Positions 1 through 9,302 of a stretch of DNA of 9,302 nucleotides are shown here, one piece after another. The translations under genes and the position numbers were made by a program. The notes beneath the pieces are model-generated. The model worked only from the letters and a program-made list of their open reading frames with translations, had not been told where the DNA came from and did not search any database. The DNA comes from a virus (Duplodnaviria > Heunggongvirae > Uroviricota > Caudoviricetes): the IMG/VR virus record IMGVR_UViG_2537561977_000032; one strand, written 5' to 3'. How positions within the stretch are numbered: position 1 is the stretch's first letter; every line of letters begins with the position of its first letter.

Positions 1-996
1 CTAACGAACCAGCCAGACCAGCATCAGGATAATCGCGACTAACAGTATCCACAGCGCGGGACGCGTTGCCATATTTTGCAACGTGTCCATCATCGGTGGA
101 AAAGGATTAAGCAGCGGTTGCATATCACGCGGATCAATCCCTTTAACCCGCCGTTGATAAAGCTGATTAAGAATATCCTCGGCCTGGGCAGAAGAAAGCG
201 ATGATTGCGCAGAAAGACCATATTTTTGGTGGATATACGCCGATAACGCTGCCAGTTCACTGGCATCTAAAGGTTGTTTTAGCGCCATCTGTAGTGATTC
301 CAGCGTCGGCGTATTTTGCTGGCTTAACGTCTGGCGCGCCTGCAACCAGGTCACCAGATGGTTAAACAGTTTCGCTGGAATTAACTCGCCATCTTTCACC
401 CCGGAAAGTTCCAGCATCGATTGCCAGATCTGTTTGCTGGGTTCCCCCGTTGCCGCCGCAAGTTTGGTCACCAGCTGTTTTAGCGCATTGTGCTCCGCCG
501 GTAATAAAGGACGGTCGGTCGCCTCGCGCTGCTGTGGTTGCGGAATAACCATCTTCCCTTCCTGCAACAGGGTGAGAATGGTTTTTAATTGCTCCGGTGA
601 GAGCTGATTCAGCGGCGTCTGACCAAAGTTATGACGGATATAATCCGTGACCGCCTGACGATTATTCCCCAGACGTAAATACTCCCCTAATTGCGCTAAA
701 AGCTGGCGGGCAGAATGGCTTTTTTGCGCGGCCAGCAGACGTTGCGCCAGATTATGCTTAGCGGCAGGGAAGTGACGCGAAAGCAGCGGTGAATCTCCCG
801 ACAGACCAATATCGTGCCTGATACCCGCCCACAGTTCTGCTCTTTGTTGTTGCGTCAGTGAGGTCACTTTCGTCATTAAGCTTTCCAGCGAAGTACGTTG
901 CTGACTGGATAAAGGCTGATTGCCCGCGCCAGACGGCAGGTTATCTCCCTGACCTGGTGGTTGCCCAGGAGGAGGGCCGGAAATAGGTTGTATCAT
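1..996 (-). CDS. flk: Probable Flk (flagellar regulator, C-terminally membrane-anchored)
   Basis: Complete 331-codon minus-strand ORF, stop TAG at 1-3. P/Q/G-rich N-terminus (MIQPISGPPPGQPPGQ...), Q/L-rich body and a single C-terminal hydrophobic segment (ALWILLVAIILMLVWLV), matching the size (about 331-333 aa) and tail-anchored topology of enterobacterial Flk. Identity is from recall, not a search. Confidence 0.6.
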   Translation of the reverse strand: MIQPISGPPPGQPPGQGDNLPSGAGNQPLSSQQRTSLESLMTKVTSLTQQQRAELWAGIRHDIGLSGDSPLLSRHFPAAKHNLAQRLLAAQKSHSARQLLAQLGEYLRLGNNRQAVTDYIRHNFGQTPLNQLSPEQLKTILTLLQEGKMVIPQPQQREATDRPLLPAEHNALKQLVTKLAAATGEPSKQIWQSMLELSGVKDGELIPAKLFNHLVTWLQARQTLSQQNTPTLESLQMALKQPLDASELAALSAYIHQKYGLSAQSSLSSAQAEDILNQLYQRRVKGIDPRDMQPLLNPFPPMMDTLQNMATRPALWILLVAIILMLVWLVR

Positions 997-1200
997 TACG
1001 TATCCTTATACCTGAAATCTTCGCAAGTATGCCTGGCCGCGAGATTATGGCACACTTGTCCGGTTAACTCTCGTCTCATACAGGTAACACAAACGTGAAA
1101 ATCCTTGTTGATGAAAAAAACAAAGATTTAATTTATTGATATAAAAGGATTTGTATCAGCGTATGTCCACGCAGTGACCACATTTTCGAGAGGTAGAGTA

Positions 1201-1227
1201 AGCCCGCAACATTGCGGGCTTTGTCTT
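1201..1227. terminator. GC-rich hairpin next to the methyltransferase stop; possible intrinsic terminator
   Basis: Stem AGCCCGC(1201-1207) / GCGGGCT(1214-1220) with loop AACATT, followed on the plus strand by TTGTCTT. On the minus strand it lies directly after the methyltransferase TAA (1226-1228) but the downstream tract is pyrimidine-rich rather than a clean U-run. Confidence 0.4.
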
Positions 1228-2017
1228 ATGGTTCGATCGCCGTTTTGAGCCGTTGTGTTGCTACATCAAAATAATGATCACTGGTTTCTATACCAATAAA
1301 TTTTCGCCCTGCTTTCAGTGCAGCCACACCCGTTGTCCCTGACCCCATAAAAGGATCAAGGACTGTTCCGCCACTATTCACAGTCCTGACCAGTTCCGCC
1401 ATTAGTTCTTCTGGTTTTCCGGTCGGGTGCATTTTCTTTGACGGGATAACCGGGAACGTCATGCAGCCGTCGAACGGTCCCGAAGGCGATTTATCTAAAT
1501 GGCCTTTGCTGCCCCAGACGATGTATTCGCACTGATGCCGGAAATACCCGGTATGTGGTGTTCGTGACCCCCTCCCCTTGTTCCACGCAATGATTCCGCG
1601 CCATGTAAAGCCACTGGCCTGAAACGCATCGGTTAAAGCTGGTAGTTGTCGCCAGTCAGTAAATACCAGGGCATAACCGCCCGGCCTGACTGCGCGGTGT
1701 GCCTGTGCCATCCATAATTGTGTCCAGTAAGCCCACGAACGGGCGTCCATGTTTTCACCCGCGAACCCATCAAAGCGGTGAAGGTTCTCGCCGTTCAGAT
1801 ATTTTGCATGGCTGCCCTGGTTGGTGCGTCCGGCCTTGTGTGTCGCACCCGAACTGTAAGGCGGGTCAGTGATTAAGGCATCAATGCTTTCTGGCTCAAT
1901 CAGCGGCAATATTTCCAGCGCATTCCCACGACAGAGCGTGGCATTGTCAGTCTGATAAACCTTAGTGTGTTCCGGTGTATGTGCTGGTTGGTGCTGGATT
2001 GCGATCCCCACGGTCAT
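1226..2017 (-). CDS. DNA amino-methyltransferase (beta-class N6-adenine or N4-cytosine), probably orphan
   Basis: 263 aa ORF with catalytic motif IV DPPY (ALITDPPYSS) near the N-terminus and SAM-binding motif I FxGxG (LDPFMGSGTTG) near the C-terminus, the beta-class order. ATG at 2017 is preceded by GAGGAG with only a 2 nt spacer; GTG at codon 3 is an alternative start. No restriction endonuclease partner is visible in the window. Confidence 0.85.
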   Translation of the reverse strand: MTVGIAIQHQPAHTPEHTKVYQTDNATLCRGNALEILPLIEPESIDALITDPPYSSGATHKAGRTNQGSHAKYLNGENLHRFDGFAGENMDARSWAYWTQLWMAQAHRAVRPGGYALVFTDWRQLPALTDAFQASGFTWRGIIAWNKGRGSRTPHTGYFRHQCEYIVWGSKGHLDKSPSGPFDGCMTFPVIPSKKMHPTGKPEELMAELVRTVNSGGTVLDPFMGSGTTGVAALKAGRKFIGIETSDHYFDVATQRLKTAIEP

Positions 2018-2159
2018 AACTCCTCATGTGTGTGGGGTGCTCGATGGCTCTCGTTATCTGGTTAAGTGTTTTGCAGCGCGGACATTTTATTTCAATGTAG
2101 TGAAATGAGGCGCGGGCAAGTAGTTTGTTGCAATTTTTGCATCGTACATTTTGCGTCAT
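1962..2159 (-). CDS. com: Com-like zinc-finger protein (phage Mu Com family, translational activator)
   Basis: 65 aa from ATG at 2157-2159 with SD AAGAGGT 6 nt upstream; the ORF track starts it three codons earlier at GTG 2168. Sequence MTQNVRCKNCNKLLARASFHYIEIKCPRCK closely parallels Mu Com as I recall it (..IRCKNCNKLLFKADSFDHIEIRCPRCK..), a CxxC..CxxC zinc finger. Its 3' end overlaps the methyltransferase start by 56 nt, the same geometry as Mu com-mom. Confidence 0.8.
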   Translation of the reverse strand: MTQNVRCKNCNKLLARASFHYIEIKCPRCKTLNQITRAIEHPTHMRSYDRGDRNPAPTSTYTGTH

Positions 2160-2194
2160 TTGCGGCACCTCTTGTGTGGTTACTGCTGCCGATA

Positions 2195-2246
2195 TGATAG
2201 CAAATCGATCGTTTTTATCGATCGGATTTATTGCATTGATCTATCA
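2195..2246 (-). promoter_or_regulatory. Imperfect dyad with three GATC sites upstream of com-methyltransferase; candidate Dam-methylation-sensitive operator/promoter
   Basis: ATGATAGCAAATCGATCG-TTTTT-ATCGATCGGATTTATTGCATTGATCTATCAT: outer arms ATGATAG/CTATCAT, two palindromic ATCGATCG copies flanking T5, and GATC at 2207-2210, 2220-2223 and 2238-2241. AT-rich, located 35-90 bp upstream of the com start on the minus strand. Confidence 0.45.
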
Positions 2247-2297
2247 TTCCTATTGCTTATGAATAGTGTCACCTTCATTTGTGAGGGCAACAAAAAG

Positions 2298-2333
2298 AAA
2301 ACCCGCAGTTTTTACACTGCGGGTTTGTTGTTC
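2298..2333. terminator. Bidirectional rho-independent terminator
   Basis: Perfect 8 bp stem CCCGCAGT(2302-2309) / ACTGCGGG(2316-2323), loop TTTTAC, flanked by an A-run upstream and TTTGTTGTTC downstream on the plus strand. On the minus strand the stem is followed by TTTTCTTTTTGTT, so it should terminate ogr-side transcription before the com promoter region. Confidence 0.7.
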
Positions 2334-2743
2334 ATGTCTGTGAGATAGGGTGCCGTTTCGACCAACCTTAGCAACCGATTGACGGGGGATTACTCCCCCG
2401 TCGCGGTTATCTTACTTATTACATAGTAAGAATGCCGCAATTTCCGTGCCAGCAAACCTGAATCGTAACTCGCACGGTGATGTGTGGAGGATCCAGATTA
2501 TCGCTACCGCAGTTATGCAAAGTAACAGGGTTTTTAACGGAATTTGCGTCATAACGCTTGTCTCCTGAGAGGAGAGGCGCTAACCTTCTACTTGCGAAGG
2601 TAAGAAGTGTTAGGGCCTCGGTTAAACAAAAATGTTTTCCGGGGCCTTTCCACATCTGGCCTTCGGGTATTCCCTCCGACCATCAGCCGAAAGGCACCCG
2701 CGCGTAATCTATCGCTTTTTTGTTACTCCGGCAATTCTGCCTG

Positions 2744-3004
2744 TTAATTCTGAGATAAAGGCAAACTCATCTGATTGTTTCCCCTGTGTGAAGCTGGCAG
2801 ATCATGCCACGGGATACCTTCTGATGAGTGAACGCCGGAGGCGTGTTTTGATGTGAATTTATGGAAAGCTTCCAGTGTTGAGAAGCATACGCCGCATTCC
2901 AGATTGTTACACTGGTAATACTTTTGCCGCACGGTGTTTGAATCATTTTCCGGACGACTGGTGCGGATACGGGCAGATGCGCCACAAAGCGGACAACGGA
3001 ACAT
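2744..3004 (-). CDS. ogr: Ogr/Delta-family zinc-finger late-gene transcription activator
   Basis: 86 aa; ATG at 3002-3004 with SD GGGAGG 5 nt upstream. N-terminus MFRCPLCGASARIRTSR...YYQCNNLECGVCF has the C-x2-C ... C-x4-C zinc-finger pattern and the MF[HR]CPLC start typical of P2 Ogr and its relatives. Lies 42 bp downstream of gpD on the same strand, as in P2. Longer than P2 Ogr (about 72 aa) with a divergent C-terminal tail. Confidence 0.8.
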   Translation of the reverse strand: MFRCPLCGASARIRTSRPENDSNTVRQKYYQCNNLECGVCFSTLEAFHKFTSKHASGVHSSEGIPWHDLPASHRGNNQMSLPLSQN

Positions 3005-3046
3005 AGCGACCTCCCTTAACGTGGTGCTGCCGCTATTCTAAGTTGC

Positions 3047-4154
3047 TCACTCTGTTTCCGCTATCCATTCCGGGATTTTTGCCTCAAGCTCAAGCTGCGT
3101 GGTAAAGCCGCTGTTATCAATGGTGTGCCCGGCTTTTGCAATGATCCAGTCCTGATTATCAATCTCGCTTTTAAATCCTGTTACCGTGCCATGCATTTCG
3201 GGGTAGAGTTCTGCACGTCCACGCGCCAGCGTGATGGAGAATGATGCGGCTCCGCGTTGTAGTTGCTGCCACTTTGCCGCCGCTGCGCGTCTTGCTGCCT
3301 GCTCGTTCTGATAAGTCTTGCGTAACACAAACACATTGCCTTCCGCGCCTTCCATATAATCACCTTCACGGCTGCTGCTTTTCTCCTTTTTGGGTTTTGG
3401 CGGTTTACGGCGTTTCACGCTGACTTTTTCTTTTCCCGTAATTAAGATCAAGCCAGTAGGCGCGTACCCCCGTATACGCCTCGCGGTCAGCAATGCGGAA
3501 CTGATGGCGATCGCCGCTGCTGCGTGTAATGGCGAACGAGGGCAACGGCTGGCCCTGTGCGTTCACGCCACCACCTGGCATGATGAATAACAGATTGCCG
3601 CTTTTTACCGTGGTGATTGCGCCCAGCATTTCCGCCATGCGCGTAAGGAAGGACATGTCGCTTTCTTCGGTCTGGTCGGCGTGGTCGATTTCGATATCCA
3701 TCAGCATTTCGCTGATTTGCGGTTTCAGACCGTACCGGTGAGCGATGGCGGATACCACACGCTCAATGGTCACATCATGCCAGGACACCTCACGTTTAAC
3801 GTTAAATTCATCCCGAAAATCTGCGCTTCTGGCTGAAACAGTCAGCCTGTCCGGCGGTCCTTCGTGAGCGATTTCATCAACAATATAAGTGCCTTTTTCT
3901 GTCAGTGGTTCTCCTTTCCAGCCAATGAGAACCGTCAGGCGCGCGCCCCGTGGTGGTAGCTGCAACTGACCATCTGCATCATCCAGCGTGATGGTGAGCT
4001 GGTCCGCTTCAAATCCCCGGTTGTCGGTCAGTGACAGGCTCATCAGTCGCTCTGTCACGTCGGGCAGTGTTTCACCTTCCGCGAGAATATCAAAATCCGG
4101 CATTTTCACGGGGTCCGGGCCCTGACTGAGCAATTGCATGGTGGTGTCGGTCAT
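3047..4154 (-). pseudogene. D: gpD-like tail protein (phage late control gene D family), reading frame broken by a 1-nt shift in a homopolymer region
   Basis: Two overlapping minus-strand ORFs: N-part from ATG 4152-4154 (SD AGGGAGG upstream) to stop at 3405-3407, and C-part 3493-3047 in the adjacent frame. The C-part (GNVFVLRKTYQNEQAARRAAAAKWQQLQRG...TGFKSEIDNQDWIIAKAGHTIDNSGFTTQLELEAK) matches the conserved gpD C-terminal region from recall. Frames overlap at 3405-3493, where A/T runs (T5 at 3425-3429, T4 at 3431-3434) are the likely shift site. The track's upstream extension to 4286 (MIRQQ...) is not supported. Confidence 0.7.
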
Positions 4155-4311
4155 CTGTTCCCTCCCTGTGCGGCATGGTCGCATGTGCGTGCGGAGGGGG
4201 TTACTGCTTTTTGTTGTCGCCGTGGCGGGAGAACGGCGCAGGGGTGAGATTACGCGCGTGGTGGGTGATGATTGTTGCCGAATCATTTAACGGATACAAG
4301 GGGCTGAAGCT

Positions 4312-5496
4312 ATGAGTGAAACTCGTTTTCATGGTGCCCGTGTTACGGAAAGTACCAACCTGGTAACAGCGATTAATGATGTTGATTCCAGTGTTATCGG
4401 TATCGTGGCAACGGCGGATGATGCGGACGCGGAGCTGTTCCCGCTGAACAAGCCCACACTGCTGACCCGCGTCAATGACGTGCTGGGAAAATGCGGAACA
4501 ACGGGGACGCTTTATCGTGCGCTTAAGGCCATCGCAGACCAGGTGAGCACAAAGGTGATCGTCGTTCGCGTGGCTGAACACAAAGAAGAAGACGGAAAAA
4601 CGCAGGATCAACTGGTTATCGGTGGTTCTGAATCTGACGGCAGCTATACGGGGATGTATGCGCTGCTTGTTGCAGAGCAGGATGAAAGCATCGGATACCG
4701 TCCGCGTATTCTGGCCGCGCCGGAGCTGGACACGGAGGCGGTAACAAAATCCCTGTGCGTGATTGCAGGTAAACTGCGCGCGTTTGTGTATGCCTCATGT
4801 CACGGCTGTAACACGATGGCTGAGGCGATTACCTACCGCCAGAAATTCAACGAACGTGAGGTGATGCTCTTATGGCCGGACTTCATCGCCTGGAACCCGA
4901 AAAGTGGCAAAAACGAAACGTTCCCCGCGCCTGCCTATGCGTGCGGCCTTCGTGCGTACATTGACCATGAGCAGGGCTGGCACAAATCATTGTCCAACGT
5001 TCCGGTTAAAAATGTGCTGGGGATGTCGAGGCATGTGTTCTGGTCGTTGCAGGCCGAAGACAGCGATGCCAACAGCCTCAACAACAAAGAAATCACGACC
5101 ATTATTCGTCGTAACGGGTTCCGCTTCTGGGGCAACCGCACACCGGAAACGAACGCCTACATCTTTGAGGTGTATACCCGAACCGCACAGGTGCTGGCTG
5201 ATTCAATTGTGGAAGCGCAGTTTGAAACCATCGACAGTCCACTGACGCCTGCGAACGTGAAGGATGTTATCAGTGCCATCAGGGCAAAACTGGATTCACT
5301 GGTGACTGCCGGGAAACTGATTGGGGCGTCGTGCTGGTATGACGTGGTGGATAACGGCACCACGGATTTACGTCAGGGGCGCGTGCGTATTCGCTACAAA
5401 TATACGCCCGTTCCGCCACTGGAAGATATGGAGCTTTACCAGACGTTTACTGATGAATTCTTTGGTCCCGCATTTGCGGTGCTGGGAGGTGTCTGA
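4312..5496 (+). CDS. FI: Contractile tail sheath protein (P2 gpFI family)
   Basis: 394 aa, ATG 4312, stop TGA 5494-5496. Long collinear similarity to P2 FI as recalled (DADAE.FPLNKP, RPRILAAPELDT, KLRAF.Y, YRQ.F..RE.M..WPDF.AWN, QGWHK.LSNV, RRNGFRFWGNRT, YTRTAQV, Y.YTPVPPLE). Confidence 0.93.
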   Translation: MSETRFHGARVTESTNLVTAINDVDSSVIGIVATADDADAELFPLNKPTLLTRVNDVLGKCGTTGTLYRALKAIADQVSTKVIVVRVAEHKEEDGKTQDQLVIGGSESDGSYTGMYALLVAEQDESIGYRPRILAAPELDTEAVTKSLCVIAGKLRAFVYASCHGCNTMAEAITYRQKFNEREVMLLWPDFIAWNPKSGKNETFPAPAYACGLRAYIDHEQGWHKSLSNVPVKNVLGMSRHVFWSLQAEDSDANSLNNKEITTIIRRNGFRFWGNRTPETNAYIFEVYTRTAQVLADSIVEAQFETIDSPLTPANVKDVISAIRAKLDSLVTAGKLIGASCWYDVVDNGTTDLRQGRVRIRYKYTPVPPLEDMELYQTFTDEFFGPAFAVLGGV

Positions 5497-6007
5497 TGGC
5501 TGTACCAAAAAATCTTCGTTTTTTACGCTGTTTGTGGATGGTGAAAACGAAGTGGGTAAGGTGACGTCCGTCACTCTGCCTAAACTGACGCGCAAAACCG
5601 ACAGCTACCGGGGTGGTGGCATGATGGGGGCAGTAAGTATTGATCTCGGCCTGGACGACTCCGCGCTTGATGCGAGCTTTGTCATGGGGGGCGCAGTTCG
5701 TGAGTTGTTCCTGAAGTATGGCGGCACGATTGACGGTACGCTGCTGCGTTTTGCGGGTGAATACTACACCGACGCTGAAAGCGACCTGTATGAAGTCGAA
5801 ATGCGCGGACGTGTGACGGAAATTGATATGGGGGAAGCCAAACAGGGTGAGGCCACATCACACACTTACGCCATTAAAAACACCTACTACAAGCTGAGTG
5901 TTAACGATCGCCCGTTGTGGGAGATTGACCTGCTGAACTTCATTTACCGGAAGGACGGCAGGGACATTGTGCCCGATCGCATCCGTTCCGCGCTCGGGCT
6001 TGGCTGA
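5496..6007 (+). CDS. FII: Tail tube protein (P2 gpFII family); needs a -1 shift at 5519-5525 to be read full length
   Basis: ATG 5496-5498 overlaps the FI stop (TGATG) and has a perfect SD GGGAGG 6 nt upstream. Frame 0 gives MAVPKNLRF then stops after 22 codons; the -1 frame continues FTLFVDGENEVGKVTSVTLPKLTRK..SYRGGGM.GA...LGLDD to TGA 6005-6007. The joined product MAVPKNLRFFTLFVDG... fits the P2-type tube N-terminus (MA.P.KL.... LF.DG). The run at 5519-5524 has 6 T where 7 would keep one frame. Confidence 0.8.
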
Positions 6008-6061
6008 TAAGTAATATGCAGGCGGCGCAGTGCGTCGCCTCTGACTGAAAGGAGTTTCCTG

Positions 6062-6370
6062 ATGAAAGAGACGAAAAACATCGATACCGAAAACACGGTA
6101 GTTACTGACACTGTGAAAGAAACCAGTGAGCGTGGCGTAAAACTTACCCAACCAATTGAGCGAGGCGACGAAAAAATCACGTATGTGGAGATCTCCGGGG
6201 CTATTGAGCAGGCTGGTTCTCTGCGAGATTTGTCGCTGTCTGATGTGCTGAATCTGAAAGCGGAATCCATGTTTACGCTGCTGTCACGCGTGACATCACC
6301 GCGACTGGATGAAGTGACGATCAAAAAATGGCATCCCGTGACTTTATTCAGTTATGCGTGGTTGCCGTAA
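6062..6370 (+). CDS. E: Tail assembly chaperone E (P2 gpE family)
   Basis: 102 aa; ATG 6062 with SD AAAGGAG 7 nt upstream; position directly after FII and before the tape-measure gene. Acidic N-terminus and a ..RGDE.IT.V.. motif are consistent with gpE. Stop TAA 6368-6370. Confidence 0.75.
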   Translation: MKETKNIDTENTVVTDTVKETSERGVKLTQPIERGDEKITYVEISGAIEQAGSLRDLSLSDVLNLKAESMFTLLSRVTSPRLDEVTIKKWHPVTLFSYAWLP

Positions 6371-6589
6371 ATTTTTGAGCGGTGCGGACTCTGGCGGGAA
6401 GAACGAACAGGCGCCGGAAGCCTGATCACGGTTGTGTGCTTTGAGCACATAGAAGACTTTGTGGCAGATATTGCCGTTATTTTTAACTGGTCGCCCGCCG
6501 AAATCTTCATGATGACGCCCGGCGAAGTGGTTAGCTGGCGTGAGCGGGCGGCACTTCGCAGCGGGAATGCAGACAATGAAGACTCTTGA
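6371..6589 (+). other. E': E'-like extension ORF overlapping the start of T, but in the same frame as E (not -1)
   Basis: 73 sense codons straight after the E TAA, protein-like (IFERCGLWREERTGAGSLITVVCFEHIEDFVADIAVIFNWSPAEIFMMTPGEVVSWRERAALRSGNADNEDS), ending TGA 6587-6589 inside T. The sequence AAATTTTTG at 6369-6377 resembles the P2 E/E' slippery site TTTTTTG but sits in the +1 frame relative to E. Confidence 0.55.
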
Positions 6590-9302
6590 TATCCGGGTCG
6601 CTTTCAGCGCCGTTGACAGGCTGACCCGGCCTGCCGAAAACGCCCGCCGCCTGATGGGGCAGTTTGGTGACTCCATCCAGCGAACGCAGGGGGCGATCAA
6701 AAATCTCGAGCGTCAGGCGCGTTCATTTGAGCGCGCCCGTGACGCTGTCAGTAAAGCGGATGCGGGCATCGTGAAAGCACGACGCCAGCTTAACGCCCTT
6801 AATCAGTTACAACGCACGGGTACAGTGCTCAGCGAAAAACAACAAAAGCTGATGCAGCAGTTAAGCACCCGGCTTGAACGCCTGAATGAATCGCGCACAC
6901 GGGAAATTCAGAAAATGCGGGAGCTTGGCGGAGAGCTGAAACGCCACGGCATTTCCCTGACAGGCAGCGATAACACCATCCAGCAGGCCATCAGACGCAC
7001 CGGACAATACAACAACCAGCTTGAACGCGAACGGCGGGCGCTTGCGCGTGTAACGCAGGCGCGTGAGCGGTATTCACGCGCGCAGGAAACAGCGGGAAAA
7101 CTGAAAACAGGTGGTGCGCTGGCAACAGGTGCGGCGGCAGCTGGCGGCTATGCTGCCGGGCGTTTTTTGCAGCCCGCTATCGGGTTCGGCAAAGAGATGT
7201 CCCGCGTTCAGGCACTGACGCGAATCGACAAAAACAGCCCGCAGTTTAAGGCGCTGCGTGAGCAGGCGTTAAAACTTGGCTCTGAAACGCAGTTTACCGC
7301 AGGCGATGCCGCCAGTGGACAGGCATTTCTTGCAATGGCTGGCTTCACACCGCAGGCCATTCAGGCTGCGCTTCCCGGCGTGCTGAGCATGGCAACGGCT
7401 GGCGGTATGGATCTTGGCGAGACGGCGGATATTGGCTCAAATATCCTGACGCAGTTCGGCCTCTCTGCTGACCAGATGGACCGGGTTGGCGACACGCTTA
7501 CAGCAGCGTTTACCCGTACCAACACCGACCTTCGCGCACTGGGCGAAACCATGAAATATGCAGGCCCGGTGGCAGGTAAGCTGGGAATATCGCTGGAGCA
7601 GGCCGCTGCGATGGCGGGCGTGCTGGCGAATATGGGTATCAGGGGGAGTGATGCTGGCACAGCGTTGCGTAAAAGCCTTGCCAATCTGTCATCGCCGCCA
7701 AAGGCGGCAGCAGAAGCTCTGAAAGAGCTGGGCGTGTCTGTCTCCGATGCCGGGGGCAAAATGCGCCCGATGGAAGATCTGCTGGCTGACCTTTATAAAG
7801 CCACCCGCAAATACGGGGAGGTTGACCGGGTATCGTTCTTTAAGGACATCGCCGGAGGAGAGGCTTTTACATCGTTTATGGCTCTTGTTGATGCGGCAGG
7901 TAACGGCTCCTTACCCAAACTGAGAAAAGAACTTGAAGGCGCACGCGGTGAGGCTGAACGCACGGCAAAGGTTATGGCCGACAACCTTGACGGCGATCTG
8001 AAATCACTTGGCAGTGCATGGGAAGGGCTTCGTATCCGCATTGCAGATCTGATTGACGGTCCGCTGCGTTCTGTCACGCAGTGGCTCACGCGGATAGTCT
8101 CAAAAGTGACGGCGCTGGCGCAGGCCCATCCGGCACTGACGCGCCAGTTACTGATAGCGGGAGGCGCACTGCTGGCGACAACAGCAACGGTTGGTTCGTT
8201 GTCTCTGGTTATTGGGGTGCTTCACGGGAAGCTGGCCACCTTGCGTCTTGGTTTTGACATTCTTACCCGGTCAATGAATGTCGTCAGGGTGCTGCCTGCG
8301 CTGTGGGGAATGGTGACGGGTTCTGTTTCTTTGCTGGGAGGCGCTATCGGGGCGCTGTTCAGTCCGGTTGGTCTTATCGTGGCTGCGCTTGCCGGAGCTG
8401 CCGTTCTCATCTGGAAATACTGGGATCCCATCAGGGCATTTTTTGCCGGGGTGTTCAACGGGATTATGGAGCGGCTGGCCCCGTTGCGCGAAACCTTTGA
8501 ACGGTTCGGTCCTGTTTTTGATGTCGTGCGCGATGGGATTATTCAGGTCTTTAACTGGTTTAAATCGCTGCTGTCACCGATGGAGTCCAGCAAGGAAACG
8601 CTGGATAAATGCACCAGTGCTGGCGAGATATTCGGTAACGTTCTTGGTGGCGCGTTACAGCTTGTTCTGACGCCTGCAAAAATGTTGCTGGATACGCTGG
8701 CGTGGATACTTGAAAAGCTCGGAGTTCTTCCGGATGAAGCGGAAAGGGCGAGAAAGAAAATCGAAGATGCACAGCGTGCGGCCATTCTTCAGGACAGGGT
8801 TGCTCTGCTTCAGGGGGACCTGGCGAAAATCAATCCGCCGAAGTCTGCGGGAAATGGCACCGGAGGCGATAAACCCAAAGACAACAAACCGCTCACAGAC
8901 AGCAATACCGGCACATTACGCAGGCTCAGCAAAATTGCTGATAACACAGGTAAGCTGGTTGAGGAGACGAAACGTATTGGCCCCGGCGATATTGTCTTTA
9001 AGAACCTGCCCCGCGCACTTGCTGTTCGTGGGGAGTGGCAGGAGCAGAAGATTGCGCAGGTCAGTAAGCCTGCCCCCGCAATTAATATCACACCCGTGGT
9101 CCCGGCTCCGCTGCCTCCGGCGCTGGTCCCTGTTGTTGCGGCCAGCTCCCGCCCGGTGGCGGAGGCCATACGATCGCCAGTAGCATCAGTTCCTGCAACT
9201 TCCCGTAACCGGGAGCCTGTTGCCTCCGGATTTGGCGGTGAAATTCATGTTCATCTGCATAACGTTGTTACGCAGAATCCCCGCGAACTGGCGAAACTGG
9301 TC
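6576..9302 (+). CDS. T: Tail tape measure protein (P2 gpT family), 3'-truncated by the window edge
   Basis: Uninterrupted sense frame from ATG 6576 (alternative in-frame ATG at 6567) to the end of the window, at least 909 codons. Absent from the ORF track because no stop is reached. Coiled-coil-like, Q/R/E/A-rich N-terminal third (MKTLDIRVAFSAVDRLTRPAENARRL...), central G/A-rich hydrophobic segments (LLIAGGALLATTATVGSLSLVIGVL; GAIGALFSPVGLIVAALAGAAVLIW), and position after E/E' are typical of tape-measure proteins. Confidence 0.85.
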   Translation, partial: MKTLDIRVAFSAVDRLTRPAENARRLMGQFGDSIQRTQGAIKNLERQARSFERARDAVSKADAGIVKARRQLNALNQLQRTGTVLSEKQQKLMQQLSTRLERLNESRTREIQKMRELGGELKRHGISLTGSDNTIQQAIRRTGQYNNQLERERRALARVTQARERYSRAQETAGKLKTGGALATGAAAAGGYAAGRFLQPAIGFGKEMSRVQALTRIDKNSPQFKALREQALKLGSETQFTAGDAASGQAFLAMAGFTPQAIQAALPGVLSMATAGGMDLGETADIGSNILTQFGLSADQMDRVGDTLTAAFTRTNTDLRALGETMKYAGPVAGKLGISLEQAAAMAGVLANMGIRGSDAGTALRKSLANLSSPPKAAAEALKELGVSVSDAGGKMRPMEDLLADLYKATRKYGEVDRVSFFKDIAGGEAFTSFMALVDAAGNGSLPKLRKELEGARGEAERTAKVMADNLDGDLKSLGSAWEGLRIRIADLIDGPLRSVTQWLTRIVSKVTALAQAHPALTRQLLIAGGALLATTATVGSLSLVIGVLHGKLATLRLGFDILTRSMNVVRVLPALWGMVTGSVSLLGGAIGALFSPVGLIVAALAGAAVLIWKYWDPIRAFFAGVFNGIMERLAPLRETFERFGPVFDVVRDGIIQVFNWFKSLLSPMESSKETLDKCTSAGEIFGNVLGGALQLVLTPAKMLLDTLAWILEKLGVLPDEAERARKKIEDAQRAAILQDRVALLQGDLAKINPPKSAGNGTGGDKPKDNKPLTDSNTGTLRRLSKIADNTGKLVEETKRIGPGDIVFKNLPRALAVRGEWQEQKIAQVSKPAPAINITPVVPAPLPPALVPVVAASSRPVAEAIRSPVASVPATSRNREPVASGFGGEIHVHLHNVVTQNPRELAKLV

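Follow-up and report, generated by a model that had tools for sequence, protein, structure and literature searches.

[quoted passage not shown] Homologs of com followed by a DNA methyltransferase gene instead of mom have been published for Hin1523 (FluMu), Nma1821 (Pnm1), Hia5 and B3 ORF47/48, and Com-type control was proposed for the methyltransferases of all four (PMC3299994). In lysogens, the Com-linked enzymes of FluMu and Hia5 were found to be inactive; Hia5 and Hin1523 are nearly non-specific (PMC3299994). These four enzymes are of the alpha class (D12/Dam-like, PF02086), as we confirmed for the B3 methyltransferase, and are found in Mu-like transposable phages. Among P2-like phages, Burkholderia phage KS5 encodes Com and a PF01555 methylase as gp21/gp20 (PMC3091744), and gp05/gp04 of Stenotrophomonas phage Smp131, also P2-like, are annotated as Com and a PF01555 methylase. 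M.EcoGII is a prophage-encoded, non-specific adenine methyltransferase of the beta class that is silent in its lysogen and harmful on over-expression; its role is presumed to be anti-restriction (PMC5778455).

Here, we analysed a stretch of 9,302 nt (the window), in which com and a DNA methyltransferase gene, both on the minus strand, are the final two genes of a P2-like prophage in E. coli (Table 1). We consider it likely that a control cassette of the Mu mom type is fused here to a beta-class, probably N6-adenine, methyltransferase, the two forming an optional cargo at the end of the prophage beside flk. In this locus the methyltransferase is of the beta class and its host element P2-like, whereas the FluMu, Pnm1, Hia5 and B3 enzymes are alpha-class proteins of Mu-like phages. 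According to the initial annotation, such a combination was not known to have been characterized. The arrangement is genuine, yet it is common, and annotations of other phages already include it: besides the four published cases, it is found in KS5, in Smp131, in E. coli phage Chuche (the same pair, the module having 92% nucleotide identity) and in about 170 complete E. coli genomes, or about 3% of them. KS5, Smp131 and Chuche likewise carry both families as an overlapping pair in genomes of the Peduoviridae type.

The window is matched at 100% identity by E. coli FDAARGOS_943, where the pair is the terminal cargo of a Peduoviridae prophage abutting the host gene flk. The prophage boundary lies at about 1098, and no tRNA gene was found at the attachment site. 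The window has the ogr/delta activator, gpD, and tail sheath and tube genes expected of such an element, with Pfam matches to PF04606, PF05954 and PF04984, and its DNA is similar to the Peduoviridae phages Gemsvirus 500465-2 and Xuanwuvirus P88; by these similarities, the element is a P2-like (Peduoviridae) prophage. It differs from Mu in having ogr and lacking Mor/C, for which no gene was detected among the scanned ORFs of the window. The pair sits at the prophage end in a variable slot for cargo, where other genes are found in related phages, and the genomic position differs between phages: beside the tail fibre genes in KS5, beside portal gene Q in Smp131 and between ogr-hok and att here. 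The previously noted position of com just downstream of ogr needs correction in that the two genes are not immediately adjacent, as a hok/sok-type locus intervenes. Its sok match (47 bits) is below the Rfam gathering score of 59 and was the only match in an Rfam scan of the whole window, which returned no family for a Com target. The bidirectional terminator proposed to insulate the unit corresponds to a hairpin between hok and com that is flanked by T-runs on either strand. A second, GC-rich hairpin behind the methyltransferase gene is the probable operon end near the prophage boundary.

Table 1. Features of the com-methyltransferase locus and its surroundings (window coordinates)
Feature	Position	Strand	Basis or remark
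GC-rich hairpin, 4 nt past the methyltransferase stop codon; weak minus-strand U-tract	1200..1221	.	
DNA amino-methyltransferase of the beta class; 261 aa when read from the conserved GUG 2011..2009	1226..2011	-	PF01555
com, 65 aa from ATG, CxxC...CPRC zinc-ribbon protein	1962..2159	-	Pfam, PHROG, alignment with Mu Com
Predicted translation-inhibition hairpin, encloses SD and both candidate starts	2006..2037	-	RNA folding, conservation
Methyltransferase SD GAGGAG	2020..2025	-	8 nt from GUG 2011, 2 nt from AUG 2017
Putative Com-binding motif 5'-CC-AUC-GAG-3' (CCAUCGAG), directly 5' of the hairpin	2040..2047	-	Mu-motif match
Predicted sigma-70 promoter (TCGATA, 16 nt, TATCAT) for com and the methyltransferase gene	2194..2221	-	Consensus match
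OxyR-consensus-like 37-mer, putative Dam/OxyR control region	2208..2244	-	16/20 consensus positions
Bidirectional intrinsic-terminator-like hairpin, T-runs on both strands, parts ogr-hok from com-methyltransferase	2299..2326	.	
Type I toxin-antitoxin locus of the hok/sok type, separating com from ogr	2412..2699	-	PF01848; Rfam sok
ogr/delta-type late activator	2744..3004	-	PF04606, E=5e-14

The description of the smaller ORF as a Com-like zinc finger was borne out by protein searches. Judged by its homology, the 65-aa ORF is a member of the Com family: it matched Pfam PF10122 (Zn_ribbon_Com; E=9.5e-12, 44.6 bits against a cut-off of 22.9) and PHROG 13819 ("gpCom control of modification", E=2e-17), and it is 60% identical to Mu Com across 42 aa. 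It consists of an N-terminal CxxC...CxxC zinc ribbon with four cysteines, followed by an unconserved tail. Cys 7, 10, 26 and 29 align with Cys 6, 9, 26 and 29 of Mu Com, and all four are invariant across 11 diverse Com sequences. The gene is preceded by the SD AAGAGG at 2173..2168.

The second ORF, which databases annotate from AUG 2017 as a protein of 263 aa (ORF 2017..1226), matched Pfam PF01555 (N6_N4_Mtase) with E=3.4e-33. DPPY is encoded at 1867..1856 (residues 51-54 in the 263-aa numbering) and the FxGxG motif, here FMGSG, at 1351..1337 (residues 223-227); the succession of an N-terminal DPPY, a target-recognition region and a C-terminal FxGxG is the motif order of the beta class, in agreement with the initial assignment as a beta-class amino-methyltransferase. 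Its relatives in the PDB are a DpnA-type adenine methyltransferase (5hek, E=9e-21) and CcrM; together with DPPY, these nearest solved structures suggest N6-adenine as the target base. The closest named phage relative is Bpm of BPP-1 (52% identity), and the Com-linked methyltransferase of Smp131 is 48% identical. Close homologs without com exist in BPP-1, phiE12-2, KL3 and Mu-like prophages of E. coli and Salmonella; thus, this type of enzyme does not require such a gate, and we rejected an obligate link between the family and com.

Three known enzymes were considered as possible identities and rejected. YhdJ, the specificity of which is ATGCAT, defines a family (NF008572/PRK11524) of which the methyltransferase is not a member, scoring 78 bits against a cut-off of 292. 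M.EcoGIX is plasmid-borne. M.EcoGII shares the beta class and the prophage origin, but it is a 349-aa enzyme from a different prophage, has no close homology to the protein studied here, and no Com gate has been described for it. The lineages of M.EcoGIX and M.EcoGII were also absent from the phage matches at E<=1e-20.

Beyond the homology of the two proteins, the translational signals of Mu mom were found at homologous positions, which supports the earlier proposal of a com-mom-type translational control module driving a methyltransferase in a P2-like element. The layout reads GCC-AUC-GAGCA-CCCCAC..GAGGAG..8 nt..GUGGGG here and GCC-UGC-GAGCAU-CCCAC-GGAG..7 nt..GUGGG in Mu. In both, the 5' end of the cargo gene lies within com, CC(N3)GAG stands directly 5' of the hairpin, the GUG start lies in the 3' arm and the SD in the loop. 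The motif in our sequence fits CC(N)2-3GAG, as obtained for Mu Com by SELEX and footprinting (PMC6483171), and aligns with the Mu sequence AUGCCUGCGAGCAU; GCC..GAGC was invariant in 15/15 distinct sequences. In the putative binding site, the hexaloop CAUCGA is closed by GC/GC, a stem of 2 bp compared with 4 bp in Mu, which makes this hairpin part weaker.

For the adjoining hairpin, folding of the region around the methyltransferase start gave a structure masking the start codon, as the initial annotation had suggested looking for; it covers the SD and both candidate starts. Its stem pairs CCCCAC (2037..2032) with GUGGGG (2011..2006), and an inner stem CAUGA/UUAUG is predicted; with 6 + 5 bp it is longer than the Mu hairpin and buries the AUG too. 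The hairpin was predicted in the 50-, 76- and 121-nt contexts, at -14.3 to -14.8 kcal/mol and a modest z of about -2, and was retained in a 248-nt context; the predicted probability of GUG 2011 being unpaired was 0.00. Among the 15 distinct sequences, 99% of the stem cells were paired, with compensatory changes at two pairs (C-G to U-A and C-G to A-U), only two such events being available because the arms are almost invariant. As the arms are coding-constrained in both frames, conservation alone is no proof of an RNA function.

The same comparison bears on the start codon. In a comparison of about 80 related loci, all lineages retain the in-frame GUG 2011. AUG 2017, in contrast, lacks conservation and is missing in three of them (L038, L039, L068); relatives keep AAGGAG or AAGGAA at the SD position. 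The conserved GUG, inside the com ORF and 8 nt from the SD, therefore appears to be the methyltransferase start, with a normal spacing as for Mu mom. The poor SD spacing (GAGGAG, 2 nt) reported before resulted from AUG 2017 being a mis-called start, and the 56-nt overlap of the two genes holds when counted from that AUG but amounts to 50 nt from GUG 2011.

Upstream of com, the predicted promoter has 9/12 consensus matches and a TG at -15/-14 (extended -10), and its position is retained in relatives. It overlaps a 37-mer that is GATC-rich and OxyR-like; Dam methylation and OxyR might thus influence transcription, as at Mu Pmom. This 37-mer is the best match to the OxyR consensus on either strand of the window, and the known OxyR region of Mu scores 13/20 in the same scan. 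GATC (Dam) sites at 2207, 2220 and 2238 lie in or touch it, a GATC cluster upstream being a feature shared with Mu, and a CGATCGAT-N5-CGATCGAT dyad is retained in Mu and most com lineages. The region aligns with the GATC region of Mu and is putatively homologous to the control region upstream of Mu mom. In contrast to Mu, a 33-nt block with the C-activator promoter core is absent from the alignment here, and transcriptional timing may therefore differ. Late expression, which had been suggested from the position near ogr, did not gain support: behind the terminator, the pair is served by a sigma-70-like promoter of its own, and the Ogr-type TGT-N12-ACA, located about 55 nt upstream of P2 late transcription starts, was not found upstream of com. 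The sole TGT-N12-ACA in the window lies inside com (2067..2084), which is at chance level (2.07 expected), and the search is a weak test since it yielded no positive control in the window. Ogr-driven late activation of the pair is thus neither supported nor excluded.

Searching related loci, we found that near-identical promoter-com-hairpin cassettes (92-94% nucleotide identity) run into Mom or a C5 methyltransferase, and that their homology stops about 10 nt past the GUG, where the cargo genes differ. The cargo of Mu, Mom (PF25680), and the SAM-dependent methyltransferase found here (PF01555) belong to different families. At more distantly related com loci, the cargo is a Dam-like or a beta-class enzyme. 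Among the distant loci, those of B3, Smp131, Ralstonia, JD024 and L076 have a CC(N2-3)GAG motif followed by a hairpin over the SD and/or the start codon; at the Delftia Com locus the motif is present and there is no clear occlusion. Homology up to a fixed junction with different cargo beyond it fits a portable gate. On this wider reading, which we regard as possible but doubtful, the promoter-com-hairpin unit would join unrelated modification enzymes, sense Dam and OxyR, and in this prophage control a relaxed, host-harmful adenine enzyme. Its cargo range may comprise Mom, C5, Dam-like and beta-class methyltransferases, perhaps also an ATPase-GNAT enzyme, and the methyltransferase may be gated because of its harm to the host, by analogy with Hia5 or M.EcoGII.

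By analogy, the com-methyltransferase switch probably operates as in Mu. Both genes would be co-transcribed from their own promoter. With the SD and GUG 2011 locked in the mRNA hairpin, the methyltransferase would remain untranslated by default, until Com, itself a product of this mRNA, attaches to the CC-AUC-GAG loop, opens or remodels the hairpin and permits initiation at the GUG. The enzyme could then modify replicating phage DNA before packaging and shield it from restriction in the next host, while the gate would hold a potentially harmful activity silent in the lysogen.

Translation of com might by itself suffice, if ribosomes melted the hairpin in cis and GUG initiation proceeded without Com in trans. 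The geometry would allow for this, as the hairpin lies within the com frame (codons 41-52), the hairpin and GUG are 50 nt upstream of the com stop, and the overlap between com and its cargo is retained in all lineages. However, Mu has an equal overlap geometry and its Com is nevertheless described as an mRNA-binding translation activator (PMC6483171). Moreover, CC(N3)GAG is invariant across lineages and the zinc ribbon is strongly conserved, which would be needless if ribosome passage alone mattered. We therefore regard coupling alone as unlikely.

Alternatively, the methyltransferase could be made in the lysogen from the sigma-70 promoter and methylate the host chromosome, for epigenetic purposes or self-protection, rather than serve lytic anti-restriction. 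The promoter-like site behind the terminator, the lack of a detected late-promoter motif and the variable slot at the prophage end agree with such a lysogenic conversion function. It is rendered quite improbable by the gate, which is built like that of Mu mom, a late function harmful to the host, and by the inactivity in lysogens of the Com-linked methyltransferases of FluMu and Hia5 (PMC3299994), to which the silence of the beta-class M.EcoGII in its own lysogen can be added (PMC5778455). That Com is a DNA-binding transcriptional regulator acting at the promoter and not on mRNA, as the NCBI PGAP product name "Com family DNA-binding transcriptional regulator" would have it, is highly improbable, because this name is a label and no tested result, published work describes Mu Com as binding RNA and activating translation (PMC6483171), and the locus contains the cognate motif and hairpin in its RNA.

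The preferred reading, a Mu-type translational gate on a beta-class methyltransferase, has consequences for annotation. The methyltransferase start codon is wrong in both records inspected, RefSeq FDAARGOS_943 and phage Chuche, and Com is labelled there as a DNA-binding transcription factor, while the comparison with Mu points to an RNA-binding translational activator. If the gating is true, the 50-nt Com-responsive element and the 65-aa Com would constitute a compact orthogonal translational switch, and the methyltransferase would be a candidate anti-restriction enzyme, possibly of relaxed specificity. Should the gate moreover be portable in the sense outlined above, the enzyme would represent a new anti-restriction protein, small and broad in spectrum, whose expression senses Dam and OxyR. 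The understanding of the mechanism is unchanged by these results, which add a further cargo and host element to a design already known. The Com gate of Mu appears to be general and exchangeable, and several temperate phage families seem to use it to silence DNA-modifying enzymes until they are needed.

Protein searches bear out the two identities proposed in the initial annotation, a Com-like zinc-finger protein followed by a beta-class amino-methyltransferase. The 65-aa ORF is, by homology, Com: it matches PF10122 in the Pfam profile search (44.6 bits, cut-off 22.9) and the PHROG "gpCom control of modification" (E=2e-17), and shares 60% identity across 42 residues with Mu Com; the four zinc-binding cysteines are invariant among 11 diverse aligned Coms. 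The large ORF is, by its profile match (PF01555, E=3e-33) and its motif order (DPPY N-terminal, FxGxG C-terminal), a beta-class amino-methyltransferase. It reached none of the NCBIfam equivalog cut-offs, and its nearest solved structures are a DpnA-type adenine methyltransferase (5hek, E=9e-21) and CcrM; together with DPPY, these relatives make N6-adenine the likely target base. In E. coli FDAARGOS_943, which is 100% identical to the whole window, PGAP names the products "Com family DNA-binding transcriptional regulator" and "DNA-methyltransferase"; the former label differs from the role of Mu Com, an RNA-binding translational activator.

Features of the com-methyltransferase locus and its surroundings
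Feature	Position	Strand	Basis
ogr	3004..2744	-	PF04606
sok	2699..2541	-	Rfam, sub-threshold (47 bits, gathering score 59)
hok	2552..2412	-	PF01848
Terminator-like hairpin, T-runs on both strands	2326..2299	both	hairpin scan
Predicted sigma-70-like promoter (TCGATA, 16 nt, TGcTATCAT)	2221..2194	-	consensus match
com ORF, 65 aa	2159..1962	-	PF10122
Putative Com-binding motif	2047..2040	-	alignment with Mu
Predicted hairpin arms	2037..2032 and 2011..2006	-	predicted fold
Methyltransferase SD, GAGGAG	2025..2020	-	sequence
Methyltransferase ORF, 263 aa from AUG, overlapping com	2017..1226	-	PF01555
In-frame GUG	2011..2009	-	sequence
GC-rich hairpin after methyltransferase	1221..1200	-	hairpin scan
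flk, host gene	996..1	-	last of minus-strand features

In Mu, Com recognises a CC(N)2-3GAG motif in a hairpin loop, and this hairpin adjoins the translation inhibition structure, which has the GUG start of mom in its stem (PMC6483171). The Mu sequence, AUGCC-UGC-GAGCAU-CCCAC-GGAG-AAACAUU-GUGGG, has its counterpart in the window as GAGCC-AUC-GAGCA-CCCCAC-ACACAU-GAGGAG-UUAUGACC-GUGGGG. The start-masking hairpin sought by RNA folding was predicted in 50-, 76-, 121- and 248-nt contexts, at about -14.5 kcal/mol (about -10.5 for the Mu region; z-score near -2), with GUG 2011 wholly paired in the ensemble. Among 15 distinct sequences the Com motif GCC..GAGC is invariant and pairing is preserved at 99% in the 6-bp outer stem, although its arms are also coding (Com residues H-P-T; first codons of the cargo); when the 3' partners are shifted by 1-3 columns, pairing falls to 31-53%. 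Two stem pairs show compensatory changes, only two independent events in all: in place of C-G, the Mu group has U-A and locus L076 has A-U. More distant Com loci use different hairpins with the same logic: B3, Smp131, Ralstonia RS-AB1, JD024 and L076 carry CC(N2-3)GAG and, after it, an arm able to pair with the SD and/or start codon, and in a Delftia prophage the motif is present, with occlusion of the annotated start not clear.

The same comparisons point to GUG 2011 rather than AUG 2017 as the true methyltransferase start. Across 80 viral-contig loci with relatives of the window Com, every lineage retains the 3'-arm GUG as the first codon of its cargo ORF, giving products that begin MG(I/N/K). 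AUG 2017 is absent from the L038, L039 and L068 lineages, and L038 has a stop codon four codons 5' of the GUG, which is thus its only available start. Since the SD lies 8 nt from the GUG (7 nt in Mu), the poor SD spacing noted initially reflects a mis-called start; likewise, the overlap with com is real but 50 nt long, not 56. The RefSeq record of FDAARGOS_943 and that of the free E. coli phage Chuche also start the methyltransferase at AUG 2017.

Upstream of com lies a predicted sigma-70-like promoter, overlapped by an OxyR-consensus match (2208..2244; 16/20 positions, the best in the whole window) that contains three GATC sites. In the same scan, Mu's known OxyR/Dam region scored 13/20. Most lineages retain a CGATCGAT-N5-CGATCGAT dyad that aligns with the GATC sites of Mu, and the 33-nt block holding the C-dependent promoter core of Mu is missing from the window. 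A motif search found no Ogr-type site (TGT-N12-ACA) upstream of the pair. Taken together, these features suggest that the pair is driven by a predicted promoter of its own, possibly modulated by Dam/OxyR; the motif search lends no support to late, Ogr-dependent expression. L035, the aligned representative of an E. coli-type variant (L035-L037), has kept the -10 but lost the two conserved GATC sites in the region aligned to window 2200-2245; if the GATC/OxyR site is functional, such a variant would escape this control.

Homology to Chuche begins at about 1098, which makes com-methyltransferase the final cargo before the att site of a Peduoviridae prophage; the phage order in Chuche is ogr-hok, the com-methyltransferase pair, att-int. 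Related prophages at the flk site carry different cargo or none in this slot. The interval between hok and the flk-side att is a variable cargo position (1098-2330 in the window, 1764-2994 in L099, phage 500465-2), occupied in 500465-2 by a zinc-ribbon protein and a VasI/TagO-like protein; P88-type phages have no match to the com-methyltransferase segment. A hok/sok-type type I toxin-antitoxin locus (2412-2699, minus strand), absent from the initial annotation, separates ogr from com. A frameshift in an A-rich stretch near 3420-3435 breaks tail gene D (3047-4286, minus strand) into two ORFs, residues 1-284 and 309-413 of the intact 413-aa D of 500465-2 lying in different frames; this may reflect either a tail-defective prophage or a sequencing error at a homopolymer.

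Several cargo types stand behind closely related com genes: PF01555 (window, L038, Smp131), Mom (PF25680 in L039; Mu and L068-type by sequence similarity), C5 cytosine methyltransferase (PF00145 in L052; similar L069-type cargo) and D12/Dam-like enzymes (PF02086; L076, B3). The promoter, com and hairpin of a Mom locus match those of a C5-methyltransferase locus at 92-94% nucleotide identity in each of two independent com lineages, the similarity stopping about 10 nt past the GUG; this is evidence that the com-hairpin unit has been exchanged between cargo genes. A census of 80 com loci in species-representative genomes yielded 63 distinct cargo ORFs: 29 D12/Dam-like, 12 beta-class (the second commonest pairing), 8 Mom, 3 C5 and 11 other. 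Homologues of the methyltransferase also occur without com: in BPP-1 the gene (bpm, 52% identity) belongs to an early operon, and others are found in phiE12-2, in KL3 and in E. coli and Salmonella prophages of the Mu-like type.

Further arrangements were observed 3' of com homologues. Some loci (L086:2807-4536 of Pseudomonas phage Komp_PAO1_1, L149, L161, L176) encode a fusion protein of about 375 aa that matches both ABC-type ATPases and GNAT acetyltransferases and may represent an uncharacterised system of DNA modification gated by Com; in Komp_PAO1_1 the fusion is separated from com by a small ORF and followed by a PF00551 formyltransferase. In Desulfovibrio (L165, L170), com is followed by a 525-aa ORF (506 aa from the first Met) with a ParB N-terminal domain and a SAM-dependent methyltransferase domain (Methyltransf_23). 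One assembly of Methylophaga thiooxydans DMS010 (L115-L128) holds com with a Dam-like methyltransferase on many contigs, 11 copies having an identical cargo ORF and several lying at contig ends, which suggests a multi-copy Mu-like transposable prophage.

The combination is not new. Com followed by a methyltransferase replacing mom was described for FluMu, Pnm1, Hia5 and B3, with Com-type control as a proposal only (PMC3299994), and in P2-like KS5 a "Com translational regulator" overlaps a PF01555 methylase by annotation (PMC3091744). Smp131 has the same pair (methyltransferase 48% identical), Chuche has the exact module, and among 5,426 complete E. coli genomes it is present in about 164-170.

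Thus, of the proposed Mu com-mom-style module, the proteins, motif and predicted hairpin stand, the start codon does not, and late timing is unsupported. With the start codon and timing corrected, homology and comparative anatomy give the proposed mechanism good support, and Com probably gates translation of the methyltransferase. The value of the finding lies mainly in the annotation corrections and in the evidence for exchange of the com-hairpin unit among cargo genes.

Follow-up and report, generated by a model that had tools for sequence, protein, structure and literature searches.

The DNA analysed here (the window) is a stretch of 9,302 nucleotides from the viral entry IMGVR_UViG_2537561977_000032, and it corresponds to an Escherichia coli chromosome with the right end of a P2-like prophage. 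Across the region searched (1900-2420), the window matched strain FDAARGOS_943 with 100% identity and phage Chuche with 92%. In the genome of FDAARGOS_943 (NZ_CP065615), the three GATC sites discussed below fall at about 5269333, 5269346, and 5269364. The minus strand carries, in order, gene D, ogr, hok/mok-sok, a terminator, a GATC cluster, com, a DNA methyltransferase gene, and flk. Tail gene D, called from ORFs and annotation (3047-4286, minus strand), was split into two overlapping minus-strand ORFs homologous to P2 gene D (3405-4286 and 3047-3493), and the RefSeq record of the identical strain FDAARGOS_943 has a shortened VgrG/Pvc8-family coding sequence and a pseudogene fragment at this place. 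With gene D split, the prophage may be defective.

The ogr gene (2744-3004, minus strand, PF04606) is followed by a toxin gene of the hok/mok type annotated as Hok/Gef (2412-2552, minus strand), which lies between ogr and the com cassette. A sok-like antisense RNA (2541-2699) matched RF01794 with 47 bits and an E value of 4e-9, below the gathering score of 59 bits. Terminator prediction placed a bidirectional intrinsic terminator at 2299-2326, which is predicted to end the upstream hok/mok transcript and to insulate the com promoter region. Directly 3' of the T-run of this terminator we found a second small hairpin, CCCTCA-caaa-TGAGGG (2271-2290, minus strand), which most relatives carry in perfect form and the window in imperfect form, and which is missing from the relatives L085 and L093 and from Chuche; it may be part of the 3' end of the hok mRNA. 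At the other side of the cassette, the host gene flk (1-996, minus strand, ORF and annotation) is co-directional with the methyltransferase gene and lies only 230 bp downstream of it, and prophage and host DNA meet within the stretch from about 997 to 1225. On the circular phage genome, attP and the integrase gene come after the methyltransferase gene, so the com-methyltransferase pair forms an accessory module at the extreme end of the prophage.

The earlier note had placed a com-methyltransferase unit downstream of the GATC cluster, and both genes were recognized as such. The com homologue (1962-2159, minus strand) encodes a 65 aa zinc ribbon protein that matched PF10122 (E = 9.5e-12), is named 'Com family' in RefSeq, and shares 60% identity with Mu Com; its Shine-Dalgarno sequence (SD) is AAGAGG at 2168-2173 (minus strand). 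The following gene (1226-2017, minus strand), whose start overlaps com by 56 nt, encodes a beta-class N6-adenine/N4-cytosine DNA methyltransferase of 263 aa (PF01555) with the motifs DPPY...FMGSGTTG. Comparisons with PDB, NCBIfam, and cluster names for the specificity of this methylase yielded no more than generic matches to the beta class (DpnA, CcrM, and YhdJ-like), none of which reached its family cut-off. M.EcoGII, the silent non-specific prophage methylase, was ruled out as the identity of this enzyme, with 349 aa compared to 263 aa here.

Around the start of the methyltransferase gene, a translation-inhibition hairpin, CCCCAC...GUGGGG, was predicted by comparison at 2006-2037 (minus strand), with both the SD (GAGGAG) and the start codon AUG (2017) of that gene inside it. 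In every cassette examined, a hairpin of the form GAGCAyCCCAC-loop-GUGGG(G) occurred just after the conserved Com residues EHPT, with the SD and the start codon of the enzyme gene in the loop or the 3' arm. The same hairpin was found in Mu and six other cassettes, including Mom and C5-methyltransferase cassettes. The fold of a 101 nt segment had a z-score of -0.78, which was not significant, so the support for the hairpin is comparative. In Mu, Com opens the translation-inhibition hairpin of mom, and on the aligned sequences the hairpin at 2037-2006 is read as the positional homologue of that structure.

Upstream of com, a motif scan confirmed the GATC sites that the earlier note had listed at 2207, 2220, and 2238. 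On the minus strand, the promoter-distal site GATC-1 (2238-2241) lies within the quarter-site ATAGATC and was present in 11/11 aligned relatives. GATC-2 (2220-2223) follows 18 bp downstream and was present in 10/11 aligned relatives, lost only in L090, and GATC-3 (2207-2210) follows after a further 13 bp and was again present in 11/11. GATC-2 and GATC-3 flank the half-site ATCGATAAAAACGAT (minus strand), and the triple lies 48-82 nt upstream of the com ATG (2159, minus strand).

The earlier note had also called this clustering unusual, with GATC expected once per 256 bp. As an argument from density this is weak alone, since a triple within a 31-bp span arose in 462 of 5000 random windows (Markov-1, same size; p ~ 0.09); across the whole window, 29 GATC sites were observed compared to 31.2 expected, showing no enrichment. 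What upholds the claim is the exact spacing of 18 + 13 bp, which was found in only 5 of 5000 random windows, together with the match to the OxyR consensus and the conservation in relatives described below. Judged from these sequence comparisons, the arrangement of the triple is not a product of chance. The description of the cluster as an imperfect palindrome stood in part: ATCG-N7-CGAT (2222-2208) forms a dyad matching a single OxyR half-site, but the outer 7-bp inverted repeat ATGATAG/CTATCAT (2194-2200 and 2241-2247) was out of register in relatives. We rejected this outer repeat as a functional dyad, and it is probably incidental.

Both strands of the whole window were scanned with the consensus of the OxyR tetramer, ATAGnTnnnAnCTAT-N7-ATAGnTnnnAnCTAT, which has 20 specified positions. 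The top match was at 2244-2208 (ATAGATCAATGCAAT-AAATCCG-ATCGATAAAAACGAT) with a score of 16/20, and the second-best register (2253-2217, 15/20) was shifted by 9 bp and began at the ATAG at 2253. Two registers thus fit almost equally well, which leaves the precise contact positions of OxyR tentative. Scored in the same way, the established OxyR sites of Mu mom and of agn43 (flu), the antigen 43 gene of E. coli, scored 13/20 and 14/20, respectively, and the maxima of random windows (n = 200) were usually 12-13, with 15 reached once and 16 in 0/200. A third OxyR-like half-site, CTATTCATAAGCAAT (2252-2266, minus strand), lies in phase 22 bp upstream, with a score of 6/10 and without GATC.

Direct alignment revealed the pattern ATAG-N8-GATC-N14/15-GATCG-N8-GATCGAT in the window, Mu, and agn43. 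The GATC sites of Mu (L002; 1160, 1178, and 1191) have the same spacing as those of the window, 18 + 13 bp, and those of agn43 (L003; 818, 837, and 850) are spaced by 19 + 13 bp. Over a 50-bp alignment of the operators, the window shared 68% identity with Mu and 63% with agn43. Both of these are experimentally established OxyR operators (cited in PMC2909390 and PMC4461284). Based on the consensus scan, this alignment, and the conservation in relatives, we predict a Dam-sensitive OxyR operator of 46 bp, ATAGGAATGATAGATCAATGCAATAAATCCGATCGATAAAAACGAT, at 2208-2253 (minus strand). This segment is probably an operator of the host's OxyR, a LysR-type regulator, with its occupancy controlled by host Dam methylation of the three GATC sites, and its architecture, as aligned, is homologous to that of the Mu mom and E. 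coli agn43 operators.

To follow the operator across relatives, we compared 160 loci encoding relatives of Com. Among the viral contigs with Com of at least 71% identity, 31 of 35 kept all three GATC sites, at positions -82/-64/-51 from the com ATG (-83/-65/-52 in L119); one of the remaining contigs lacked GATC-2 and three had a 31-bp deletion between GATC-1 and GATC-3. In L119 (Com 71%), ATAG, the three GATCs, ATAAA, TTTGnTATCAT, the SD, and the ATG were invariant, and the bases between them differed. The same elements were invariant in L106 and L165, although the upstream flank was replaced right at ATAG. More distant enterobacterial cassettes (Com 52-65%) retained parts of the arrangement: groups B and C kept the 13-bp GATC pair, GATCGTTTTTRTCGATCGAT, in an agn43-like form, group D had an 18-bp GATC pair, and L009 had the full 18 + 13 triple. 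No such GATC cluster was present at the com loci of Acinetobacter, Neisseria, Methylophaga, Haemophilus, and others among those fetched.

The deletion variants (L005 and L116-L118) had one or no GATC left and an intact ORF for the 263-aa methylase, so the operator is dispensable for maintaining the gene. The 31-bp deletion apparently occurred between the GATCGAT repeats. L005 is labelled as Vagococcus and looks enterobacterial, which may reflect contamination.

The cargo of the cassettes varied. Mom (PF25680) was encoded in Mu, groups B and D, most of group C, and L009; a C5-cytosine methylase (PF00145) in the group-C locus L150 and in L006 (Citrobacter braakii ATCC 51113); and a beta-class N6/N4 methylase (PF01555) in the window and L119. 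In L150 and L006 (about 1435-2707), the 13-bp GATC pair, com, and the hairpin precede the C5 methylase gene. In L165 and L166 (E. coli STEC313 and MSI001), the cassette is located in P2-like prophages beside raiA, hok and the operator are separated by additional inserted cargo, either a TM2-domain protein or a hypothetical gene in divergent orientation, and the methylase of MSI001 is disrupted by an IS66 element. In the IMG/VR locus L157 (1501-2413), the gene behind a com homologue (71% identity over 41 aa) encodes an adenine methylase of the D12 class (Dam-like), and the 150 nt upstream contain no GATC. Overall, the cassette was found in 173 of 5426 complete E. coli genomes (about 3%), and no well-studied strain was evident among the 173.

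A sigma-70 promoter of the com-methyltransferase unit was predicted from consensus matches at 2194-2221 (minus strand). It consists of a -35-like TCGATA (2221-2216), a 16-bp spacer, and an extended -10 TGcTATCAT (2202-2194), and it was the only sigma-70-like match within the conserved block, where it overlaps the operator. Every group-A relative kept TGnTATCAT, L119 and the context-swapped L106 and L165 among them. Transcription is predicted to start near A2187. Relative to this position, the operator would span about -66 to -21, with GATC-1 at ~-54, GATC-2 at ~-36, and GATC-3 at ~-23; GATC-2 extends into the -35-like hexamer by two bases, and GATC-3 is part of the spacer. A weaker candidate, GTGACA-18-AATGAT (2243-2272, minus strand), also matched the consensus and would start transcription at GATC-1, a geometry resembling that of agn43, and it was downgraded for its lack of conservation among relatives. 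With either candidate the core promoter would be overlapped by the operator, but whether OxyR represses or activates would differ according to which candidate is used. That the cassette has its own promoter is implied by the terminator upstream of it and by the divergent gene next to it in L165. A late promoter of the P2 Ogr type was tried and rejected: TGT-N12-ACA, an element expected to be centred near -55 and a crude criterion whose exact pattern is also missing upstream of the tail-sheath gene, was absent upstream of com, and its sole match in the window lies inside com (2067-2084).

Given that the operator overlaps the only conserved promoter match, repression by occlusion is likely. For this locus we infer OxyR binding, its sensitivity to methylation, the sign of regulation, the promoter position, and the action of Com, and together they would form two successive locks. 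When the GATC sites are unmethylated, an OxyR tetramer would bind and cover the -35 region and the spacer, blocking transcription; hemimethylated sites are possibly bound as well, by analogy with Mu. Methylation by Dam would exclude OxyR and leave the promoter free. The second lock would be post-transcriptional, as in Mu, with the hairpin hiding the ribosome binding site and start codon of the methyltransferase until opened by Com made from the same mRNA. The proposal of the earlier note that the operon is epigenetically gated by host Dam, in the manner of Mu with OxyR, is favoured by the spacing, the consensus match, the alignment, the conservation, and the Com-hairpin layer. The likeness to Mu is only partial, however: the distance from GATC-3 to the com ATG is too short to accommodate a site of the C activator (Mor/C-family), and no similarity to the corresponding Mu segment was found there.

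The predicted overlap of the operator with the core promoter, where no phage activator site would be needed, suggests a further reading. In lysogens, the compact cassette might act as a heritable, bistable Dam/OxyR switch like that of agn43, with the prophage methyltransferase ON in a subpopulation of cells. We put this forward tentatively and with more doubt than confidence. If true, an epigenetic switch would control an epigenetic writer, that is, a 'phasevarion' driven by Dam and OxyR in E. coli, and cells and released phage could carry alternative methylomes and restriction resistance.

Other explanations of the GATC cluster were weighed against control by Dam and OxyR. Dam could act directly on the promoter without OxyR, full methylation or hemimethylation altering the binding of RNA polymerase or SeqA, in which case expression would be coupled to the passage of the replication fork. 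The IS10 transposase promoter and other Dam-sensitive promoters offer precedents, and SeqA binds to pairs of hemimethylated GATCs that face the same side of the helix; here GATC-2 lies on the -35 hexamer and GATC-3 in the spacer of the predicted promoter, and the 31 bp from GATC-1 to GATC-3 correspond to about three helical turns. We nevertheless consider direct action unlikely, as it leaves unexplained the invariant ATAG and ATAAA, the 16/20 OxyR match, and the alignment with two proven OxyR operators, and the Mu triple lies far upstream of its core promoter. Another possibility, raised in the earlier note, is that the GATC sites or their adenines are substrates of the encoded methyltransferase, which would thereby set the state of its own promoter. 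The DPPY motif is typical of N6-adenine/N4-cytosine methylases, methylation of the GATC adenines by the enzyme would lock the promoter open, and some automatic annotations name members of its cluster 'DpnIIB', by similarity only. Against this, the same operator precedes com cassettes with Mom or a C5 methylase as well as agn43, Mom being an adenine acetamido-modifying enzyme and not a methylase, and no family match at a curated cut-off assigned GATC specificity. This independence of the operator from the cargo argues that the GATC sites track host Dam and OxyR, making self-targeting improbable as the primary logic and disfavouring this part of the note; methylation by the encoded enzyme may be an added feedback.

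Dyad elements in the region and the nearby ogr gene could also point to an operator of a phage regulator (P2-type C repressor, Cox, or Ogr) in which the GATC sites are incidental. However, the outer repeat is out of register in relatives, the Ogr-type pattern is absent upstream of com, and the operator is common to Mu-like and P2-like cassettes with different regulators and to the chromosomal agn43 locus, all of which makes a phage regulator very unlikely. Least credible, and in our view highly improbable, is that the sites cluster by chance in an AT-rich intergenic spacer and have no regulatory role. Triples within 31 bp or less are found in 9% of random windows and deletion variants without the sites exist, but the Mu spacing (5/5000) and the consensus match (0/200) were rarely or never reproduced, and the cluster is kept across diverged and context-swapped cassettes, directly upstream of a homologue of Mu com. 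An operator for host OxyR, gated by host Dam, therefore remains the reading that we prefer.

A search of IMG/VR with ATAG-N8-GATC-N14/15-GATCG-N8-GATC recovered at least 120 contigs with at least 71 distinct sequences (L167-L286, for example L181, L189, L220, L202, L186, and L171). Among the matches listed, com cassettes accounted for about one fifth of the distinct operator sequences and about one third of the contigs. The largest class without com among these listed matches lay ~58 nt upstream of a gene for a predicted lipoprotein of 77-83 aa, which had no Pfam hit and stood beside tail-fibre-like ORFs. Other neighbours among the matches listed were a membrane protein of 254-270 aa, DUF1367, Ner-like HTH_35, EAL-like, and UmuC-like proteins. 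These neighbourhoods suggest that operators of the Dam/OxyR type make up a broader family serving accessory genes of phages.

Control of Mu mom by Dam and OxyR is a classic of phage epigenetics and, to our knowledge, is usually treated as peculiar to Mu. The present comparison suggests that operator, com, and translational hairpin travel together as a portable cassette that has been re-used in P2-like prophages, and this front end is paired with at least three unrelated DNA-modifying enzymes, namely Mom, an N6/N4 methylase, and a C5 methylase. In the literature searched, no papers were found on this operator in P2-like cassettes or on this accession, and nothing specific was found on undermethylated GATC sites at such prophage loci. 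Gating by Dam and OxyR could account for the fact that prophage methylases of this kind mostly appear silent when methylomes are surveyed, and an operator predicted to sit on the promoter without an activator site makes agn43-like phase variation of the methyltransferase a concrete hypothesis.

That an adenine methylase gene can take the place of mom downstream of com was known before from Mu-like prophages of Haemophilus and Neisseria, with Com upstream of a DNA adenine methyltransferase in place of Mom in FluMu (Hin1523), Hia5, Pnm1 (Nme1821), and phage B3 (PMC3299994). The enzymes of the Haemophilus and Neisseria Mu-like prophages are alpha-class non-specific adenine methylases, whereas the enzyme here is of the beta class and resides in a P2-like phage.

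Compared to Mu mom, the locus shares an ATAG 12 nt upstream of GATC-1 and the identical 18 + 13 spacing, the overlap of com with the downstream enzyme gene, and the location of the pair at the end of the phage genome. The differences lie in the cargo, which is Mom in Mu and a PF01555 methyltransferase here, with no assignment to PF25680, and in the carrier, a transposable phage there and a P2-like prophage here. The distance from GATC-3 to the com ATG is about 47-51 nt here compared to about 74-78 nt in Mu, where the operator lies at about -99 to -50, upstream of the C site and of a weak promoter with a 19-bp spacer.

The agn43 operator resembles the present one in the pattern ATAG-N8-GATCAAT...GATCG-N8-GATCGAT, with three GATC sites in one OxyR tetramer site, and in overlapping the core promoter and start, as predicted here, instead of lying far upstream. 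In K-12, the annotated start of the IsrC sRNA, just upstream of flu, coincides with GATC-1 of agn43. The two loci differ in that the agn43 operator is at and downstream of the start, compared to the predicted position over the -35 and spacer here, and in that agn43 has no Com or hairpin layer. For P22 gtr, OxyR half-sites in which two GATCs stand 13 bp from each other have been shown to be methylation-sensitive, with repression from the promoter-proximal site, which overlaps the -35 (PMC2909390). GATC-2 and GATC-3 of the window are placed in the same way around their half-site. The gtr (P22 and Salmonella) and opvAB systems are similar to the com cassette as prophage- or island-borne genes with OxyR half-sites that contain 13-bp GATC pairs. 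The gtr regulatory region has four GATC sites, in two pairs in half-sites A and C, and two OxyR positions, one activating and one repressing. A three-half-site switch of the gtr type was rejected for the window, where the third half-site (2252-2266) matched 6/10 positions and has no GATC. By sequence, the promoter geometry is predicted to be closer to that of agn43 and of the repressing OxyR(BC) site of gtr than to that of Mu, and the locus as a whole reads as a straightforward homologue of the classical system with a variant promoter geometry.

Follow-up and report, generated by a model that had tools for sequence, protein, structure and literature searches.

A probable hok/sok-family toxin-antitoxin cassette between ogr and the att end of a P88-like Escherichia coli prophage

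The hok/sok (parB) locus of plasmid R1 is the reference type I toxin-antitoxin system, and in the model built on it Sok acts only through mok. The truncated form of R1 hok mRNA has a protective last stem-loop (PMC9841398). [quoted passage not shown] Enrichment of hok in prophages is described in a recent Hok catalogue, which by its own account deliberately excluded Mok, Sok and mRNA structure (bioRxiv 10.1101/2025.08.07.668861).

The window is the whole stretch of DNA analysed here, 9,302 nt in length. Within it, positions ~2292-2734 very probably form a hok/sok-family type I toxin-antitoxin cassette on a P88-like E. coli prophage, and there is equally high confidence that this cassette is a moron lying between ogr and the com-methylase/att end of the prophage (Xuanwuvirus, Peduoviridae). 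Judged from its sequence, the cassette would consist of the gene for a 46-residue membrane toxin, a highly folded mRNA and a small antisense RNA, and its function would be that of a prophage hok/sok. This kind of element is ordinary and has been annotated before. The absence of a conserved mok leader frame is its one unusual detail, and the sole, modestly new point is that control of hok is possibly independent of mok. A sequence-only reading had described the 410 bp at 2334-2743 as dense in hairpins, and had considered that they might be a prophage end, a decayed gene or a small structured RNA. The supposed mystery is removed if these 410 bp are a toxin-antitoxin cassette, being then neither the end of the prophage nor a new RNA. 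That interpretation was mostly wrong, although several of its observations stand and as a whole it is partly supported.

Three open reading frames are central to the identification.

2412-2552, minus strand: hok toxin gene, 46 aa, MTQIPLKTLLLCITAVAIIWILHTSPCELRFRFAGTEIAAFLLCNK (Pfam HOK_GEF, RefSeq, conservation)
2419-2655, minus strand: 78-aa ORF, out of frame with hok and overlapping it, at the place expected for a mok frame (ORF list)
2632-2856, plus strand: 74-aa ORF running antisense into ogr (ORF list)

The view that the stretch lacks a convincing gene overlooked the 46-aa ORF, 2552-2412, whose ATG is preceded by GGAG at a distance of 9 nt and which matches Pfam PF01848 HOK_GEF at 33.8 bits (cut-off 22), with 36 of the 42 profile positions covered. 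Because its length is under the usual cut-offs and it overlaps a longer decoy ORF, it is easily missed by eye. In a strain that matches 2334-2743 without a single difference, RefSeq has at the corresponding position the CDS WP_032140709.1, "Hok/Gef family protein", and homologous CDSs are annotated as hok/gef or "MokW-like host killing" protein in the phages P88 and Chuche. The "MokW-like" label on these CDSs is an annotation name and is not evidence of mok. The NCBIfam HokA and Hok models match the ORF far below their cut-offs (27.7 against 89 bits for the HokA equivalog), and no PADLOC model matches the peptide. From its sequence, the protein is a member of the Hok/Gef family and not HokA itself. 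It is 35% identical to R1 Hok over 34 residues and 36% identical to HokC. The family-logo positions Cys-x-Thr, Cys-Glu and Glu are present in the peptide (logo in bioRxiv 10.1101/2025.08.07.668861), with a Pro replacing the Leu that precedes the conserved Cys-Glu. Of 70 distinct relatives, 69 have an intact ORF, and its variable sites follow a codon periodicity, with 26, 17 and 35 falling at codon positions 1, 2 and 3.

The 78-aa and 74-aa ORFs do exist where the sequence-only reading placed them (2655-2419 and 2632-2856), and the former has GAAGG 4 nt before its ATG and is kept in a few near-identical copies of the window's own variant. That one of the two should be the real gene of the region is nevertheless very unlikely: neither has a family match in Pfam or NCBIfam, and the 74-aa frame runs antisense into ogr. 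In the case of the 78-aa frame, in 8 of 10 relatives the stretch opened by the same invariant AUG (2655) is only 1-19 codons long, codon periodicity is lacking, and the distance from this AUG to hok varies between 101 and 107 nt by non-multiples of three. The 78-aa ORF is thus probably not a conserved gene, as far as comparison of sequences can tell. A protein homologue had been envisaged for it; none was found in Pfam or NCBIfam, and the family homology belongs instead to the 46-aa hok ORF that overlaps it.

In P2 itself ogr is next to the attachment site, and homology to P88 stops at window position 2292, both of which would fit a right prophage end (attR and host junction) within 2334-2743. 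A search at the nucleotide level, however, placed the boundary elsewhere, at 1098-1117 on the flk-pdxB side. Homology to the K-12 chromosome, comprising flk, the flk-pdxB spacer and the first 22 nt of pdxB, extends to position 1117 and halts there, while the free phage Chuche is collinear with window 1098-9302 and has int-attP immediately to the left of 1098. Together these give an att core at 1099-1117, 19 bp common to Chuche and K-12 within the 5' end of pdxB, so the P2-type attachment-site junction with its common core is there and not in 2334-2743. The core is ~1.2 kb to the left of the hairpin-dense stretch, all of which is therefore phage DNA, and the gene order in Chuche is int - attP - methylase - com - hok - ogr - D. 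Moreover, the region recurs in P2-like, lambdoid and Stx phages, in plasmids and beside serS, as an att junction would not. The chance that 2334-2743 is the end of the prophage is negligible. In the whole window, Rfam at gathering threshold and ARAGORN found no known sRNA, tRNA or tmRNA integration target.

The toxin-antitoxin cassette slightly exceeds the 410 bp first described, as it takes in the hok -35 at one end and the terminator at 2326-2299 at the other. Among copies in unrelated contexts, conservation begins at the hok -35 and ends just past the element that would pair with the mRNA 5' end (below); these shared boundaries would suggest that the unit behaves as a mobile cassette of ~390 bp. 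Thirty complete E. coli genome records contain the locus at 99% identity or more, and the 46-aa subfamily is found by blastn in P88-like, lambdoid and Stx phages, some plasmids and about one third of complete E. coli genomes. The two promoters proposed for it are as follows.

2729-2734, minus strand: hok promoter -35, TTGCCG, 17 nt upstream of the -10 (proposed from conservation and from position relative to hokC and R1)
2706-2711, minus strand: hok promoter -10, TAGATT (conservation; aligned with K-12 hokC TATAAT)
2558-2586, plus strand: predicted Sok promoter, -35 TTGTCT (2558-2563), 17-nt spacer, -10 TAACCT (2581-2586) (conservation)

Both are weak against the consensus (7 of 12 for Sok) and neither was reported by a sigma-70 consensus scan, so that the proposal of both promoters depends on conservation. 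In 40 relatives the hok -10 reads TAGATT, TAAATT, TAGAAT or TACATT, with T1, A2, A4 and T6 never varying; 39 of them have a 17-nt spacer, and most, from unrelated contexts, keep the TTG of the -35. The -10 aligns with the TATAAT of K-12 hokC, 6 nt before GGGTGC. For Sok, the -10 is invariant in all 40 relatives, as is the TTG of the -35, with a spacer of 16-17 nt, and the promoter occupies the place of TTGCGC-17-TATCCT in the R1-type locus. Upstream of the hok -35, the sequence diverges completely among the 40 relatives.

There is no terminator between the ogr stop codon (2746-2744) and hok, the first being that at 2326-2299, so that ogr transcripts should run through the stretch, which is also strongly structured. 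It could thus be imagined as a non-coding structured 3' extension of ogr, or a stand-alone sRNA, with no toxin function. This is most improbable, given that the cassette recurs with unchanged boundaries in many places that have no ogr, that it has conserved promoter hexamers of its own, and that it contains a Pfam-positive ORF evolving as coding sequence. The earlier suggestion of a small structured RNA has held in part, in that there is a structured mRNA and, by inference, a Sok RNA of ~60 nt; the part that made it an appendage of ogr has not, these RNAs having conserved putative promoters of their own.

The elements assigned to the two RNAs of the hok/sok cassette are listed in order along the mRNA, with hairpins 1 to 5 numbered by ascending window position.

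2292-2699, minus strand: predicted complete hok mRNA of ~408 nt, with GGGUGCC... at its 5' end and the U-run past the terminator at its 3' end (ends inferred)
2682-2699, minus strand: tac-like 5' element, GGGUGCCUUUCGGCUGAU, pairing with 2366-2348 in the minimum free energy (MFE) fold
2641-2650, minus strand: ucb-like box, GAAAGGCCCC, alternative partner of the mRNA 5' end (nascent folds, conservation)
2614-2646, both strands: Sok-target stem-loop on the hok mRNA (minus) and Sok terminator (plus), hairpin 5 (folds, SokC match)
2594-2652, plus strand: predicted Sok antisense RNA, ~59 nt, with a ~20-nt 5' tail, terminator hairpin and UUUCC (ends placed by analogy)
2615-2619, minus strand: GAGGC, homologue of the canonical mok Shine-Dalgarno (SD) sequence (alignment to the Rfam model)
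2583-2601, minus strand: leader hairpin ACCUUC-N7-GAAGGU, hairpin 4, within the region complementary to the Sok 5' tail
2574-2578, minus strand: dcb-like box GCCUC, open-form partner of GAGGC, adjoining the anti-SD at C2574 (conservation, Rfam consensus)
2562-2574, minus strand: anti-SD CUCC (2574-2571) and SD GGAG (2565-2562) hairpin of hok, hairpin 3 (MFE fold)
2410-2431, minus strand: hairpin over the last hok codons and stop codon, hairpin 2 (83.8% of cells paired, 41 relatives)
2381-2402, minus strand: GC-rich 3' stem-loop, hairpin 1, between the hok stop and the fbi-like element
2348-2366, minus strand: fbi-like 3' element, GUUGGUCGAAACGGCACCC, partner of the mRNA 5' end
2299-2326, minus strand: intrinsic terminator ending the hok mRNA and any ogr read-through (11-bp stem, then a U-run)

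All five stem-loops of the sequence-only reading are present, namely GACGGGGG-ATTACT-CCCCCGTC (2381-2402), TCTTACT-N8-AGTAAGA (2410-2431), CTCC-TGAGA-GGAG (2562-2574), ACCTTC-N7-GAAGGT (2583-2601) and the imperfect hairpin at 2612-2647, and each maps to a known hok/sok element. The density of hairpins also exceeds chance. The fold energy of the 408-nt minus-strand RNA (2699 to 2292) is -171.8 kcal/mol, whereas 100 dinucleotide shuffles give -115.2 +/- 6.0 (z = -9.45), none of them being as good, and between 1900 and 3200 there are 6 terminator-like hairpins where 1.9 are expected. Across all structural cells in 41 relatives, 79.9% are paired, compared with 36-45% when the partners are slid. 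The predicted 5' end of the mRNA aligns to position 1 of the Rfam sok/hok-leader model RF01794, which matches end to end with 47.0 bits (E = 2.4e-9); the gathering score being 59 bits, the window gives no RF01794 (sok) match at gathering level in the Rfam scan that had been proposed for the stretch. Scores are similar for P88 (47.9 bits), an Stx2 phage (42.1) and an E. marmotae plasmid (45.2), with the comparison loci K-12 hokC and R1-type at 118.3 and 87.2 bits. With the curated threshold applied, RF01794 misses the subfamily, so that even loci whose toxin is called are left with no annotation of the antitoxin.

The 18-bp end-to-end helix of tac- and fbi-like elements is paired in 92.3% of cells in the 41 relatives, and 9 of its 18 pairs change on one side only with pairing kept. 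The model would therefore have the hok mRNA close on itself, as predicted from this pairing, in the manner of tac/fbi in R1 hok. Nascent folds of 62 and 90 nt contain the alternative tac/ucb stem, which is paired in 98.8% of cells and hardly varies. The relatives were collected with a search pattern that fixes the 5' strand of both helices, and this strand is almost invariant, so the support for tac/fbi and tac/ucb is for maintained pairing and not for true covariation. In the 3'-truncated RNA the unconstrained MFE fold did not adopt the open form, which had to be enforced, at a cost of 3.6 kcal/mol for tac/ucb.

In the open form GAGGC would pair with GCCUC, and these pairs are kept in 40 of the 41 relatives; they lie in a 17-bp helix with 82.5% of its cells paired and with changes on both sides in 8 of its pairs. 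As aligned, this stem and the tac/ucb stem both belong to the RF01794 consensus structure. The CUCC...GGAG pairing is kept in relatives (73.8% of cells) and is flanked by a UAGCGC/GCGYUA helix, reaching the A of the hok start codon, that is paired in 98.4%. Hairpin 4 is the most variable part of the leader, paired in only 64.5% of cells, a variability that would be expected where the match of each Sok to its own hok is decided. The 3' stem-loop (2402-2381) has all of its 9 pairs maintained (100% of cells), 4 of them with compensatory double changes in 6-14 sequences, and by analogy with R1 it is likely to be the 3' end of the processed, truncated hok mRNA. The terminator is located past the fbi-like element, as in the R1-type locus. 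P88 has it too, homology between that phage and the window beginning at 2292, and copies in other genomic contexts bear different terminators.

The predicted Sok matches the annotated 59-nt SokC of K-12 in position and size. It folds as a tail and hairpin at -29.8 kcal/mol, the plus-strand piece 2590-2655 having a fold z of -5.56, and is fully complementary to nt 48-106 of the hok mRNA (59 nt). The hairpin at 2614-2646 corresponds to the annotated SokC hairpin; ~40 of 41 relatives preserve its stem, GGCCCC/GAGGCC, with variation in the loop and upper stem. Most members have a readable YUNR U-turn motif in the loop that faces the 5' end of Sok, and this was set aside as too short for evidence.

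What would be missing from the 46-aa Hok subfamily, on comparison of its sequences, is a conserved mok frame. The GAGGC of the window is followed by GAGGCCCUAAC, with no ATG start codon, and the 78-aa ORF there starts upstream of the Sok-target hairpin and not after GAGGC. Any ORF crossing the hok start is found in 30 of 70 distinct relatives, with inconsistent starts; the same test on canonical phage hokC/D-type loci finds the mok frame in 78 of 87 distinct copies, with an ATG 6-7 nt after GAGGC in 75 cases. The absence of the frame weakens the proposition that the locus is regulated exactly like R1, and does not weaken its membership by toxin or RNA architecture. The AUG at 2655 was also considered as the start of a short mok-like leader ORF, which reaches a stop at once in two relatives and runs for 8-19 codons in most. 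This candidate was rejected, since the frames end well before the hok SD and the AUG lies within a conserved helix.

By analogy with R1 (PMC9841398), the full-length hok mRNA would be stable, translationally inert and poorly bound by Sok. Slow trimming of the 3' end to the stem-loop at 2402-2381 would strip off the fbi element, after which the 5' end of the mRNA would refold onto the ucb box. Sok, if constitutive and unstable as in R1, would pair with leader nt 48-106, keeping hok silent and opening the duplex to RNase III, and when the supply of Sok stopped, Hok would be made and the inner membrane permeabilised (PMC9841398). In this cassette the hok SD and AUG would be covered by the CUCC/GGAG and UAGCGC/GCGUUA pairings, with which GAGGC...GCCUC would compete, and it is probably by this RNA switch itself, and not by way of a leader ORF, that Sok controls hok. 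More tentatively, and at somewhat less than an even chance, the widespread 46-aa subfamily may be a mok-less variant of hok/sok in which GAGG is kept only for RNA pairing and Sok silences hok directly by a three-way switch. Sok would here capture GAGGCCCUAAC..., so freeing GGUUAGCGCCUCUCC, which would then lock the hok SD and AUG. For 37 of 40 relatives the open form is predicted to make the hok AUG more accessible, and for 39 of 40 blocking the Sok target is predicted to lower this accessibility again; for the window itself, the predicted values go from 0.28 to 0.86 in the open form and to 0.21 with the target blocked. Subfamily-wide the predicted shifts are small, with means of 0.23 to 0.26 for the SD and 0.22 to 0.37 for the AUG. 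Should the absence of a conserved mok hold, the subfamily would be a natural test of the generality of the R1 model.

Several hok loci of the K-12 chromosome are inactivated, and this one might likewise be a remnant, recognisable and no longer toxic or regulated. The gpD of the prophage is frameshifted, so the prophage may be defective; Hok has Pro for the conserved Leu before Cys-Glu; and the canonical mok start is missing. Decay, which had also been suggested before, is not supported by the state of the locus, where the hok ORF, its SD, both proposed promoters and every RNA element tested, including tac, fbi, ucb, dcb and the 3' stem-loop, are intact. Constraint is visible in the near-universal integrity of the ORF, its codon periodicity and the compensatory changes in stems, and the identity among the 30 genome records points the same way. 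The Ser-Pro-Cys-Glu motif is shared with other intact variants of the 46-aa subfamily, and the Hok catalogue states that R1 Hok stayed toxic when conserved residues were replaced by alanine (bioRxiv 10.1101/2025.08.07.668861). An inactive remnant is, on balance, unlikely.

A working cassette may benefit the phage through stabilisation of the prophage, help with lysis on induction, as has been reported of hokW-sokW, or abortion of superinfection, and the subfamily would be convenient for asking about such benefits of hok/sok to temperate phages, whether in stabilisation, lysis timing or exclusion. As D, ogr and hok all point the same way and no terminator separates them, read-through from the late operon into hok is possible; it could raise the level of hok RNA and run against the Sok promoter, and if true would tie the release of Hok to lytic development.

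The likeness to R1 hok/sok extends over the whole layout. Both have a small hydrophobic Hok/Gef toxin and an mRNA of ~400 nt, predicted for the window, whose 5' end is paired with a box before the 3' terminator, and share the alternative 5'-end/ucb stem, the GAGGC/GCCUC (mok-SD/dcb) stem and the 3' stem-loop, which is protective in R1 (PMC9841398). The predicted antisense RNA of the window would, as in R1, be of ~60 nt, with a 5' tail and terminator hairpin, and its putative promoter is between that hairpin and the hok start. The toxin is 46 aa in the window, whereas that of R1 is 52 aa, and the leader of the window has diverged below the Rfam threshold (47 bits, against 87 for the R1-type locus). 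Unlike in R1, GAGGC in the window is not followed by an ATG, so that the canonical mok start is absent, and no overlapping frame is conserved in the subfamily; hok has a good SD of its own, GGAG, paired with the upstream CUCC. The R1 cassette is on a plasmid, and that of the window is on a phage.

Hok cluster 72 of the 2026 catalogue (bioRxiv 10.1101/2025.08.07.668861) includes the peptides 72_1621 and 72_1589, each residue for residue the Hok of relatives whose DNA is close to that of this locus; they fall in its 46-aa subfamily and their mRNA leader is the same. Both were among 45 Hok homologues cloned and tested there for toxicity, of which only three others were reported as non-toxic. The peptide of the window (MTQIPLK...) is ~50% identical to 72_1621 and would thus fall outside a 60% cluster; the exact peptide was not found in the accessible catalogue supplements.

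The hokC/hokD/hokW-type loci, such as hokC-mokC-sokC of K-12 and hokW-sokW of Sp5, share the overall layout, and their 5' end is likewise GGGUGC, located 6 nt past the -10. Their toxins are 50-51 aa (MKQ[HQ]KAM...) and 36% identical to the Hok of the window, and their leaders score 118 bits against the Rfam model. Of these, hokW-sokW is also carried by a prophage, like the cassette described here.

The stretch between ogr and the terminator (2334-2743), in which the sequence-only reading saw no convincing gene, contains a minus-strand ORF of 46 aa at 2552-2412 that had been overlooked. It has GGAG 9 nt 5' of its ATG, scores 33.8 bits against Pfam HOK_GEF (cut-off 22), and its product is 35-36% identical to R1 Hok and HokC. 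The 78-aa and 74-aa ORFs that had been noticed both exist, and neither has a match in Pfam or NCBIfam. The parts of the surrounding hok/sok-type cassette are listed here, with pairing boxes named after those of plasmid R1 hok mRNA. The layout at the predicted mRNA start agrees with that of K-12 hokC (TATAAT, then 6 nt, then GGGTGC), and the predicted Sok RNA, at about 59 nt, is the size of annotated SokC.

Features of the hok/sok-type cassette
2734-2729, minus: predicted hok promoter -35, TTGCCG
2711-2706, minus: predicted hok promoter -10, TAGATT, 17 nt after the -35
near G2699, minus: predicted hok mRNA start
2699-2682, minus: 5' element, tac equivalent, pairs with 2366-2348
2650-2641, minus: ucb equivalent, alternative partner of the 5' end
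2646-2614, minus: Sok target hairpin; Sok terminator on the plus strand
2619-2615, minus: GAGGC, mok-SD equivalent
2578-2574, minus: GCCUC, dcb equivalent
2574-2571, minus: CUCC, pairs with the hok SD
2565-2562, minus: hok SD, GGAG
2552-2412, minus: hok, 46 aa
2431-2410, minus: stop-codon hairpin
2402-2381, minus: GC-rich stem-loop
2366-2348, minus: fbi equivalent, pairs with 2699-2682
2326-2299, minus: terminator
2558-2563, plus: predicted Sok promoter -35, TTGTCT
2581-2586, plus: predicted Sok promoter -10, TAACCT, 17 nt after the -35
near 2593-2594, plus: predicted Sok start, then hairpin, then UUUCC

All five of the stem-loops first described in this region are present where they were placed, and each is one element of the hok/sok anatomy. 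The predicted folding energy of the minus-strand RNA 2699-2292 is -171.8 kcal/mol, whereas dinucleotide shuffles give -115.2 +/- 6.0 (z = -9.45); the plus-strand segment 2590-2655 has a fold z of -5.56, and there are 6 terminator-like hairpins in 1900-3200 where 1.9 are expected. [quoted passage not shown] The proposal of a structured RNA stands in part; the interpretation around it was wrong on the att site and on the absence of a gene.

By blastn, 2334-2743 has matches in 198 phage records and 1749 of 5426 complete E. coli genomes, at up to 9 places per genome; those that are annotated carry the name 'Hok/Gef family protein' or 'MokW-like host killing'. The element belongs to a long-known family, and public records already label it accordingly. 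Rfam gave no match in the window at gathering level; when matches are taken by E-value instead, the sok model RF01794 aligns over its full length with the minus strand at 2699-2541 (E = 2.4e-9; 47 bits, gathering score 59). The same model scores 118 bits at K-12 hokC, 87 bits at an R1-type locus, and 42-48 bits in copies of the present type (P88, an Stx2 phage, an E. marmotae plasmid), which marks a diverged subfamily missed at the Rfam threshold. The model, titled 'sok antitoxin', extends from the 5' end of the hok leader to the hok start and matches the hok-mRNA strand, not the Sok strand (window 2541-2699 and sequence records L011 and L012); it is built in the hok-leader sense, and strand reversal is therefore needed to place the antitoxin from its matches.

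The suggestion that this interval is the prophage end, with attR, is refuted by the position of the junction. The source of the window is a P88-like (Xuanwuvirus, Peduoviridae) prophage of E. coli, and the free phage Chuche is collinear with 1098-9302, having its repressor and integrase directly left of the point matching 1098, followed by methylase, com, hok, ogr, and D. Homology to K-12 (flk, the flk-pdxB spacer, and the first 22 nt of pdxB) ends at 1117, placing the junction of the two homologies at 1098-1117; the att core is AAAATCCTTGTTGATGAAA (1099-1117), which both share. This puts the prophage end some 1.2 kb left of the cassette, and the cassette itself inside phage DNA. In the case of P88, homology begins at 2292, just past the terminator, which makes the terminator part of the hok unit.

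Integration is within the first 22 nt of pdxB (1096-1117). In the attP of Chuche (record L134, 1660-1720) there is AGGAG-N7-TTG in frame with the core, so that the other junction, outside the window, could supply pdxB with a phage start and lengthen it by 8 codons. Between the hok terminator and att is a pair of genes present in Chuche and absent from P88: an N6/N4 DNA methyltransferase gene (1226-2017, minus; best PADLOC match a type II MTase) and, overlapping its start, a Mu Com-like zinc-ribbon gene (1962-2168, minus; Pfam Zn_ribbon_Com). Directly upstream of com, the palindromic hairpin at 2205-2225 (TCGATCG-TTTTTAT-CGATCGG on the plus strand), terminator-like on both strands, could be an operator or terminator for com. 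Tail gene D (3050-4154, minus) is split between two frames when compared with the 369-aa gpD of Chuche; the break, at a lysine/poly-A run (3372-3433), could be a sequencing error in the homopolymer or a real frameshift, in which case the prophage would be defective. D and ogr (2744-4290, minus), like hok, diverge from the sheath, tube, E, and tape-measure genes (4312-9302, plus); in P2 the same genes are all in one direction.

Relatives from annotated phages and plasmids, and from an IMG/VR scan with a 20-mer of the mRNA 5' end, came to 88 full-length copies, 70 of them distinct. These are found in P2-like phages after ogr, in lambdoid and Stx phages, in plasmids, and at a site adjoining serS, and across such unlike surroundings conservation runs from the -35 to directly after the fbi-like box, so that the unit behaves as a mobile cassette some 390 bp long, close to the interval originally noted. 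Some genomes carry two tandem copies of this hok subfamily 450-720 bp apart, with one pair adjoining serS (records L008, 401-1233; L028, 4318 and 5040; L099, 5545 and 6000). In one IMG/VR copy (L097, 8375-8864), apparently a cassette that has been truncated or disrupted, similarity covers the promoter and the first ~40 nt of hok mRNA and then ceases entirely.

When the window MFE structure is laid on 41 representatives, 79.9% of cells are paired, against 36-45% with the partners slid 1-3 columns; pairing reaches 92.3% in the end-to-end helix and 100% in the 3' stem-loop, where 4 pairs have compensatory double changes. The 5' 20 nt of the mRNA were fixed by the search pattern (they are nearly invariant anyway), so that support for their helices is pairing kept through 3'-side changes, not covariation. 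The open structure in 3'-truncated RNA costs only 3.6 kcal/mol more and is, on these alignments, conserved as well as the MFE structure: its tac/ucb stem is 98.8% paired and its GAGGC/GCCUC-containing helix 82.5%, with 8 pairs changed on both sides. All 40 relatives compared have the same Sok -10, with a promoter spacer of 16-17 nt. The leader varies most where it is complementary to the Sok 5' tail, which would fit cognate recognition.

In R1, hok/sok has reported roles in plasmid stabilisation and T4 exclusion. The hokW-sokW locus of prophage Sp5 is reported to lead to faster phage release after induction, on which Sok is lost and Hok appears, RecA-dependently (PMC8621323). A 2026 catalogue reports hok to be enriched in prophages and only 3 of 45 assayed homologues to be non-toxic; two of the assayed peptides exactly match those of close relatives of this locus, and Mok, Sok, and the mRNA are explicitly outside its analysis (bioRxiv 10.1101/2025.08.07.668861). 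Here D, ogr, and hok are co-oriented, and a scan found the interval from the ogr stop (2746-2744) to the hok promoter free of terminators, which makes read-through in late expression plausible.

The sequence elements, their predicted pairings, and the conservation of these are established at the level of aligned sequences; the steps that may follow are drawn from R1 (PMC9841398). The closed full-length hok RNA would be inert, 3' trimming back to the 2402-2381 stem-loop would remove the fbi box, the 5' end would shift to the ucb box, the Sok target hairpin would open at its base, and GCCUC would take GAGGC as its partner. In this subfamily GCCUC adjoins the CUCC over the hok SD and is adjacent to UAGCGC, which pairs with GCGUUA at the start codon (98.4% paired in relatives), so that the open form should directly loosen the hok initiation site; Sok on nt 48-106 should return the GCCUC-side segment to the SD and AUG. 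By partition function, AUG accessibility is higher in the open form in 37/40 relatives and lower again with the Sok target blocked in 39/40. For the closed, open, and blocked forms it is 0.28, 0.86, and 0.21 in the window; the family means are modest (0.22, 0.37, 0.19), and the SD barely moves. The hypothesis suggested by this modelling is a direct Sok-controlled switch of the hok SD/AUG.

In R1 and hokC, mok, the leader frame overlapping hok, is opened by an ATG 6-7 nt after GAGGC, and its translation up to the hok SD is necessary for Hok synthesis (PMC9841398), whereas in the window GAGGC is followed by CCUAAC, without a start codon. An invariant AUG upstream of the Sok target hairpin opens the 78-aa ORF; in 8/10 relatives the frame from this AUG is 1-19 codons. 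An ATG/GTG/TTG frame crossing the hok start is present in only 30 of the 70 distinct copies, beginning at nt 17, 45, 47, or 101-103, while hok is intact in 69. Variable sites at codon positions 1/2/3 number 26/17/35 in hok, a coding periodicity, and 18/16/18 in the leader in the AUG frame, which has none; leader length ranges from 101 to 107 nt across relatives. The 78-aa ORF of the window, although this lineage could still make use of it, is most likely incidental. When phage hokC/D/W-type loci, fetched in the same way, were put through the same script as a positive control, 78 of 87 distinct copies had a crossing frame, and in 75 the ATG lay 6-7 nt past GAGGC. From these comparisons we conclude that the subfamily of this hok has no conserved mok; that this large phage-borne subfamily is a mok-independent regulatory variant of hok/sok is a tentative reading, to which we give slightly less than even chances.

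Follow-up and report, generated by a model that had tools for sequence, protein, structure and literature searches.

The locus considered here raises two questions: why the phage genes D and ogr lie on the strand opposite to FI, FII, E and T, and what the gap between the two sets of genes may do. The window, by which we mean the whole 9,302-nucleotide stretch analysed, is the viral record IMGVR_UViG_2537561977_000032. A first-pass annotation had called the gene order non-canonical and attributed it to an inversion or to recombination between elements or, alternatively, to an organisation in which D and ogr form a unit of their own. At a probability of roughly 85%, the best explanation overall is that this is the normal layout of P88-type phages, together with what we infer to be a bidirectional late promoter region in the gap.

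Genes of the locus and their condition

The genes of the locus, and the hairpin that follows them on one side, are as follows.

2292-2325, minus strand: G+C-rich hairpin and then a T-run (AAACCCGCAGTGTAAAAACTGCGGGTTTTCTTTTT), the likely end of a D-ogr-hok transcription unit
2412-2552, minus strand: hok/gef-family toxin gene downstream of ogr (Pfam HOK_GEF, 33.8 bits), in the same place in the P88 annotation
2744-3004, minus strand: ogr homologue, 86 aa, zinc-finger late-gene activator (match to Pfam PF04606 and reading of the sequence)
3047-4154, minus strand: gene D, tail/baseplate hub, 'late control D' (two fragments matching Phage_GPD), broken in this copy
4312-5496, plus strand: FI, tail sheath, intact, 394 aa (three sheath domains in Pfam)
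5496-6007, plus strand: FII, tail tube (Phage_tube match, 154.6 bits), frame broken
6062-6589, plus strand: E and E', tail assembly chaperone pair, E broken
6576-9302, plus strand: T, tape measure protein (tape-measure family match, 196.4 bits), open to the window end

Coordinates and Pfam identities agree that D-ogr on the minus strand and FI-FII-E-T on the plus strand are separated by a gap of 157 bp (4155-4311). The order is also, as had been said of it, unlike that of P2 and 186, which in common with Fels-2 and a Gegavirus keep FI..U-D-ogr all on one strand. The ogr product matches the Ogr_Delta profile at 52.4 bits (cut-off 26.3, E=5e-14), and its cysteines are arranged as C4-X2-C7-X24-C32-X4-C37. 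All four cysteines of the motif of Ogr/Delta zinc-finger activators, cited as CX2CX22CX4C in PMC3931495, are therefore present, although the long spacer has 24 residues and not 22. The ATG of FII overlaps the stop codon of FI, and no Rfam family matched the window at gathering thresholds.

Gene D had been credited with its own SD-supported start, and the start itself stands, with GGGAGGG at a spacer of 5 nt from the ATG at 4154, but D is not one intact open reading frame in this copy. Beyond residue 240 the frame is shifted by the loss of single nucleotides at two points in A-runs (about 3425-3435); the N-terminal frame meets a stop at 3405-3407, after about 250 residues, and the remainder runs on in another frame. 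Because the gene is split, each fragment scores slightly below the PF05954 cut-off of 30.1 bits (28.4 and 27.4 bits), but the two align to consecutive stretches of the profile (48-207 and 200-304 of 305), and the annotated D of P88 aligns with that of the window over its whole length. A further 1-nt deletion at about 5518 breaks the frame of FII, the loss of one base from A7 at 6322-6328 breaks E, and the T6G slippery run of E/E' is reduced to T5G at 6371-6376.

Sequencing error and decay are the two explanations for these single-base homopolymer deletions in D, FII and E. It is conceivable, if somewhat doubtful, that the element is a decaying, non-functional prophage, with D, FII and E as pseudogenes and a D-ogr/FI layout that is inherited but no longer working. 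The number of deletions (two in D, one in FII and two in E/E') speaks for this, as does the fact that the D deletions recur in none of the 1135 E. coli records that match. Nor is there a blanket homopolymer error, since eight other runs of at least six bases are intact. Against decay, all five deletions lie in or beside homopolymers of 5-7 bases, and errors of long-read sequencing or pyrosequencing typically take this form. Neither FI, T, ogr and hok nor the host genes on the flanks are broken, and EC291, the closest relative, likewise has an annotation with many frameshifted phage genes, as is usual for error-prone assemblies. Given the frameshifts, the D-ogr/FI unit may be non-functional in this particular copy.

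A layout shared by P88-type phages

The window is best explained as the right end of a P88-type (Xuanwuvirus-like, Peduoviridae) prophage beside flk in an E. coli chromosome. Phage P88 has FI ending at 33175 on the minus strand and D starting at 33333 on the plus strand, with the same 157-bp gap; ogr and hok follow, and U-T-E'-E-FII-FI is placed between the invertase gene and D. Positions 2292-9302 of the window align with 35188-28173 of P88 at 95.3% nucleotide identity, a comparison that covers 7 kb in the window out of a genome of about 36 kb. Homology to P88 ends at 2292, and no attachment core common to the P88 attP region and positions 1-2600 of the window was found.

The suggestion that the junction arose by a recent local inversion, by recombination between two elements, or by misassembly of the contig at about 4155-4311 can be given very little credence. 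The gene order does differ from that of P2 and 186, and several frameshifts in one copy could suggest a poor assembly. However, the junction is collinear, with the 157-bp gap kept, in P88 and 12 other phage records (13 in all), and 1108 of 5426 complete E. coli genomes likewise run collinear with the window across it. Sequence composition continues unbroken across it, and the same layout reaches relatives in many genera in which D is only 61-64% identical. Among IMG/VR loci for D, the best 80 (D 64-99% identical) all have FI diverging from D and ogr, and so do 48 of 48 species-representative genome loci whose D shares at least 61% identity with that of P88; the latter span about 20 Enterobacterales genera. 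At all 30 loci where D is about 48-54% identical to P88 D, by comparison, U leads into D. The orientation of FI and D cleanly splits phages of the P2, 186 and Fels-2 types from the P88-type clade, in which D shares at least 61% identity with P88 D. What had been framed as non-canonical is the common arrangement in Xuanwuvirus, Reipivirus and the E. coli genomes just counted, and it was found in every relative above that threshold. It had also been proposed to look beyond T for U and a second copy of D: in relatives U does follow T, and in the collinear EC291 both U and the invertase do so, but a second D copy is absent.

The presence of an invertase suggests another reading, in which the FI..U block is actively invertible by an adjacent Hin/Gin-type enzyme and the orientation in the window represents one of two switch states. 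An invertase gene and an invertible tail-fibre segment do adjoin the block in P88-type phages; Fels-2, however, has an invertase and yet the canonical order. The only two gix-like sites of P88 (23826-23851 and 26897-26922) both flank the fibre segment, and there are none at the borders of its FI..U block. Around that block the only inverted repeats are those of the tail-fibre segment and a terminator hairpin, none of which flank the block, and not one of 128 P88-type loci has it in the opposite orientation. With crossover sites confined to the fibre segment, an active FI..U switch was rejected as highly improbable.

The inversion of FI..U is, rather, an old, clade-wide event. Relative to P2 only this block is inverted, while throughout the P88 clade D and ogr point the same way as the remaining late genes. 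As a result FI and D run outward from the gap of about 150-200 bp that separates their starts. The layout is shown to be fixed, ancient and carried by viable phages, and that it is normal for the known P88-type clade is close to certain. P88 can be induced, and PhiSM, which shows spontaneous release, yields plaques (PMC5285337, PMC6456863). Since the arrangement is already known, being normal for a common prophage group that has been sequenced, named and classified, it has little discovery value. Its practical use is in annotation, where the junction should not be flagged as a misassembly or rearrangement.

A candidate activator site shared by FI and D

The elements proposed to control the two sets of genes are listed below.

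4213-4234 (centre 4223.5), no strand: single Ogr-type dyad GTTGT-N12-AGAAC, predicted shared activator site
4175-4180, minus strand: predicted -10 hexamer of the D promoter, GACCAT, preceded by TGc (comparative; 44-49 bp from the dyad centre)
4267-4272, plus strand: predicted -10 hexamer of the FI promoter, GATGAT (comparative; 44-49 bp from the dyad centre)
3035-3040, minus strand: candidate sigma-70 -10 element TAGAAT of the ogr promoter, inside the 42-bp D-ogr gap

The earlier statement that 4155-4311 contains no exact TGT-N12-ACA is correct but tells little. The annotated PF and PP/PO activator sites of P2 read TGT-N12-CCA, one mismatch away, and the exact motif was dropped as a criterion for an Ogr site since P2's own sites fail it. 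In the window it occurs once (2067-2084), with 2.07 matches expected by chance. The dyad at 4213-4234 has 9 of the 10 bases of the extended palindrome GTTGT-N12-ACAAC, with one mismatch within the core TGT/ACA triplets (TGT-N12-AGA). It is the only match of this kind in the 9302 bp, and a shuffled window would be expected to give 0.275. Among 75 distinct FI|D gap sequences every one has a single clear best match (8-10 of 10) at 80-98 bp from the FI ATG, in many cases a perfect GTTGT-N12-ACAAC; the few secondary matches overlap the best one or lie on the FI start. The P|O gap of P88 itself holds GTTCT-N12-ACAAC.

Across 24 representatives that share less than 85% identity with one another, the peaks of conservation fall on the dyad and on nAnnnT hexamers 44-49 bp from its centre. 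At the exact offset nAnnnT is present in 23/24 on the FI side and in 18/24 on the D side, against a background rate of 2.8%, and on our reading of the printed sequences the remaining hexamers are 1 nt off position. Four canonical phages have the hexamer on the FI side only. Part of the D-side conservation may reflect something else, such as a G+C-rich CGCGCGC block.

A template for this geometry is provided by the divergent PP and PO promoters of P2. The P2 record gives one activator site for both, a dyad at 3061-3082, with transcription starts at 3016 and 3127, each 55.5 bp from its centre. One imperfect palindrome thus lies midway between divergent starts about 111 bp apart, with -10 hexamers 44-49 bp from the centre on each side and no -35 consensus, and the predicted geometry of the FI|D gap matches it. 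Experimental mapping stands behind the P2 starts, which the record annotates, whereas those of the FI|D gap, at about 4168 (D, minus strand) and 4279 (FI, plus strand), are predicted; the genes served also differ, being P/Q and O.. in P2 and FI.. and D-ogr here.

On these grounds it is probable that a single Ogr-type site drives both FI..U and D-ogr. The palindrome would lie about 55 bp upstream of two divergent starts, each with a weak -10 and no -35, in a copy of the PP/PO arrangement. Ogr would initially come from a sigma-70-type promoter of its own within the D-ogr gap, where a TAnAAT element is conserved at the equivalent position across the clade, and its synthesis would later probably be boosted by read-through from the D promoter, because no terminator was seen between D and ogr. 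Against this model stand the mismatch in the core of the dyad, the weakness of the D-side hexamer (GACCAT) and a predicted D leader of only some 13-15 nt. The first-pass annotation's alternative, that D and ogr are their own unit, is the one that the evidence favours.

It is less likely, though worth weighing, that D and ogr are expressed independently of the dyad, with a D promoter that is activator-independent or differently regulated and an Ogr-type site for FI..U only. With the TG one base upstream of it (TGcGACCAT), the D-side hexamer looks like an extended -10, a type of element able to act without an activator, and ogr clearly has a TAnAAT element of its own. On the other hand, the distance from the D-side hexamer to the dyad centre is fixed (44-49 bp, within 1 bp) in 24/24 representatives and is the spacing of the mapped PP and PO starts of P2. 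A consensus sigma-70 scan of 2300-4700 gave no -35/-10 promoter in the FI|D gap, and in P2 and 186 D belongs to the late structural genes.

A broader account is somewhat more likely than not. An ancient inversion of FI..U would have set the palindromic PF activator site beside D, and the clade would then have fixed a second -10 on the opposite side, so that one Ogr site runs two divergent late operons and ogr sits in a positive-feedback unit of its own (D-ogr). Prophages in about 20 Enterobacterales genera, and perhaps tailocin loci in them, would share this rewiring. In the searchable literature we found no description of the D-ogr/FI gene order, of a bidirectional FI/D promoter or of such rewiring. 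The predicted shared activator site would be a modest addition to what is known of late-gene regulation in the P2 family.

Comparison with related phages

The closest systems are the Xuanwuvirus phages P88, PhiR44_2, 500465-2, 520873, 503458, P884B11, Chuche and Citrobacter phage PhiSM, whose gene set, order and orientation equal those of the window. In these U-T-E'-E-FII-FI diverges from D-ogr-hok across the same 157-bp gap and dyad, at 94-97% nucleotide identity over positions 2543-6400 of the window. The window differs from them in its five frameshifting deletions, and from P88 in having, at its right end, a Com and N6-methyltransferase module by flk in place of the last 626 bp of P88.

Klebsiella phage ST16-OXA48phi5.4 (Reipivirus) and prophages of many Enterobacterales genera share with the window the divergent FI | D-ogr layout, a single dyad in the FI|D gap and -10-like hexamers on both sides. 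They differ in a D that is only 61-80% identical and in gaps of about 150-200 bp; their dyad frequently matches GTTGT-N12-ACAAC perfectly, and many have a GGGAGTTCAACTCCC hairpin upstream of ogr that the window does not have.

In P2, 186 and Fels-2 the operon FI-FII-E-E'-T-U-D, followed by ogr (B in 186), consists of genes homologous to those of the window, with D of P2 and P88 being 52% identical. An Ogr-type dyad about 80 bp upstream of FI is common to all, as is the position of ogr, last before the attachment site and with a promoter of its own, which in the window is a predicted one. The difference lies in D, which in P2, 186 and Fels-2 is translated directly after U, with stop and start overlapping or abutting, and has no promoter of its own, whereas in the window FI..U is inverted and D heads a separate unit.

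Gene order in the window and in P88

The genes D and ogr lie opposite to, and divergent from, the FI operon, as the first-pass annotation had observed, and its suggestion that the two may form a unit of their own was also right. Its coordinates and gene calls are correct, since the map below, from an ORF listing and Pfam scans, agrees with them, as does the strong Shine-Dalgarno signal (GGGAGGG) that a 5-nt spacer separates from the D start at 4154. An in-frame ATG at 4286, upstream of this start, is without a Shine-Dalgarno sequence, and a D begun there would run through the promoter region.

Genes of the window (coordinates, strand, identity)
1-996, minus: flk
1226-2017, minus: N6/N4 DNA methyltransferase
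1962-2168, minus: Com-type zinc ribbon
2412-2552, minus: hok-family (hok/gef) toxin ORF, downstream of ogr as in P88
2744-3004, minus: ogr
3047-4154, minus: D, split over two frames
4155-4311, no strand: FI-D gap, 157 bp
4312-5496, plus: FI
5496-6007, plus: FII
6062-6589, plus: E and E'
6576 to window end, plus: T

The arrangement had been called non-canonical. It is, however, already known, being the fixed and ordinary layout of a large described phage clade. A query of window positions 2400-6400 (ogr, D, the gap, FI, FII and part of E) was matched in 1528 of 5426 complete E. coli genomes, and in 1108 of the 5426 a single collinear place covered at least 80% of it. Thirteen phage records matched at 94-97% identity, including P88, Xuanwuvirus P884B11, 500465-2, 520873, 503458, Chuche and PhiR44_2, and Citrobacter phage PhiSM. 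In the P88 record (KP063541), V-W-J-I-H-G on the plus strand are followed by an invertible tail-fibre segment and an invertase; U-T-E'-E-FII-FI come next on the minus strand, ending at 33175, and D begins at 33333 on the plus strand, followed by ogr and hok. The gap is thus 157 bp in P88, equal to that of the window, and positions 2292-9302 align to P88 with 95.3% identity. In EC291, a collinear E. coli strain and the closest relative, U and the invertase come after T, and the second D that might have followed T is absent. The P88-type layout is functional, because P88 can be induced and lyses other E. coli strains, and PhiSM is spontaneously released and forms plaques and lysogens (PMC5285337, PMC6456863). 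Misassembly at the FI-D junction, which had been raised as a possibility, is excluded by the collinear complete E. coli genomes.

This copy carries five single-base deletions relative to both P88 and EC291, all in or beside homopolymers. D lacks one T of a T6 run and one of a T5 run (plus strand, about 3425-3435), FII has lost a base at its beginning (about 5518), E another at an A7 run (6322-6328), and the E/E' slippery run has gone from T6G to T5G (6371-6376). D (by two deletions), FII and E are broken by them. Among 1135 E. coli records that match over the D segment, none shares the D deletions, and eight other runs of at least six bases in the window are intact. The five deletions are either sequencing error or prophage decay.

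Near the start of the window (1226-2168), the Com-type gene overlaps the start of the methyltransferase gene, a pair resembling com-mom of Mu, but with a methyltransferase. The module sits between hok and flk, in place of the last 626 bp of P88, and just 62 of the 5426 complete E. coli genomes have the flk-methyltransferase-Com junction, compared with 1108 for the D-FI junction.

Extent and origin of the layout

IMG/VR was searched with an alignment of the P88 and P2 D proteins (52% identical). In all 80 best-matching loci (D 64-99% identical to P88 D), FI lies directly upstream of D on the other strand, and ogr directly downstream. A second survey, repeating this search on a single genome for each bacterial species, showed the P88-type order in 48 of 48 loci whose D shares 61% or more identity with P88 D (Salmonella, Serratia, Edwardsiella, Erwinia, Pantoea, Enterobacter, Kosakonia, Citrobacter, Pectobacterium, Brenneria, Klebsiella, Providencia, Xenorhabdus, Photorhabdus, Morganella, Hafnia, Yersinia and others), while in 30 loci with D about 48-54% identical, U lies on the same strand immediately upstream of D. 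Among named phages, a Reipivirus (Klebsiella phage ST16-OXA48phi5.4) has the P88-type order, whereas P2, 186, a Gegavirus and Fels-2 have the canonical order, with FI to U, D and ogr on one strand. This clean split along D similarity points to a single old inversion of FI to U, ancestral to one large clade of Enterobacterales P2-like phages. The one-strand arrangement of FI to U and D also occurs in more distant P2-like phages, phiCTX and HP1 among them, which suggests that the canonical order is ancestral.

The possibility that FI to U forms an invertase switch was rejected. The only two crossover sites of P88 are both at the fibre segment, no inverted repeats were found flanking the FI to U block, and no relative among the P88-type loci of the two surveys has the alternative orientation. 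Fels-2 carries the invertase but has the canonical order.

L087 (NZ_JBQPOM010000071.1, a 226-kb contig labelled Vagococcus sp. WN89Y) has a D 99% identical to P88 D, and the presence of such a gene under a Gram-positive label is probably due to assembly contamination or mislabelling. Xenorhabdus and Photorhabdus loci (L114, L115, L121, L123, L124, L126, L128-L130) have the P88-type order, and some may be tailocin loci instead of prophages, since xenorhabdicin tailocin loci have been described with a flanking ogr homologue (PMC13280938).

Predicted promoters of the D-ogr unit and a putative shared activator site

TAGAAT (3035-3040, minus strand), a candidate -10 element of an ogr promoter, lies in the 42-bp gap between D and ogr, some 30 nt before the ogr ATG, and most of the diverse relatives that were examined have TAnAAT at the equivalent position. 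P2 ogr and 186 B likewise have promoters of their own at this position. No terminator was seen between D and ogr, so late transcription from the predicted D promoter should extend through ogr. The likely end of the unit is a hairpin and T-run (2292-2325), past hok; Rfam detected no Sok-type or other RNA family in the whole window at gathering thresholds. In many Klebsiella-type relatives (L032, L034, L039, L046-L077) a hairpin or palindrome, GGGAGTTCAACTCCC, is conserved between the ogr -10 and ATG, some 15-30 nt ahead of ogr. Neither the window nor P88 has it; it may be an operator or form an RNA structure.

The textbook consensus of the Ogr-type dyad is TGT-N12-ACA (cited in PMC3931495), unlike the PF and PP/PO sites of P2, which are TGT-N12-CCA. 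The window gap contains GTTGT-N12-AGAAC at 4213-4234, the only 9/10 match in the window to the extended palindrome GTTGT-N12-ACAAC (0.275 expected per shuffled window). P88 has the same half-sites (GTTCT-N12-ACAAC) in both its P-O and FI-D gaps. In each of 75 distinct FI-D gaps of relatives a single match stands out as the best (8 to 10 of 10), lying 80-98 bp from the FI ATG, and in many of the more distant relatives it is a perfect palindrome; secondary matches are few, and overlap the best match or fall on the FI start. P88 genes hold four more 9/10 matches (10116, 17517, 24010 and 28823), against about one per genome expected by chance, and no clear dyad was found upstream of V or R in P88.

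Across 24 representatives, less than 85% identical to one another and anchored on the dyad centre, gap conservation is mostly low, with three peaks: the dyad itself, GAT(T/G)AT-like hexamers on the FI side (+44 to +49), and TG-n-(A/G)A(C/T)CAT on the D side at equal distance from the centre. An nAnnnT hexamer stands at the exact offset in 23/24 on the FI side and 18/24 on the D side, against a background of 2.8% at other offsets, and by reading of the printed sequences it is 1 nt out in the remainder. By comparison of sequences, the gap most likely holds FI and D promoters with these predicted starts:

Predicted promoters in the gap
4267-4272, plus: -10 GATGAT of predicted FI promoter, start about 4279, leader about 33 nt
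4175-4180, minus: -10 GACCAT of predicted D promoter, start about 4168, leader about 14 nt

The single dyad at 4213-4234 would then be a shared activator site for both promoters. This model is the sole new element of the analysis, and a modest one.

Two further blocks are conserved in the clade gaps (L028-L083): CGTGA (4244-4248), on the FI side and about 20-24 bp away from the dyad centre, and a G+C-rich CGCGCGC block (4185-4195) just ahead of the -10 on the D side. P2 PF shows no obvious counterpart of either. Unlike the P88-type gaps, the four canonical phages have the nAnnnT hexamer on the FI side only. In the P2 reference record a single activator binding site is annotated for both divergent promoters, PP and PO. 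Its best dyad occupies 3061-3082 (P2 coordinates); the mapped starts, 3016 and 3127, are each 55.5 bp from the centre of this dyad, with the -10 hexamers at 44-49 bp.

Follow-up and report, generated by a model that had tools for sequence, protein, structure and literature searches.

The tail tube protein gpFII of phage P2 belongs to the Pfam family PF04985, and its gene lies in a tail cluster in which the genes for sheath, tube, E/E+E', tape measure and U follow one another, with the start of the tube gene overlapping the stop of the sheath gene. The DNA examined here, a window of 9,302 nucleotides recorded in IMG/VR as IMGVR_UViG_2537561977_000032, resembles P2 in the family match, in this gene order and in the overlap. 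It differs from P2 in that gpD and ogr lie immediately upstream of the sheath gene FI on the minus strand and diverge from it, whereas P2 has both genes downstream, after gpU, and also in that its tube gene (FII) is one base short, the latter difference being seen only in the assembly of E. coli LT-68. As a result of the missing base, the 5' part of FII reads T_TTT_TTA, and the same heptamer (U_UUU_UUA), in the same register, is the known shifty site of HIV-1 gag-pol. However, in HIV-1 the heptamer is followed shortly downstream by a stem-loop and it forms part of a conserved two-frame layout, and FII has neither of these. A -1 slippery heptamer (T_TTT_TTG) is also present within the same gene cluster in the E/E+E' region of P2 and of the relatives of the window, but the FII heptamer, in contrast to it, is found only in the LT-68 assembly and is not conserved. 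The remaining point of comparison is provided by the homopolymer errors of draft genomes (pyrosequencing, Ion Torrent and early long-read), to which the LT-68 discrepancies are similar in consisting only of one-base under-calls in A/T runs of 5-7, several per region and with no substitutions, which give rise to apparent frameshifts in otherwise perfect genes. They are unlike such errors in their clustering, as 3 kb of prophage contains all of them although 19 kb was examined. Based on the results described below, the split of FII most likely results from a sequencing error and would thus have no biological reality.

The window is identical in sequence to the draft contig ADUP01000056.1 of E. 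coli LT-68 (GCA_000188815.2), and it includes the host gene flk and, inserted beside it, one end of a P2-like prophage. The features of this region are listed in Table 1.

Table 1. Features of the 9,302-nucleotide window (position 1 is its first letter).
Feature	Position	Strand	Remarks
flk (host gene)	1-996	minus	
N6/N4 DNA methyltransferase, part of a Mu com/mom-like pair	1226-2017	minus	so annotated in relatives
Com zinc-ribbon ORF, overlapping the methyltransferase ORF	1962-2168	minus	so annotated in relatives
hok/gef-type (Hok/Gef) toxin ORF	2412-2552	minus	so annotated in relatives
ogr	2744-3004	minus	
gpD (late control D / baseplate hub), split into two ORFs	3047-4286	minus	
FI tail sheath gene	4312-5496	+	intact, 394 aa; stop overlaps the FII start
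FII tail tube gene, 5' fragment in the LT-68 assembly	5496-5564	+	
T6 run in FII	5519-5524	+	T7 (nearest) or C+T6 in relatives
FII remainder, -1 frame	5519-6007	+	PF04985 match; stop at 6005-6007
gpE-like tail chaperone gene, broken; E' segment beside it	6062-6426	+	121 aa in relatives
Tape measure gene	3' of chaperone	+	runs off the window end

Only gpD, FII and the gpE-like gene are broken; the rest of the prophage genes in this region are intact. The Mu com/mom-like pair and the Hok/Gef-type toxin ORF (1226-2552, minus strand) are cargo of the prophage end that adjoins flk, and in some relatives (L003 and L004) extra cargo, viz. a gene for a DUF2971 protein, IS elements, and PIN-domain or ParA genes, is carried in the gap between ogr and gpD. 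The last base of the window (9302) is also the last base of ADUP01000056.1, so that the contig breaks inside the tape measure gene, and this suggests that the LT-68 genome contains either an internal repeat or another P2-like element related to this one. The tube region is found in up to three copies per complete E. coli genome.

As read in the LT-68 assembly, FII directly follows the sheath gene, within a contractile-tail cluster of sheath, tube, chaperone and tape measure, and its ATG at 5496, which overlaps the sheath stop (TGATG), is preceded by an SD sequence (GGGAGG, 5484-5489). The 0 frame from this ATG reads ATG GCT GTA CCA AAA AAT CTT CGT TTT TTA CGC, and its translation, MAVPKNLRFLRCLWMVKTKWVR*, has 22 codons, of which nine (MAVPKNLRF) are authentic and are followed by 13 out-of-frame codons and the stop. 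The tube protein resumes in the -1 frame, where the segment 5519-6004 gives a match to PF04985, the family of phage tail tube protein FII, with 154.8 bits (gathering cut-off 22.4) and E 2.3e-45, which spans positions 7-165 of the 165 in the profile. As the start of the profile (its first about six positions) is left unmatched by this segment, the corresponding residues are therefore encoded in the upstream 0 frame. In the intact homologue the protein begins MAVPKNLRFFTLFVDG..., and the authentic N-terminus is MAVPKNLRFFTLF. All of the descriptive parts of the original prediction are in agreement with these results, viz. the SD-backed ATG at 5496, which opens MAVPKNLRF and reaches a stop after 22 codons, the resumption of a tube protein at the T6 run in the -1 frame, and the T_TTT_TTA sequence at 5519-5525 standing in slippery register with the ATG, as the reading of the frames confirmed. 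A comparison with homologues had also been proposed, in the expectation of an ...LRFFTLF... junction, and this junction is present in the intact homologue.

In all of the relatives examined, the gene is uninterrupted and has an additional base at this site (T7 or C+T6). Of 5,426 complete E. coli genomes, 1,394 contain the tube region, and each of the matches listed at full query coverage is one base longer than the query. The best match (FDAARGOS_943) has CGT TTT TTT ACG at the junction, i.e. T7, and an intact protein of 170 aa, whereas an O157:H7 copy reads CGC TTT TTT ACG. When the loci encoding an identical 394-aa sheath were considered, T7 and a 170-aa tube gene were present in all of them (10/10). 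A pattern scan of IMG/VR, in which zero or one extra base was permitted at the junction, returned 120 contigs, and C+T6 was found in 115 of these, T7 in five and T6 alone in none. An intact 170-codon ORF from the ATG is present in 112 of these contigs, and in the other eight the ORF leaves the fetched stretch, except for one ORF of 165 codons. The T6-only junction had no exact match in metagenome contigs or in the contigs of species-representative genomes. Of the 462 phage records with a match, 461 extend over 80% or more of the 170-aa protein, with nearly all of the listed matches starting at residue 1. Furthermore, when one T is inserted into FII of the window, the resulting protein is identical to P0016, which occurs on 68 contigs, and therefore nothing else in the FII gene has decayed. 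The interrupted arrangement is thus private to the LT-68 assembly, and the T_TTT_TTA heptamer is only a consequence of the missing base. The preference expressed in the original prediction for the change T7 to T6 over recoding is upheld by the T7 run and the intact 170-aa gene of the nearest relatives, and by the fact that the addition of one T yields the protein on 68 contigs.

However, the occurrence of two frames in the LT-68 sequence could also be understood differently if the tube protein started in the second frame, at GTG 5489 or GTG 5534, in which case the ORF from ATG 5496 would be irrelevant. The GenBank annotation of the FII remainder (EFZ56068.1, 172 aa) does begin at GTG 5489, and in some assemblies the gene callers have chosen the GTG equivalent to 5534, giving products of 157 aa. 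However, GTG 5489 overlaps the SD sequence and does not have an SD of its own, and the first residues of its product (MSDGCTKKSS) have no counterpart in the homologues, whereas MAVPKNLRF has one. The 172-aa product itself was matched exactly on only one contig, ADUP01000056.1, in an exact-sequence look-up against about 15 billion proteins. The calls of 157 aa trace to N gaps, altered sheath stop or tube start codons, or run-length noise, and not to a different gene structure, and the 112 IMG/VR copies noted above have their 170-codon ORF from the ATG. Nine candidate starts were looked up in all, and the only products in existence were that from GTG 5489, which is unique to LT-68, and a GTG product of 157 aa on a contig of Shigella sonnei that contains N gaps, both of them gene-calling artefacts. 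A downstream start in the second frame, which the original prediction had itself named as a possible refutation, is not needed, as the homologues start at the ATG equivalent to 5496, and it is extremely unlikely. From the sequence comparisons, this ATG is predicted to be the start of the tube gene in this lineage.

The junction between the sheath and tube genes is altered in some other strains (L018, L020 and L022), where, at positions equivalent to 5490-5498, either the sheath stop TGA is changed (to CGA, TGG or TTA) or the tube ATG has become GTG. In these cases the sheath ORF extends over the tube start to 417 aa, and the tube gene is called from the downstream GTG as a protein of 157 aa, although the tube coding sequence itself is uninterrupted.

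The other possibility to be considered is that the tube protein is made from both frames by programmed -1 frameshifting on U_UUU_UUA at codons 9-10. The heptamer at 5519-5525 is in the correct X_XXY_YYZ register and a stop in the 0 frame is found downstream of it, as would be the case for a recoding site. However, the two-frame arrangement is seen in 0/120 of the IMG/VR contigs and 0/10 of the identical-sheath loci, where the homologues have instead the extra base and a continuous ORF, and the phage homologues align in a single piece from residue 1. A search for a stimulator downstream of the heptamer was negative: the 95 nt at 5526-5620 fold at -29.9 kcal/mol, which is no better than for shuffled sequences (z -0.80). 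A single local hairpin is present, and it starts about 28 nt past the heptamer and not 5-9 nt. A well-placed SD-like element upstream was likewise not found, the nearest being the ribosome binding site of the gene itself, which is about 30 nt away, where about 10 nt is expected. An unstimulated shift of low efficiency could not supply a tube protein of which hundreds of copies are required, and the 0-frame product, a nonsense peptide of 22 aa, provides no logic for a dual product. In addition, four sibling deletions in neighbouring genes, described below, show that the cause is not confined to this site. On the comparison with relatives, the recoding reading is effectively refuted, and we attach almost no probability to it.

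In contrast to FII, the gpE-like gene does have a recoding site in the relatives. Near the end of their 121-aa gpE-like gene, about 850 nt downstream of the FII site, the sequence AA T_TTT_TTG is present in register, and a -1 shift at this heptamer joins the chaperone to a PF06528 GpE segment; it is a genuine programmed -1 frameshift site of the P2 E/E+E' type. In the LT-68 assembly, a T is missing from this conserved heptamer (T6 to T5, 6372-6376), and another one-base deletion is present in the same gene at 6323-6328 (A7 to A6), with the result that the gene of 121 aa is cut to an ORF of 102 aa. The gpD gene is also affected, since two adjacent runs at 3425-3435 have each lost one base (on the + strand, T6 to T5 and T5 to T4). 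The single 369-aa gene of the relatives is represented in the window by two overlapping ORFs (3047-3493 and 3405-4286), for which GenBank has individual protein entries (123 and 249 aa).

The significance of these deletions becomes clear from an independent assembly (GCA_018229165.1, designated L027), which was found by means of its identical flk protein and which has the same prophage. The alignment of LT-68 with L027 extends over 16,482 bp (10 kb of host genes and 6.5 kb of prophage) and contains 0 mismatches and exactly five one-base gaps. All five of these gaps are deletions in LT-68 and they are in A/T runs (T6 to T5, T5 to T4, T7 to T6, A7 to A6 and T6 to T5), two of them in gpD, one in FII and two in the gpE-like gene; they all lie between 3425 and 6372, i.e. 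within 3 kb. Thus, the differences of LT-68 from this near-identical assembly are confined to homopolymer run length. The closest relative that covers the whole window (L011, 99.8%) gives a similar result, since over about 8.3 kb of prophage the same five deletions are accompanied by only two substitutions, and at the other four deletion sites the run lengths of a divergent relative (L003) also agree with those of the closest relatives. The runs in this part of the genome have also caused difficulties elsewhere: in a noisy assembly (L017, UFZL01), where the sheath gene is in three pieces, other run-length discrepancies (A3 for A4 and T5 for T6) are found in the same 5' stretch, and these runs are therefore error-prone in practice.

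Based on these observations, the T6 run of FII is very probably a homopolymer under-call in the draft consensus, one of five such under-calls in the tail genes of this prophage. If so, the FII gene of LT-68 would be an ordinary single ORF with T7 (CGT TTT TTT ACG), whose run would have been called one base short in the draft assembly, leading to the break in frame, and the T_TTT_TTA heptamer would be an accidental product of the missing base, with no recoding involved. An intact gene is present in all of the relatives and the pattern of five deletions is seen directly in the alignments; that these result from base calling or assembly rather than from mutation is what we infer from them. The 2010 draft batch including LT-68 was possibly pyrosequenced; a literature search found neither a sequencing platform nor a description for LT-68 or ADUP01.

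However, if the T6 run is real, then the LT-68 prophage is defective, with D, FII and E having been inactivated by very recent slippage deletions and FII being a pseudogene. Homopolymer runs are natural hotspots of one-base deletions, and related prophages in other strains show decay, for example a gpD that is truncated or disrupted by an IS element and a frameshifted tape measure gene. Further, the five deletions are all in prophage genes and none is in the 10 kb of flanking host genes, which is what relaxed selection would also leave. For A/T runs of at least 6, the proportion shortened is 0/7 in host DNA (10 kb) and 4/8 in the prophage (Fisher one-sided about 0.05), and when runs of 5 are also counted the contrast in deletions has a one-sided Fisher value of about 0.013. 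By these counts, the deletions are not evenly spread over the homopolymers of host and prophage. Under the error model, this clustering in the prophage alone would need a locally poor stretch or one of low coverage, which is plausible near a contig end induced by a repeat. The unevenness between host and prophage slightly favours a real origin filtered by selection, but it is outweighed by the lack of any substitution. According to published work on mutation accumulation in E. coli, substitutions outnumber one-base indels by about ten to one, and in mismatch-repair-deficient E. coli many transitions are found alongside the homopolymer indels. As substitutions are about ten-fold commoner than indels, five independent indels within 3 kb and no substitution over 16.5 kb are therefore unlike natural divergence, and the ratio of the two is far from that of either wild-type or mismatch-repair-deficient E. 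coli. It is because of these five A/T-run deletions in 3 kb, together with the 0 substitutions, that an error is favoured over a real mutation. Other signs of decay in proportion are also missing (0 substitutions against L027, and two against L011 in 8.3 kb); no further lesions are present, as the repaired tube protein is the same as a widespread intact one, and the remaining prophage genes of the window are undamaged; and the T6 allele was found in no other assembly or metagenome searched. A real inactivating deletion is thus unlikely. The original prediction had left it undecided whether the change from T7 to T6 was a homopolymer error or a real mutation; of these two, it is the error that is favoured by the four sibling deletions and the absence of substitutions relative to L027, and the mutational version is the less likely.

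A variant of the mutational reading, in which the T6 run is real and unstimulated -1 slippage on U_UUU_UUA leaks a little near-native tube protein (MAVPKNLRFL/F-TLFVDG...) and provides a partial rescue, is very improbable. However, even in this case, it would be incorrect to interpret the slippage as an evolved recoding signal, as it would constitute accidental suppression of a frameshift mutation, and the deletion itself, if real, would make FII an ordinary fresh prophage pseudogene. Neither the error reading nor the real-deletion reading touches an open biological question. A different origin for T6 was also considered, viz. a mixed consensus of a T7 copy and a C+T6 paralogue, and this might account for the FII site, but it fails at the other four, where the run lengths of L003 are those of the closest relatives; such an origin is also not required.

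The under-call reading, which we prefer, calls for caution, as it indicates that a perfect-looking slippery heptamer can result from a one-base homopolymer miscall, and that draft assemblies such as that of LT-68 carry clusters of these miscalls. In this case the same stretch of one contig falsely splits three tail genes, and GenBank lists the fragments as separate proteins, of which EFZ56068.1 has an invented N-terminus.

The same prophage is found in differing host backgrounds. Between LT-68 and L011, flk shows 13 substitutions whereas the 8.3 kb of prophage shows two, and L027 has both the flk allele and the prophage in common with LT-68.

Follow-up and report, generated by a model that had tools for sequence, protein, structure and literature searches.

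Our results suggest that the unusual E/E' junction in the window (the whole stretch of DNA analysed here, 9302 nt) belongs to an ordinary tail chaperone locus that lacks two bases. Alignment with its relatives indicates that the broken register is due to two deletions, A7 to A6 at 6323-6328 and T6 to T5 at 6372-6376, and the missing A and T are most likely homopolymer under-calls in the draft assembly from which the window derives (GCA_000188815.2, contig ADUP01000056.1). The original prediction had considered a non-canonical recoding event peculiar to this lineage, either readthrough or an altered slip site, and that proposal finds no support, since no relative shares the arrangement. The in-frame E/E' arrangement is no biological property of the lineage, nor does it represent a new kind of recoding. 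It is rather a cautionary case, in that an E and E' split by a stop codon in a single frame mimics readthrough or a new slip site when the cause is two homopolymer bases missing from a draft contig.

Layout and identity of the E/E' locus

The genes on the plus strand of the window follow the order tail sheath gene (4312-5496), tube gene (from 5496), E-like ORF and T. With FII at 5496-6007, E from 6062 and T from 6576, E sits between the tail tube and tape-measure genes. The features of the locus are listed below.

6062-6370, plus strand: E ORF, 102 aa in the window as written; it ends ...KKWHPVTLFSYAWLP and its TAA is at 6368-6370
6323-6328, plus strand: A6 run, the first deletion; A7 in relatives; the true E frame passes here from position mod 3 = 2 to position mod 3 = 1
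6328-6375, plus strand: conserved E segment MASRDFIQLCVVAVNF, readable in position mod 3 = 1 only
6342 to the TGA at 6423-6425, plus strand: +1-frame stretch, opening after the TGA at 6339-6341
6369-6377, plus strand: slippery-site remnant AAATTTTTG; A AAT TTT TG in the window, GTA AAT TTT TTG in relatives
6371-6589, plus strand: E' open frame, 72 codons and a stop (TGA 6587-6589), position mod 3 = 2, the same as E
6372-6376, plus strand: T5 run, the second deletion; T6 in close relatives; inside the slip site
6375-6425, plus strand: genuine C-terminal tail of E (LSGADSGGKNEQAPEA and its TGA), displaced to position mod 3 = 0
6377-6589, plus strand: E' coding sequence (ERCGLWREERTGAGSLITVVCFEHIEDFVADIAVIFNWSPAEIFMMTPGEVVSWRERAALRSGNADNEDS), at -1 with respect to the genuine E tail, P2-like
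6576-9302, plus strand: tape-measure gene T, open for 909 codons to the window end; PF10145 PhageMin_Tail

The coordinates of the original prediction (the E ORF, the TAA at 6368-6370, the E' frame to 6589, AAATTTTTG at 6369-6377 and the +1 frame to 6425) were all recovered. Reading of the frames also bore out its description of E' as lying in frame with E, separated from it by the TAA only, and overlapping T, the overlap being 14 nt from the T ATG at 6576.

The E' frame is taken to be real coding sequence, chance being excluded, because it matches both Pfam PF06528 Phage_P2_GpE (47.4 bits against a cutoff of 23, E = 1.4e-12) and phrog_1756 (E = 2e-39). It has no credible start of its own and ends just inside T. 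The E ORF aligns with P2 gpE by BLASTP over 84 residues (E = 2e-11, 30% identity), and its residues 1-89 are genuine gpE-like tail assembly chaperone sequence. A match to phrog_103 ('tail protein'), which spans E residues 6-97, has an E-value of 2e-26 for the ORF as written and of 1e-34 for the repaired E; searches of Pfam and NCBIfam returned no match for the body of E, which was placed via PHROGs and BLASTP against P2. In its position, its gpE homology and the Phage_P2_GpE segment of E', the locus corresponds to a P2-type E / E+E' pair, and the earlier identification of a P2-type E/E+E' site agrees with the gpE BLASTP, PF06528 and the gene order. Taken together, these comparisons indicate a P88-like prophage (Xuanwuvirus, Peduoviridae) whose tail assembly chaperone cassette is of the standard P2 type.

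What the window as written does not contain is an in-phase X XXY YYZ heptamer with E' at -1. E' shares the frame of the E start (frame 0), and the T TTT TTG is destroyed in the remnant at 6369-6377, where it is cut to TTTTTG. The heptamer and the -1 E' are found together in the six Xuanwuvirus relatives, in P2, in Klebsiella phage ST16-OXA48phi5.4, in Enterobacter phage phiT5282H and in the window once it has been repaired.

Two deletions and the reading frames of E

The relatives of the locus fall at two levels of identity, with Escherichia phages PhiR44_2, 500465-2, P88 and Chuche at 96-98.6% and phages 503458, 520873, P88_4B11 and Citrobacter phage Shae_phiSM at about 87-88%; those having a taxonomy line are all Xuanwuvirus, Peduoviridae. 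In every relative's record the matching stretch is at least 2 bases longer than the query, and in the alignment with six Xuanwuvirus phages the window has exactly two gaps, which fall at the A7 and T6 runs. Across this region the relatives read ATC AAA AAA ATG GCA TCC CGT GAC TTT ATT CAG TTA TGT GTG GTT GCC GTA AAT TTT TTG AGC GGT, and their E is continuous (121 aa, or 124 aa in the 87% group) and ends ...IKKMASRDFIQLCVVAVNFLSGADSGGKNEQATEA*, with E' at -1. Both bases, together with an intact E of 121-124 aa and a -1 E', are present in 6 P88-like Xuanwuvirus phages and in 786 complete E. coli genomes.

Codon differences between the P88 and 503458 groups bear on which frame is used between the two runs. 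The ASRDFIQLCVVAVNF frame has 7 synonymous and 2 non-synonymous codon differences, and each of the other two frames, including that of the window's E ORF, has 0 synonymous and 11 non-synonymous ones. By this measure the ASRDFIQLCVVAVNF reading is the sole frame between the runs with a coding substitution pattern. In the window the conserved E sequence between both runs is held by the third frame (position mod 3 = 1), which the original prediction had overlooked and which at 6313-6378 reads ...KMASRDFIQLCVVAVNF*, and the conserved segment at 6328-6375 aligns with P2 gpE ...LELPDLVALAGKVVGF up to the P2 slip site. The final 13 codons of the E ORF (WHPVTLFSYAWLP) and the TAA are out-of-frame sequence arising from the upstream A-run deletion. 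The alignment with P2-like E, to which the original prediction had looked for the frame of the conserved E C-terminus, does settle this point, placing it in the third frame (mod 3 = 1) and then in the +1-frame tail; what had been called a short closing ORF is the true C-terminal tail of E. Between the N-terminal part of E and E' as written there are 14 out-of-frame codons and the TAA. Since E' normally occupies the -1 frame and the sequence ahead of it is two bases short, the sharing of one frame by the N-terminal part of E and E' is, on these alignments, a coincidence.

An indel does explain the register, as the original prediction had supposed, yet it had in mind a single 1-nt indel in about 6342-6367, whereas the alignment and the gap list give two deletions, both outside that interval. 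On paper, insertion of one base in 6342-6367 would connect the frame that opens at 6062 with that of 6342-6425, and ribosomes reading through the TAA would pass from E into E', which is in frame with it across that stop. However, the relatives show no length difference in 6342-6367, the gaps being at 6323-6328 and 6372-6376; both constructions include WHPVTLFSYAWLP, which is unconserved (0 synonymous, 11 non-synonymous codon differences); and P2 gpE aligns with the other frame. A single indel in that interval or readthrough of the TAA is scarcely credible as the explanation, both being refuted by the alignments, the gap list and the codon differences. Programmed readthrough of the TAA at 6368-6370 was also considered as a mechanism in its own right and rejected, since the 13 codons that precede it have the same unconserved pattern and aligned homologues have E' at -1, never in frame with E.

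When the two bases are restored, the window gives a 121-aa E identical to the annotated E of E. coli FDAARGOS_943, T TTT TTG is back in phase and E' lies at -1. The corrected sequence thus has the canonical -1 arrangement, and the view of the site as out of register in this lineage does not hold. At the P2 slip site the repaired E+E' aligns with P2 gpE as DFIQLCVVAVNF against DLVALAGKVVGF, the P2 nucleotides there being GGT TTT TTG TCG.

Origin of the missing bases

Apart from the A6 form in four IMG/VR contigs, the E deletions are confined to this record among the sequences searched. Neither E deletion was found in any of the 786 complete E. coli genomes with a close variant (0/786); the best identity of an 81-nt probe in those genomes was 97.6%, which equals two gaps, and all 60 top matches listed for a 701-nt query span 703 nt. 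Among 94 IMG/VR contigs, 90 have A7/T6, 4 have A6/T6 and none has T5. The T5 form was likewise missing from all 786 complete E. coli genomes, all 94 IMG/VR contigs and the JGI metagenome collection, and the species-representative genomes contained neither the T5 form nor any variant of the motif. An exact-protein look-up in all indexed assemblies placed the truncated E and the D fragment on one contig, ADUP01000056.1 (GCA_000188815.2), a draft contig of 260,907 nt whose last 9302 nt are the window. Window position 9302 is thus the end of that contig and lies inside the tape-measure gene T, where the contig end may be an assembly break at a repeat; complete E. coli genomes contain up to 3 matching places per genome. 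The four A6 contigs in IMG/VR (L047, L057, L075 and L094) have differing sequence backgrounds, and two of them, L075 and L094, also differ from the window by several further single-base indels. The occurrence of A6 in four varied backgrounds, with extra indels in two, points to an error hot spot in draft assemblies, and miscalling or slippage at the A7 run appears to recur in such assemblies.

E. coli FDAARGOS_943 is the nearest complete genome, with 99.6% identity to the window over 9301 nt. All of the 1-nt gaps against it are deletions and all fall in A/T runs of 5-7, at 3425-3429, 3431-3434, 5519-5524, 6323-6328 and 6372-6376, while the central 8 kb of the window (848-8911) contains one substitution only, at 6357. 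Of the 12 A/T runs of at least 6 in FDAARGOS_943, four are 1 nt shorter in the window and a fifth is 3 nt shorter; none of the 12 is longer, and the G/C runs are unchanged. Two genes other than E are affected by the single-base deletions.

5496-6007, plus strand: tail tube gene FII, T7 to T6 at 5519-5524, a frameshift 8 codons past the ATG
3047-4286, minus strand: gene D (Phage_GPD), T6 to T5 at 3425-3429 and T5 to T4 at 3431-3434, in adjacent T runs

Addition of one T to FII gives a 170-aa tube protein. The deletions in gene D, which lie in CTTTTTTCTTTTTCC, result in ORFs of 293 and 148 aa, and repair makes these one ORF.

Several other observations were made on the window in the course of this comparison. 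The gene call for FII in the source assembly is 172 aa long and starts upstream in the wrong frame. In RefSeq, gene D of FDAARGOS_943 and of strain 503025 is 266 aa and is accompanied by a small opposite-strand pseudogene (in FDAARGOS_943, 5674-6474 of L009). The open frame of the repaired window D is far longer than the RefSeq D, and 3435-5518 is without differences from FDAARGOS_943; the short RefSeq gene D may be a start-site annotation problem. In T, 12 substitutions relative to FDAARGOS_943 cluster in a patch at 8912-9236, within which an in-frame AAA (Lys) deletion falls in an A6 run at 8970-8972. This patch looks like a genuine mosaic or recombinant segment, and error is an unlikely cause of it. 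To the left of the tail genes, window 1-3004 carries on the minus strand the host flk (1-996), a DNA methyltransferase (1226-2017), a Com-family regulator (about 1962-2159), a Hok/Gef toxin gene (about 2412-2552) and ogr (2744-3004). In the window D and ogr are divergent from FI; the P2 order is FI-FII-E-T-U-D-ogr.

Under-calling is favoured because there are five run deletions against one substitution, and because the changes are all deletions, disrupt genes that are otherwise intact and are private to a draft assembly. The WGS accessions of the ADUP series are presumably of the pyrosequencing era; a literature search by the assembly accession returned nothing on the sequencing platform. Certain points speak against an artefact. 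In the 7.6 kb of host DNA that adjoins the prophage on this contig there are no homopolymer indels and every gene is full length, whereas some indels might be expected if errors were spread evenly through the assembly. With just two A/T runs of 6, the longest in that stretch, this test has little power. Five consensus errors per 9.3 kb is high even for pyrosequencing-era drafts, and homopolymer slippage is the commonest natural route to frameshift mutations.

The main rival explanation is a prophage decaying by replication slippage at homopolymer runs, in which the five deletions in E, D and FII are genuine. E would then be a pseudogene with a truncated 102-aa product, there would be no E+E' and no tail assembly, and the finding would amount to an ordinary defective prophage. 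The intact host genes that flank it on ADUP01000056.1 fit such decay, as do slippage at A/T runs as the usual natural source of frameshifts, the change of A7 to A6 in 4 of the 94 IMG/VR contigs, which are of other backgrounds, and the location of every lesion in tail genes that are dispensable to a cryptic prophage. It is difficult, however, to reconcile decay with 5 single-base deletions against 1 substitution over 8 kb relative to the nearest genome, since in natural E. coli divergence the ratio of indels to substitutions should be far from 5:1. The changes are also deletions only, with zero insertions, either E deletion is absent from all 786 finished genomes, and two of the A6 contigs, L075 and L094, have further single-base indels relative to the window. 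We regard genuine decay as rather unlikely.

If the sequence were instead correct, E and E+E' could in principle still be made by compensatory double slippage at the shortened runs. A -1 slip on C AAA AAA U (6322-6329) would first bring ribosomes into the conserved frame, after which a second -1 slip on A AAT TTT (6369-6375) would finish E, or a prfB-type 'shifty stop', UUU UGA G (6373-6379), would let them slip +1 into E'. Both shortened runs are still slippery sequences. The conserved frame reads AAT TTT TGA, in which A AAT TTT keeps the X XXY YYZ pattern in phase and gives access to the E tail, and the UGA after UUU permits perfect +1 re-pairing into E'. Compensatory frameshifting at run indels and shifty stops are both documented phenomena (PMC5009743). 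Nevertheless, the arrangement is absent from every other sequence searched, so there is no sign of selection, and it requires two low-efficiency events in series, the first on a C AAA AAA U that does not form a heptamer in phase. The same kind of damage in D and FII has no comparable rescue route. No Shine-Dalgarno-like stimulator was found upstream of UUU UGA in the window sequence, and RNA structure downstream, at 6377-6450, is not significant (z = -1.27; 18/200 shuffles fold as well). The prfB-type +1 shifty stop was also rejected as a candidate in itself, UUU UGA at 6373-6378 being unique to the window sequence and without a Shine-Dalgarno-like element. Double slippage is thus very improbable here; if true, it would be a case of a natural indel with compensatory frameshifting in a phage tail-chaperone gene, of interest to recoding specialists.

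The intact cassette and related systems

In the intact form, E (121 aa) would be translated from the ATG at 6062, and the majority of ribosomes would reach the E stop. A minority would slip -1 on the heptamer in A AAT TTT TTG, about 17 codons before the E stop, and read on through E', which stops 14 nt inside T, to give an E+E' of about 176 aa. Both E and E+E' would then act as tape-measure chaperones in tail assembly. That this phage would produce both proteins we infer by homology with P2 and lambda. P2 makes its gpE/gpE+E' chaperones by programmed -1 frameshifting at T TTT TTG (Christie et al. 2002, as cited in PMC3091744 and PMC5009743). In PMC3091744 the P2 E/E+E' frameshift is attributed to Christie et al. 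2002 and Xu et al. 2004, and it is from the literature on P2 (Christie et al. 2002, as cited there) that E and E+E' are described as made and required for tail assembly. The P2 site is likewise without significant downstream RNA structure (PMC3091744). The P2-type -1 frameshift for E and E+E' is already known, and it is fully canonical in every relative examined.

All relatives from four other Peduoviridae genera show an X XXY YYZ heptamer that is in phase here, with E' at -1, and the -1-frame E' ORF is conserved in P88, 503458, ST16-OXA48phi5.4, phiT5282H and P2. The heptamer itself varies at the homologous position within Peduoviridae. The P88 group has the overlapping A AAT TTT and T TTT TTG; the 503458 group (503458, P88_4B11 and Shae_phiSM; about 781-790 in L004/L005/L006) has A AAT TTT only, followed by ATG; ST16-OXA48phi5.4 has C CCT TTC; and phiT5282H has C CCT TTT plus T TTT TTG. 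The slip heptamers are at 641 in L108 and at 608-617 in L109. In public records (P88, PhiR44_2, Chuche, 503458, P88_4B11 and E. coli RefSeq) E' is given as a free-standing 51-aa 'GpE family' ORF that starts at an internal GTG (VCFEHIEDF...), the -1 fusion E+E' being unannotated, and the Shae_phiSM record has E' without any annotation.

Escherichia phage P88 and further E. coli prophages of the genus Xuanwuvirus, such as the one beside flk in FDAARGOS_943, have 98-99.6% nucleotide identity over E/E'/T and the same neighbour genes, but, unlike the window, they have A7, T6 and an intact E. P2 itself has the same gene order of FII, E, E' and T, and its E' has a Phage_P2_GpE domain and ends a few codons inside T, as here. 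The T TTT TTG of the repaired window is at the homologous ...V-x-F-L-S... position, with E' at -1, whereas the window as written is one base short in two runs, which abolishes the heptamer and leaves the frames mismatched. There are also differences between P2 and the intact relatives. The E of P2 is 91 aa rather than 121 aa, its slip site is 7 codons from the E stop rather than 17, and the intact relatives have a second in-phase heptamer, A AAT TTT, overlapping T TTT TTG.

Frameshifting in tail chaperone genes is conserved among tailed phages (Xu et al. 2004; reviewed in PMC5009743). The gpG/gpGT pair of lambda has no detectable sequence relationship to E/E' and its slip site is G GGA AAG, yet lambda likewise encodes, between its tube and tape-measure genes, two proteins with a common N-terminus, the longer of which results from -1 slippage near the end of the shorter ORF.
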